Shown: positions 1-64,000 of the stretch, piece by piece
Layout: every line of letters begins with the position of its first letter
Position numbering within the stretch: position 1 is the first letter of the stretch
Source of the DNA: Selaginella moellendorffii
Taxonomy: Eukaryota; Plantae; Lycopodiophyta
DNA: 64,000 nt
Reading direction: 5' to 3'
NCBI RefSeq assembly: GCF_000143415.4
Contig: NW_003314269.1
Span: 1,220,623-1,284,622, forward strand
Notes under the pieces: generated by a model
The model's input: only the letters and a program-made list of their open reading frames with translations
What the model was told of the DNA's origin: nothing
Database searches by the model: none
Made by a program: the position numbers and the translations under genes

Positions 1-590
1 CAATACTCCGTCAATGCTGCATTCCTAGCGACGCTTTACAGTGACTACTTACTGGCGGCGGACATTCCTGGCTGGTCATGCGGTCCGCAGCTCTACAAGG
101 CTGACAAGCTACGCGAATTTGCAAAGTCTCAGGCAAGCATCGATAGTTTCCCAGTTTTCCTTCGAGTTATAACTAGTTTCCTATCCAGATGGACTACATT
201 CTCGGGAAGAACCCACGGCATATGAGCTACGTTGTGGGATTCGGCAACAAGTATCCCAAGTACGTCCACCACCGAGCAGCATCGGTTCCCAAGAATCGCA
301 AGACTGCTTGCGATGTGTCTGGATTCAAGTGGAGGGATAGCAAGCAGCCCAATCCCAATGTTATCGATGGCGCTCTAGTCGGGGGCCCCGATCCCAAGGA
401 CAGGTTCCAAGACAAGAGAGGGAACTACAACTTCACGGAGCCGACCATCGCTGGAAATGCGGGTTTAGTCGCAGCTTTGATCGCACTCTCTGGCAAAGAC
501 GACGCTGGTATTGATGCAATGACGATATTTTCTGCGATACCTCCTATGTTTCCAGCTCCACCACCACCCTCCCCTCCATGGACTCCATAG
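1..590 (+). CDS. KOR1: 3' end of membrane-anchored endo-1,4-beta-glucanase (GH9, KORRIGAN type); partial
   Basis: FAKSQ|[19 protein letters not shown] and [17 protein letters not shown]9 motifs; Pro-rich C-terminus [16 protein letters not shown] typical of KOR; intron 133-188. Confidence 0.9.
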
Positions 591-782
591 ATTTTATATA
601 TTTCATTTTTTCGATTGAACTAATATTTTAGTTCGCATTAATAATATATCTAGCATCAAACACTATTTCTAGCTGCTGTAGCATTAAAAATATTGTGAAC
701 CGTAAAAAAATTATATTATATATGGTTTATTATCGTTTTATATAAATCAGAAAATATAGTTCAATATTTGTCAAAAGTCAAA

Positions 783-2043
783 ATGTTTAAGTTAGCTGCA
801 ACTGTTCTTGTGTTGAGTTTGATCTTCGTTCCATGCATTGTCTGCGACGAGAGACATCAATCCGTGATAAATGCTGACAATCATCCAATTTATATTTTTG
901 TTGATCCAAATTATACTTCTGATGCTAACAGTCCAATGCGTGCTTATACCTTCCAAAATATTAGCTCTGCAATCGATTGGATTCCTTATAATGCATCAAA
1001 TCGATTTGTGATTTTGGTTGAGCCAGGTGTCTACCGGTACGTAATATTTGTCATTATATTATGTTTTCTGATTTTTTTTTGTTTCTGGAATGCAGTGAAA
1101 AGATCACAATACCAAAATTTAAAGATTATATCACATTGCAAGGCCAAACCAAGTATATATTTGATACTGTGATTGTTTATAATGCAAATCATGGATCAGC
1201 TAATGGAACTGGTAAAAGTGCAACTTTTGAAGTATTTTCTAGATATTTTATTGCTCAATACATCACCTTCCAAGTAAGTCATTTCTATAGTTTCCTCTTT
1301 TATAATTTTTGGTTTGATGTTTTGGTAGAACGATGCACCATTCGCAAATCCAGGAGCCCATGACATGCAAGCCGTGGCCTTGAAATTAAGTGGCGATTTT
1401 GCAAGGATTTCTGATTGCTTCATCCTGTCAAGCCAGGACACCCTCTACGACGATCGTGGGAGGCACTACTTCAAGAACACATACATCGAGGGGAACATCG
1501 ATTTCATATTTGGCCTTGGAAGGTCACTCTACGAGGTAAGGAAAACTTTGTCTTTCAGTTCCTACACTACAACTCTCTTCTCCCCTCGCACAGAGATGTA
1601 ATCTCATCTCGAATGTCAATGCCACAACCAGTGGATCCTTGACGGCACAAGGAAAAGCCGCGCTCACTAATTTCACTTCTGGGTACTCCTTCCACAATTG
1701 CTATCTTGGTGGGACTGGAAAGATGACGCTGGGCCGACCTTGGGGGAGCAACGCATTTGTGGTTTTTAGCAATTGTTACATGGAGGCAGTGGTAGATCCC
1801 GTTGGCTGGACTCACTGGACTGATTCTTACGGCCCATCCAACAGGTAAATTATAGTAACTTCACACCTGTTTACTAACTTTTTTTTATCGCTCTCTTACA
1901 GCACTGCCTTTTTCGTGGAGTATCAAAATTACGGTCCCGGTGCTCATTCGTTGAAACGCGCAAACTGGACCAGAACGATAAAGCCAGACGTTGCTGAATT
2001 TTACGCAAGCACGGATTTTATAGACGGATCGGAGTGGCTGTGA
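783..2043 (+). CDS. Pectin methylesterase (secreted, no PRO domain), multi-exon
   Basis: Signal peptide; PGVYREKI, QAVAL, QDTLYDD, DFIFG, LGRPW, EYQNYGPG motifs across GT-AG introns; stop TGA 2041-2043. Confidence 0.92.
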
Positions 2044-2206
2044 TGGTTCTTGTTCCTACGTTTCATCCAAAAGCTTTTTTATCAAGTGTAATAGGGATTT
2101 TCTTTTCTTTATTTTCGCAAATCTGAAGTTTTCAGCTCCTACGCTTCTCTAGTCTAGTTTAGTTTGTCTCGTTACCTCGTCAGAGTCTTTGTTTCCATCA
2201 AATATC

Positions 2207-4523
2207 TTACTGTGATGACTCTTCGCTTATCTTAGGACTCGGAGCGTGCATCTGGAGACATCAAATATGGAAAAACTGAGGGGTGAAAAAAACAAGAGTA
2301 CCTCTAGAAGCCTGGGATGCTTGAGATGAGGTTGGATGTGGTGGTGATTGGTGCGGGAGCCAAGGCTTGCTTGCCTCAAGAGCTTCTGGAACTCACGCAA
2401 GCTGATCCGGCCATCGCCATCAGTATCAGCTTCGTCCAGCAGTGTATCTAGCGATCCTTTGAGCCCTGTGTACTGCACAGCGAGAAATGTTTCTAAACTC
2501 GAAATAATATGGTTTTCCTGTACCTCTTTGATCTCGTCTGGAGATATGAATCCGTCACCGTCTTTGTCGAACTTGTCAAACGCGCACTTTGTCCGCAGCT
2601 GCCACTTTTCAGAATCCAGCTCCTCGAGTTGACGAACATGGAGCGTGGCAGCAACAAACTCGTCGAAGTCTATGAATCCGTCCATATTGGCGTCCATCTG
2701 CGGGCATGCATCGTCAATCTAGCTGCGCCAGAACGTAAGTAGTAGACTTACAGCTTGGAGGATTTCTAATACTTTTGATTCTTTCAACGTCCATGGACGG
2801 TCCTTCAAGAGTGCCTAGCTAACCAGCACAGAACTCAAGCTCAACATTAGAAAATGCCGGATATAACCTGTCGTATTTCTTCTAGAGTGATTGTGCCACT
2901 CCCATCAACGTCAATGATGTTGAATTGGTCACGAAGATTGTGAATTTCTTCCGGTTCTAAGGTTGTAGCCAGAGCCTAGACAATAAAAATCAGAATGGAA
3001 ATTGCAGTTTGACAAAACAGCGTGATACACTTACCCGAAAAGCAAATTGCTTTAATCGACTGAACTTGACAAACTCTCTCATGTTAGAGAGAACAATGAT
3101 GTCCAGTGGGAAATCAGGTGCACACCCGCCCTCTCTGACCCATGGATGAGCTGCAAAAGAGAACAAAAAAAGAAGGTCCGAGTGAACTATAACTAAACTC
3201 CACTTGCTTACATAGTGCTTGAGCGGCAGTCGGCCTCGCCCGTGGATCCTTCACGAGCAAGCGTTTCACGAAATCCTTGGCATTGGCACTTATAGACGGC
3301 CAAGGCTTATTTTGAAACTGCGGTTTCTTCTTCAGCACCTGTACTTACAAGACGACATAAGAAGAATTATACAGACAACACGTTTACCCACGAAACGAAC
3401 CTCGTTAAATATTCCAGCCTCTGTCTTATCCCAGAACGGCCGTTTGCCGCATAACAGAATGTAGGTAATAACCCCGATGCTCCAGACGTCGGACTCCGGC
3501 CCAGACTTCCTCTTGAGAACTTCGGGGGCAACGTAATACGCGCTTCCAACAATATCATGGAATCTCCTCCCTGTATGTTCGGAGCTGTCAACCACAAACG
3601 AAGGCTCTGTACAAGCAACATTACCAGGTCTGATAAAGTCTGACAAGCCAAAATCTGTTGCCTTGAGCGGTGTGTTGTCCCTCTGCGATTTGAACAAGAA
3701 ATTCTGCAAACTGGTACAGCATTAGCACTACAAACCTTTCGTGAGATGCAGTACCTCTGGCTTCAAGTCCCGGTGAACAACGCCGTGAAGGTGGCAACGA
3801 GCAACGACTTTGAGCATTTGCCTCACAAGCTCCGCGGCATCTTTCTCCGAGTAGCAGCCATTTTTCCTGATGACAATACACACAGTGTCTCAGAACAACA
3901 CAAAGTTTCTAAGAGATCGATCATACTTGGACAAGATCCGATCCAAAAGCTCGCCACCCTCGCACAACCTGTTCAGCAAATCTTAGCCTCGACACACAAG
4001 AGCCTGTTTCCAGGACGGGGTCTAAACTCACTCCATAACGATGTAGACGTAGTCGTCATCCTCAAATGACGCATAGAACTGTACAACGTTCTCGTGGCCG
4101 CTTAGAAGCTGTAAGATCCTCACTTCCCGCCTAACATCCTCCACAGAAATTGGGAGTAGCATCTGGAAAAACCGCACGAAAACATTGGTCTAGACAAGCA
4201 TAGAAAAACTTCCAATCGATAGATCAAACCTTCTTCTTCTCGATGCGTTTCACAGCGACATTCTCCCCTGATCCAATCTTTGTAGCGGCATAAGTGTAGC
4301 CGAATTGCCCGTGGCCCAGGAGCTTGCCGAGCTTGTACTTGGCCTGGAAATCCCTCCCATACCCGAAATTGGTCCTCTTTCCAAGAGGAACCACATGAGC
4401 CGACTGGTTCTTTGAGCGCTGCTCCTTGGTCTTGACTTGGTCTTTAGCAGCGTGATCCCCGTGCTTCTTGTTCTTCTCCTTCTCCGCCTTCTCGGATCGA
4501 TCAGCAGAGAAACAGATCCCCAT
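2207..4523 (-). CDS. Calcium-dependent protein kinase, CPK16/18/28 clade
   Basis: MGICFS myristoylation start; [19 protein letters not shown]; DFGLSDFI; [26 protein letters not shown]; EF hands [38 protein letters not shown]; last exon inferred. Confidence 0.92.
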
Positions 4524-5152
4524 CCTAGCAGCAATCTAGCATCGCCGCGCCATGGACAGGAGCCGGCTACAACGCCGGCGAGGGGATTTCTCGCGGAAGC
4601 ATTGGCCGAAATATCGCTGGAGACCCCGAGATCCTACGCAATGCGCTGGAATTCCGAGTGAAATCCTCCGAATTCTTCGCGGCCCGACCCTAGCGATCGA
4701 GACGCGCGGTGATCGAATTTCGATTGCCCGGATCGAAAGAGCTGACCTGGAGAAGCGAAGCGCTATAAGGCGCTGGCTGGAGCGAGTGAAACCGAAGAAA
4801 ACGCTCCAGTGTATGGGGAGAAGAACAAGGTAAAAGAGATAACTCATCGACACTCCGCGTGACGGGCGTGACGGGCGAGGTGAAACTTTCCCCTGTGACG
4901 TTTTCACCTCAAGCTCCAAATATTTACCACCCCCAACTCCATAGTATAATCGATCAAAGCACATCTATTGATCACAATCACGGACACTTCTTGACTATCT
5001 CTCGTGCTATTAAATTGCGTGACTGACTTCCTTCAATCTTTGGATAGAATATCTCCAGGAATCTTAGTAGGACGATCGCATTTCTAGATTCTTTTCGTAC
5101 AAATATGGTACGGAGCCAAGATTTTTCTAGGGCTCCTGGCATTTTGCCAGGC

Positions 5153-6744
5153 ATGGCGGCAACGCAATATCCTCCGTGCGCCGTCTTCTCTTCATCGACG
5201 AATCGATGCCGCCGAGCTGGAGGAGGGAAGAGGAGGATTGCGAGGATCAATGTGGCCGCCGCGCTTGCGTATGGCGATTGGAGCGGTGCGTTGCCAGGTG
5301 AATTGCCCGGCTCTTCGTCCGCGAGGCTGGATTCCATCAGCGATTTCACTCGCTTCTTGGACAAGGGGGATCAAGGCGCGGAGCTTCAGACAGCGATTGT
5401 GAGCTATGCTGCGCCCAAGAAGAATATGTGGTCACTGTTCCAGCCTCAAGTCCAGGTAAGAGCGATTGCTTGAGTTTTTTCTCGTGAATTTGATTCACTT
5501 TTCAGATTGATCTCGTGGCAGCAGTACACATTGCTGATAAAGAGTAAGCGCTGGAACTCTAGCAGCGCTAGTGACATTGGTCTCAATTTTTTTCGTTCCA
5601 GGTATTTTCGTGCTCTCCAAAATGAATTGGATGCTTACGACGCGGTTCTATATGAGATGGTAGCGGAGAAAGGAAAGAACTGGAAAGGCCGTGGAAGATG
5701 GAAGCCTCCAAATCGCAAGTCACAAGGCAAGAATAGTAGGAAAAATCGGAGCTTTAGTTTCGTTGGCGCGATCCAGCGTCTCATGGCTCAAGTTCTCAGC
5801 TTGGATTTTCAGCTGGAATGCATGGACTACCAAAATGATAACTGGTACCATGCAGACCTCGACTTTGAAACTTTCCAAGATCTCCAGGTGCTTAAAAATT
5901 TGATTTTCTGGAGAACTAAACTCTAGTTTGGCCTTCCTTTTTTTTTTCCAGCGTAGGAAAGGAGAGAGCCTCTTTGGATTTGCAACTGAAATGACAAAGA
6001 TCTCGACGGCTGCTCTCTCGGCAGCTGCTCTCGCGCGAACCGACTTGGATCAATGGCGAGGGAAGCTTTTGTGGGCTTCTCGAGTCTTTCCAATGCCGCT
6101 GCTGGGACTATTCGTGATCGAGGGAGTCTGTGCTCCACCAGACGCACCTCTCTCAAGCTCTCCAGAAATGAAGGCCTTGTTCAACTTGGAGCTTGCAGCG
6201 GCAACAAAACTCTTCCTCGCAAAGCAGCTATCCACCGAGTAAGCTTGAGAACAAGTTCTCGTTTTCGTTTTTTCGCTTGACAAAGAGGATTTCCTGGAAC
6301 AGCTTAACAGAAGGAGCGTTCTCGTTGCTCAAGGACTCGGTGATAATCGGTGAAAGGAACAGCGTTGCGATGAGAGAGCTGGAAGCTGCCATAGCCGAAG
6401 GCTGCGAGAAGATAGCCATCTTCTACGGCAGTGGACATCTCCCCGACATGGATTCTCGCCTGCGAAGCTTGGGCTTCTTTCCACAGAGATTAAAGTGGCA
6501 GACTGCCTGGTCGATCCAATCTACGGCGAGAAGATCAAGCTCCGAGAAGAATGACAACGTGTTCTCTCTAGCAACTCTTACGAAGATCACAAACTGGCCG
6601 CTCAATCGATACGAAACGCTAGCGCTCATCCTCTTCTCGTCAGTGTTGGCTGTGGATCTTTGGTTCTGGGAGGCGTGCTTGGAAACGATAAACGAGTCGG
6701 GCAACCATCTCCTCCAGTTGATAGCTGCGTCCGTACAGATATAA
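5153..6744 (+). CDS. Uncharacterised, probably plastid-targeted protein with TraB/GumN-like motifs and C-terminal hydrophobic segment
   Basis: Transit-peptide-like N-terminus; spliced IDLVAAVHIADK..YFRALQNELDAYDAVLYEMV, IIGERN..IAIFYGSGHLPDM. Confidence 0.65.
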
Positions 6745-6936
6745 GTGAACTTTACAGTCACGAGGATCAAAGAATATGCTCTAGAAGATAGTGCGAATAT
6801 GCTCAAGGGCTTTGTAGGGTTTCTGGGAAATGCGCTTGTGCTCGCGGGCGATGGGAGCTGCGATTCGTCGAGGATGAGCTCTCTGAATCGCTCGTGGTGA
6901 GATTTTGCCGCATATTTTGCCAGCGCCAGGGACGGG

Positions 6937-9900
6937 ATGTGTGCATCTGGTGGTGTTCTTCCCACAGCGACGCTCTCTTGCAGCAGGACTTACGCGCTCT
7001 TGCCGGCGAGGAGGACTGCCCGGCCGGGTCTGCGCCATGCGAAGCTGCTCGTCGCGGAGCTGCGAAGCCGTGAGTGCTGCCATAGCCATCGTAGGCGCGG
7101 AGGGTTACAGGCAACAGCTTGTTCTTCGTCTGCCGATCCAGGGAAAGGGATTCCCAATCGTTCTCAGCCGCTGCCTCTAGAGAGAGACGTCCAGATTGAC
7201 CAGCTCCAGGCGTGGTTTTGTCACGGTAGAACTTTTCTGCTATGCAGCGGGATCTTATGGATGGTATGGAACGGCAAGGCGAGTCCAGCTTATGGAGCAG
7301 TCACGGCGGTGGATCTGGCAGGAAAGTCGAGAGCTCTTCTACAGGGTGCCTGGCCCAAGATCTTGCAAGTTTTGGGCATGCTCAAGGAACAAGGACTTCT
7401 GCTATCGGTTCTCCTCGGACTGTCGGCGTTCTTCTCCATGTCCGAGACGGCGATCACGACGCTGTGGCCCTGGAAGGTAATGCCATCCTTGTCATTACTC
7501 TCTCACAGTATAACTCTCAAACTGAATAGGTGAGGCCTCGTTAAGATGTCTATAGGTCAGGGAATTGGCTGAGAAGGAGAGTGAGGGAGGCGTGTTCCAG
7601 CTGCTGCGCCAGGACGTGACGCGGTTCCTCACGACCATTTTGATTGGCACTACGTGAGTTTTCTCATTTCTTCTCTCTTTTCTCTCGACTGAAATTTTTT
7701 ATGTGCGTTTTAGAATCGCAAACATCGCTGCGACGGCCCTCGTAACTGATGCTGCCACGGCGCTATTCGGTGAAGCCGGAGTCACTGCAGCCACTGGAGT
7801 TATGACGGTGCGTGGTAGCATTACTCGTTCGTGGTTTTGATATACACTCAAAACTTTGCAGGTGGTTGTGCTACTACTTACGGAGATTGCTCCAAAGAGT
7901 ATAGCTGTGCATAATGCCACTGAAGTCGCCCGTTTTGTAGTAAGTGATTGTAAGTTTTGGTGGAAGAAAAACATAATCGACTTTCATCGTTTTATTTGTA
8001 GGTCCGTCCTGTGGCATGGTTGTCAGTGGTTCTGTATCCAGTGGGACGGATAGTCACCATTCTTTCCACAGCGATGCTGAAATTTTTTGGCCTCAAAAGC
8101 AGTGGGTAAGTTTGATAATCTGTGGCGAGGTGCTGTTTTTGTACTGAATTTCTTTTCTTTTCGCAGCGAGCCGTTTGTTACAGAGGAAGAGCTTAAACTT
8201 ATGCTGCGAGGGGCAGAGTTGAGCGGCGCTATTGAAGAGGAAGAACAGGTCTAATTTACATCATGGCCTTTGGACACAGTACTGAAAAATTACTATGCAG
8301 GATATGATAGAAAATGTCTTGGACATTAAAGATACATACGTTCGGGAGGTAATGACTCCCTTAGTCGACGTTGTGGCCATTGACGGGGGTGCGACCTTGA
8401 TGGAATTCCGAAATTTCTGGGTGAAGCACCAGTACTCAAGGTACTTCCACCTTGAAACAGAGATAATGTTCTGAAACTGATTGCTTACAGGGTTCCCGTG
8501 TTTGAACGTCGTGTTGATAACATTGTAGGAATAGCTTATGCTATGGATATGCTTGACTATGTAGAGCAGGTTTGTACTTTTAACACTTATCTTGCGATTG
8601 CTAATACGAGCGATATGCAGTCGGAGCTGTTGCAGAAAATCACGGTGGCAAGGGTTGCTCATAGGCCAGCTTATTTTGTTCCCGGTAAGCTCTTGCTTTG
8701 ATGCGTATTTGTGAGCAAACGATTATTACAGATTCCATGTCCGTATGGAATTTACTGAGAGAATTTCGTATTAGAAAAGTACATATGGCTATTGTGCTGA
8801 ACGAGTATGGTGGCACCGTTGGGGTACGTTTCATAGTTCTTTTCGGGAGTATAATACACTTCTATTGCAGATTGTAACACTGGAAGATGTTGTTGAGGAG
8901 ATTGTTGGAGAAATTTTTGACGAAAACGATTCCAAGGTTTTGCTTTGTTCTTATTGCTGATGTTTTCTGAAGCTTATAAATGGTCTTTTTATGACGATAG
9001 GAAGAGATACGACGAAAGACCGGCTATGTAGTCCAAAGAGCTGAAGGTGTATTTGATGTTGATGCTAATACATCAATCGAGGATCTGTCCGAGGCTTTGC
9101 AAGTGAAATTCCCGGAGGTCAGTACTCTTTTGTTCAGCGTGACAGATTTTTACGTGGTTTTCTCCAGGAGCACCACTATGAAACCGTCTCTGGATTCGTC
9201 TGTGAAGCATTCGGCTACATTCCACGCACAGGAGAGAGCGTTAAAGTGGTTCTACGAAAGCAAGACTCGGAAGAAAACCAAGAGGGGGAAACAGAAAACC
9301 AGGAAGAAAAAAAAGAAAAGTTTCAAACTTACAAACTCGAGGTATGGTTTTCTATGGGCACTGCTGGAGAAGATTCATTGAAGACTGTTTTTTGCACCAG
9401 ATTTTAGCTGGCAACGCTAGGAAAGTTGGTGCGACGCGCTTTGAGGTACTGGATTCATCGAAGTCCAACGAAGACGTAGCTCGTCCGCTGCCTCGTTTCG
9501 TGAGGCGTGCCTGGGAGGAGCAGTGCGAGGCGAATGACTCGGACAAGGTTGCCATAATCTGGGACGGCAAGACGGTTCCTTGCGCCAAGGGAGACAACGA
9601 GCTTTGCAGCACCGAGGACTCGGAATCGGAGGAGAACGGGACCAACAACGCGATCGAGGTGGTTTCCTCGGACGTGATCGAGGCCGTGGAATGGACAGTG
9701 ACGAGCAGAGATGGCGAGAACGAGAACGAGACTGATATCGAGGAACTGGAGCCTTCAAACGCGATGGAGAGATATATCGATCGAAGGCGGCAGAGACGAA
9801 GGAAGCAAGCGCTGGAAGCCACTGCCGAGCTCACCAGGCAGAGAAAGCTCGAGATCCAGCGAAAAAAAGAGGCCGAGAGAACGATGCTAAGCTCGAGGAA

Positions 9901-9946
9901 ATCCGTGAAGAACGAAAAATCGGGTGATACTAAGGACAGTTTTTAA
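6937..9946 (+). CDS. DUF21 (CNNM) + CBS + CorC_HlyC domain protein, chloroplastic type (CBSDUFCH-like)
   Basis: [86 protein letters not shown]. Confidence 0.9.
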
Positions 9947-10139
9947 TGAAGGCTTCTCATTCCCGTTCGTGGTATTCGTTTGGTGATCTGACGGCTGTGG
10001 TTTGAGATATCCGACGGCTGTGGCTGGACACGCCATTGATGTGAGTTGTTTTGTGTGTGTGGGTTTTGGCGCTCGGTTTTCCTCTTGCGGGGAAAGAATG
10101 TAACGTAGGGCGTCTGCGCGCAGGGCTGGATTCCACGCG

Positions 10140-12086
10140 ATGACGAAGAAATCACAGCGATTGCCACCGCGATCGGGCGCCAAAGCGCTGGGAGCGGGGA
10201 AAATTGCGTATTCGCGGCCGGATGTACACAGGCTCTTCGGTCACTACAATGATCTCTACTTCGCGAGCGAGCTTGCAGGGTGTAGCGTCGAATGGAGCTC
10301 CCGGAGAACAAGGTGCGATGGTTTGTCTTCCTTCCTTCTTCTTCTCGAGCATAAACCCTAAGTCTCGGTTCGTTCCAGCGAAGCTGGAGAGTGCTTCTAC
10401 GGTCCAGGAAGGTGCCAGATTCGGCTGTCGGAGCCGATTCTAAAATCGCGAAGCTTGGGCGAGGTGAAATCGACGCTGCTCCACGAAATGATCCACGCGC
10501 ATTTGTTCGTCACTAAAGAGAACGCGAATCACAAGTATGTTGCCACTGCCTTCTAGCTTCTCTTTGTGATTCCTCGCTTTTTTCTTTTCTTTGATACAGT
10601 GATCACGGGGATTTGTTTAGGATGAAAGTGGACCAGATCAAAGAATCTCAGCTTCAAGATGAAGAGGTGGTGATACTTTGTCTCTTTCTCTTGCTTGACT
10701 CTGCTAAAAAAATGTGTTTTTTAGAGGCCCGAGGATGGCTATGGTATTCGTCTCCAACATTCTTTCTTGGAGGGGAGCTGCTCGGAGGTGAACACCATTA
10801 TCTTTCACAGAAAGTTTTCTAATTCTATTGTTGCGATTTGCAGTCTCGAGAGTGCGAGGACGTTCAAGAATTTCTTCCGGATGCTACTGTCAGCGCTCGT
10901 GTCATGTCAGGCATATTTTTTTTTCTTTGCTTTTTCTCTCTTCGTTTTTCTGTGAAGTAAGAATCTAAAACTTCTTTCGTTGATTGTAGCAAGACGAAGA
11001 AAAGCGGTGAAAGCAGTGATCTTCTCACGAAAGGTATCTATAAACTTGTGAAGGAATGTTTAAATTCCTGTTTTTTCTTGTGTAGATGTCAAGGAACCAC
11101 CAACGGAGTCATTCAAACGCACGAATAACAGCGTTGATAAACACGTAAGCTTCAAAATTCCCCGACTGGATTCGTTTTTCGGGAAAAGCCGGGGCCTGGA
11201 GAAGAAAGGAAAGCTCCGGAAAGCAAGCTTGGTTCCTAAAGACACTAGGATACTTCAGAATGTTCAGACCGCGGGAAAACCGATGCCTGACGTGATAATC
11301 GGCTGGAAAAACTGGTGTGCCTCGGAACCAGAAGAAGAGGAGGAGCGTCTTATCGACAGGAGGCGAGAAAGGAGGCTGCTAGAAAACGCAAGGATATCCG
11401 AGAAGTTACACCAGACCGGATCGAGTAAACAATCTACACACGAGATGGTCGATCCGGGAATGCATGCTCGAAGCAATTCGAATCAAGCCGATGAGACGGT
11501 GTATCAAGACAGGATCTCTTCCGGGGGTCTAGAACTGGAAGCTTGCAGGGACAGGGTCTCTTCAGGGGGTCTAGAACTGGAAGTTTACCAAGGTGACATG
11601 GAGATGGTGGATCTAAAACTAGAAACTAGCCGGGAGATCGTCTCGCCAGGGAGTCTAGTGGTTTTCCAGGGACGCATGGAGAGAGGGGAACCGTCACACG
11701 GCTATAGAGATGATCCAGGGACGAGTTTGATCGACTTGGATCCCGAGCAAGGAGATCACTCGCGAGCTCTGGTAGTGGCGCCGCTCAAAGTCTACGAGAG
11801 GAGGAGGGATCGCGAGAGGAAGAAGAAGGCTCAGCTGGAGAGGGAGAGGAGGACCGTGGAGAGCAAAGCACCAGGTATGAAGCTCTCGATTGGTTCTATT
11901 CTTTCTTCTTGGATTGATCTTCTTGTTCTTCGTGGTCTTCCTTTGTTCTTGTGTTTTGTCACAGTGACACTATCGACTTTCTGTCCAATTTGCTCGCAAG
12001 TGTTTTCGTTTGACACCACCAAGCCGGAGGACAATGCGAAGTTTAACACTCACATCGACCTTTGTTTAAATGGTAGAGCTTTGTAA
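10140..12086 (+). CDS. SprT-like (SPRTN/Spartan) DNA-protein crosslink metalloprotease with C-terminal UBZ zinc finger
   Basis: DVHRLFGHYNDLYF..VEWS, TLLHEMIHAYLF (HExxH), DHGDLF; C-terminal CPICS..FNTHIDLCL; middle exons uncertain. Confidence 0.8.
11508..11625 (+). repeat. 42-bp coding tandem repeat (about 3 copies) in the SprT gene
   Basis: gacaggatctcttccgggggtctagaactggaag / gacagggtctcttcagggggtctagaactggaag; DRISSGGLELE / DRVSSGGLELE. Confidence 0.85.
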
Positions 12087-12167
12087 ATACTTTTCTATAT
12101 GAAAGCTTCTTTCGCGCCATTGGTTGGGCTAGGTTTCTTCTAGCGAGGGTTTGGTTCGCAGGTAGCT

Positions 12168-14384
12168 ATGGCGGCCACGGCGCCGGCGTTCCAGCTCGCG
12201 CCGCGCTGCCCGTCCGGCCGGATTTCGCGATCAGCGCGGGGGCGCGCGATTCTGATCAATTGCTGTGCGGATCGTAGCAGCAATGGGAGTGTAGCTACAT
12301 GGCCGCGGATCGAGCAGGAGCATTCCAATGCGGTGATCAGGGCGTCGGCGGAGTCGCTGCAGTACGAAGCTGGATTTCTAGGTGGGATTTCGGAGAAGAC
12401 GAGGCTTGGTGGATCTAGCGAGAGGGATTCCATGGCCTACTTGACGAAGATCTTGACGGCTAATGTGTATGATGTGGCGATCGAGTCGCCACTGGAGCCG
12501 GCGGTGAAGCTGAGCGAAAAGCTTGGTGTCCAGGTTTTGCTCAAGCGAGAGGATCTCCAGCCGGTAGAGTTCTTGCAAAACTTTTCCATGGTAGACTCAC
12601 TTTGGATCGTCAGGTTTTTTCTTTCAAGCTGCGAGGGGCGTACAATATGATGGTCCAGCTCACAAAAGAGCAACTTGACAAGGGAGTGATCTGCTCTTCC
12701 GCGGGAAACCACGCGCAAGGAGTTGCACTGTCCGCTCAAAGGCTTGGTTGCGATGCGGTCATAGCGATGCCTGTCACAACACCAGAAATCAAGGTAAGAT
12801 CCTTTCTTTTTCAGAGATAATCGAACAGCGTTATTGTGAGTTGCAGTGGCAATCAGTCAAGCGTCTCGGTGCCACCGTTGTACTCGTCGGTGATTCATAC
12901 GATGAAGCTCAAGCGTATGCAAAGCAACGGAGCCTGGAGGAAGGACGGATTTTTATTCCACCCTTCGATAATCCAGAGATAATTGCTGGCCAGGGAACTG
13001 TCGGCATGGAGATCGTTAGACAACACCAAGGGCCGCTCCATGCAGTTTTCGTTCCAGTTGGAGGAGGGGGACTTATAGCTGGTATAGCGGCCTATATGAA
13101 ACGCATAAGACCTGAAGTAAGTCGATTTGCAGTCTTAGCTACTATTTGTTCGTGTTCTAACTTTTGCTTTCTGTCCAGGTTCAAATAATTGGAGTTGAGC
13201 CCACGGATGCCAACGCCATGGCATTGTCCCTCCACCACGGAACTCGGGTGCAGCTAGATCACTGTGGGATTTTTGCAGATGGTGTCGCCGTAAAGCTCGT
13301 TGGAGAAGAGACATTCAGGCTTTGCAGGGAATACGTGGATGGCATTGTCCTTGTGAGCCGTGATGCCATTTGTGCTGCTATCAAGGTAAGCTGTATCGCA
13401 TGCTTGCGAGTCCAACTCTAACTAAGAAAACATATGGAAATCGTTGGTTTTTAGGACATGTTTGAAGAGAAGAGAAGCATTCTAGAACCTGCGGGAGCTT
13501 TGGCAATTGCTGGTGCCAAGGCGTACTGTAACTACTATGGTTTGAAAAAGGAAGCAGTGGTTGCTGTTACTAGTGGTGCAAACATGAACTTTGACAGGCT
13601 AAGGATTGTAACGGAGCTTGCCGACGTCGGTGCTTCTAAGGAGGCTGTTCTTGCGATTATCATGGCGGAAATACCTGGATCGTTCAAGAGACTCGTTGAA
13701 GAAGTGAGTCTTTCAATTTCCTATGTTTGATTGATGCTAATATCGTTTTGCAGGTCGGGCCTGTGAACATCACTGAGTTTCGATATCGCTATTCTGATTC
13801 GCGAACAGCCCTTGTCCTCTGCAGGTATGTGTCTCTCAATCTCGCGGCTGCCACTAACAAGCATTGTCTCAGCGTGAGTGTTCACAAGGAGCAAGAGCTT
13901 CAGGCTTTGAAACGGCGATTGAAAGAGGCCGGTCTTATGGTAATTGACATGACTTCGAATGACCTTGTCAAGGATCATCTCCGGCATTTGGTAAGCATCC
14001 TCTTCACAGATGTGATCTTTCTATACAGTTACTCTTGTTTTGTAGATCGGTGGCCGCGCCATTCTCAAGGACGAGCTCTTGTACCGATTTATATTTCCAG
14101 AGAGGCCCGGGGCGCTGAGAAAATTTCTGGACACGTTTACACCACGCTGGAACATCAGTCTCTTCCATTACAGGGCGCAGGTGAGCTTGATCTTTGGTTT
14201 GCTCGTGCTTTTGTGGGTTTGACGCTGCGCCGCCTTGCAGGGCCAAGTTGGGGCCAACGTTTTGATCGGCATCCAGGTCCCTCCGGAAGACGAGCAAGAG
14301 TTCAAGCGCTGTGCCGTAGAATTGGGCTACGAGTTCCAAGACGAGTGCAAAAACGAAGCTTTTCAGCTCATGATGTCCACATGA
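12168..14384 (+). CDS. OMR1: Biosynthetic threonine dehydratase (deaminase), chloroplastic
   Basis: [17 protein letters not shown]|[49 protein letters not shown] regulatory domains. Confidence 0.95.
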
Positions 14385-15249
14385 GATGGCTCCAAGGTTT
14401 TTGTGTTCACAGTAAATGTTTTCGTGAACTTCAGGCAATTGTTGGGTGTTGTGTGTGCTTCCAGCGTCTTGCTTGATCGAACTAAAGAAAAACTTCGTTT
14501 CTCCTCTCAAATGATCTTCGCGTTTGTTTGAATCGAAAATCCCATTTAAACTCTTTCCCGCCAATGTGTGGTTTAGGGTTTGCTAGGGTTTGGCGGTCGA
14601 GAGTGTAGCAGATCGAGCAGGACAATTCGCTGTGGCGCAAGCTCAGAACGAAGTGGAGAAGTTTCCAGTCTCTTCGGAAATGCATGGTGTCTCGCTTTGA
14701 GGATGATCGCGATGGGAGCGAGAGAGGATCTTGACTGAATCAGGTAAGCTCTAGTCGCAAATTTTCTTTCTTGATCTCGTTTTGATTCAGGGGAACAGTC
14801 GCAATGGAGATTCGTTTGAACCCAGTTGGAGGTTGCTGGTACATGAAGTAGGACGAAGTAAGTATTGTTGTAAGTATTTTCTTTAGGCTATCACCACGTT
14901 CAAGTGAATAGTTGCCGAGTTGATGCTCGTAAGGAAACTGGAAAAATCTTATGATTATTATTCTACCTGCATGTAAGTGAGAATGAGAATTCTTCCCCCT
15001 TTTTTTTCATGCTATGCACGAGTTTTATTTCTTTTCACAGTTCGATTCTTCCGCACTGCGACCCCACTGTAAAGGAGGATTCGCCAGTGGGTTGCTCGTC
15101 AAATCAAAAATTCATTTCTCACAGGCTAAGCCGGAATTTTGCCGATCCCGTCCTGGAACAAGAAAAACAGAAGTGATTAAAGCTAATGTTTTGCAGAACT
15201 GAATTTTCTATTTTGTTGTTCCAGGTGTTTGTCTCTTGGTTTTCTGTTG

Positions 15250-15623
15250 CCATTGCCTCAGCGTGAGCATAAAGAGCAAGAGCTCCAGGCCGCGGGACTT
15301 GACTCTGTGTCAAAGATGATCCTTGCCATTTGGTAAGCATCCTACGTCTTCTTTACCTCTGCCTGATGAGCTATTATACCAAAAGAAGTCGTTAACCATG
15401 TTTACATACACCAGGTTGGATTGTAACTTCGGCAATTTTTTTTCTTTTTTCACTGCAGCCCGCAAGTAGACTTGCTCCTGTGAATTTTTTTCCTACTCTT
15501 TTGGCTTGACTCTGCCAACGTGATGGTCAGGAAACGAGCAGGAGTTTTTAAGCGCTGCGCCGTTGAACTGGTTCCAAGTCGAGTGCAAGAAAGAAGCTTT
15601 TTTAGCTCATGATGTCCACATAA
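15250..15623 (+). pseudogene. Degenerate duplicate of the last exons of the threonine dehydratase gene
   Basis: ctcagcgtgag..gagcaagagctccaggc, catttggtaagcatcct, gatgagctattatacc, agcgctgcgccgttgaactgg and agctcatgatgtccacat match 13868-14382 in order, with deletions. Confidence 0.8.
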
Positions 15624-16033
15624 CACGGAGCAGCGCATGCATTTTACTCACGTTATCAGGTACCGGTTTTTATGCTGTCGAGCTGGGTACTTGTGAATTT
15701 GTATTTATCACCGCTTTTCCTTTCAAGGCTGGCAGCAAAGTTTTTCGTTAACTCCATTCTCCAGGCGAGTAAATAACAGAACTTTTTGTACCGCAGGTGG
15801 GAGAGCTTTACTGCTTCGTTATTCAAGGTGATCCTCTCACGGACTATTGTACAACGGGTACACTGTCGAAGATTCAAACTTTCAAGTCAGGGGCGTGTGC
15901 GTAAGACGACGCCTGGTGACAGAATCGACGACCGACTGTGGACAGAAACAGCATCGAACTGAGCCGTGCAGCGGGGACGAGAAAAGAAAGACAGAAAAAA
16001 AAAATTCAAGTGGTGGTGGAATTAGAAGCGGTT

Positions 16034-17282
16034 TTACATGTCATCGAGGATGGCAGCCAGCCTCTGGAGCTCCTCTTGGCAAGAGTGTGGGTAGCGGACG
16101 CCTTCCTCTTGAGGCTGGTGCTGGCTTTCAACAAAGGCTGGGTGCGAACGCCAGGGATCATGTGAACTTGAGGCATTGGCGACGGTCACGGGGTGCTGAG
16201 CAGCACCAAGAGCCGCAGAGTGGCTCCATTGCTGGAAGTAACTCGGCGAGCAGGCCGACTCGTCGTCGAGGAAGCTGCTGGGGCCGTTGATGATCTCCCA
16301 CAGGGACGGCGACGATGAGACTTCCCGCTTCACGCATGCAACAGTTGTACTCGTGGATTGCTGCTGCTGCTCGCTGGAGTCCGTCTCCTGCTTTTGGAGA
16401 CAGCACGGGAGCTGTGCTGCGGCCTCTGGCTGCGGGAAGCGAGGGGGAGGCATGAGCATTGCCAGTTGCTGCCAGGAACTCCCGGAGGAAGAAGAAGAGG
16501 AAGCGGACGAGGAGGGTGGCACGACCAGATACTCGTGAGCGGAGGTGTCAGCGCCTGGCATCTCCTGGACGAGCAGGTTCATCATGGTCTCCGCTAAGTT
16601 CTCCTGCGCTTGCTGACTGCTGGTGAATTGGATGGTCGCAGGTGTGGACGAGGATGGCGACGCGGCCTGCGACGCCTCCTCGGTGACGCAGCTCAGGCCG
16701 CTGGCGGTGCTGCTGCTGATGGCCTGATGAGTCATTGGATCGATCCCCATCTGCCGGAGCTTCTTCTTGATCCTGGTGTTCCAGTAGTTTTTTATCTCGT
16801 TGTCCGTCCGGCCGGGGAGCTGTGCCGCAATGCGAGACCACCTGAGACACAAAATTTCATGCCAACCGGTGACTATGCTTTTCAAAGCTCGTTTTTGGAT
16901 TTCTCCTGATAGATGGTACCTGTTTCCCATGACAGCGTGCAGATCGATGATCATCTGCTCCTCTTGCTCCGTGAGAACACCGCGTTTGAGATCGGGGCGG
17001 AGATAATTCGTCCACCGCAAGCGGCAGCTCTTTCCGCAGCGTAGGAGTCCTGCGAATTTCGTCGAGTGAGAGATGAGAGATCGATCAATTCAGCTACAAA
17101 GAGGTAAGGTTTTGTTCCTTTTTCTCTTGGCAATGCCTTCTTTGCTTACCAGCTAGCTTAGGAACTGCACGCCAGCATCCGTGTCCATGGCTGGTGATGT
17201 AGTGTATGAGCTTCCTGTCCTCCTCTGCAGTCCATGGCCCCTTTTTAAGTCCTACTTTCTCACAGCATGGCTGCCTTCCCAT
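16034..17282 (-). CDS. R2R3-MYB transcription factor (MYB20/42/43/85-like)
   Basis: [30 protein letters not shown]|[26 protein letters not shown]|[37 protein letters not shown]; two canonical introns. Confidence 0.95.
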
Positions 17283-17911
17283 GGCTAGATAGAGGGGAAG
17301 AACTAGAAGAGAGGGAAGAGGTGGAGTGATGAATTCTACTATGAATTGTTCGAGTCTTTCGTACTTTGAGAGACTGGGAGAGAAAGAATTGCTTGCTCGC
17401 GATCGACGATACTTTTTTAATATTCGTCTTCTGTCTTCTCGCAGAAGATTAAATGACGCAAACGGACAGCAGCAGCAGCAGCGGCATTGAATCTAGCAAG
17501 GCTCGAGTCAGAGAGAAAGAGCATGGAGGAGGAATGGGTTGATTCGTGGAGAGCGGGGGAGGAGGGGGATATTACCCGAGTGCCAGGAAAAATGCCTAAA
17601 GGAAGAACACGAGACCACCGGATTTATATACATACTCCATTAAAGGCGATCATCTCTTTGCTGATTGATTGATCCGCGAGCTATTTAACCGGGTAAGCAG
17701 CATTTTCTTTTCCTCTCTCTCTCTTTCGTTGCGTAGATAATCACTCTCGACGATCATTCTCTCTTGTGCATATAGTTTTTCCGCTCCAGCGCGACGTTGA
17801 CAGAGACGAGACGAAAGGAAGGATTGGCACACACTACTCGAAGGTGGATTATTCCATCTATAAGTAGTGTGGGCTTATTCCTCTCTGGAGTTCTCGATGA
17901 CAAGCTCGCGA

Positions 17912-17945
17912 AAAAGAAGAAGAAGAAGAAGAAGAAGAAGAAAAA
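17912..17945 (+). repeat. (AAG)n microsatellite
   Basis: aagaagaagaag run. Confidence 0.9.
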
Positions 17946-19183
17946 TGTGTCGGCTGAGCATGACAGATCCAAGCGATTGATGTAAACACCGGCCCCTTTG
18001 ATTACAAGCAAGGCAATTGCGGGGGCGAGCAGGAGATTCGTTGCGAAGATGCTACAAGAAGAATAGGATGTTCTAGAATACACATAGATTGATCAAAACT
18101 GGAGAAGCTTAATTGTTTGTTTGCATTCGCGCATATAATAACTGGAGCCAACGTGGGCCATGGTGAAATTATAAAAGCGTGCACCGTCCGCGTGGGGGTA
18201 TATGCGACAAGATGCCCCCAGTACCGTACGAGAGAGAGAAAAGGTGGTGGGCATGGGCATGGGGGAAAGAATGAATGGCAGCATAGCTTTTAGATTGTGT
18301 GGTGTGGTGCTAAAATGGAGGAGAAAAGAGAGTGAAGAGACCCCACGCCTTTGAGATGGCATCATGGGCTGCTGATGATGCCATGCATGGCGTGCACGCA
18401 TCATTTCACATACGCAACTTTGAAGGGGTTTGTTGTTTGTTTGTACAAGGAGGAACTGTCCAGTGTGTTTGATGTTGAAGCTCCAACTTCCATCTTTTCC
18501 ATCTTCCATCTCTTCCATCCTCCATCCAGCCAGAGAGGGGTCTACTAGCAAAATAAATTCGATTAAACTTGGCTTGTGATGCAATAGTCTAGAGACATGG
18601 AGCTCAAGATTCCATGATCGACAACAATTCCCCATAGTTGGTTGTTTCGTTTCTCTCTTGGAAGTCACTCTCTCGATCCAGCTTGGAACGGGGTCTCTCT
18701 CTCTCTCTCTCTCGCGCGCGCGGTTATCCCTGTAGCAAGCTCGAGATGCTTAGCTTGGACGAGTCCTTGCGACAGAGGCTGGACGAATGCTCGCGTCGCG
18801 TCTCTGCGCGTTACACTTTGTCGTCCAGTCTTGCGTCAGGAGTAGACATACGGAAGAATCACAAGGACGCCAGGCCGGAGTGAGAGCAAAAAGAGAGGAA
18901 AAGAATCGTGTAAGGACATGACAAGCGCATAGCTAACGGCCATGCTTATGTCATACTGTGACGCTTATCAGTAGTACACAGCTTATGTGGAGAGAGAGAC
19001 GACACTATGGTGAGAAAAAAGAAAAAGACGAAGGATGAGAGATGAGAGACGAAAGACGAAGACGAGAAAGAAAAAAAAAAGAGAAACGCTCGAAGTTTCG
19101 GAGAGAGGAAGAGTTTTTTTTACCTCTCAAGAAGCTGCGAATGATGATGGCGTCCCACGTTGGTACGTCTCGCCGGCTATTTC

Positions 19184-21894
19184 TCAGGCGTCCACTCGGA
19201 GCTGATCGTCGAGAGAAGCGATCTCTTGGAAGAAAGCTCGGAAGTGGCGGAAGGCGGCGTCAATATCTTCCGTGCCGCACATCTCTCGCACGCTGCAAAG
19301 CCCCCAGAGAGTCAGCCAGCGCGAAAGATATAATTCCCAATCATGGAGCAAACCTGTGCATCGCGAGCTGTGGAAGACCGCAATCCACCAAACGGATGCC
19401 ATATCCTGCCGCCAGCACTGAATCGATGGTCGAGCAGCATCCAACGTCACTGACCACGGAATAGTTCTGCGCGCAAGAGAAAGCGTTAAAAATGAGAGAC
19501 ACAGAGCGTGGACGAGTCGAGGCTGACCTGTGTCGGAATACAATTCCGCTTGGCGACCTCCTTGAACAGAAACGCAGAGATCGCGTCTGTCGCATTGTTC
19601 TGTGTTAGATTGTGTTTGATTACGAGACCGTCGTGGAGTTTTGGCTGGTTGTGCTCCACATCATTCTCGGCATTGTTGGGATGCAAAGCATGAGCCATGT
19701 CTGCAGATACTGCCACACAACACAAGGAAAAGAAAAGAACAAAAAGTTAAACACAACCCTTCCTCAGACTCTGTATGATGCGTACCAACAAACGAGCGTC
19801 GGATTGCTCGCTCTACAACGCCTTCGCTTGTAGAACCGCGAGCCAGCCATCGTGATATCCTCATCATGGCCTGGAACATGGTCTGTGGACCAGCTCCTTG
19901 AACGGCTTCTGATCCAACCTGAAATCTCCCATGTAAAGTCAAAGTTCGAAAAAAAGAAATACAAAAACAATACCTCTCCATTGTCGAAGAGTGCAACCAT
20001 GCGGATGTAATCCTCATCCAGCATCGACAGCGGTTCAGAAGACGTATCCAGCAGAGCCCAGAGAGCGCAGAAAGCCGACGCCAGGTTGTCCAGCCTTCCC
20101 GAAAACACAAACTCTTGACGAGCACCTCCGATGCATGCAGGCTGAGTGTCGTAAATGCTCAGCTCAAAATCCGCGATTTCACTGACATCGCAGTGAAGCT
20201 CGTCTGCGAGCACCTGAAAAAGTGTGACTGGCTGAATGCCAGGGCAAAGAGTTACCTGCAAAAGAAGAGGGTGGTGGACGTCGTTGCTTTGGTTTCCTTC
20301 ATGCTCACCCGGCGACTCCGAGTCACAAGAAACAGCCAGTTCTGCTTCAATTTGAGTAGCAAGGACTGGAGCTAGTTGGGACTCCAAATCTTGCTTCATA
20401 CTGTCTGACCTGTAGAGAAAATAGTTTGAGCAAGAGTGTCAAGAAAGACGAGACAGACCTGTCCATATGAAACGCCAAACTCGGGATCCGCAATATTGGC
20501 CTTCGAACACGAACAAGATCATGAATAAGCTCTCCATTTTTTGTTCTACGTAAAACCCGCCCGGCGACACTTAAATCCCTGTCAAACCAGGTATTCCATA
20601 GTCCAGTCCCATAAGCTTGGACTCTAACACGTAGAAAACCACCTTTAGTAGCCGCAGATACTGGTTTAAGCTTTGGACAGGGACTATCTGTATGAGCAGC
20701 CAATACATGAAAGCCACCACCGGGTTTATACCTGCACATTGACATCAAGCCATGCATTAGTAAATGGAAAAGGAACAAAGATGAGAAGAAGATGCGTACT
20801 TCCGACCAATGGCGAAAGCAAATATCGAGGACATATTTCGCGTGAAGAAATAGCGACCACCTGGCTGTAACTCCCACTCTTCACACTCGTTCAGCTGCTG
20901 GAAGCCTGATTCCAGCAAATGCCTCCTTGCCTCCACTGATATAAGTAAAACCCCGCATCAGTACCGGGAGAGAACTTACACGAAGTCACCAGATGGTGCT
21001 CTCACAAGTGGCATGAAAAGGTGTCGTAGAGTTGTTCAAGAACTCTATGAGATTTGGAACAACTGATAACGCGTCGCGACCAAGGAGAGCCTGGAGAAAA
21101 ACAAAACAAGGTGAGTAAGAAACAAGATCCAGTCGCGAAACAATACCTGCCTTTTCCGGAAAAAAACCTCTCTGATGGCTCGGCCCAGCGCCAGCCAAGA
21201 AGCGAAGATCGGCCATGGTGGGAGTCGGCTGCGAGAGCGCCAAGTTTGGGTGAACCTCGGCCTGGAAGCTACTTTCATCCACATCGACACCTTCCGGCTG
21301 CTTGGCATCACCATTCACTCCATCGTAGTGCACGTCCCCGGATCCTCCGAGCATGGCCATCCCATTCCCGAGCTGTGGAGACGCGAGCAAGGTCCGGGGC
21401 AGCCCCAGAGCAGTGGTGGCGGACGACTCCCTCGCGCGCTTGGGCCTCTTGGCGTTCTTCTGTGGACAATTCACGCACATCGCCTCCCCGGTCTTGGCTC
21501 GGCAGTGCCAGCAGTAGAGATTTGGTATCTGGATCCACTTCCCCTGGATCTCGTCAAGCTGGAAGAAGCTCTTGAGATCCACGTTGAGGTGGCGATTGAT
21601 GCAAAACCGGCAAAACCACCGCCTCCGGCGCTCCCCCTTGGTGTTGGAGTGGCCCGAGCAGTCGGGCGCCGGGCAGATGAAGAGGCCGCCGAATTGCCGG
21701 GTGGAGTTCTTCACCTTCCTGGAGATCCAGTCGCGAGGCCAGCCCTCACCGCGCTCCAGCTGCTTGGCCGCCTCGGCTGGAGTGGTGGTGTGGTGGTGCG
21801 TGCACCAGTGGCACGCCGCGCGGAGCTCCGTGTTGAGCTTGTTCCACAGGCCGTCGTCAATGAGGAAGGACGGCGCGCGCAGCACCTCCTCCAT
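19184..21894 (-). CDS. Cys-rich zinc-finger + NLS fused to an M18 aspartyl-aminopeptidase-like domain (catalytic Glu substituted)
   Basis: ORF 21894-20986 has five Cys pairs and runs without a stop into LIEFLNNSTTPFHA; downstream exons AHTDSPC, WFDRDLSVAGR, SGRLDNL, FDNGE|VGS, SADMAHALHPN, QLAMH|SVREMCG. Confidence 0.8.
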
Positions 21895-22255
21895 TGGGCC
21901 GAGAGAAAATATTTTCTTGTTCTTTGATTCTTCTTCCCTGATCGATCGATCGGAGAAGAAGAGGGATCTTTGCTGCTGCTACCAGTCGCGAAATTCCGCG
22001 CAGAATTCCGTTTGCTGCTGGATTTGCCACGCGAAGACGCTGCTCGTCGCAGTCCAGAGGCTCCCGGAAGGCGGCAATGCCATTCTTCTTGGCGCCGGGA
22101 GAGAAGATCTGGAGCGCGCTTACCTATAATGCGGTCATGGAATCCGCGTCTAGCCGGATTGAAGCGCTGCACTCCAGCCCAGAGAAGAGATCCAAGAACC
22201 CTAAAATCCTGGGAACATATTTTAGGGCTCCAGAGTTCTTGGAGAAGAGAATCGC

Positions 22256-22924
22256 ATGGCGGCCGCGGTGAAGGAGCTCCAGCGGCAGCTGGAATTGCGA
22301 GCGTCTGAGCTCAACAAGATTCAGAAAGGTATGGTGATCGCGATCGCGATTGTTGCAGGGATTCCAGCTCTAACAAGACCGATCGGGCGATACAGACATT
22401 AGCAAGAATCACCAAGTGAGGAGGCAGTACACGATCCAGCAAGGGGAGAATGAGATGGTGATCAAGGTCCGTGCTTAGGAATCGCATTTCTCTTCTAGAA
22501 CTTGAAAGTTTCTTCTCGTGAATCATGCTTGCCAGGAACTAGAGCTTCTCAAAGAGGACGCCAATGTGTTTAAGCTCATTGGACCAGTGCTCGTGAAGCA
22601 AGACCTGGTGGAAGCCAAGGCCAACGTGAACAAGCGCATCGAGTATATCACAGGAGAACTGTCAGTCCAAGCACATCCTCCATAGCTCGGAGCTTTCTTC
22701 TCACTTTTTCTTTTCTCTTTTCTTTTCCTCATAGGAGGAGACTTGACGGATCATTGAAAAGCCTAGAGGATCAACAAGGCTCCAAAAGAGAAGAGGTAGA
22801 GCATTGCAAAATCTTTGTTCTTCTCGTTTTCTTTTCCAATCAAACTCCTTTTTTTTCTCTCGTCTTTCAGGTTCTAAAGTTGCAGCAACGCTTGCAATCG
22901 AGTAAAGCTAAAGCCTCAGCGTGA
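22256..22924 (+). CDS. PFD6: Prefoldin subunit 6
   Basis: DISKNHQVRRQYTIQQGENEMVIK|ELELLKEDANVFKLIGPVLVKQDLVEAKANVNKRIEYI. Confidence 0.93.
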
Positions 22925-22973
22925 GCGATTGTCAATGGAAAAAGAGAAAAACTGTTTGGCAAATCGGCACACT

Positions 22974-25206
22974 CTATCCTTTAAGAACCGGAGCACTCAG
23001 GTAGACTTTTGTGTTGCTGTATTCGTCCAGCAACGGATTAAAGCCACTCTTGGTCTTGACTTGGTTCACGTACGCAAAGCGGCTCATGAAGTTGCTGGAA
23101 CTCATCTGATGGAAATGCAAGAACAGTTAGAAATCGCATTGACGCAACGTTGTCACTTACGATTGCGCTCCCGCGGTAGACTCCAAATTTGTTGGGAACA
23201 ATCTTTCCTTCCGATTGCGATATAGCGCACTCGTTGTCGAGAATGAGAAGCTGATCAAAGTCTGTAGGGAAAAATATGTCCGCTTCTCCCTGTGGTTGAA
23301 TTCAAGCTCTCCTTAAGAAAAAAAATACATTTTTTTCTTTCCAAACCTTTGCATCGAGATATGACGAGTAGTCCGTGGTTACACCATCTTTCTACAAAAA
23401 CGAAGATCAAAAATCGAAAATTGAAAACCATTGACTCCTACTTTGCTTGAAACCAATGGAGCTCCACGTCCAGGAATTTTTACTTCGGGAAGGAAGCTAA
23501 AGTCCGACACCACCATCACCATATTGGGGCGTGCGTAATGAAGAGACTCTAGGAGTTCCTGCCAGAGACGAGAAGCTGATAAGGAGAAACCATCAAGAAA
23601 AGGTCATTACCATGCATCCAGTCGGTATCCACCACTTTTCAGGCGATGGAAGAACCCTGGAGAAAATCGACTTCACTGACTTAGTTAGCTTGCGAACGAC
23701 GTCGACGCTATCGCCATCCCGTTCCTTGCCAAGAATCTCAAGGCAGCGAGAAACCAGCGAGTCTTCTACGGGTCTGTGATGCTCGACAAATCTCGATCTA
23801 GAGGAAATGCTGATCAGCGAAGAAAGGAAGAAAGGATAATGACTTACTCGCTAGAATCATACTGGACGTAAGTTTCCATCCAAGGTGATTTGGAGCTCTC
23901 CCTGAACAGGAGATCATGAGGCATGTTGTCTAAAACCTGTACAGGAGAACTCTGGGTTTAACCATGAAAACACGAGTAGCAAACTGAAGCAGACAACCGG
24001 GATTTCGAGAATAAGATTTGTAAGCAAGAAAGAGAGGGTCATACTGGCAAAGATGCTCCACCTCAAGCATGACGACGTAACAAGGCGACTCGTCCTGCTC
24101 ACCTGTAAAAAAGATATTAAAAAGCAAGTAAAAACGAAAGCATTCCAGACCCCATCCAGATTTATCGCGTGCGTTGCGGCATTCCACCGAGAACTTGTCA
24201 CCGTGCTCCTCCTCTTCGCATAAACGATGACGCTGTTTGTTCGCCAGGCCCTCGCTGACATCTACGGAACTATCTAAATCCATGGAAATCAGCACAGTAA
24301 CTTGCAAAGGTCACTGCCGCAACACTTACGTGTAATGCATCGTCTTGTAGACGTCGCCTTGCCTCTCCCTGATGTAGCCCAGGACGTTGCTCGCGCAAGT
24401 GCCTGTTCCACCTCCAATCTCGTAAATCTACAAAATAAGCTTGTCAGATATCTCGCGCTTTTTCTCTTTTCCAGCTTTCCTACTTTCAGGGGAAATTGCG
24501 GATTCATGGTTTGGAGAATGTACTCCGCGACAGCAAATCCATACCACGGCTGTAGAGAAAAAGAATCAAAGGAAACGATGAGAAAGGTCATGCAGATACT
24601 TCGATTGTTTTACCTGGAAGAGTTCCACTGGAGTAAACCACGACATATCATTCTGCTTGTAGAGCTCGGCTATATGCTTCCTGTACGCGAAACGTCCTGG
24701 AGAAAAGGATAGAAATTAGTCACGAAAGATTTTCCTAGAGAAAGAAGAACTCGAGAAAAAAAAAACACCACCGCTTATCCCACTGAAGTCAAGAGGCTCA
24801 CGCATAGATCCAACAACATCCGGCCTGGACGAGAAGTATCCAAACTTGGGATGATACAAGGCCTGCCTGATGTAATCGCGAACCTGGAAGACGAGACAGC
24901 ATTTTTAAAATCGATCGTCGAGAAGCAAAACGAAAGAAGAAATGCTCCTCATGAAACAAGAAAGAAACGGAAGATCTTACGAGGAGAGGTTTATCTCCAA
25001 TAGCTTCCTCGAATGTCTGTGGCACTGGCACATCTTCGGCGACCTGTGACGCAGCCGATGAGAAATTCCCTGCCAAAGAGAGAAGCGATGATGAGAAAAA
25101 GAAGAATTTGCGATTCCAGCTCAAGAGAAATGCACTTACCGCGCGTGCAAGGAGCTGGCCAGATCGGCGCCTTCGCCGAGCGCCATCGCCTCGCCAGCGC
25201 AAGCAT
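22974..25206 (-). CDS. Mitochondrial SAM-dependent methyltransferase, NDUFAF7/MidA family
   Basis: Presequence-like MLALARRWRS; GDKPLL|VRDYIRQALYHPKFGYFS, WFTPVELFQ|PWYG, IYEIGGGTGTCA, MLEVLDNMPHD, SGFNPLLDEYSNTK. Confidence 0.8.
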
Positions 25207-25310
25207 ATTCCTTTAGGGCTTATGCTTTAGCAAAAGGGCAAAACATTTCTCCCCCCATTTCTAGGGTTTCTTAATTCTAGGGATCCTCGGCAAGAGCGCG
25301 ATCTTGCACC

Positions 25311-26930
25311 ATGGCGACCGCGTCCGTGGCCTTCAAATCCCGCGAGGATCACCGCAAGCAGATGGAGCTGGAGGAGGCGCGCAAGGCAGGGCTAGCGCCG
25401 GCAGAGGTAGACGAAGATGGGAAGGAGATCAATCCCCACATCCCGCAGTACATGTCCTCGGCGCCGTGGTACCTCAACGCGGAGCGCCCCAGTCTCAAGC
25501 ATCAGCGTAAGTGGAAATCCGACCCTAACTACACCAAGGCCTGGTACGAGCGGGGAGCAAAGGTCTTCCAGGCCACCAAATTTCGAAAGGGGGCTTGCCA
25601 GAACTGCGGTGCGATAACGCACGATGTCAAGAGCTGCATGGACAGGCCCCGGAAGATCCAGGCAAAGTGGTCCAACTTACACATTGCCCCGGACGAGAAA
25701 GTGGAGTCTTTCGAGCTGGACTACGATGGGAAGAGGGATCGCTGGAACGGCTACGACCCGCAGACGTTCTCGATGGTGATAAACTACTGGGAGCAGAAGG
25801 ACGAGGCGCGCAACAAGTACCAGAAGGAGCAGCAGCTCAAGAAGCTGGAGCAGAAGCAAAACAATCCGGATGAGAAAGAGAAAGTTGGCGACAGCGACGA
25901 GTCGGACAGCGACGAGGAGGCGGAGGTGGACGAGGCCAAGGTGGACGAGAGCAAGCAGATGGACTTCGCAAAGGTGGAGAAGCGAGTGCGCACCACCGGA
26001 GGAGGCAGCACTGGAACTGTGAGAAACCTGCGTATCAGGGAGGACGTTGCCAAGTATCTCCTCAACTTGGACGTGAACTCGGCCTACTACGATCCCAAGA
26101 CGCGGTCGATGCGAGAGGACCCCCTCCCGGACAGCGATCCAAACGAGAAGTTCTACATGGGCGACAACCAGAACCGGGCCAGCGGCCAGGCGCAGGACTT
26201 CAAGCAGCTCAACATCCACGCGTGGGAGGCTTACGAGAAGGGGCAGGACATCCATCTCCAGGCGGCTCCATCGCAGGCGGAGCTGCTCCACCGGGACTTC
26301 AAAGTCAAGAAGGAGAAGCTCAAGGGGCAGCTCAAGGAGGACATAATGGAGAAGTATGGGAATGCCGCGGCCACGGACAAGCTCCCGGCGGAGCTCCTGC
26401 TCGGGCAGACGGAGAGACAGGTGGAGTACGATCGAGCGGGGCGGATGATCAAGGGGCAGGAGAAGGCTGTCCCGAAGAGCAAGTACGAGGAGGACGTGTT
26501 CATAAACAACCACACCACGGTGTGGGGGTCCTTCTGGAGGGATCACCAGTGGGGATACAAGTGCTGCCGGCAGTTCATCAGGAACAGCTACTGCACCGGC
26601 CAGGCGGGGATCGACGCGGCGGAGGCGTCGGCGGAGCTGATGCGAGCGAATATGGAGATGAAGGAGGCCGTCCAGGAGAAAGCTCCCGTGATTGAGGAGA
26701 AGAACTTGGCGAGCTGGGGGGGAGACGTCGCGGAGGACGTTGTGCTTGACAGGAAGAAGCTCAAGGAGGCGCTCAAGAGGGAGGACGAGCGGCTGCGCGA
26801 GGAGAAGGACGAGCGCAAGAGGAAGTATAATGTGACTTACAGCGACGAGGTGACGGCCGAGGATATGGAGGCGTACAAGATGAAGAAGGTCCACTTTGAT
26901 GATCCCATGAGGGATTTCTTGGGCAAATAG
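25311..26930 (+). CDS. SLU7: Pre-mRNA splicing factor SLU7 (intronless)
   Basis: KEINPHIPQYMSSAPWY, zinc knuckle CQNCGAITHDVKSC, YDGKRDRWNGYD, VRNLRIREDVAKYL, YYDPKTRSMR. Confidence 0.97.
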   Translation: MATASVAFKSREDHRKQMELEEARKAGLAPAEVDEDGKEINPHIPQYMSSAPWYLNAERPSLKHQRKWKSDPNYTKAWYERGAKVFQATKFRKGACQNCGAITHDVKSCMDRPRKIQAKWSNLHIAPDEKVESFELDYDGKRDRWNGYDPQTFSMVINYWEQKDEARNKYQKEQQLKKLEQKQNNPDEKEKVGDSDESDSDEEAEVDEAKVDESKQMDFAKVEKRVRTTGGGSTGTVRNLRIREDVAKYLLNLDVNSAYYDPKTRSMREDPLPDSDPNEKFYMGDNQNRASGQAQDFKQLNIHAWEAYEKGQDIHLQAAPSQAELLHRDFKVKKEKLKGQLKEDIMEKYGNAAATDKLPAELLLGQTERQVEYDRAGRMIKGQEKAVPKSKYEEDVFINNHTTVWGSFWRDHQWGYKCCRQFIRNSYCTGQAGIDAAEASAELMRANMEMKEAVQEKAPVIEEKNLASWGGDVAEDVVLDRKKLKEALKREDERLREEKDERKRKYNVTYSDEVTAEDMEAYKMKKVHFDDPMRDFLGK

Positions 26931-27186
26931 AAATTAAAACTGTAGATAAGCTTGCAGTCATAAAACTATAATCTTTGTATTTTAATTGTGATGCAAGAGA
27001 TGGTCAGAAGTGGTTGTGCAAGAGTTAATTCTGATGTTAATTGATGTTTTCATCCAGAAAAGAGTTATAAATATAAACATAAATATAGAAATAAAACCAT
27101 CTTGTTACTCTTAACATTAAAAATATCAAATAGTATTGTTATATAAACAGGAAACCAATTTTGTAAAATGCATTCAGATTAGTAGA

Positions 27187-28485
27187 ATGGTGAAGCTTGT
27201 TGCAATCGCTTTTGCTGCTTTTTGTTTAGGTTTTGTTTCATGTGTTGTTGAGGGAAACCATCAGGCATTCAAAAGCAAACAATATGAAGGAAGACATCAA
27301 TCATTGTTAAATGCTGATGCAAATTCAGTTGTGCTTCATGTTTATTCAGTGGATGATCCAAATGCTCATCCAAGAGCTGGTGATATTAATTTTAATACTG
27401 TTAGTGCTGCAATTGATTGGATTGCATATAATTCGTCACAACGATATTTGATTTTGATTGGACCAGGAATTTATAGGTAATTTTATTATTTATATAGTTG
27501 ATTTCTTATAATTCTATATATGAAAATAAAAATGCAGAGAGAAAATTACTATACCAAAATTTAAAGATTTTATCCATTTGGCGGGTGTAACACAAAATAT
27601 ATTTGATACGGTGATAGTTTATAATGCAAACCATGGTTCGGCTAATGGTACTGGTAAAAGTGCAACTTTTGATGTTCTTTCAAATTATTTTATTGCTGAA
27701 TATATCACTTTTCAGGTAAAATTTTATTATTATAGTTTTATAACTATTACAAATATAACAATTTTTAAATTTTTTTTTTAGAATGATGCACCATTCGCAA
27801 ATCCAGGAGATATAAATAAGCAAGCAGTTGCTTTGAAATTATCTGGTGATTTTGCAAGGATTTCTAACTGCTTTATTCTCTCTAGTCAGGATACTCTTTT
27901 CGATGACGAGGGTAGGCATTTTTTTCAGAACACATATATAGAGGGAAACATAGACTACATCTTTGGTTCTGGAAGGTCACTTTACGAGGTAAACAATTTA
28001 TTTTTTTTAAAATTTCTCATTCTGTTTCCTTGCACTATAGAAATGTAATCTCATCTCAAATTCCAACGCTACAACGAGTGGCTCTTTGACAGCACAAGGA
28101 AGATCCTCTACCACTGATTTCCCTTCTGGATACTCCTTCCACAATTGCTATATTGGAGGGACAGGAAAGGTCATACTAGGCCGACCTTGGGGAAATGAAG
28201 CATTCGTGGTTTTTATCAATTGTTATATGGAGAGTGTGGTGGATCCCATTGGCTGGGCTCACTGGAACGATGTCCATGGCTCATCTAATAGGTAAAACGT
28301 CACCAAGCAATCATGTTTATTATTTACTTTCGTTTTCTTCCAGCACTGCTTTCTTTGCCGAGTATCAAAATTATGGTCCAGGTTCTTCTACTTCAAAACG
28401 TGTAAATTGGACTACAACTATTACGGAGGACGACGCTAAAGCATTCAGTTCTCTAAGCTTTATAGATGGCCAGATGTGGCTCTGA
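27187..28485 (+). CDS. Pectin methylesterase, paralogue of 783-2043
   Basis: Same intron positions; PGIYR|EKITIPKFKD, QAVAL, QDTLFDD, DYIFG, LGRPW, EYQNYGPG. Confidence 0.92.
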
Positions 28486-28805
28486 TATAATCTAATATTT
28501 TGTTTCTACTTTTAAATTCATGCAAATCTCGTCACCTTTAAATCATGACGTGGGCTACAATTCGGTAAGCCTGTAGCGATCTGGAACAAGGCCACAACCT
28601 GAAAAAGCCTCCACCATGGTTTTCATTTTCAAGCCCATATATTACAAGTCATTAGATCACTAGCAGTCAAACAAAAATCTAAAAAAGCCGCTCTAGAAAA
28701 GCCACTAGTGCTTTGTCTTTATGCTCTCCCTCTAGATATTTAGATCATATACTTTGCTAGATCCCAGTGATGCATCTACATCTCTTGGCGATGTTGCAAG
28801 ACCTG

Positions 28806-31033
28806 TTACTTGACAATGCTCTGCTTTAAGCCATTCTTGGCTCGGCCATGAAGCTCCTGGTGTGTCTTCACCAAAACTTTTGCCGAGGAGCTCGCACTTC
28901 CAAACAGCTCCGGCAAGCAACTCTCGGTACTGCCCAGCGTGAACGAAGCTCTCGATGAGTTGAGCTCTGCGAGTTTCTTCTTCTCTTGATCCACTTGCTG
29001 CCGGAAAAGCTCCAAGGAAGCTCGTTTCTCAGCAAGATTGCCTGGCGCATCCTTTCTACCACCAAGAGCTTTCTTCTCCAAGTTTTTTACGCCTGCCACC
29101 TTCTTGTCCAGATCCTTCACCAGACCAGATACTCGCTTCTGGGCCTTGATTTGTTCCATCTGATACCACTCTATCTTGCTTGCTGCCACTGTTAACTTTC
29201 GTATCACTTGGCCGGAACGCTCCTTAGACAGGTCGTTCAAGGACTTCTCCCATTCCTGGCACAAGAAGTAGATCTCTGGGATGGCCAAGTGCATTACCCG
29301 TGATTTCTTGCGTGACAGACTGTGGAGCTTGTTGAGTTTGGAGATGCTTGCCTTGAGCCACTGCATTATGCTGCTTATGTACTCCTTCTCCTTGGTGATC
29401 AACTCGTTGAGCGAGAAACTCCAAGACAGGAGCGCCAGCTGAAGCTTTTGTGCCGTCTTCCTCTGGCCGGGATTGATCTCCTTTGCTGCTGCTCCTCGAG
29501 GCAGCCTCAAATCAAGAACGGCGGCTCTCTGGCGTTCATGGCAGTCTTGGATGCTTTTCCACATATCGGCAAGCCTGTACGCGCAAGAGAAAGAAGTTTA
29601 AACTCGATACCAGGTTAGCTGAAAGCTTACCCTTGGACGAGCTCGAGAAGCTGGTAATGGAGTTCTTCATTGGTGATCTTCTGGACGGCTGCGGCGGTTG
29701 CTTCCATAGCTTGGACTGCCACGGACATCTGGTTTTCGATGGCTTTGACGTCGGCTCTGGTTCTATCAACAGTCTCATCGTGAACTCTGTTGACATCGTA
29801 TTTGCACAGCAGCTTGCGCTTCTTGTTGAAATCGGCATCGATTGAGTTGAGCGCCTGCGTTACCGTGATCACAAGTTAGTAGAATTCTCTCGTCAAACCA
29901 GGAGACGACAAACTAAGAACTGTTGATCGTGGCTACAGGTGAAAACCGACAGCAAAAAAGTAGAAATGAAAAAAGAAAACAATTCACTAACTAGTGCGTT
30001 CTATAACGAAAGACATAAACTATGCCTCGAGATCTATGAAGCCAACTCTAAAGAAAACTTGCGAAAGATCCATACCTTGACTTCCTCGTAAAGTTTGAGC
30101 TCCCAGGCCGACAATCGCTCGAGAGTGAGCGCCTGACTCCATCCATAGTTGCAATCGGTGACTTGATGGTCTCCATTCTTCCATGTCAATGCTAGACCTA
30201 GCTCTGCGATGCAATCCAAGCAAAGAAACAAAGAGATTTCGAGCTCTTAGATCACTTCCACAGCTGGGATCGAAAAGAAATGCGGGCGCCATACCTCTGC
30301 CGGACTGGAGGATCCCTGCCACAGCGGCTCCGCTCTGCGAAGCCCTAAGAAATTCTTGGTAAACATACCGGAAGATCTTCTCTATTTCGTGGAGAGGAAG
30401 CTCCGCGGGGACGATCGCCAGCCGTCGATCGCCGGGTCCATCGGACGATAGAGACGCCACTGAAGCGTTTGAATCTCTTCTCTCTCGCGTGGCCGGCGAT
30501 GGATTGCTGCAATGGTGCTCGATCTCCCGGATCTTCACGTCGTCACCCTCCATCTCGATCACGGTGTCCTCCTCGTCGTCGCCGCCGTGGATCTCCTTGC
30601 TCGACGAGCAGGCCGCGATCGATTGCTCCACCTGCTGGAAGAAATCGAAGTCCCAGTAGCGAGATGGCAAGCCCGGAGGCGGTGGAGGCGGCTTGATTCC
30701 AGCGAGGAACTCGTCCTCGAGAACTACCCTCTGGGATGCTGTGGGTGTGTACTCGATCGCAAAGCTAGATCTAGCTGGAGCTGGCGCTGCGCGAAACCCA
30801 TCGGTGATCCCGAGCTCTCCCGTGAGGAAATCTTGGAGAGCGCAGCCGGTTCGCGCGAGAGATTGGAGGAACTCGGCGTGAGATTTGGCGAATGCTCGCC
30901 CCGCCTGTGATGCCTGGCGAAGAAGCTCCTTCCTCTGCTTGCATTGCGACACTGCCGCGGAGTAATTGCAGAGATCCTCCTCGTCCCGCGGCTCTTCTCC
31001 AAGATCTTCCGCCTTAGAACAGGGGCATCCCAT
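28806..31033 (-). CDS. DUF630/DUF632 protein (NRG2/APSR1-like)
   Basis: MGCPCSK..AVSQCKQRKELL..FAKSHAEFLQSL (DUF630); poly-Pro then WDFDF; TLERLSAWELKLYEEVK, EELHYQLLELVQG, MWKSIQDCHERQ (DUF632). Confidence 0.88.
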
Positions 31034-31653
31034 TATCCCTCTCTCCTCCTCGATCACCCGATCGATCAATCACCACCCTCGAGAAAACCGCTCGCGATCG
31101 CGCGAATTGGGAGCAATGCTACATCAATGCTGGCTAGAATCGCAACACAAGCGCACAGAATTCTCGCATAGAAACTGCTAGAAGATCTAGATCTGCGAGA
31201 CAACAAGTTGTTTTTCTTTAGTGTTGTGTGTGGTCTCTTCTCCTAGAGGCGCAATGATTTCTCTATGTGGCGGCCATGGCCCCTTAAAAATACCACGCCA
31301 CAGAAAAAAGAATATCCCCCACCACGAGTCTACCCAAGCAAGCAAGCCATCGGAGGAAATATAATAAAGCAATGGTGGCGAAGCAATGAATTATTCCCAT
31401 AGACCGACATTGTGGAGTAGTGCCGGATTCGAAGACCTCGCCAAAGATTTGACAGTGATATTTGTGCTAAACGAACAGCGATTAGTCGTAAATTAAAGCG
31501 CGACAAAAAACTAGTGGGGGGAAGCTTTACAGCTTTTTGCAATCAAACGTGGGCGCTCATGGTTCGATACCCTTTACACCTTCTTGATTTGAAACCTCGA
31601 ATATCCCGAAGTATAAACCAAAAGCATGCCAGCTGTTTCTCTATTTCGGGTAT

Positions 31654-31800
31654 GCCGACGTGGAGGAATCCTAGCTGGCTGGGGGACAACCAGGGCTCAA
31701 TGAGGCGCGGCCGCGTGGCAGCACTGATTAGTATGACACGTGGCAAAGATTTACTCGACGTGGCTATCAGCAAAGCCGTGCTTGGAAGGATAAGTATATA
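31654..31800 (+). promoter_or_regulatory. ABRE/G-box, coupling-element and DRE cluster with TATA upstream of PEX11
   Basis: GCCGACGTGG 31654, CCGCGTGGC 31711, GACACGTGGC 31735, ACGTGGC 31758, TATATA about 31795. Confidence 0.55.
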
Positions 31801-32019
31801 TCATAGGTTTTTACTTTAGTCTCGGCCCTGCATTTTTTCGGTGGCGAGCAAGAGCGCGGGCGGAGGGAGGGCGCTGCGTCGCGGCTAGGGCTCGATCGAT
31901 CGGCGCGGAGCATCAGGTGATATTTTTCGCGAGAGGTTGCTGCTCGGCGCCGAGAAATGCCCCCATCTTTTGGAAATTTCTTGATCTTACTCTGGCGCTC
32001 TGCGTGTCTTGTAGATTAG

Positions 32020-33134
32020 ATGGGGTCTCTAGATGTTGCGAGGGCGGAGGTGGCCTTCTTGGTCATGTACCTCAACAAGGCTGAGAGCAGGGATAAAATT
32101 TGCCGAGCGATCCAGTATGGAGCAAAATTTCTCAGCAATGGTGAGCCAGGTCCGGCGTCTCAAGTCGACAAGTCAACTAGCTTGGCAAGGAAAGTGTTTC
32201 GCCTCCTCAAGGTATGCTTCTTTTTTCTTTCTTAGAAGAACTATTCTCTTCTACGATGGCTTGGCAAAGGTAGTGATGGATTTTTGTTTGCGCAGTACTT
32301 GAACGAGCTGCATGGTCTCATTGCTCCAGCTCCCAAATCGACGCCTCTCCCAATTGTTCTCCTTGGGAAGGTTTGGTTTTTTCTCTCAAGAAAAGTTCCT
32401 GCCGTAGAATTTTGTGTGCTCACCGATTTAGAATGCAGGCTAAAAACGCTTTGGTTGGAACGTTTTTGTTCTTGGATCAACTCGTCTGGGCTGGACGAAC
32501 CGGCATCTATCAGGTTGGTCTTTTTTTTCGTTTGAGTGGACTAACGTAAGCTGCCTTATAGAACAAGGAGCGCCTGGAGCTCATCTCAAGGATATCGTTG
32601 TACTGCTGGATGACTGGATCGTTTTGCACCTCATTGGCTGAGGTAAGCTTGGAATTCGTGAAGGAAGATATCGTGCTTACTCACATCCTTAACCCAGGTG
32701 TCTGAGCTCGGCCGCCTTGCGGCTTCCAGGAGAAAGCTTGAGAGGGAGATTCGGCGATTAAAACAGCAAGGCAACCCGGAGAACGCGCAGCTGGTTTGCA
32801 TCACTTTACACTCGTAGGATGCCATTCTAACGCTCCATTTGCTGGTGACAGAAAGAACAAAAACTCGTCTCTGTGAAACAATCTCACGAGAGAACCTTGA
32901 GCCTTGTCAAGGCTTCTCTGGATATAGTTGTCGCGGTTGGACTTCTTCAGCTTGCTCCAAAAACCGTGACGCCTCGTGTGACTGGAGCTCTGGGTTTTAT
33001 CACCTCATTGATTTCCTGCTACCAGGTCCGATTCACGTCGAAACGTTTTTCACTTTGGCTGATTTTCTTACTTTGAGTTGATTTGTTTGCAGTTGCTTCC
33101 GCCTCCACCGGCCTCGAAGCCCAAGAGTTCGTGA
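32020..33134 (+). CDS. PEX11: Peroxisomal membrane protein PEX11 (c/d/e type)
   Basis: LNKAESRDKICRAIQYGAKF, DKSTSLARKVFRL, VGLLQLAPKTVTPRVTGALGFITSLISCYQ; C-terminal KxKxx (KPKSS); 5'UTR intron. Confidence 0.93.
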
Positions 33135-33635
33135 AAGTGAGCGCCGTGAAGAATCAAAAGGGAAATAATATTGAACTATAAGAACAGGAGTAGTTTCATG
33201 TACCATTTCCGTTAATCACGCCGAATTCTTATCTTTCAAGGTAACTAAAGGTGAGACCGAGAAATAGTAATTGCAAGGACTGCTCGAGCCAGACTAGGCG
33301 TGTTAAAAGTTTTCCAAAGTGGACTACATGCAGCTCTTCGTTCCTTATGTTTTGATATTCAAAGTTGCCGGCATGCAACTTGCCCAGATAGGGCAGCCGG
33401 AGGTACGTTTGTATTATGTTTAATTTGGCCATAGTAACCAAAGCTCGTGGTGTAATCTTTACCATAATCGCTTGCGTCCGAGCATACGCTGTCAATGCTA
33501 GCAAAATTGCCTTTTTAAGAATCTTGGAAGAGACACAATGCCGATAACCCTGAGATTCGTCCCAAATGCCTTAAAAGGGCATTTGGAAATGCGAGTTTTG
33601 AGTGCTCCAAAGTAAGCCACTTTCCCACTCAAGCG

Positions 33636-33659
33636 CACACACATACACACACACACACA
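33636..33659 (+). repeat. (CA)n microsatellite
   Basis: cacacacatacacacacacacaca. Confidence 0.85.
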
Positions 33660-34276
33660 GAGAACAATAGAAAAATAAACAAAGAAAACCAGTGAAATCT
33701 CACAAAAGTACCAGACAATGGTATCTTGCTTCCTGCATGTTAATTTGGCCTATCAAAGAGATTTTAGTAAAAAGGGATTTCTTGTGGGTGTTGTTTGTGT
33801 GACCTAATGGTTTGAGGGGAGAGGGAGCAGCAAAAGGCTGTGTATTAAATGGGGTGGGGTGGTATTTAGGCCAGAGTGGTGGTTCTCTTTTACAAGCAGG
33901 TGGTTGCCAAGAAGACCAAAGGGATTTTTCTGGTATATGTGGGGTTGGTTCCTTTTTTTCTCTTCCTCTTTGGTTTGGTTTTGGGGAGAGAAATTTAGTT
34001 TTTGATTTTGATGATGTGATGAGATGATTGGGAGGAAGCAAGCTTTGTATACGTTGTAGGAAAAGGAGGAAGAAGAAGGAGAGGAAGATCTTAGAACACA
34101 AAAGCTTGGGAAGAGAGGAAAAGGGAGAGGGAGAAGAGAGAGTGTAAGGATTGATTGGATAGCCCAGTTGGGAAGACCTAAAGGCGAGAGCTCCTCCAGG
34201 GCGGGGGAGAATCTTTGGGGAGTTTTTGGATTGCTGGCAATGTAGGTGGGAGCCCATCAATCCGAATTGCGACGAT

Positions 34277-36766
34277 ATGGGCGAGCGGTGCTGGCTGGAA
34301 ATGGAGAGCTTCCCTGCGAGGCAACGGTTTCACGTAGAATCCGAGCGAGGGAGTGTGGAGGTGTCTTGGAGCAAGCTCCAGAAGCTCCTGCCCACCAATG
34401 CTGTTGCGACGAGTGCTAATCTCCTCGCCACCACCAGGCCTGGATTGGACTCTCGAATCGCTCCAGAGGTAGTACCTAGCGTTTTCTCCTCTTTTTTTCC
34501 TTTGCCTTTTCTTCTTGTTTCGTGTTTCTTTGTGTTTGTTCTTTGTTCTTGTAAGATTCCAAAGTTTTGGTCGCTGCTCAGATGATCTTCGAGCGAAGCT
34601 TATGTGAGTTTCGTGGAATTGTAGGTGGCTGCTGCGCACAAGGATGGGCGGATGAACGCCGTGATCGAGAAGATCGAGAGGCTCTACCAGGTAATGTGTT
34701 AGTAAAAAACTCGAGTTAGTTTTTTCTTTTTCAGTGCTCCTGACTTAGATGGAACTTGGGATTTGTCTCAGGGGCATTCCGAGGATGACGAAGGTGGCGA
34801 CGAGGACGATAAGACGACTTGCGTGCCCGCGGAGGAAGATTACGACACGGAGGATACTTTCATCGACGACGAAGATCTGGTAAGTATTACTTGTAGATTA
34901 CTTCTTTGTTCTTTCTCTAATGCTTGAAACACCGTCTAGGACGAGTACTTCGAGGTGAATAGGACCAAGACGAAGCACACGGGCTTCTACGTCAACAAGG
35001 GATCGCTGGAGAAGAGGGCTGTCGAGGGGAAGTAAGTTCTCTCTTAGCTAGTTCGTCCTTGCGGATAGAAAATGGCTTATGTGCTTGCTCTAGGAGTTTG
35101 GATGAAGCTTCTGGTCTCAAAGTCTACAAGAAGAGGAAGAGGCCGGCGCAGGAGAGGCCGCCAGCGTCGAAGAAGGCTAAGAGCGACGACGAGGACGCAG
35201 TGAAAGCTCCACAAGCGAACAACAAAAAAGCGAGCTTCACTAAAACGATCAAGGCTTGCGCAACCAAGGGCCCTCTAGCAGAGCGAAACAATGGCTTGTG
35301 TATCGATCCCAGCAACACCACCATTGCCAGCGACGAGATCGTAAGATTTTTTCGAGCTTCCTTTGAAAATGGTTGATGAGTGACTTTAACTAATCTATTG
35401 TTTTGTGAAGAAGACTCCTCCGAAGGAATCGAGTCCGGGAAGGAAGACTGGGCCGAAGCTCACGATGCTGGACAGGGCTATTCAGGAGCTGGAGAAAGAA
35501 GTGGCGGACCGTAAGTAGCTTTAAGAAAGAATTGCTTGAGGCTTAGATGATCTATGACAGGATGTCCACCCTCGATGGAGAAGAATCACGAAACCGAGTA
35601 CAAGAAGCGGATACCAAAGGAGGTTAAGGCACGGCTCGCCAAAGTTGCAAGGCTAGCGGTAGAGTTTATTAGTTTTTAGCAACGCTTGCTGTGAACTGAA
35701 GGTTTTGTGCAGCAAAAGCAAAGCAAGATCGGCCCGGAAGAGCTCCTCAACGTCCTGATGAAGATCATGGGACACTTGATGCAGATTAGATCTCTCAAGG
35801 TAAGATGTCCGCATTTTTTTTTTTCATAGCTAAATCGCTGCCTGCCTTGTGGTGTTCTAGAGAAACTTAAAGGAAATGGCTGAACTTGGAATATCGGCAC
35901 AAAAGGAGAAGCAATCTAAGCTGGAGACAATGAAGAAGGAAATCGTGGACATGCTGAAGTCTCGAATCACTCCACAACAATCAGCACAGGTAACTCTTTT
36001 CTCACTCTCTTTTTGAGCGAAGTTTTGCTCATTGTTTTCGTTTTTTCAGCAATGCGAAGAGGCAACCTGCGACGGACGCTACAGATGGGATGCGCCAACC
36101 GAGGACAGGATCAGCGATTTCTACGAGCTCTACGTCGAGGGGATTGACGAGCACAAATCCGCAGCAACCAAGAAATTCTACGCCGAGGTACTGTTTCCTT
36201 TCTAAAGAAGAAATGTTTTTCAATACGCATCACTCGACCAGCTTGCGGAGCTATGGCCGGAAGGTTGGATGGACAGCAATGGCATTAAAAACGCAGTGCT
36301 TCGCGCCAAGGAGCGAAAGAAAGGAGCCATGAAACAGGTCCACACATATGATCTCTTTCCTTTTCTAACATCTCATACGTTCCAGGCAAAGTTGGACGAG
36401 AGGAAACGCAAGAAGGCGACGGTGACGACGCCAAAATCCGTGAAGAAGCTGGAGTCTCCGCCAAAAACTTTGGAGCTCCAAGAGCACTACCAAGAACAAC
36501 GTAGGGAAGAACACGAGGAAGCTCGCGAAGAGGTAGTAGTAGAGGGTGTGAGGAGCTCCATGTCCATAGCTGTGATGAATCCCGCTAGCAGCACCACGCC
36601 GTGGAGAGATTGTCCATCCGGGAATGGAGGAGTAGTGATGCCAAGCTCGCTCCGGCAGATCAAGCGAAAGTTGCTAGACAAGGCGAGCAACAGGAGCTTC
36701 TGCGATAGCATCACTCCTCCTCCTTCCTCGTTGATGTGGATGGTCAAGGATCCAAAGCCTGGCTGA
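34277..36766 (+). CDS. UBN: Ubinuclein/HPC2-family HIRA complex subunit
   Basis: VSWSKL; MNAVIEKIERLYQ; HRD motif DYDTEDTFIDDEDL|DEYF..TKHTGFYVNKGSLE; KRIPKEVKARLAKVARLA; LAELWPEGWMD. Confidence 0.85.
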
Positions 36767-36975
36767 GTGGTGTCTCAAAGTTTTTTTTTTCTCTTCTTGG
36801 CTGATGGAACACTTGTTTTGGATCCAGGGAGTGGTGGTTTAGAAGAGGGGGAGTTTTTTCTTTTACACGGTCTGTGCAGAGAACAAGTGAGAGCGCCATT
36901 TAAAGTTTTGATACTTTGTTAACAAGATTATTTTGTAAGCTCGAAAGTATAGAATACAAAAAAAAAAAATCGATC

Positions 36976-39606
<2,631 letters not shown>

Positions 39607-39754
39607 TCCTCGCGCCTCCACAACCCTAGACCCTCTTAAACCCTAAATCTCTCTTTTAGGGTTCTTGAGGGTCAATGCCAGTCATGGGTCAGCGCTGGTC
39701 CATTAGAGAAATGGGCCGGATCTCGCGATTGCGGGCAGTGGGTTTTCCAGCGGA

Positions 39755-42027
39755 ATGCAGCCGCTCAAGACGCTGGTGGCGGCGGCAGCTATGGCACGGC
39801 AGTGGCTGCGATCGAGCGCAGCGCGCTGGCTTCCTCCCTCGACCGCCGCCGTGAGCCCTAGCTCCTCGCTCACAGCACACCAGGAAGAAGAATGCGGCAC
39901 GAAAGAGGTAACACCAGAGCCAGCTCCCATGGCGCAGGAGCAAGAGCTCCGCGATCCATCTCCAAGTTTGAGGCCGCCATGCATCGCGATTCTCCCCGAG
40001 GCTCCACATTTTGTGGAGGAGCGCGCCATGGAACTGGAGGAGCATTGCGAATCCCCGGAGAGTTCAGCGGAGATATCACTTCCAGGATCAATGGAGAGAA
40101 CTACACAAGACGATGGCAGTGATGATACCATTGCCACCATCCAGCGCACCGCCTCGCGAGTGACCAAGCTCGTGGAGCTCTCGGGCGGCCCGGGAAGCGC
40201 CAAGATCAAGAGGATCCTCTGGGAGAAGCGCCGCTCGAGGTCCCGGATCATTGCCCAGGTCCTCCAGAATCTAGACGACGCCGGCGCCGCCATCAAGTTC
40301 TTCCGCTGGGTGGCCTCGAGCAAAACCGGGCTGGGATTCAAGCACACCCCACACACCGCCAACTCGCTACTCCTCACTCTCATCAAGCTCGGCCAGGCGA
40401 CCAAGGCGCACGAGATCTTCACGGCGGGTCTCCCGGCGGGATGCCGGCCCGACCGCACGACCGTGTCGACCGTGCTGTACGGCCTGGTCGACTCGGGGCG
40501 GCTCCAGTGCGCTTGCGAGTTTTGCGGCGAGATCAAGCGCGTGGGGGTGCTGCCGTACGGCAAGGTTCTCAGCGTCCTGATCCAAGCGCTGTGCGCCGCC
40601 GGGGACGTGGATCGCGCGGTCAGGATCGGGCGGGAGCTGACGGTGGATCCGGCCGACTTCGCGTTTACGTACGGCATTTTGATCCACACGTTGTGCAAGC
40701 TCGGGGAGATTAGCGCTGCGTGGTCGCTCTTCTACGAGGTGAGTGTTTGCTTCTCTTTTGCTTCTTGGTAGAGACTGATAGTTATAGTTTCTCGATCAGA
40801 TAGATAGAGACATAGTTCCTCAATAGATAGAGATAGATCATAGTTTCTCGATGAGATAGATAGAGATAGACACTAGTTTCTCGATAGATCAGAGATAGAT
40901 CATAGTTTATAGATAGAGATAAAAAGATCATAGTTTCTGGATGGTTTTGTTTGCTTGGAGTTTTCCTCGATCGAATTCCTCGTTCTGATGGTTTCTCTAT
41001 TTTGCAGCTGCAAGACAAGGGCGGCTCTCTCGACGCCCAAGTCTACGCGTCGCTCCTCCACGGCCTGTGCAACGCTGGGGACCTCCAAGCCGTGCGCGCC
41101 CTCCTCGACGACATGGCCTCGCGCCACTTCCGCCTCGACGCTGCCATCTACAACACCCTCATCGCCGGCCTGTGCAAGGCGCGCAAGCCCCGCCACGCGC
41201 TCGAGCTCCTCCACGTCATGGCCGCCAACGGCTACGATGCCTCGGTGGTGACTTACACAACCCTCATCGACGGCCTGTGTAAGTCGGGCGACCTGGACGC
41301 CGCCCAGGCGCTCCTCCAAAAGATGGCGGACGCCGGCTGCGCGCCAAACGTGGTCACCTACACCGCGCTGATCGACGGCCTGTGTAAGGCGCGCCGCCCC
41401 CACGACGCCATCCAGACCGTCAAGCGCATGCTACGTAGCGGCTGCGAGCCCGACCTGGTGACGTACAACTCGCTCATCCACGGGCTCTGCATGGCCAACC
41501 GGATGGACGATGCCGGGCTCGTCCTCCAGGAGCTTGTACGGAATGGATTCGCGCCAAACCACATCACTTACTCGACGCTGGTCATTTGGAACTGCCGGCG
41601 GCGGCGGCTGGACCAGGCCCGGGGCTTGATCCGCGAGATGATCCTGCGCGGCTCGGTCTGTAACCTGGTGGTTTACATCGACTGCATATTTGGGTTTTGC
41701 GAGGCGCGGTGCCAGTCGTCGCGGTACGAGTGCCGGGACGGCGACGAGGTGTGGGAGCTGTTTGGGGTTTTGGAGGAGATGGTGGTGGAGGGGTGCCGGG
41801 GAGGGAGCATTGTTTTCGAGGGGGAGAGCTTGTACGACCCCATTAGCCGGCTGGAGAGAGTGGAGCAAATCGCCGAGTTTATGTTCCACAAGGGGTGTTT
41901 TGGGAGTGATGAGAGGTATGCCACCATACAGGGGGCGCTCACTTGCATAAAGAGGCTCAAAACTCCCAGCCAAGAGTGCGCGCGTTTTCACAGTAATCTC
42001 CCAGACCCTGAAAGAGGTGAAACTTAA
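39755..42027 (+). CDS. P-class pentatricopeptide repeat protein (2 exons; intron 40739-41007)
   Basis: AIKFFRWV..GFKHTPHTANSLL; repeats VVTYTTLIDGLCKSG, PNVVTYTALIDGLCK; phase-0 join YE|LQDKG. Confidence 0.85.
40783..40942 (+). repeat. About 28-30 bp GATA-rich minisatellite (about 6 copies) in the PPR intron
   Basis: Repeated atagtttctcgat..agatagatagaga units. Confidence 0.85.
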
Positions 42028-42210
42028 AGTTTTTGGGGCTTTAGATTCATACAGTGTAACCGCTTTAGGGTTTATATTTAAAAGAAGAATATGCTTACAA
42101 TTTGAAGAATATTCTCGAGCAGTTTTGTATAGGGTCTTGGTTAGGAATATACCAGAATATGCCCACCTGGAGTTTTGGGAAGATATTTCTTTCGCTTGGG
42201 TTCAGGGTTT

Positions 42211-44376
42211 ATGGCTATGGCGATGATGGCAGCGGCGGCGGCGTCGCTACACACAGAGCCCACCGTCGCAGCGTGTGCTTCTTCTTCTTCCAGTAGCTAT
42301 GTAGCAGCTTGCTCTTCCTCGTTTTCCTCGAATCGATCAACGCACAATGCCGATGCCTTGATCTGGGTTCTCAACTCCGACGCCACCAGGCTCCAGGAGG
42401 CATTGGAGCAGTGCTCCCGATCGTCGCTGAGCAGAGCCACCGTGAGCAGCGTTCTAAGAAATGCCAGGGACTGCGAGAGAGCTCTCACCTTCTACGACTG
42501 GGCAGCCACGCGCGGGGGGTTCCAGCACGACGCCGCCACCACAGGTACGCTGGTCCGGATGCTCGCCAAGAACAAGCGGCACGGCGAGGCGTTCTCGAGG
42601 CTTGCACAGGCGCTGGATCGAGGGCTCCGTCCAAACGCTGGAGTTTTCGCCGCGCTGCTCAGTGCTTGCGTCGCGGCCGGGGACCGGGACAAAGTCCGGG
42701 AGCTCTTCAAGCAGATGGAGCGGGCCAAAGTCAGTGTCGAAACGAAGAGGGTGAATGGGATCTTACATGACTTGTGCAGCGGGGACAAGATCGAGCAAGC
42801 ACTGGAGCTCCTCCAGGAGATGATAAACTCGAGCGTCGCCAACCTCTACACATACAACATTGTTGTTAGCTGCCTGTGCCGGCTCAAAAGAGTGGACGAA
42901 GCCCAGGTTTTGATGAGCGAGATGATCGAGAGTGGACGCATACCTGACGTTGTCACTTACAACACCTTCATCTCCGGGCTGTGCAAGGCCGGAAAGCTCG
43001 ACAAGGGCCTCGAAATGCTGGAAGAAATGGACCGCGGTGGGATTTCCCCCGACGTTGTCACCTTTTGCAGCATCATAAGTGGGCTCTGCAAGGCGAACAG
43101 GATCGACGATGCGTTTCAGGTGTTTAAAGGAATGCTGGAAAGAGGATGCGTACCGGACTCTCTCACGTACAGCATCATGCTCGACAATCTCTCGCGAGCA
43201 AACCGCCTGGACACCGTCGAGGAGGTGCTTGAACACATGGTGAAGTCGGGGCACTATGCGCTGTCGGCAACTTACGCTCCTCTTATTCACGCACTCATCC
43301 GAGCAGGAGATATCGAAAGCGCTTCCTGGGCCTACGAGCAAGCCATGGAAGCTGGTTGCGTTATGGAGGTGTACACCCACAACGCTTTCATCGGAGCTCT
43401 CTGCAGGTCCGGAAAGTTTCCATTAGCCAAAAACATCTTACTGGGAATGATCGAGAGCGGAAGCTTACCGAACTTACTGTCTTACAACTTTGTGATCGAT
43501 GGTCTCTGCAAATCTGGAAACGTCGACGACGCGTGGAAGCTGTCCCGCAAGATGCTTGACAGCGGTTGCTGCAAGCCCGACGTCATCTTCTTCAACACGT
43601 TGATAAGCGGCTTCTGCAAGGCAGGGAGGCTATCACAAGCCCAGCAGTTGCTGAAAGAGATGAAAGCAAAAAACATCTGCGTACCCGATGTGGTGACTTA
43701 TAACACAATGATCGACGGCCAGTCCAAATTCGGCAGCCTCAAACAAGCCAAGTTGCTACTCGAGGAGATGCAAGCCGTGGGCTGCAAGCCAAATGTTGTG
43801 ACTTATGCGGCGTTGATCAACGGCTATGCCAAGCATGGCATGTATGAGGAAGCCGAGAGCCTCTTTGACGAGATGTCTGCCAAAGGCTGCTTCCCAGATA
43901 TCATCACGTACAACACGGTCCTCAGTGCCTTCAGCAAAGCCGGGATGATGTCCAAGGCCGATGGAGTGTACCAGCAGCTCAAGAACAAAACCAGCTACTG
44001 CTCTCCAGATGCAATCACGTACAGGATCCTGATCGATGGATATTGCAGAGCCGGGGACACTGAGCAAGGCTTGACGTTGCTCCAGGAGATGACAGCTAGA
44101 GGTTGGAGCTGCGACTCCTACACGTATAATGTCCTCATTGCCAAGCTTGCGGAAACCGAGGAAGTCCCTTCCAAAGCTCTTGCAGTCTACCAGCAGATGC
44201 TTAACCAGGACTGTGTTCCCAGTGCCTCCATTTTCAACTCGCTGGTCAGGCTCTTTCTCAGGACAGGAGATGTAAACTCTGCGCGTAGCATGGTCCAGGA
44301 GATGAACGAGAAAGGCCACCTTGTCGATGCTAGCAACCTGGAAGCCCTGAACAAGGAGAGTAACGACGCTTCTTAG
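42211..44376 (+). CDS. P-class PPR protein, intronless
   Basis: Many tandem 35-aa repeats (PDVVTYNTFISGLCKAG etc.); first ATG at 42211. Confidence 0.93.
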   Translation: MAMAMMAAAAASLHTEPTVAACASSSSSSYVAACSSSFSSNRSTHNADALIWVLNSDATRLQEALEQCSRSSLSRATVSSVLRNARDCERALTFYDWAATRGGFQHDAATTGTLVRMLAKNKRHGEAFSRLAQALDRGLRPNAGVFAALLSACVAAGDRDKVRELFKQMERAKVSVETKRVNGILHDLCSGDKIEQALELLQEMINSSVANLYTYNIVVSCLCRLKRVDEAQVLMSEMIESGRIPDVVTYNTFISGLCKAGKLDKGLEMLEEMDRGGISPDVVTFCSIISGLCKANRIDDAFQVFKGMLERGCVPDSLTYSIMLDNLSRANRLDTVEEVLEHMVKSGHYALSATYAPLIHALIRAGDIESASWAYEQAMEAGCVMEVYTHNAFIGALCRSGKFPLAKNILLGMIESGSLPNLLSYNFVIDGLCKSGNVDDAWKLSRKMLDSGCCKPDVIFFNTLISGFCKAGRLSQAQQLLKEMKAKNICVPDVVTYNTMIDGQSKFGSLKQAKLLLEEMQAVGCKPNVVTYAALINGYAKHGMYEEAESLFDEMSAKGCFPDIITYNTVLSAFSKAGMMSKADGVYQQLKNKTSYCSPDAITYRILIDGYCRAGDTEQGLTLLQEMTARGWSCDSYTYNVLIAKLAETEEVPSKALAVYQQMLNQDCVPSASIFNSLVRLFLRTGDVNSARSMVQEMNEKGHLVDASNLEALNKESNDAS

Positions 44377-46178
44377 GCTCTTAAGAACTCGCACTCTTTC
44401 CTGTAATCCAGCTCCACGACTAAGTTGCTGTCGTCAGTCTGCTGTTTCCTCATCAGTGCGTAAGTCCTGCTGTTGGGAGATAATCCTCTGGAAATCATCT
44501 CCTGGAGAAGCCTGTACGCCTCGGAAACTCTCCCTGCCCGGTTGAGTGCGTCAATCAAAGTGTTGTAGATGACTTCGCGTGGTGCCAGCCCAGCACTCTT
44601 CATTTGCTGGAGCAGCAGGAGAGCGTCGTCAATGCGGTGGCCTCTACAGTAGCCGAAGACCATCATTCCAAACGTTAACCAGTCGGGAAGGATGCCCGAG
44701 CCTGTCATCCGCTTAAAGAGCTTGTGAGCCTCGTTTATCCTACTGCCCTTGCAGAGCCAGGAGAGTATCGCGTTGTAACAGCCAGGCTTTGGAACGCAGC
44801 CAGAGTTTTCCATCTCGTCCAGGAGGCTGTAAGCCTCGGCCAGCTTTCCTGCCTGGCAGAGCCCGTCTATCAGCGTAGTGTATCCATACACGTCCAGACG
44901 TATCTTCTTCTCGGTCATGGCACGAAAGAGCGCCAGAGCATCGTCAACTTTACCATACTTGCACAGCCCGTGCAAAAAAGTATTGTAAGTTACGTGGTTG
45001 GGCTCATGACCTCTGCCGGTCATCTCCTGGAGTATCTCAAGGGCCCTGTGAAGCTTCTCCTCTTTGCAGAAGCCATCGATCAAAAGGTTGTACGTGACAA
45101 TGGTCGGAGAAACTCCCATTGATCTCATGGTCTCGATGAAACCATACGCCTCTGCTGACCGTCCCTCCTTGCAAAGCGCGTCCATGATCCCATTGAAAAC
45201 CAGCGCATTTGGAAAGCATCCCCGCTCCCCCATGACTTCCACGAGCTCGAACGCATCTGTCAACCTGTTGGCCTTGCACAGCCCGTCCACCAGGATCCCG
45301 AAAGTCACCACCGTAGGAATGCAGCCTTTCTCCGCCATGTCGTCCACCAAAAGAAACGCTTGCGAGAAGCTCTGGACTCCGCAAAGGGTCTTGATGATCG
45401 CGTTGTACATAGACGCGCAGGGAGTGCAGCTCATGCCCTCTAGAACCTGGCAAGCGTCGTCGAGTCGTCCCAGCCGGCAGTATCCATGGACCAAAGTAGT
45501 GTAAGTGAAGCCATCGCCTTTGATCCCCTTGGCCTCCATCTCTAGCAGGAGCTGGCGAGCCTCGTCGATCCGGGTCTGCTTGGAGAGCTTGTCCATGACG
45601 ATGTTGCACGAAACGGAGCTCGCAGCGTGAGAAAACTCTCGCAGCACCCACAAACCATCGTCAACCTTGAGCCCCTTGAGCATGATGTTGAGCATTCTCG
45701 TGTCTGGAACCACTCCCAAGCTCCGCATTTTCTTGAGAAGCTCAAAGGCCTGGATTGTTTGCCCGCTGTCCGAGAGCCTCAGCATCACCAGGCTACAGAG
45801 AAATTGGTCTGGCTCGGGCCCCAATCGTGCCGCATCCATCAGAAGCTCGTACGCCTCTTGATACCTCATCGCGCGGCAGAGAAACGAGACTGTGGTTCGA
45901 AGATTTCTGAAACTGTGCGTGTAGTGTGGCCGGGAGCCCGCCCACCGGTAGAAATCAAATGCCTTGCGCCATTCCTGGACAGATTGCAGCACCTCATAGA
46001 CCACATTCTCGGGTAGCGACGATTTCCTCAGGGATTCCAGGCCCTGGATCCAATCCGGGCGCGAGAGAACCGCAAGAACTTCCTGCGAACGCTGCCCGGG
46101 CAGCACCTGGCGGCCGGAATCCGAGCAGAAGTACCTCAATGCGAGCGTCCGCGCGCCTCGATCCGAGCGCCTCCACAT
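44373..46178 (-). CDS. P-class PPR protein, intronless, probable mitochondrial presequence
   Basis: MWRRSDRGARTLALRYFCS; repeats PTVVTFGILVDGLCKAN, PNHVTYNTFLHGLCKYG. Confidence 0.93.
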   Translation of the reverse strand: MWRRSDRGARTLALRYFCSDSGRQVLPGQRSQEVLAVLSRPDWIQGLESLRKSSLPENVVYEVLQSVQEWRKAFDFYRWAGSRPHYTHSFRNLRTTVSFLCRAMRYQEAYELLMDAARLGPEPDQFLCSLVMLRLSDSGQTIQAFELLKKMRSLGVVPDTRMLNIMLKGLKVDDGLWVLREFSHAASSVSCNIVMDKLSKQTRIDEARQLLLEMEAKGIKGDGFTYTTLVHGYCRLGRLDDACQVLEGMSCTPCASMYNAIIKTLCGVQSFSQAFLLVDDMAEKGCIPTVVTFGILVDGLCKANRLTDAFELVEVMGERGCFPNALVFNGIMDALCKEGRSAEAYGFIETMRSMGVSPTIVTYNLLIDGFCKEEKLHRALEILQEMTGRGHEPNHVTYNTFLHGLCKYGKVDDALALFRAMTEKKIRLDVYGYTTLIDGLCQAGKLAEAYSLLDEMENSGCVPKPGCYNAILSWLCKGSRINEAHKLFKRMTGSGILPDWLTFGMMVFGYCRGHRIDDALLLLQQMKSAGLAPREVIYNTLIDALNRAGRVSEAYRLLQEMISRGLSPNSRTYALMRKQQTDDSNLVVELDYRKECEFLRA

Positions 46179-46414
46179 CGGAAGCTATAAACCCTAAAAC
46201 ATTTCTGATAAGCCCTGGCTCCATCCAGCCGTCCACGTGGCTGGAAAGCCAAGTGGATACCGAATATCCATGGCACTCTCCAGAACCATCCTCGCTCTTC
46301 TAGGAGCGTCCAAGTGGCAGTATAAAAATCTCTTCCCGTTCCTCGCAGTGGATCATTCACAGCGATAGCAAGTTTCTTTAGCAAGGTTTGCGACAGAGAG
46401 AAGAAAGAAAAGCG

Positions 46415-47126
46415 ATGGCACTCACTCCCTTCTTCAAGCGCGGTGATCTCACCAGCATTTTCGACAGCCCCCTCGATCGCTTCTTCGATCCATCGGCGAT
46501 CTTCGAGAGCGGCCCATCTCGCCAGTTCGCCAAGGATGCCAGCGCCGTCGCCAACACCCGCGTGGATTGGGTTGAGACCCCGGATGCGCATGTCATCAAG
46601 GCCGATCTTCCAGGTAATATTCTCCGAAATCTTGACAATCCCCGTTCTTCCTCTCTTTTCGCCCTTCCTCGCTTGATCTTCTTTGTAACGAGTCGATATT
46701 TCGAGAGATCGAGAGGAAATGTCTGAGGTTTGCTGGCGTTCTCGCTTGATCCATCGATTGATCTTTCGATCTTGATTGCTCTTTTCTGATCGTTCTCTCT
46801 CTCTCTCTCTCTCTCCCCTTTATCTGTCCTGATTATGTTCTCGTTGATGATCTTGTCCAGGACTGAGCAAGGAGGAGATCAAGATCGAGATCCAGGATGG
46901 CAACACGCTGGTTCTCAGCGGCGAGCGCAAGAAGGAAAGCACGCAGGAGACGGACAAGTGGCACCGCGTGGAGCGCTCGTATGGCTGCTTCTTGAGGAAG
47001 TTCCGACTGCCCGAGGACTCCAAGGTGGAAGAGATCAACGCGAAGGTGGACAACGGCGTCCTCACCATCAACGTCCCCAAATCGAAGGAAACCAAGCCCG
47101 AGACCCGCTCTATCAATGTGGCTTAG
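46415..47126 (+). CDS. Small heat-shock protein (HSP17/18, cytosolic class I-like), intron 46613-46860
   Basis: ANTRVDWVETPDAHVIKADLP|GLSKEEIKIE..LSGERKKE..WHRVERSYGCFLRKFRLP..NGVLTINVPK; TATAAA 46321. Confidence 0.92.
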
Positions 47127-47155
47127 ATCAATGAGTCGAACGAGAGAAACCAGCT

Positions 47156-47495
47156 TGGGTCGGGTTATAGCTTGATTGTGGTCTGTTTTGTGGTCTAGCT
47201 TTGATGTAAAGGTCCTCGAATCGAAGTTTTTCCTTTTATCATGATAAATAAAGTGTGACAACCGATGGTAAAAAATGTGAAAGCTGGTTAAACCATGTAA
47301 AGTTGATGGGTGGGTCGGGTTATAGCTTGATCATGATCTGTTTTGGTCTAGATGTAAAAGACAACGAATTCGATTGATCAGTATAAACAAGAATAACACA
47401 TGTAAATTATTTAAGGAAAAAAAAGATGGGGTCACTTGGACTTCCCTTTTATCATTATAAATAAAGTGTGATGACCTGGTTACACCATGTAAAGT
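47156..47495 (+). repeat. Diverged tandem duplication (about 155-185 bp units) of the sHSP 3' region
   Basis: tgggtcgggttatagcttgat, ccttttatcat..taaataaagtgtga and ctggtta.accatgtaaagt each occur twice in the same order. Confidence 0.8.
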
Positions 47496-48362
47496 CTTCT
47501 TTTGTAAGATCAGCAAATGTGGTGTCTTCATATTTGGTGAATTCCAGTAAATTCTGGTTAAACCGCTCTTGCAAGATTTTTAGGGCATCTCTTGGCTTTC
47601 TTTGAAGCAACTCCTTCCCTGCATGCTTTTAGTGGACAGTCGTCAGGGAGGAGGTAATTACTATTCACTATGAGTAGGGCTCACTTCACGTCTCTTAATC
47701 TGAGCTCCAGAGGTATCGAATGCTCAGCAGGATGACCATTCATCGAACGATTACTTCATATTTGGGCAAGCGTGAAAGCGCTCGATCGCGAGGTTATGAA
47801 ATTTAGATGCCCTCCAAGGGCGCCAAAGTGCCAGTTTCGGGCCGTTATTATGCCCATATTGGGCATACGCTCGGGGAGCTCTGGCATGATCGAATCAGCT
47901 CACGATCGTGCATGACCGGAATATGCCCCGGACATGGCCGTTATAGAGCATATGCCGTCACTTTTTTGAGATCTTTTTGCCCGTTGATCGGCCGCTGCCC
48001 GTGAATTGCGTCGGCGGGAAAAACTATATGGCCGGCCGGCCGGCCGGCGGATTTCAAATTCTCTTCCAAATCCGGCTAACTGGGCTTCCCTCTCTTTTAG
48101 ACAATCCCTCTTGCTCTTTCTATATAGTGGTTTTTGGGGGTCCTGTGTGTGTGAGCTCGAGAAAGCGGCTGCGGCGCGCCCTAGCTCTTCTTCCTCTCCG
48201 CGAGAGAGGTTCGTCGGATTCAGCGCCTCCGCCTCGCCGCTCGACAAGGTATGCGCCGTGATCTTGAGGTTCTCTGTCGATTGCCGCCTTTTTCTCTGGG
48301 CGCATTCTTGTTTCGTGCTTTTCCCTGGTGTTTTCTTGCGATGCTTGCCAAATGCGGGCTAG

Positions 48363-49915
<1,553 letters not shown>

Positions 49916-50596
49916 TATGTCTCGCCCAAAAGGTGGAGTAGTGATTTCTCCAGTGACCGAGCTTCTCCTTTTCCTGACCATCGTTTTTTCCCTGGTTTCT
50001 TCTATAGTGGTTTAGATTAGATGATTTATAGCTACTGCTGTGTTCTTTGTATCTCAATCAAGCTTACTTGATGGTTTGTTCTTTCTACGTGGAAATTAAA
50101 GTTTACAAATAATTCTTTTATCCAACGGCAACTTGGATTGTGTGTTTGAACGAACGGCTGAGATTTCGTGGGCAGTTGGATGTATATGCCACGTTCGATT
50201 CGCACCAGGTGCTGTAGTAAATCCGACACGTCAGCAAGAGATGGGACAGCTCGAACAGCCGCAATTTTTCGTACAAGCTCGTGGAACACGAGAAATTTGA
50301 GACATATTTAGGGCGGATTGTTAATGTGCTAGACTGCTGCAGCAATGGCGCAGCTATGGTGAATCGCGAGGCATTGGCGCAGCTCTTCCCGGCGATTTTC
50401 CAGCTCCTGGATGAATCTCCTCGCTGGTAAAGCAGTGGCCCCGGGAGGGTTTTGTGGAGATCCAGCCGCGCCGGGGCCCCGGAGCTCGCAGAGTATCAGC
50501 ATTGGGAAGCGCGGGGCAGTAGAGCAAGGGGGAAGGATTTGCGCTGCGCGAGGGGGAGAAGCTCCATCGACACTGGATTCACTCTTAGGGTTTGAG

Positions 50597-53500
50597 ATGG
50601 CGAGCAGCGAGCTCGTCGCGTCGCGGGAGCCGGAGCATGTGATTATGTCGCGAGGAGGCTCCGTGCTTGGGCGGAAGACGATTCTCAAGAGCGATCACTT
50701 TCCAGGCTGCCAGAACAAGCGTTTACAGCCGCACGTCCAAGGCGCTCCAAATTATCGCCAGGTTTGTAGCGGGACGAAGTTACCCAAGCTTTCGTCTGAC
50801 AAAACATATCAAACAGGTTAGCTCGCTCCCCGTGTTTGGCGTAGCTATTCCAACGATCGATGGTATACGCAAGGTGCTCGATTTGATCGGCGCAAATCGG
50901 AATGGAGGTCACAAGCGCGTGCTCTGGCACAATCTCCGTGAAGAGCCAGTAAGAAGATTTTTATTCTGTTCGTCATCTTCACGGAAGTTCTCTACTTTCA
51001 GGTTATTTACATAAATGGTCGGCCATTTGTGTTGAGAGAGATCGAGAGGCCATTCACGAACCTCGAGTATACTGTGAGTGTAGTGTTGCTTGACGAACTA
51101 AAAGCTGATTTTGTCATTGAATAGGGAATTAACAGAGTTCGTGTTGAGGAAATGGAAGCCAGGCTGAAAGAGGATGTTCTTCGAGAGGCTGGTCGGTATG
51201 TTTCTTAGCTCACTCGTTTTAGTAAATTGTGAGTGCTATTTTGTCCTTAGGTTTGGCTGCAAAATCCTGGTTTGTGATGAAATGCCTGACGGCCAAATGA
51301 TCGACCAGTGGGAACCAATAACTGACGCATCGGTGCTAACACCTCTAGAGGTTGAAGGTCTTCAACTGCATTTGCTTTCAACTTAGTTGTTTTTTTCGGA
51401 ATAGGTGTACGACAGCTTGTGCAATGAGTCGTACTTCGTGGATTATGAACGGTTGCCAATCACTGATGAGAAATCTCCCAAAGAACGGGACTTCGATCTA
51501 CTGGTTTGTTGCTTTATCCTTGAACAAGCTGAAATTCTTCTTTGTTCTGGATCGAGCAGGTGCAGCGTGTTGCAGAAGCGGACATTAACACCGCCTTGGT
51601 GTTTAATTGTCAAATGGGTCGAGGGCGTACAACTACTGGAATGGTCATTGCAACTCTTGTATATTTGAAGCGAAGCGGATCTGCAGGTGTCATTTTACGT
51701 TTTTTTGTCTTTTTGATCCGGTTAACTATTTGACTTCTCGTCCACATTAACAATGGAAGATTATATCATGTGAGGAAACAAAGATTTTAGAAAGATTCTA
51801 GAGATTACTAATTCCGAGGCAGCAGTATTTTGCAGGAATTCGTAGATCGAGGTCCTTCGGGGAAGTACTTGGCTCTGCAGAGGAGTCAATTGACGAATTT
51901 CCTGATTCCGAGGAAGGGTTTAGACAAGGTGAATACACTGTTGTAAGGAGCCTTTGTCGGGTTTTGGAGGTAAGAAATACTGTTTTTTTGCTTTGTTTTT
52001 ATTCTGACTCTGAAGACTTTCTGTTTTTCAGGGTGGCGTCGAAGGCAAACGACAAGTTGATACTGTTATAGATAGGTGTTCGGCTATGCAGGTAGATGTA
52101 TTTTTTCCTTTCGAGGTTGCTGTTATTCACAATAGACCATGGCAGAACTTGCGTGAAGCCATCAACACATATCGTAACAGCATTTTGCGTCAAGCAGATG
52201 AAAAGAAGAGGGAGTCTTCTCTCTCGTACTTTGTCGAGTATCTGGAGCGGTACTACTTTCTGATCTGTTTTGCTGTATATATACATACAGATCAGTCTGC
52301 CTTAACGCAGCCTGGTGGCTTTCAGCAGTGGATGAAGGCTAGGCCGGAATTGTACAGTATCTTGAGAAGGTTTGCTGTATCTTTAGTAGTCACATTCTCG
52401 CTCATGAGCATTTCTTTCAGGCTCTTGCGGCGGGATCCCATGGGAGCACTTGGCTACAGAAGCAAACCCCCTGTGGCAGCTGAAAATGGCCGACCATCCA
52501 GGATGGAAGCTGTGGCGGCATGCAGAACTGGAGACGTTCTTGGGAAACAAACAGTTTTGAAGGGTGACCACTATCCGGGCTGTCATAATCCTCATCTGCC
52601 CGAAAGTGTGGAGGGAGCTCCAAACTTCAGGGAAATTCCTGGTTTTCCTGTCTACGGAGTTGCCAATCCCACTGTTAGCGGCATCAAAGCGGTCTTGGAA
52701 AGAGTTGGTGGTGGAAAAGGGGGACGTCCCGTCTTGTGGCATAACATGAGAGAGGAGCCAGTCGTATATATCAATGGACAGCCATTCGTTCTGCGAGAAG
52801 TCGAGAGGCCTTACAAAAACATGCTAGAGTATACAGTAAGTCCTAACCGATGGTATTTGTGTTCATATGTCTAATTTGGCTCTGTCTCAGGGAATTGATC
52901 GCGACCGAGTAGAACAGATGGAGGCTCGACTCAAGGAAGACGTGCTCAAGGAAGCAGAACGTTATGATGGTGCAATTATGGTGAACCACGAATCGAAAGA
53001 CGGTTTCATATTCGACAGCTGGGAAACTGTTACTCCAGAAGGAGTTCAGACTCCATTCGAAGTTTACTCTCGGCTGGTCTCCGAAGGCTACTCTATCGAG
53101 TATTCTCGTATGCCAATTACTGATGGAAAAGCTCCAAAGAGCTCAGACTTCGACACACTGACTTCTAAGATTGTTTCTGCTCCCAAAAAGACCGTCTTCG
53201 TCTTTAACTGTCAGGTAAAATAGACTTCACTTGATGTGTTACTGTAATGCTTACGTCGTGCCTCCGCTGTGCAGATGGGACGTGGACGCACAACAACAGG
53301 CACTGTTATCGCTTGTCTAGTAAAACTCCGCTGCGATTATGGCAAGCCTTTTCGTTTACCGTCCGCTCTTCCTGGATCTTCTGTGGACGGTGGATCAGAT
53401 AGCAGCGGAGAAGAAAACGGTGAAGCCGGTGACGAGCACCTGACTTTCAAGCCAGCAAAGTTGGAAAGGTGCAAATCGACAAGCGTACTCGTAATGGACG

Positions 53501-55458
53501 ACATATCTATTGTGAGAAGACTCACACGCTTACTAGAGGACGGGGTCGCATGCAGGGAGGCACTTGATGATGTTATAGACCGGTGTGCAGCACTACAGAA
53601 TCTCCGTCAGGCTATTTTACAGTACCGTAAGAGCTTCAATCAACAAAATCTGGAGTCTCCTGGCCGAAGAGCAGCTCTAAATCGTGGAGTTGAGTATCTG
53701 GAGCGGTACTGCATGATGATCGCGTTTGCTTCTTACCTCGGTAGTGAAGCGTTCAGTGAAACTCAGCGTTTGCCGTTCAAGGTATGGCTAAACAAGCGAC
53801 CAGAAATCAAACAGATGAAGTGGAGTATGCGGTTGAGGCCGGCTCGTTTTTTCGCTGTTCCTGTGAGTTTTTTTGTTTTTTACTTTTTTCTTTCTTCGTC
53901 TAATCTGTTTTATCCAGGAGGTGGAATTTCGGGCATTGGCTGAGAATTGCGAGGGCGATGAGATTTTAGAAGCGATAGTCAAGTCCCGGAATGGTTCGGT
54001 TCTGGGGAAACGGGCTATTCTCAAAATGTACCATTTCCCAGGTCAGAGCGCGGCAAGCTGCTTTGACATCCCTGGAGTACCTCATATGCGTAAGGTCCGT
54101 ATTCTACAGAAGTTCTTCATAGCACTTCTAACGCTTTATACAGATAGATGGCTTTCCAGTATATAGCATGGCCACACCCACTGCTCAAGGCGCCAAAGCA
54201 GCGTTTGCTTGTCTCAAGACAGCCGTTGATCAAGGAAAGCACGCTGTTGTGACCGACTTGAGAGAGGAGGCTGTGGTTTATATTCGCGGTAATCCATTTG
54301 TTTTACGGGAGCTTGACCAACCTGTAAGCACTTTAAAGCACGTTGGAATAAAAGGTTCTGCGGTAGGTGTTTCATTTCTCATTGTTTCCTCACATACTAA
54401 TCTCGATCAATAAGTTGCTCTTGGTTTTGGAAGTGATTTCTTTTGCTTTCTACGGTCGCTGACAACCTTTTTACGCCCTTGACAGGTTGAGCAAATGGAG
54501 TACAGGTTGAAGGAAGATATCCTCGCCGAGATGAAACGCTCTGGTGGCCGCGTGGTCTTACACCGAGAAGAGTGTAATCCACTGACAAACAAGTCTGACG
54601 TTATCGGGTACTGGGAAGTTCTGACGTCTGACGATGTTAAAATTCCTGCCGAAGTTTATACTGGTCTTGCGGCCGAAGGCTACAAAATCGACTACAAAAG
54701 AATCCCACTGACGAGGGAGAGGGCCGCTCTGGCAATGGATGTGGATGCCATCCAGGACAGACTAAACGGGTGAGCTCCTTTTTTATGTTTTTTTCTTTGT
54801 CATCTAACTCCTGATTGTTATTTCTAGATCTGGCAGCGAATATGTATATATTTCTCACACGGGATACGGAGGTGTCGCGTATGCGATGGCAATCACTTGC
54901 ATGGGGCTGCAAGCCGAAGCCGAAGCTAGCTTGGCAGCTTCTTCCTCGGGGGTTCCATCTTGTGTGTATGGACCCATACAAAGGCCTGCCGATGATATAA
55001 ACGCTTTCAAGCAAGGGGACTACAGAGACATACTCAGCTTGGTGAGAGTCCTGCCAAGCGGACCTTTTTGCAAAGCCGAAGTGGATACCATCATCGACAG
55101 GTAAGTTTAGTTTACTTCTTTCTTTTCCCGTCTCACTGTTGGTGTTGTGATAGATGCTCTGAAGCTGGAAATCTGAGAGATGACATCCTCTATTACAAGC
55201 AGCAGCTCGAATGCTGCCAGCAAGAGGACGAGGAGCACCGAGCTTACATTCAAGACATGGGTGTCAAAGCTTTGAGGTAACTTTTGGGAATGCTATCCCC
55301 TTTTTGCTAACACTATAGTGTGCTCTCGCAGGAGATACGCGTTTCTCATAGCATTCCGCTCGTTTCTGACGAGTAGAACTCCCAATTCCTCGTTTGCTGC
55401 GTGGATGCACTCCCGCCCGGAGCTTGGCCACCTCTGCTACAACCTCAAGCTCGAGTGA
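50597..55458 (+). CDS. Paladin-like protein with three PTP-like phytase/phosphatase repeats
   Basis: RGGSVLGRKTILKSDHFPGC, GAPNYR/GAPNFR, WHNLREEP/WHNMREEP, two FNCQMGRGRTTTG (CX5R) motifs; third repeat degenerate (SHTGYGG). Confidence 0.9.
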
Positions 55459-55775
55459 GTCTCCTTTTCCTTTTTTTTCCACCTGTAATATGTGTATAGT
55501 GGTAACTTTTCCTTGGAAGGAAGAGATGCTTTCTTTTCATTTGAGGGTGTGAGACTGTAGAGAAGCTTTTCACCTTGAATGGAATTTTACACTTTGCATG
55601 TCTTCTAGCTTTCCAGATTCGTGCTTCTTTTTCTTTCTTGTTCTTTCTTCTTATGCGATGGATGGTGTTAGTAGCAACTTGATCTGCTCCTGAATCGCGG
55701 TGGCATTCTCAGCATTGGCAGAATTCGCTGGTGCTCGTAAAGCCTGCGAGAGTTTGGCCTCCTCGCACGCGCTAG

Positions 55776-56694
55776 TCAGAACTTCCGCGTCTTTCCTGGT
55801 GATTTGCCGTCGTCCACTCTAGACAGGGAGAGTCCAGCACAAGGTGAGCGAAAGAGAGCGAAGCTTTTCTGTCACCTTAGAATCGCTGGGACTGTTTCTT
55901 CGGGCTGCTTCCCACCCAAGTCCACCACTGTGATCTCCGGAGCTTCTTTCTCATCGCCACCTTTCGTCGCCTCCTCTTTGGCGTCTTTGGCGTCTTTGGG
56001 AGGCGCCAGTTGGACGCCATACTCCACCGCCTCGCCCTTCTCCAGGATCACCAAAACAGGATGCTGGAACAATGGAGGAGCACGAAACTGTGATCCATCG
56101 CGTTTCAAGATATGGCGCGCTTGCCTGATACTTGACTCCAGCTGCGAGGAAGTTCTTCCTTTCCTTGAGCGCAACCTCGACGCTGGCTCCGGACTCTATC
56201 AGAATCTCTCCGATCGACTCCCACTTCGACTGGGCCTCCTCCTGGGCAAGCTCGCATAAATCTACGCGCAAGAGATTTCATCGTCACGAAGCTTTACGTA
56301 CCCCTGCGACCTTGCGAGCAAAGATCTTGTACGTGTCTGTGCTCTCCACCTTGTTTACCTCGAGTTCCTTCCTTCACAAGACGCGCAGTGTAAGAGTGTG
56401 ATTAAGATCCTATCCAAGGAGAGCTTACAGAATCTTGGGCTTGGCTTTCGCCTCTGGCCGCTTTCCGAATCCCCCGCTGGTGCGCAGTGCTGCAACAATG
56501 CTGCTCTTGTGAGCCAGACGACAGGGGCAGTCGCCGAGCTCCTGGGAGAGTTTCAAACTCGAGCCCATCACAGCACTACTGCTGAAACACCATTCTTTCC
56601 TTGTTCCATAGAACCTACTCAGACCGTGTCAGTGAAGAGCTCCCAAGAACTACGAGTACCTGGGAGCAAAGACGCCAATGCTAGCGACCGCCAT
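55776..56694 (-). CDS. Unknown protein, possibly plastid-targeted
   Basis: ATG 56694 (MAVASIGVFAPR); GGFGK motif; exons YKIFARK, WESIGEILIESG, VEYGVQL joined by plausible introns; model approximate. Confidence 0.5.
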
Positions 56695-58639
56695 AGCCGA
56701 GAAAAAAACGATATAGGTTTTTCCTGAACATAGGAAATCCTGGGTTTTGTTTCTAGGACGTGGAGAGGATGCGATTGCACGAACATCTTACGCATGCTCC
56801 AGCTCTACTTCCCCACCCTCACTTTCACGGAGTCAGCAATCTTCCTTCCAGACTATGGCGGCAGCAGGGGAATGATTACAGTCCAATTCAATTACTACTA
56901 ATCTCCTCTCTCTCTCTCTTCACCCTGCCTGGGCGGTTGGCCCATGGAGTGAGTCAATATGGAGTCTGTGGATGCGCCTGTGATAGATCTGTCGCAGACA
57001 AGAGGCTCGATTGTTCAGGCAGGAACTTGGACTTTCGATTGAGTCATGGGTACAGTATAGATAAATAAACATTCCTTTAAGAGGTAATCTTAAGGTAGTC
57101 TCATTAACTAAAAACATTTTCCTTTTTTATCAAAATTAATAAAGGGAATTTAAAAATAACAACAGTGTAAATCACCTTGCCACACACTAACAATAGGAGT
57201 GATACAATACAATATGAAGTACAAAAATTTATTAGATTTTACTATAATATATTTGTGAAATAGGAAATTATTTTTAATAAATTAAATCAAATTGATTATT
57301 CTTCTGATCTAGATAAATTTTTTGTAAAGACTTTTATTACAACTGACTTTAAAAAAAGCTATTATAAGTCTACAATATAAAACTCTAGGTTTTAAGTGGA
57401 ATATTTTAATTCCCTGGTATGGCAATGAATATATGATTGTGCAAGGGAGCATTATATATTCACACGTATGTGGATTTACTTTTTTTTTTTCTTAATTGCA
57501 TGGTAAAATATTATATACACAATCACTTTTGATTGTTATATAAACAATTAAAACATTATTTTATGTATAATATTTTTGTTATAAGGCATGCTATATGTGA
57601 ATAAAGTATTACACCTCAGATTGCCACAAAAGACTGATGTTCTTTTTTGGCAATTTGCTAATTTATTTTATATATCTAATTATCTTTGTTTTGGCTTTAG
57701 TTAAATTCTTTTGCTAAAGTTCTTACTTATTATACCAACTTTGGCTTAGTTTAGCTAGTTATTACATAAGCACTAGAGTGTTAGCTAACTCTTTATAAGT
57801 TTTTAAACTCTCTATCAATCCTTTTTCCTAAGTTAGACTGTACTAAAGGTTTAATTACACTCTTTGTAAGCATAAAGCACACTAAACCTCTACTTTTTTA
57901 ACATCCCATGGTACATAAAACTTGTTTATAAAACTTCTAAATCCCAAGCCTTAAGTGCATCTTTTAGTCTAAAACATTAAAGGGAAACACCATGGCTTAA
58001 CAACTTGGTAAAAATACCTTAACTCCCCACCTCTATCCTAAAGAGAAGGCCCAAGCCTCTAGAAGGGGCAAGAACCAATACACTTTATGGTACTTAAATG
58101 GGGCACTACTTCACTTGAGCTGGGAGCAATATAGTTAATTTCCCTTCTAAAAGTAAGAGTTGTTCTTGAGCACTTCTTTGAGGAGCATCTTTGGCACTTC
58201 TCAAGCTTGTGCTTACTCCCACCCAAAGTTACTAACTAATGTTAACCCAAATTTGGTTTAGAAGCACTATTAGATAATTCTATAGCTATGTCGAGTTCTA
58301 TAAAACTTTTAATGGCTCGCTTATTGATAACTTCCCATGGATTTACCCTGATGCTCAAATGTGGTGAGTTGTTATAACAGATTTCATAGCAAATCCTAAA
58401 TGATTTACTTAATTCATCTAGTCTAAGACATAACACCACAGATAATCCTCTAGTTGTCTATTCACCTTTTTTGTTTGTCCATTTGTTATGAAGTGTTATC
58501 ACCACAATACTTAACTCAATACTTAATACTTATTTAAGGGTGATAGGCTATAATGAATTTTAGTTTGGTGCAATACTATTCTAAGAGGGTTTTTTAAAAC
58601 TTGCTAGTGAAAATTTTATTTTGATCTGAGATAATTTCT

Positions 58640-59643
58640 TTTGGCTTTCCACGTCCTCAGACCATATGTTCAAAGAGTAACTTTGCCACACTTTCCATAT
58701 CAATGTCTATCCATTTTTGAAACTTGATCTACCACCATAAATATTGCATCAAACCCCTCACTTGGGGAGTTTCATAATAAAGTCCATTGTAAGACATTTC
58801 TATTGATGATTTAAGATTGAGAGGCTTTACAATAAACCCCCACTAGCCTCAGTTATAGCCTTTGCCTACTGATATATCTTTATATAGTATTGAACGTCTT
58901 TAGTTATATTTGGCTAGTGATACTTTCTCTTGAGCAAGTTTACCATTTTAGGCACATTGCCATGTCCTGCAAGAGGTTTGTTATAACACTCTTCTAAGAG
59001 TACTCTTCTTAGTTCCCTTTATAGGACATACACCCTCGTTTGCTTATAATAAATGAGTTCATTGCATTTCATATAATCAATTTTCTTTCCTTAAGCACCT
59101 TGCCTCTTTAGTGGGCATCACATGCCTTTTGGTTCCTTAACAACATGTTTTATGCTAGACCATCATCCTTATACATTGTCTGCACATCATACTAGAAAGT
59201 TGTTATTGTGCTAAATATCGCCAATTTCAAACTTGCTTAGAGCATCTACCATGATATTGTTCTTCTTAGATTTCTAGAATATCTCGCAATTGAACTTAGC
59301 TAAAACATTAGCCTACTAATCCTATTTCCCTTGAAGTTCGGATTGTGACAAAAACTGTTTTATTGCCATATTATCTATGTATACCTTGAAATGTCTCCCA
59401 AGGTAGTGTCATCACGTTTTGAACACTTTAACCATTGCAAATAATTCTTTTTCATGGGTAAACCATTTTTGTTAAGCCTTATCCAACTTCTTCTAGAAGA
59501 ATGCTTTTGGATAATTGTTTTGCTTCAAGATTGCACCCAATATAAAGTCTAAGGCATTTGTTTCTACCTCAAAGGCTTTACTAAAGTTTAGTAACATTAA
59601 CACAAGAGCATTCCTCAACTTCCCTTTGATTTTAATGAATATC
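58640..59643 (-). mobile_element. Heavily decayed Ty3/gypsy pol relic (RNase H to integrase)
   Basis: Minus-strand FSKAFEVETNALDF, THEKELFAMV..T**HYLG, LTMDFIMKLP, FDAIFMVVDQVSKM, with many stops. Confidence 0.85.
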
Positions 59644-60019
59644 TGTAGCGTATGTGATCATGGGATGAGATTTAGATATACTATCACCGTGGATCCTTAG
59701 AACCTTGAGGGATAAATGGGGATAAAATAGCCACTAAGGGCTTTCTCATCAAGCAATTGCCCTTTTTCCAATTGGCTTAAGAGGAGAGAGATAAGATGCG
59801 CTACAGTTGGTATTAGAGGAAATGGCACGGGTTCGATTCCCATTGATTAGTGGCTACTTAAAAATATAATATACTCTTGAGCAAGGTATATTCCTATCCT
59901 TAAATTTGAAATCGTACGCATTAGACATCCATGCGTACGTCCTTCCTCTTGTGTGGAGTATTCACGGACAAAGGTATCCACCGTGGGATTGCGGTACGGG
60001 TGGATGACTAATTGCCACA
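59644..60019 (+). mobile_element. Short LTR (59644-59805) + PBS + non-coding internal part; truncated TRIM-like element
   Basis: TGTAGC...GCTACA terminal inverted repeat, then TGGTATTAGAG (iMet PBS with one C->T) at 59808; GGTTCGATTCC at 59830. Confidence 0.65.
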
Positions 60020-61543
60020 AGAAGACAGTGAAGGACAAGATGCCGATGCCACATGTGGATGATATCCTAGACAAGCTTGGTGAAGCACGAGTGTTTACCA
60101 AGATTGATCTGAGGAGTGGATATCATCAGATTGCAATGGATGATGCATCTATCTCCAAGACAGCATTCAACACAAGCTTCGGACATTTTGAGTTTACCGT
60201 TATGCCGTTTGGTTTGACGAATGCACCGGCCACATTTACTCGGTTGATGATGGAGGTATTTGGGCGTTATCTTCATGAGTTTGTGGAGATTTTCTTGGAC
60301 GATATTCTTGTTTTTAGCAAGAATATAGAGGAGCATAGGGTGCATTTGCGCAAGGTTCTTTTGTTACTTCGAGACAGCAAACTTTATGCGAAGAAGAGCA
60401 AATGTGAATTTGCAAAGTCGGAGGTGGAATATCTAGGCCATATTGTGACATCTAAGGGTGTCAAGACGGATCCAAGGAAGGTGGCTGTGGTGGAAAACTG
60501 GCCTACACCGACTACAGTGGCCGAGTTGCGCAGTTTTCTTGGTATGGCTAGTTACTACCGGCGTTTCCAGCATAAGTTTGCAGAGGTGGCTATTCCATTG
60601 ACGCGGTTGTTACGCAAGAATGTGCCATTCGAGTGGAAGACGCCACAAGAGGAGAGTTTTGTGGCGCTGAAACGATTGTTGATCGAGGCTCCAGTGCTTC
60701 GCATTGCTGATCCATCGAAACCTTACGAGGTGACATGCGATGCGAGTGGTTATGCACTGGGAGGAGTTCTCATGCAAGAGGGACAACCTATTGCATATGA
60801 GAGTCGAACTTTGAATTCCGCGGAGCAACGCTATTCCACATATGAGCAAGAGTTACTCTCTATTGTTCATACTTTGCGGACGTGGCGGCACTATCTTTAT
60901 GGTGCAGTGTTCTTGGTGTTGACAGATCACAAACCACTTGTGTATCTTTTCACACAGAAGGAGTTGAACACTAGGCAAGCTTGTTGGATGGTCAAACTCA
61001 TGGAGTTTGGGGAGTTTCCTATTGAGCATCGTCCGGGAAAATCAAATGTGGTGGCAGATGCTTTATCTCGTGTTCGTCATGTGACGATGTTACAAACACG
61101 ATTTTGTCATCATTTGAGTAAGGTGGTCAGCGAGTTTGGGCAGTTGGTTGAGCATGCTCAAGCTCAGGATGCTGAGGTGGCCTCTTTGCGAGACCAGATG
61201 GAAGCTCCTTTCTCATTGGTGGATGGGATTCTCTACTACAATGGCCGTGTCTATTTGCCACGGGTGGATGCGTTAATTACTCAAGTTTTATTCCACTATC
61301 ATAATCGTCCAGAAGCCGGTCATTTTGGGGGGAAGAAGACGTATGAGTTGATTAAGCGCAACTTTTATTGGAGGAATATGAAGGCTGATATCCTCAAGTA
61401 TTGTAAATCATGCGAGCTTTGTCAGCGGGTTAAGGTGCCACGGGAGAAGCCGGGGGGACTTTTGCAACCTTTACCTATTCCTCAGAGCCGTTGGTGTAGT
61501 ATCTCTATGGACTTCATCACTTGTTTGCCACGAACACAGAGGC
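60020..61543 (+). mobile_element. Ty3/gypsy pol fragment (RT, RNase H, integrase HHCC), truncated at both ends
   Basis: KIDLRSGYHQ, MPFGLTNAPATF, FLDDIL, CDAS..GGVLMQ, H..GHFG..C..CQ; ends at ISMDFITCLPRTQR. Confidence 0.95.
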
Positions 61544-61544
61544 T

Positions 61545-61810
61545 CTCTGATACCAATGTTATGATCCGGCACAAAAAGACAAAGATCTCGTTGCCCTAGA
61601 CTATGCTACACCACCTCTTGAGGTTCCTCACCACCCAACCACCCCCGAGCTACCTCAAAAGCTCCACTGCGCCACCGCGCCGCCGCTCCACTGTGAGCCC
61701 TAGGGTAGGTTAAGTCCCTTACCCTAACATGCCTTAATATACCCTTGAGCCTCCCTTTGACTGACGTTGACCACGTAGTCAAAGCTGGCGCCTAACAATT
61801 CTTCCCCCCC
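61545..61810 (-). mobile_element. 241-bp LTR (61557-61797) with PPT on its 5' side and tRNA-iMet PBS on its 3' side
   Basis: Minus strand: GGGGGGGAAGAAT|TGTTAGG...CATAACA|T TGGTATCAGAG. Confidence 0.85.
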
Positions 61811-61871
61811 AACAAAGTCCTTGTCCCAAGGACGAATTGTACCGGTGATCACCCTTTCTGGGGAATTCTGC

Positions 61872-64000
61872 TCAAGCTCCTGGTCCATCTTCCACAGTCG
61901 TATACATCAAGGAGGCATTGGGCCCGTCACTCCGAGATAGTACACCTTTCAACTGGCTGACATAAAATACTGGATGAATTTTCACCCCAGCTGGCAGCCG
62001 CACCCGATAAGCCGCTTTACCAATGCGCTCCAGCACTTCATATGGACCAGCATATCGATGGGAGAGTTTATCACTCTTCCCTATCCGTAAAGGCACCAAG
62101 GTGTTTCGCCGCTCACTTGACGGAAAGATCACTCGCACGAAGACGAGATCACCCACCTTATATTCCCGGAATTGGCGATGCTCATTAGCAAACTTCTCCG
62201 CTCTATCCTGAGCTGCTTGCAAATTCCGTTTGCATACCACCAGAATCTCATCAAGTTCTGTGGCCAGATCAGTTGCCTCGGAATCAAGCTTTTCTTGAAC
62301 GTCCTTACTCAAATGCAATCCCAACTCCACCGCTGTTCGAGGATGCCTTCCAAACATCGCAAAGTAAGGACTTAGCTTGGTTCCACTGTGTTGGCTATTG
62401 TTGTAAGCAAATTGCACCAACGGAAGATATAGATCCCACTGTCCTTGCCTTTGACCAATGCTACAACGTAGCATATCCTCCACCACCTGATTCACACGCT
62501 CAGTTTGCCCATCCGTCTGAGGATGATCTCCACTCGAGAGTTTCAAAGTCACTTGCATAGCCTTTGCAAAACTTTTCCAAAATCCACTGGTGAACTTTGA
62601 ATCTCGATCACTAATGATGTCCTCCGGCAAACCAAAATCAGGAAAAACCTTCTCCAAGTAAACCGCAGCCAAGTCTGAGGCAGTGACAGTCTTCCGAAGA
62701 GCCAACAACCGCACATACTTCGTCAACCGATCTACTATGACCCATACTTGCTCCTTTTGCCTCTGTGTTCGTGGCAAACAAGTGATGAAGTCCATAGAGA
62801 TACTACACCAACAGCTCGGAGGAATAGGTAAAGGTTGCAAAAGTCCCCCCGGCTTCTCCCGTGGCACCTTAACCCGCTGACAAAGCTCGCATGATTTACA
62901 ATACTTGAGGATATCAGCCTTCATATTCCTCCAATAAAAGTTGCGCTTAATCAACTCATACGTCTTCTTCCCCCCAAAATGACCGGCCTCTGGACGATCA
63001 TGATAGTGGAATAAAACTTGAGTAATTAACGCATCCACCCGTGGCAAATAGACACGGCCATTGTAGTAGAAAATCCCATCCACCAATGAGAAAGGAGCTT
63101 CCATCTGGTCTCGCAAAGAGGCCACCTCAGCATCCTGAGCCTGAGCATGCTCAACCAACTGCCCAAACTCGCTGACCACCTTACTCAAATGATGACAAAA
63201 TCGTGTTCGTAACATCGTCACATGACGAACACGAGATAAAGCATCTGCCACCACATTTGATTTTCCTGGACGATGCTCAATAGGAAACTCCCCAAACTCC
63301 ATGAGTTTGACCATCCAACGAGCTTGCCTAGTGTTCAACTCCTTCTGTGTGAAAAGATACACAAGTGGTTTGTGATCTGTCAACACCACGAACACTGCAC
63401 CATAAAGATAGTGCCGCCACGTCCGCAAAGCATGAACAATAGAGAGTAACTCTTGCTCATATGTGGAATAGCGTTGCTCCGCGGAATTCAAAGTTCGACT
63501 CTCATATGCAATAGGTTGTCCCTCTTGCATGAGAACTCCTCCCAGTGCATAACCACTCGCATCGCATGTCACCTCGTAAGGTTTCGATGGATCAGCAATG
63601 CGAAGCACTGGAGCCTCGATCAACAATCGTTTCAGCGCCACAAAACTCTCCTCTTGTGGCGTCTTCCACTCGAATGGCACATTCTTGCGTAACAACCGCG
63701 TCAATGGAATAGCCACCTCTGCAAACTTATGCTGGAAACGTCGGTAGTAACTAGCCATACCAAGAAAACTGCGCAACTCGGCCACTGTAGTCGGTGTAAG
63801 CTAGTTTTCCACCACAGCCACCTTCCTTGGATCCGTCTTGACACCCTTAGATGTCACAATATGGCCTAGATATTCCACCTCCGACTTTGCAAATTCACAT
63901 TTGCTCTTCTTCGCATAAAGTTTGCTGTCTCGAAGTAACAAAAGAACCTTGCGCAAATGCACCCTATGCTCCTCCATATTCTTGCTAAAAACAAGAATAT
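61872..64000 (-). mobile_element. Ty3/gypsy pol (RT C-terminus, RNase H, integrase), continues beyond window; in-frame TAG at 63801-63803
   Basis: Integrase core SMDFI, VDRLTK, IISDRDSKFTS, HPQTDGQTERVNQ, GPY motif YAGPYEV..IHPVFYVSQLK. Confidence 0.95.

What the first reader, a model, noticed from the sequence alone, without database searches (positions are those of the whole stretch)
19184..21894. Zinc finger + NLS fused in frame to an M18 aminopeptidase
Seen: the ORF from ATG 21894 encodes five Cys pairs (C28xxC31, C74-C79, C95xxC98, C128xxC131, C140xxC143), a basic NLS-like KNAKRPKRAR and a linker. It then runs without a stop into the first M18 helix (LIEFLNNSTTPFHA); the frame also holds if the small 21091-21150 intron is spliced at a GC donor. 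Inference: the CHWC...CPAPDC...FCxxC..RH...W...CxxCR...CxxC pattern resembles the zf-4CXXC_R1 domain of CDCA7 and KDM3-type JmjC proteins, though the CDCA7 RQK motif is absent. Known: M18 enzymes form tetrahedral dodecamers and normally carry no such domain. Hypothesis: a nuclear, multivalent chromatin- or DNA-binding cage built on a peptidase scaffold. I do not recognise this architecture.
Basis: partly seen in the sequence, partly recalled or inferred. Interest (0 to 1): 0.9.

Follow-up and report, generated by a model that had tools for sequence, protein, structure and literature searches.

The report
Zinc finger fused to dead aminopeptidase
A spikemoss gene, shared with clubmosses and mosses, joins a very strongly conserved cysteine-rich (probably zinc-binding) module to a cage-forming M18 aminopeptidase that has lost its catalytic glutamate, so it is probably a non-enzymatic scaffold whose job nobody has studied.

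Summary
RNA contigs from three independent studies give one spliced 10-exon mRNA (window 22150-19139, minus strand). The 722-aa product is letter-identical to the RefSeq model 'probable aspartyl aminopeptidase [Selaginella moellendorffii]'.

The same fusion is annotated in Diphasiastrum and twice in Physcomitrium. It is colinear in every moss locus that is long enough to judge. The Cys domain (aa 1-157) is the best-conserved part: 74-86% identity between lycophytes and mosses, dN/dS 0.07 or less. The M18 part is 59-75% identical.

The M18 domain is complete and keeps all five metal ligands. The general-base Glu (human Glu301) is Gly, Ser or Pro in every locus that shows the position, so this is an ancient pseudo-peptidase. 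This agrees with the scan's other note on this same stretch.

The zf-4CXXC_R1 idea stays a lead. The motif order is the same and it is the top protein-language-model hit three times. However, there was no Pfam or PDB sequence match, only 10 of the 11 signature Cys are present, and AlphaFold2 models were too poor to compare folds.

Nuclear, multivalent chromatin binding is plausible but untested. No paper describing this architecture was found.

The parts
21895..22150 (-). 5' UTR, as far as the RNA contigs reach. It holds a 34-codon uORF (22083-21979) and an in-frame stop upstream of the start codon.
21424..21894 (-). Cys/His-rich basic domain, aa 1-157 (pI 9.4). Ten Cys in the pattern CXXC-X42-CX4C-X15-CXXC-X29-CXXC-X8-CXXC, plus invariant His29 and His130. 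Probably three zinc sites. This is the most conserved part of the protein.
21430..21459 (-). Conserved basic cluster KNAKRPKRAR (aa 146-155), directly after the last CxxC. It fits the classical monopartite NLS consensus. K146, K149, R150, K152 and R153 are invariant in the four full-length orthologues.
21151..21423 (-). Exon-1 part of the acidic, poorly conserved linker. The whole linker is aa 158-250, pI 4.8, 29-40% identity between mosses and lycophytes. It carries short invariant motifs: D187..Y190-D191-G192, D206-E207-S208.F210, R231, F244.
21091..21150 (-). Intron 1: 60 nt, GC-AG, phase 0. It separates the exon encoding the Cys domain and linker from the M18 exons.
19229..21042 (-). M18 peptidase domain (aa 265-708; PF02127 profile positions 1-432 of 432, E 1.4e-132), spread over exons 2-10. 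Exons: 21006-21090, 20800-20935, 20459-20731, 20256-20409, 19974-20213, 19786-19918, 19528-19709, 19354-19466, 19184-19292.
19977..19979 (-). Codon GGA, Gly543, at the position of the general-base Glu301 of human DNPEP (DNEEVGS reads DNGEVGS). The RNA contigs show no difference here.
19594..19596 (-). Asn627 at the position of the P1-pocket Tyr381 of human DNPEP. The Tyr is lost in all four full-length orthologues.
19184..19186 (-). Stop codon TGA. The 3' UTR continues at least to 19139 in the same contig, and probably to about 18700 in overlapping contigs.

Best explanation
Shown: this is a real, expressed, ancient gene of Selaginella moellendorffii, with orthologues in clubmosses and mosses. 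It encodes one 722-aa polypeptide with three parts. The first is a basic N-terminal module rich in Cys and His, followed directly by a conserved NLS-like basic cluster. The second is an acidic, flexible linker of about 90 residues. The third is a complete M18 aspartyl-aminopeptidase domain that keeps its five metal ligands but has lost the general-base glutamate throughout the family.

Inferred: the M18 domain no longer works as a peptidase, or works only feebly. Like every characterised M18 enzyme, it probably assembles into a tetrahedral dodecamer. M18 N-termini emerge on the outer surface, so the cage would display twelve zinc modules on flexible tethers. The zinc module is probably a three-zinc finger of the chromatin-reader type, possibly a very divergent zf-4CXXC_R1. 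It would be the functional head, binding a repeated nuclear ligand (DNA or chromatin) with high avidity.

My odds for each step: real single protein 0.97; peptidase-dead or strongly impaired 0.8; zinc-binding 0.85; dodecamer 0.65; nuclear 0.55; homologous to zf-4CXXC_R1 0.45; binds DNA or chromatin 0.35.
For: One mRNA. Spliced contigs of 2470 nt (2469 in X7) in three runs from three studies cover both halves. The ORF is continuous and equals RefSeq-derived P0044. An independent intron-free transcript contig from another species (L010) carries one ORF spanning both domains.

Conservation. Full-length fusions are annotated in Diphasiastrum and twice in Physcomitrium. L001, L005-L008 and every metagenome locus with enough downstream DNA are colinear with the whole protein. 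Identity is 74-86% for the Cys domain, 59-75% for M18 and 29-40% for the linker between mosses and lycophytes. For the Cys domain dN is 0.07-0.18 with saturated dS, giving dN/dS <=0.07.

Pseudo-enzyme. The M18 domain aligns end to end with human DNPEP (E 3.9e-122). His94, Asp264, Glu302, Asp346 and His440 are kept. Glu301 is Gly in Selaginella. It is Gly, Ser or Pro in all loci where the motif can be read. Tyr381 is lost in all four full-length orthologues, and His170 is lost in the mosses that show the loop. Residue roles come from PMC3472314, including the finding that His170Phe abolishes activity.

Display on the surface. In the M18 Ape1 dodecamer the N-terminal propeptide emanates from the surface (PMC4931565). 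Plant DAP1 and DAP2 are dodecamers (PMC5638241).

Zinc module. It has ten Cys and two invariant His, which would give twelve ligands. Its pI is 9.4. zf-4CXXC_R1, followed by PHD, ADD and VAL1-type fingers, are the nearest named clusters for three members.
Against: No experiment bears on localisation, oligomeric state, metal content or ligand. The zinc module matches no Pfam family. It matches no zinc-finger or chromatin protein in PDB by sequence. Two AlphaFold2 runs failed (pLDDT 43.9 and 42.1), so its fold is unknown. The language-model scores (0.76-0.85, with 118-162 shared features) are below the tool's own reliability bar. The retained metal ligands and Lys374 leave room for residual activity or for non-catalytic peptide binding. 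The basic cluster could be a nucleic-acid-binding tail rather than an NLS.
Confidence: 0.55

Rival explanations
1. Non-catalytic peptide reader with a protein-interaction head. The crippled M18 pocket still binds metals and N-terminal Asp/Glu peptides without cutting them. The zinc module mediates protein-protein contacts (RING-, ZZ- or PHD-like) rather than DNA binding. The protein would then be an adaptor or receptor for proteins with acidic N-termini, or a regulator of the active DAP paralogues by co-assembly.
For: All five metal ligands are conserved in every orthologue. Lys374, the acidic-P1 determinant, is kept as Lys or Arg. Known pseudopeptidases often reuse the dead pocket for binding (PMC11266112). 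In fission yeast, zinc fingers (the Nbr1 ZZ domains) bind M18 dodecamers (PDB 7dde).
Against: The P1-pocket residue Tyr381 is lost in all four full-length orthologues. His349 is lost in Diphasiastrum and in the Physcomitrium copies, and His170 is lost in the mosses, so the pocket itself is drifting. The module is strongly basic and is followed by an NLS-like cluster, and its nearest named clusters are chromatin-type fingers.
Confidence: 0.22
2. It is still a working aminopeptidase that the N-terminal module simply delivers to a new place (the nucleus or a partner). The Glu-to-Gly change would be tolerated because another residue or a water molecule acts as the base.
For: In Selaginella only the general base and Tyr381 differ from human DNPEP among the listed active-site residues. 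The domain is full length and well conserved.
Against: The general base is absent in every locus, and the residue there varies (Gly, Ser, Pro). The moss copies that show the loop have also lost His170, whose mutation abolishes activity in human DNPEP (PMC3472314). The peptidase part evolves faster than the zinc module.
Confidence: 0.13
3. Artefact. Two neighbouring genes are joined by read-through or assembly, or it is a decaying chimeric pseudogene, or the Cys region is a transposon-derived ORF.
For: RNA contigs alone cannot prove a single molecule, as the tool itself cautions. One Physcomitrium paralogue (P0036) has lost Cys79 and looks eroded.
Against: There is no stop between the two parts. 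The same colinear arrangement is found in at least eight distinct loci from lycophytes and mosses, and in an independent transcript contig. dN/dS is <=0.07. An exhaustive phmmer scan of 1.84 billion representatives found only orthologues and two distant relatives, and nothing transposon-like.
Confidence: 0.02

Closest known systems
M18 aspartyl aminopeptidases (human DNPEP; plant DAP1 and DAP2)
   Same: The M18 domain is full length (PF02127 1-432 of 432, E 1.4e-132). It aligns end to end with human DNPEP (E 3.9e-122). The H.D.E.D.H metal ligands and Lys374 are present.
   Different: The general-base Glu301 is replaced by Gly, Ser or Pro in the whole clade, and Tyr381 is lost in all four full-length orthologues. 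About 260 extra N-terminal residues carry a Cys-rich domain instead of no extension (DAP1) or a transit peptide (DAP2). The plant DAP survey lists Selaginella and Physcomitrella DAPs of 467-586 aa only and mentions no such domain (PMC5638241).
zf-4CXXC_R1 proteins (CDCA7; plant class II DDR1-3; class III IBM1/JMJ24)
   Same: The order of motifs is the same: CHxC, CX4C, FCxxC(L/I)xNR, W..CxxCR, terminal CxxC. A Physcomitrium class II domain even reads KTCHWCRQKT...FCGPCLMNRNGE...W-LCPKCRNG. zf-4CXXC_R1 clusters are the top language-model hits for three members. Both are N-terminal modules attached to another domain, as in class III.
   Different: There is no PF10497 hit at E<=10, and no PDB sequence hit. 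There are 10 Cys rather than 11. All spacers are longer (42, 15, 29 and 8 against 10, 7, 19 and 3). The three ICF residues are not conserved. These proteins were not picked up in the published BLAST census of zf-4CXXC_R1 proteins in Physcomitrium. Membership is not established.
Fission-yeast Nbr1 ZZ zinc fingers binding M18 aminopeptidases (Ape4/Lap2); PDB 7dde
   Same: A zinc finger is physically associated with an M18 dodecamer.
   Different: In yeast the association is in trans, between a receptor and an active enzyme cargo, for vacuolar targeting. The fusion in 7dde is an engineered construct. Here the fusion is natural, in cis, N-terminal, and on an inactive M18.
Yeast prApe1 N-terminal propeptide
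   Same: An N-terminal extension emanates from the surface of an M18 dodecamer and gives the cage a multivalent binding function (PMC4931565).
   Different: The propeptide is a short helix that is cleaved off to release an active enzyme. Here the extension is a conserved 157-aa Cys/His domain plus a linker, on a dead enzyme.
EBP1/PA2G4 (M24 pseudo-aminopeptidase) and other metallo-pseudopeptidases
   Same: An aminopeptidase fold is retained under selection after loss of catalytic residues and is reused for binding or scaffolding.
   Different: The clan and fold differ (M24, monomeric). The 2024 review of metallo-pseudopeptidases has no occurrence of 'M18' in its text (PMC11266112).

Membership tests
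Peptidase family M18 (fold and family) | Full-length match to the PF02127 profile above the gathering score | tested here: met
   443 bits against a cut-off of 24, profile positions 1-432 of 432, aa 265-708. E 3.9e-122 to human DNPEP 4dyo.
Peptidase family M18 (active enzyme) | H.D.E.D.H metal-ligand signature (His94, Asp264, Glu302, Asp346, His440) | tested here: met
   H335, D506, E544, D592 and H686 align to these residues. They are present in every orthologue that covers the position.
Peptidase family M18 (active enzyme) | General-base glutamate (human Glu301, first E of DNEEVGS) | tested here: not met
   Gly543 in the window. Gly in L001, L007/8, L010-L014, L017 and P0043; Ser in L020/L023; Pro in P0036.
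Peptidase family M18 (active enzyme) | Swapped-loop His170 and the P1-pocket residues His349, Lys374, Tyr381 | tested here: not met
   In Selaginella, H410, H595 and K620 are kept but Tyr381 is Asn627. Tyr381 is lost in all four full-length orthologues. His170 is lost in Physcomitrium and in the Sphagnum-type loci that show the loop. His349 is lost in Diphasiastrum and Physcomitrium.
Peptidase family M18 | Tetrahedral dodecamer | not testable with these tools
   Inferred from human DNPEP (PMC3472314) and plant DAP1/2 (PMC5638241). No oligomer prediction was possible.
zf-4CXXC_R1 (PF10497) | Match to the Pfam profile | tested here: not met
   No PF10497 hit at E<=10 for the window ORF, P0036, P0001, P0007, P0008 or the core fragment.
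zf-4CXXC_R1 (PF10497) | Eleven-Cys signature CXXCX10CX4CX7CXXCX19CXXCX3CXCXXC (eLife 2023, RP86721) | tested here: not met
   The window has CXXCX42CX4CX15CXXCX29CXXCX8CXXC. That is ten Cys in the same order, with CX4C identical and every other spacer longer.
zf-4CXXC_R1 class I (CDCA7 orthologue) | ICF residues Arg274, Gly294 and Arg304 conserved | tested here: not met
   Anchored on the Cys motifs, the equivalent positions are Thr32, Arg92 and His102. This mapping is by motif, not by a statistically supported alignment.
zf-4CXXC_R1 (PF10497) | Shared fold with three zinc sites | tested here: inconclusive
   AlphaFold2 with 9- and 7-row alignments gave mean pLDDT 43.9 and 42.1, too low for a fold search. 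Language-model similarity to PF10497 clusters is 0.83, 0.76 and 0.85, a lead only.
Classical monopartite NLS | K-(K/R)-x-(K/R) basic cluster in an exposed segment | tested here: met
   KRPKRAR at aa 149-155. K149, R150, K152 and R153 are invariant in the four orthologues. Whether it drives nuclear import cannot be tested with these tools.
Pseudo-peptidase | Catalytic residue lost while the protein stays under purifying selection | tested here: met
   The general base is lost in all loci. The M18 domain is 59-75% identical between mosses and lycophytes. The gene is expressed in several RNA studies.

The most novel reading that the evidence does not exclude
A land-plant-ancestral nuclear 'chromatin cage'. 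A catalytically dead M18 tetrahedron displays twelve very divergent zf-4CXXC_R1-type modules. These would read a DNA or chromatin mark (for example hemimethylated or methylated CpG) with extreme avidity. The gene would have been kept in mosses and lycophytes and lost in the other plant lineages represented in the databases.
Probability: 0.15. Interest if true: 0.85.

Novelty: new variant of a known kind. Interest (0 to 1): 0.62.

Why it matters
I found no description of an M18 pseudo-peptidase. The term does not occur in the 2024 review of inactive metallopeptidases. A self-assembling tetrahedral cage reused as a display scaffold for a zinc module would be a new way for evolution to build multivalency.

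The zinc module is better conserved between mosses and lycophytes than the enzyme it sits on, yet it belongs to no Pfam family. Either it defines a new zinc-finger family, or it extends the zf-4CXXC_R1 (CDCA7) family, which is linked to DNA methylation, to a new architecture.

The question is easy to test because Physcomitrium patens carries two copies and allows gene targeting. In practice, the database name 'probable aspartyl aminopeptidase' is probably wrong as a statement of function.

Tried and rejected
**Sequence searches for the zinc module**
- Pfam hmmscan of the 302-aa ORF, of four relatives and of the core fragment at E<=10 gave only noise. The best scores were 14.6 bits (CR_prot_dom_plant, on P0008) and 13.7 bits (Ephrin_rec_like), both far below their cut-offs.
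- PDB sequence searches with profiles A1 and A3 found nothing. A 58-aa core fragment gave only chance hits to unrelated proteins.

**Fold**
- Two AlphaFold2 jobs on the Cys domain gave pLDDT 43.9 and 42.1.
- I therefore ran no fold search, because the tool warns that such models give meaningless matches.
- The ESM Atlas structure search on P0036 residues 1-165 gave TM <=0.31 to unrelated viral proteins.

**More relatives**
- A word-based search with the distant relative P0007 found only itself.
It was repeated successfully with A3.

**Profile comparison I left out**
- A profile-profile comparison against the published zf-4CXXC_R1 alignment (eLife RP86721, source data) was not run.

**Literature and gene models**
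- I could not establish whether SmDAP2a or PpDAP2b1/b2 of PMC5638241 are old truncated models of these genes. P0043 and P0036 are 73% identical in the M18 part, not the 87% reported for PpDAP2b1/b2, so probably not.
- My home-made spliced models failed for L001 and were only approximate for L007 and L005. I used them only to read motifs.

**Rejected readings**
- Transposon ORF, read-through chimera and decaying pseudogene (see rival explanations).
Full report

On the minus strand, an ORF runs from ATG 21894 for 302 codons. It also holds the basic stretch KNAKRPKRAR at aa 146-155. It then continues in frame into the first M18 helix.

More than a dozen public RNA runs hold 0.70-0.78 of the sampled words of 20700-21950. 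I laid four runs from four studies on 18700-22700. In three of them a single contig of 2470 nt (2469 in X7) covers 22150 to 19139 with nine introns removed. The fourth run shows eight of the nine joints in shorter contigs.

After shifting the joints to canonical ends, eight introns are GT-AG.

The CDS starts at the first ATG after an in-frame stop and ends at TGA 19184-19186. It encodes 722 aa. This model is letter-identical to P0044, which NCBI names 'probable aspartyl aminopeptidase [Selaginella moellendorffii]'. That also identifies the genome.

The Cys pattern is not chance. Only 16 of 20000 shuffles reach four CxxC. The Cys residues are also conserved, as shown below.

**2. Is the fusion conserved?**

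An exhaustive phmmer scan of aa 1-165 against 1.84 billion cluster representatives gave only eight hits. Six are ORF fragments of close orthologues (P0001-P0005 at 76-85% identity; P0006 at 66% over its last 38 residues). Two are distant relatives at 34-36% identity.

The genomic contigs that encode the close hits carry M18 exons downstream on the same strand. They are colinear with the whole 722-aa protein by tblastn.

A length-matched search found full-length annotated fusions:
- P0043, 750 aa, Physcomitrium patens isoform X3.
- P0036, 686 aa, P. patens, UniProt A0A7I4BIF6.
- P0045, 682 aa, Diphasiastrum complanatum.

A scan of JGI metagenomes found 16 further moss-type loci. Every one with enough downstream DNA has the M18 exons in order. 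One of them, L010, is intron-free. It carries a single 646-codon ORF spanning the Cys domain and most of M18, so it is an independent transcript from another species.

I found no case of the close-type Cys domain without M18.

**3. How strong is selection?**

In the four full-length proteins (alignment A2), identity between lycophytes and mosses is:
- Cys domain (aa 1-155): 74-86%.
- M18 domain: 59-75%.
- Linker: 29-40%.

For codons 1-123, dN is 0.07-0.18 while dS is saturated (above 1.7, or not computable). This gives dN/dS <=0.07.

All three were tested and none was observed.

**4. The M18 half is a pseudo-peptidase.**

Pfam places Peptidase_M18 at aa 265-708 over the whole profile. The domain aligns end to end with human DNPEP, PDB 4dyo (E 3.9e-122). 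I used the residue roles given by Chaikuad et al. (PMC3472314). The 4dyo chain numbering is ten higher than theirs.

The five metal ligands map as follows and are all present:
- His94 to H335.
- Asp264 to D506.
- Glu302 to E544.
- Asp346 to D592.
- His440 to H686.

The general base Glu301 is Gly543: DNEEVGS reads DNGEVGS, codon 19977-19979. The RNA shows no difference there (table 3). The P1-pocket Tyr381 is Asn627.

At the Glu301 position the family shows the following:
- Gly in L001, in most of the Sphagnum-type loci, in L010 and in P. patens P0043.
- Ser in L020 and L023.
- Pro in P0036.
- Never Glu.

The moss copies that show the swapped loop have also lost His170, whose His170Phe mutant is inactive in human DNPEP. 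The P. patens copies and Diphasiastrum have lost His349.

The loss of the base therefore predates the split of mosses and lycophytes, while the fold and metal ligands stay under selection. This agrees with the scan's separate note on this same stretch (s1-358716). A 2024 review of inactive metallopeptidases does not mention M18 anywhere in its text (PMC11266112).

**5. What is the N-terminal module?**

It is basic (pI 9.4) and has 10 Cys, 7 His and 7 Trp. Alignment A3 includes the two distant relatives. Across it, the following are invariant: C28, H29, C31, C74, C95, C98, C128, H130, C131 and C140, together with W56, W120, G69-G70-L71 and others. C79 is replaced only in the eroded P0036, and C143 is ambiguous only in P0008. 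That makes twelve candidate ligands, enough for three zinc ions. This is an inference.

Tests of the zf-4CXXC_R1 idea gave mixed results.

Against membership:
- Pfam gives no family at E<=10.
- PDB sequence searches with two profiles and a core fragment find no zinc-finger or chromatin entry.
- Two AlphaFold2 runs gave pLDDT 43.9 and 42.1, so no fold comparison was justified.
- The published signature of the family is CXXCX10CX4CX7CXXCX19CXXCX3CXCXXC. Ours is CXXCX42CX4CX15CXXCX29CXXCX8CXXC. One Cys is missing and every spacer except CX4C is longer.
- Anchored on the motifs, the three ICF residues are not conserved.
- The published census of Physcomitrium zf-4CXXC_R1 proteins does not list these genes.

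For a relationship:
- The motif order is the same and the CX4C spacing is identical.
- The local contexts resemble each other. A Physcomitrium class II domain printed in the source data of that paper reads KTCHWCRQKT...FCGPCLMNRNGE...W-LCPKCRNG. Ours reads ACHWCTHHHT...FCRFCINRHLN...YCWHCRAKTG.
- PF10497 clusters are the top named hits of the protein-language-model search for P0036, P0008 and P0044, at 0.83, 0.76 and 0.85. PHD, ADD and VAL1-type chromatin fingers follow. The tool itself rates scores under 0.9 as leads only.

My reading is that this is a chromatin-type multi-zinc module. It is possibly a very divergent zf-4CXXC_R1 (odds about 0.45), but it is not a demonstrated member.

**6. 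Basic cluster and linker.**

The last CxxC is followed by CPQK-x2-KR-x-KR-x-R. K146, K149, R150, K152 and R153 are invariant in the four orthologues. This fits the classical monopartite NLS consensus (my own knowledge), but it could equally be a nucleic-acid-binding tail.

The linker is acidic (pI 4.8) and variable. It contains a few invariant short motifs, such as D-x2-YDG and DES-x-F.

**7. How it most likely works.**

Shown: one polypeptide, an ultra-conserved Cys/His module, a complete M18 domain without its catalytic base, and expression in several studies.

Inferred:
- All characterised M18 proteins are tetrahedral dodecamers. This holds for human DNPEP (PMC3472314) and for plant DAP1 and DAP2 (PMC5638241).
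- In the M18 protein Ape1, the N-terminal propeptide emanates from the dodecamer surface and mediates trans-interactions (PMC4931565).
- The fusion would therefore put twelve zinc modules on tethers of about 90 residues around a dead cage. That would make a high-avidity binder for a repeated ligand, most plausibly nuclear DNA or chromatin.

Rivals:
- A non-catalytic reader of acidic N-termini with a protein-binding zinc head. The nearest natural precedent is Nbr1, whose ZZ fingers bind M18 cages in trans (PDB 7dde).
- A still-active enzyme that has been relocated.
- An artefact.

**8. Comparison with what is known, and novelty.**

The gene models already sit in RefSeq and UniProt as 'aspartyl aminopeptidase', with only PF02127 annotated. 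The plant DAP survey lists Selaginella and Physcomitrella DAPs of 467-586 aa and does not mention this domain or the lost glutamate (PMC5638241). I found no paper on the architecture.

I class it as a new variant of known kinds: a pseudo-peptidase scaffold plus a CDCA7-like or novel zinc module.

**Limits.** The taxonomic range (mosses and lycophytes only) rests on what the databases hold. Fold, metal content, oligomeric state, localisation and ligand are all untested.

Noticed in passing
window 22184-22700 (+ strand): A spliced prefoldin gene lies head to head with the fusion gene (Prefoldin_2, E 2.5e-12 for 22518-22685; GT-AG introns at about 22327-22393 and 22465-22533). The 5' end of the fusion gene's RNA contig (22150) lies about 100 bp from the prefoldin ORF start (22256), which suggests a shared bidirectional promoter.
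   Followed up: partly
window 21979-22083 (- strand): A 34-codon upstream ORF (MALPPSGSLW...FRDW*) sits in the 5' UTR of the fusion mRNA, in frame with the main ORF and ending 84 nt before the main ATG. I did not check whether it is conserved.
   Followed up: no
L002 274-1239 and L003 269-1567 (Logan SRR17405563): Two distant relatives of the Cys domain (P0007 and P0008, 34-36% identity by phmmer, nearly all Cys and both conserved His kept) have Pro/Arg-rich tails. They share a second conserved exon (KFDEA.L..PDPGG.RW.FK.NDHCV.LPQV) that matches no Pfam family. There is no M18 within these 1.7-kb contigs. The organism is unknown. They suggest the module also exists outside the M18 fusion.
   Followed up: partly
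P0036 / L005, L006 (Physcomitrium patens paralogue): One of the two P. patens copies looks eroded. Cys79 is Tyr, HTDSP reads HTGSP, the general base is Pro, the model's C-terminus is truncated, and the current RefSeq entry for it is a 124-aa fragment (P0034). It may be on its way to becoming a pseudogene, while the other copy (P0043) is intact.
   Followed up: partly
P0045 (Diphasiastrum complanatum model), alignment A2 columns 516-595: The annotated clubmoss protein lacks the whole exon that carries Asp264 and the Glu301/Glu302 motif. I could not tell whether this is an annotation gap or a real deletion, because no DNA was fetched.
   Followed up: no
window 21150-21900 versus 19184-21100: There is a sharp composition step inside the gene. 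Exon 1 (Cys domain and linker) is 60-67% G+C, and the M18 exons are 45-51%. This could be a 5' GC gradient or a trace of a separate origin for exon 1.
   Followed up: no
window 19059-19113: A long homopolymer-rich tract in the 3' UTR breaks the RNA contigs. It shows single-base insertions and deletions in one run (X7), probably length variation or assembly noise (table 4).
   Followed up: no
L011-L024 (JGI metagenome contigs Ga0116226-31, Ga0209208, Ga0209611): At least four or five distinct fused loci occur in these moss-associated metagenomes, and several samples hold two each. This points to paralogue expansion in that moss lineage, or to several moss species per sample. One lineage (L020, L023) has Ser instead of Gly at the general-base position.
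   Followed up: partly

Follow-up and report, generated by a model that had tools for sequence, protein, structure and literature searches.

The coding region of an M18 aminopeptidase-like gene occupies positions 19184..21894 on the minus strand of a 64,000-nt window of Selaginella moellendorffii DNA (GCF_000143415.4 NW_003314269.1:1220623-1284622), numbered here from its first letter. The gene begins with ATG at 21894, ends with TGA at 19186-19184 and is made up of ten coding segments (21894-21151, 21090-21006, 20935-20800, 20731-20459, 20409-20256, 20213-19974, 19918-19786, 19709-19528, 19466-19354 and 19292-19184). Junctions were first placed from the sequence, and each exon was used as a separate query. 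Exon 5 retrieved a Sphagnum protein from the library, and a word search with that protein identified the 722-residue NCBI protein P0156. This protein, which the ten exon peptides match end to end, exactly and in order, split codons included, was taken to represent the full gene product. In exon-wise Pfam scans, five exons matched Peptidase_M18 (PF02127), while the full-length product matched positions 1-432 of this 432-position profile with a score of 444.9 bits. The match corresponds to residues 249 (approximately) to 722, encoded by 19184..21090, and is preceded by a first coding exon (21151..21894) that encodes residues 1-248.

Splicing and codon identity were checked in contigs from one DNA-like run (X1) and three RNA-like runs (X3, X6 and X14), representing four studies and compared over positions 18300-22700. 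Runs X3 and X6 each provided a single 2470-nt contig that extended from 22150 to 19139 without introns, and the junctions of all ten segments were seen in X3, X6 and X14. Thus, all nine introns were removed in RNA contigs, and the predicted junctions appeared as joints bounded, on the minus strand, by GT and AG. One further joint, between 21088 and 21149 in each of the three RNA-like runs, was additional to those predicted; with its four ambiguous letters resolved to 21150-21091, it defines an in-frame, stop-free GC-AG intron of 60 nt (21091..21150), the removal of which places the 248-codon first exon and the M18 part in a single reading frame of the transcript. A sequence-only reading of the locus had described the exons as open and the splice sites as intact, and this was borne out, since the assumed junctions were all used in RNA contigs and the 723-codon frame was open. 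Most words of the gene were also present in 20 runs from 9 studies, in shares of 0.59-0.72, as expected for spliced RNA. The gene is spliced and expressed.

Active-site residues

Exon 5 (20213-19974, minus strand) ends with IRMVALFDNGE, in which FDNGE is encoded by 19988-19974 and is followed directly by a GT donor. The last three codons are AAT (19982-19980), GGA (19979-19977) and GAG (19976-19974). HMMER alignment to human DNPEP (4dyo_A) placed DNGE over DNEE, so that Gly543, encoded by GGA, corresponds to Glu301 and Glu544, encoded by GAG, to the metal ligand Glu302, which is kept (residue numbers in the 4dyo_A chain exceed those of the structural paper by 10, i.e., 311 is Glu301, as checked on His94). 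Glu301 is the proposed activator of the nucleophilic water in DNPEP (PMC3472314), and the equivalent Glu207 of the M42 enzyme PfTET3 is the general base, adjoining ligand Glu208 (PMC4745047). Loss of the first Glu of FDNEE, taken in the sequence-only reading to be the general base of DNPEP-type enzymes, agrees with this alignment, and replacement of that residue through GGA was confirmed in sequencing runs. An identical codon, rather than GAA or GAG, was present in the DNA-like run and in the three spliced RNA-like runs. The X1 contig, from a diverged accession, covers 19960-21964 with introns and differs from the window at several places, none of them at 19977-19979; X3 and X6 showed no other letters over 19972-20211, and the loose end of the X14 contig reads TTCGACAATGGAG on the coding strand. 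Both assembly error and RNA editing were ruled out by the presence of GGA in DNA and RNA contigs alike.

The five metal ligands of DNPEP (His94, Asp264, Glu302, Asp346 and His440; PMC3472314) were all matched in P0156. In addition to Glu544 (19974..19976), the complete H.D.E.D.H signature comprises His335 in AAHTDSP (20694-20692), Asp506 in SGRLDNL (20090-20088), Asp592, which together with His595 lies in SADMAHALHPNN, and His686 in AMHS (19356..19358), where the codon of the following Ser687 is split across the last intron. Also kept is the equivalent of DNPEP His170, a residue supplied to the active site by the neighbouring subunit, mutation of which to Phe inactivates the human enzyme (PMC3472314). 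This residue is His410 (20467..20469), in the loop that crosses between subunits.

Of the three residues that form the P1 pocket of DNPEP (Lys374, His349 and Tyr381; PMC3472314), the first two are present as Lys620 and His595 and the third is replaced by Asn627. Lys620 and Asn627 both lie in LVIKHNLTQNNAT, within the stretch K620-HNLTQN-N627 (19594..19617), where Arg380 as well as Tyr381 is Asn. Comparison with the consensus of 47 canonical relatives (FDNEE, HPNY, KHNANQRYAT and GCGSTIGP) indicated that each of the pocket differences originally noted (NQRYAT to TQNNAT, HPNY to HPNN and GCGSTIGP to GCCSTIDS) is real, as is retention of the metal ligands in HTDSP, RLDN, the second Glu, SADMAH and MHS. 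The GCCSTIDS motif includes Cys660 (19434..19436), which results from the change of GCG to GCC, as well as the change of IGP to IDS. At 18 key sites in an alignment of approximately 130 proteins, 111 relatives read HDHDEEDHH[FY]KQRYGGPH as opposed to HDHDGEDHHNKQNNCDSH in P0156.

An AF2 model of residues 249-722 (pLDDT 86.9, pTM 0.89) superimposed on 4DYO and 3VAT with TM scores of 0.87-0.90 and on the PfM18AAP structure 4EME with a TM score of 0.87. In this model, the M18 fold, i.e., the proteolytic and dimerisation domains, is intact. Model confidence was lower in the His170 loop, in an acidic insert and immediately downstream of DNGE.

The fused N-terminal module

The first coding exon encodes a Cys/His-rich module (residues 1 to about 145), a basic stretch (KRPKRAR) and a variable linker. 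Identity over residues 1-165 is 76-87% among Selaginella, Diphasiastrum, Physcomitrium and moss contigs, a level that exceeds conservation of the M18 body. Among the invariant residues are C28, H29, C31, H33, H34, C74, H82, C95, C98 and H102, after which there are two more CxxC pairs and the basic KR-rich stretch. The in-frame fusion of this module to the M18 part was also noted in moss transcripts L001 and L002, and word-based searches found the module in this gene family only. No Pfam family matched it, even at E = 10, and atlas leads to zf-4CXXC_R1 and PHD were sub-threshold (0.76-0.84, the higher value for zf-4CXXC_R1). The AF2 model of the module (pLDDT 45) was unusable. Judging from the residue pattern, the module may bind zinc and may be targeted to the nucleus.

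Distribution and phylogeny

Nine proteins in the alignment of approximately 130 had Gly at the Glu301 position together with other pocket changes, and Sphagnum P0004, which reads DIGE, was a tenth. These proteins are from Selaginella, Diphasiastrum, Sphagnum (three in addition to P0004) and Physcomitrium (two paralogues) or are encoded by two moss-like transcripts. Every member that covers the Glu301 site has Gly, as opposed to Glu in each of the 47 canonical sequences of alignment A1. Similarly, among the best 150 representatives from a library of 1.8 billion proteins, the closest matches had DSGE, DNGE, DIGE or DSPE, over 110 others had D[NH]EE, and EE was present in every non-clade match that covered the motif. 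Given this constancy of Glu, chance is not a sensible explanation of the change. Named members of the fragment clusters were all from Sphagnum.

In a maximum-likelihood tree of 47 rows, the ten Gly-type proteins formed one clade (SH-aLRT 100) on a stem of 0.43 changes per site, placed within the land-plant NEE-type DAP2 proteins, above Klebsormidium. The clade is divided into lycophyte and moss subclades as in the species tree, which indicates that the underlying duplication is older than the split between mosses and vascular plants. Thus, by sequence comparison, the Gly-type proteins are a paralogue lineage of plant DAP2 that predates the moss-lycophyte separation. No liverwort, fern or seed-plant members were among the protein matches returned, and the limits of the clade (mosses and lycophytes) are those of these matches. 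Comparison with canonical plant enzymes and with another Selaginella copy, as the sequence-only reading had proposed, showed that Gly is clade-wide and Glu canonical, and that S. moellendorffii also has a fully intact, canonical DAP2 (P0165).

The alignment further revealed differences between members. Nine of the ten retain the metal ligands, and the Lys374 position has Lys or Arg. At the position of His170, Diphasiastrum has His, as does Selaginella, and each moss member has Leu, Pro, Ile, Val or Arg; at that of His349, mosses have Pro, Glu or Asp.

Selection and pattern of change

The strength of selection was estimated from the two moss transcripts of the clade, L001 and L002, rather than from the Physcomitrium paralogues. 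For this pair, dN was 0.055 and dS 0.72-0.73, with omega values of 0.076 for the whole protein and 0.083 for the M18 part. The corresponding value for a control pair of canonical moss DAP2 sequences (L004 and L005) was 0.039, a rough comparison given that dS for these sequences (about 1.4) is near saturation. The clade is under strong purifying selection, nearly as strong as that on canonical DAP2. Within the species, five synonymous and three non-synonymous coding differences were noted in the runs.

Canonical DAPs have 114 columns with at least 95% conservation; in the clade, 71 of these are kept, 41 are variable and 2 are switched and fixed. The latter, Glu543Gly and Gly660Cys, are the only canonical-invariant positions of this kind. 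The variable columns cluster at 407-411 (the His170 loop), 546-553, 594-595 (His349), 620-628 (from Lys374 to Tyr381) and 664-666 (IGP). Gains fixed across the clade are Asn420 to Asp or Glu in the swapped loop, Asn, Thr or Ser630 to Asp beside the pocket motif and the above change of Gly660 to Cys. The pattern of kept and variable columns, with metal ligands retained, is what release from catalytic constraint would look like, with constraint on the fold and metal site continuing.

Discussion

The protein encoded at this locus is probably a long-retained pseudo-peptidase, or else a strongly altered enzyme, and probably functions as a metal-binding oligomeric scaffold for the fused N-terminal module. 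In our judgement there is a good likelihood that it forms a dead or nearly dead, metal-binding and probably self-assembling M18 particle that serves as a scaffold or binding platform for this module. Loss of activity would follow from the role of the Glu301 equivalent in DNPEP and in M42 TET enzymes. The original suggestion of a pseudo-peptidase kept for a non-catalytic role gains support from the position and clade-wide presence of Gly, expression of the gene, an omega of 0.08, the intact fold and the retention of metal ligands beside a relaxed pocket. A structural role, the specific form of that suggestion, would be one of several non-catalytic possibilities, as the kept metal site and Lys374 fit ligand binding equally well. 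The protein belongs to M18 by homology. Since Glu301 is missing, and with it the defining catalytic feature, it would be better not to file it as an active aspartyl aminopeptidase.

The course of events was probably as follows. On the stem branch, the general-base Glu was lost to Gly and Cys gained in the GCG motif, in a lineage that carries the nearly invariant Cys/His-rich module and basic stretch. Since then, the M18 body has retained its fold and five metal ligands, while drift has affected elements of canonical hydrolysis and of Asp/Glu selection, namely the His170 loop, the IGP loop, His349, Arg380 and Tyr381. Many copies of the N-terminal module would be displayed on the particle, which is probably an oligomer, as in related proteins, and hydrolysis would be left to canonical paralogues of the DAP1 and DAP2 types that the genome also encodes (for example P0165). 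Loss of activity, binding of metal, assembly into oligomers, a location in the nucleus and a role as scaffold are all predicted here. Stability may be the reason why the metal ligands persist, as suggested by the dodecamer of PfTET3, which partly dissociates on removal of the M1 metal (PMC4745047), an observation that offers a non-catalytic reason for keeping them. Survival of some metal-dependent chemistry or of ligand binding would equally lead one to expect retention of the five ligands and Lys374, which has lasted for more than 400 million years, and the His170 equivalent still present in Selaginella and Diphasiastrum counts against a dead site.

A special case of the non-catalytic reading, which we regard as possible though doubtful, is that the protein reads N-termini or peptides. 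Thus, the dinuclear site, devoid of its base, would bind a free N-terminus and never cut it, in the manner of a substrate trap, while the Cys/His module and basic stretch would target the nucleus or nucleic acid. Loss of the base with retention of metal ligands and Lys374 would suit such a function, as would the near-invariance of the fused module and the known binding of M18 particles by zinc fingers, an example of which, the Ape4-Nbr1 ZZ complex 7DDE, was among the matches. The proposal is nevertheless purely inferential, moss and lycophyte pocket residues differ in a way that argues against a single conserved ligand, and the zf-4CXXC_R1 lead (0.84) is below the level at which it would count.

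Somewhat less probable, in our estimation, is that the protein remains a hydrolase but has changed its mechanism or substrate, with the metal-bound water deprotonated by a clade-specific acidic residue, by Cys660 or by the substrate. The changed pocket of such an enzyme would favour another residue at the N-terminus or a substrate other than a peptide. The persistence of metal ligands in nine of ten members and of Lys374 as Lys or Arg, the clade-fixed gains at 420, 630 and 660 near the site, and purifying selection that almost matches that on canonical DAP2 would all be in keeping with such an enzyme, and Asp/Glu420 and Asp630 could in principle replace the lost base. However, the general base is absent from every member that covers the site, the His170 equivalent, without which human DNPEP is inactive (His170Phe; PMC3472314), is gone from all moss members, and variation of His349 and Tyr381 among members resembles released catalytic constraint rather than a retuned pocket.

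A more elaborate proposal, that the protein is a land-plant-specific M18 cage that, with its general base gone and its dinuclear site intact, binds free N-termini of proteins without cleaving them, is sent to the nucleus or chromatin by a hitherto undescribed and almost invariant multi-zinc module, was present in the ancestor of mosses and vascular plants and was later lost in seed plants, is distinctly improbable as a whole. Finally, there is next to no chance that the GGA codon is erroneous or that the gene is a pseudogene decaying free of selection. In favour of an artefact or decay, X1 lacks one base of the G5 run at 21633, in the first coding exon, but X1 also has further homopolymer indels, which suggest that errors in reads or assembly, or strain variation, are responsible and not gene decay. 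The shared codon in four runs from four studies and the Gly of moss and clubmoss orthologues oppose an artefact, and the open 723-codon frame, complete splicing and omega of 0.08 rule out a pseudogene.

Several known systems resemble the putative pseudo-peptidase, among them its own canonical relatives. Plant DAP2 proteins (AtDAP2, At5g04710, and P0165) are 57-66% identical to the Selaginella protein (alignment A1) and have in common with it the PF02127 family, the fold and the five metal ligands. In contrast with canonical DAP2, the Selaginella protein has Gly for Glu301, GCC, Asn for Arg380 and Tyr381, IDS and, where DAP2 has a transit peptide, a 248-residue N-terminal extension with the Cys/His module. 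Active enzymes of the DNPEP/DAP type are further characterised by hydrolysis of Asp- and Glu-pNA and by assembly into a dodecamer of more than 600 kDa; values for AtDAP1 and AtDAP2 are given in PMC5638241. Human DNPEP (4DYO; 43% identity, TM 0.87-0.90) is matched at His94, Asp264, Glu302, Asp346, His440, His170, His349 and Lys374. It differs in that it has Glu301 and Tyr381 and no N-terminal module, as opposed to Gly, Asn and a module in the Selaginella protein.

Pseudopeptidases of other metallopeptidase families (PMC11266112), such as Ecm14 of M14 (PMC7706225), have lost a catalytic residue, keep the fold and are retained by selection, presumably for a binding or scaffold role. Unlike those proteins, the Selaginella protein keeps all metal ligands and lacks only the base. 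A 2024 review of pseudopeptidases (PMC11266112) makes no mention of M18, M28, M20 or M42. A further parallel is provided by fungal Ape1 and Ape4, M18 dodecamers that form large autophagy-cargo particles recognised by zinc-finger domains (Nbr1 ZZ in 7DDE, a strong sequence and fold match to the M18 part of the Selaginella protein). In these cases, the peptidase is active and a separate receptor carries the zinc finger, whereas the Selaginella Cys/His module is on the same chain and has no evident homology to ZZ.

M18 aminopeptidases are generally treated as uniformly active enzymes, and the Selaginella protein and its moss and clubmoss orthologues are auto-annotated as "probable aspartyl aminopeptidase". 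A lineage with a putatively dead site that has persisted for several hundred million years under selection almost as strong as that on the active enzyme points to a non-catalytic function of a large self-assembling particle. Literature searches returned no paper on this gene other than that of Park et al. 2017 (PMC5638241), who reported two DAP2 paralogues each in moss and clubmoss, with gene models of 477-519 residues that are without the N-terminal module. The searchable text and tables of that paper carry no remark on loss of the active site or on the module. The Gly-type proteins were probably counted there as ordinary DAP2 paralogues, which would inflate the enzyme repertoire of early land plants. 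The paralogues PpDAP2b1 and PpDAP2b2 are listed in that paper as 87% identical (PMC5638241), which is also the identity of the two Physcomitrium members noted here; they are probably the same genes, in a species in which easy gene targeting makes the question of function directly testable.

Results

The N-terminal Cys/His-rich module of the M18 paralogue, encoded on the minus strand within 21151-21894, corresponds to residues 1-165 of the 722-residue NCBI protein P0156 and is followed there by a basic stretch, KRPKRAR. Identity within these residues was 76-87% between mosses and lycophytes, which exceeded the conservation of the M18 part. No Pfam family was found for residues 1-165, and in the searches made the module was seen solely in the gene family of this M18 paralogue.

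In X1, a DNA run from a diverged accession, a single base was deleted from the G5 run at 21633 in the first coding exon, which would put the module out of frame. This deletion may be an error, since X1 contained other single-base homopolymer indels outside the coding sequence. Among moss transcripts from one study, L003, compared with L002, lacked a short stretch of the module coding region and was shifted in frame; L003 may be an alternative or mis-spliced isoform, the product of which would be M18-only.

A GC-AG intron of 60 nt (21091-21150, minus strand) was spliced out in all three RNA-like runs placed on the gene. This intron contains no stop codon and is in frame; if retained, it would therefore add 20 residues without disrupting the reading frame.

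Additional gene models of the Gly-type clade, either short or chimeric, were present in Sphagnum genomes on chromosomes 03, 05 and 15 (P0007, P0008, P0293, P0295 and P0296). These read DIGE followed by QGS and may be partial duplicates or pseudogenes. In P0157, a clade member from Sphagnum troendelagicum, the metal ligand Glu302 was replaced by Lys and the Asp of FDxGE by Asn, and the branch was long (0.45). P0157 may be a copy in which degeneration has gone further, or its gene model may be poor.

On the plus strand, a spliced gene containing prefoldin-like ORF pieces (22150-22700; GT-AG joints 22326/22394 and 22464/22534) begins roughly 100 bases away from the M18 transcript's 5' end, and the two genes are therefore head to head. 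Downstream of the M18 gene lies an R2R3-MYB-like gene (16034-17282, minus strand).
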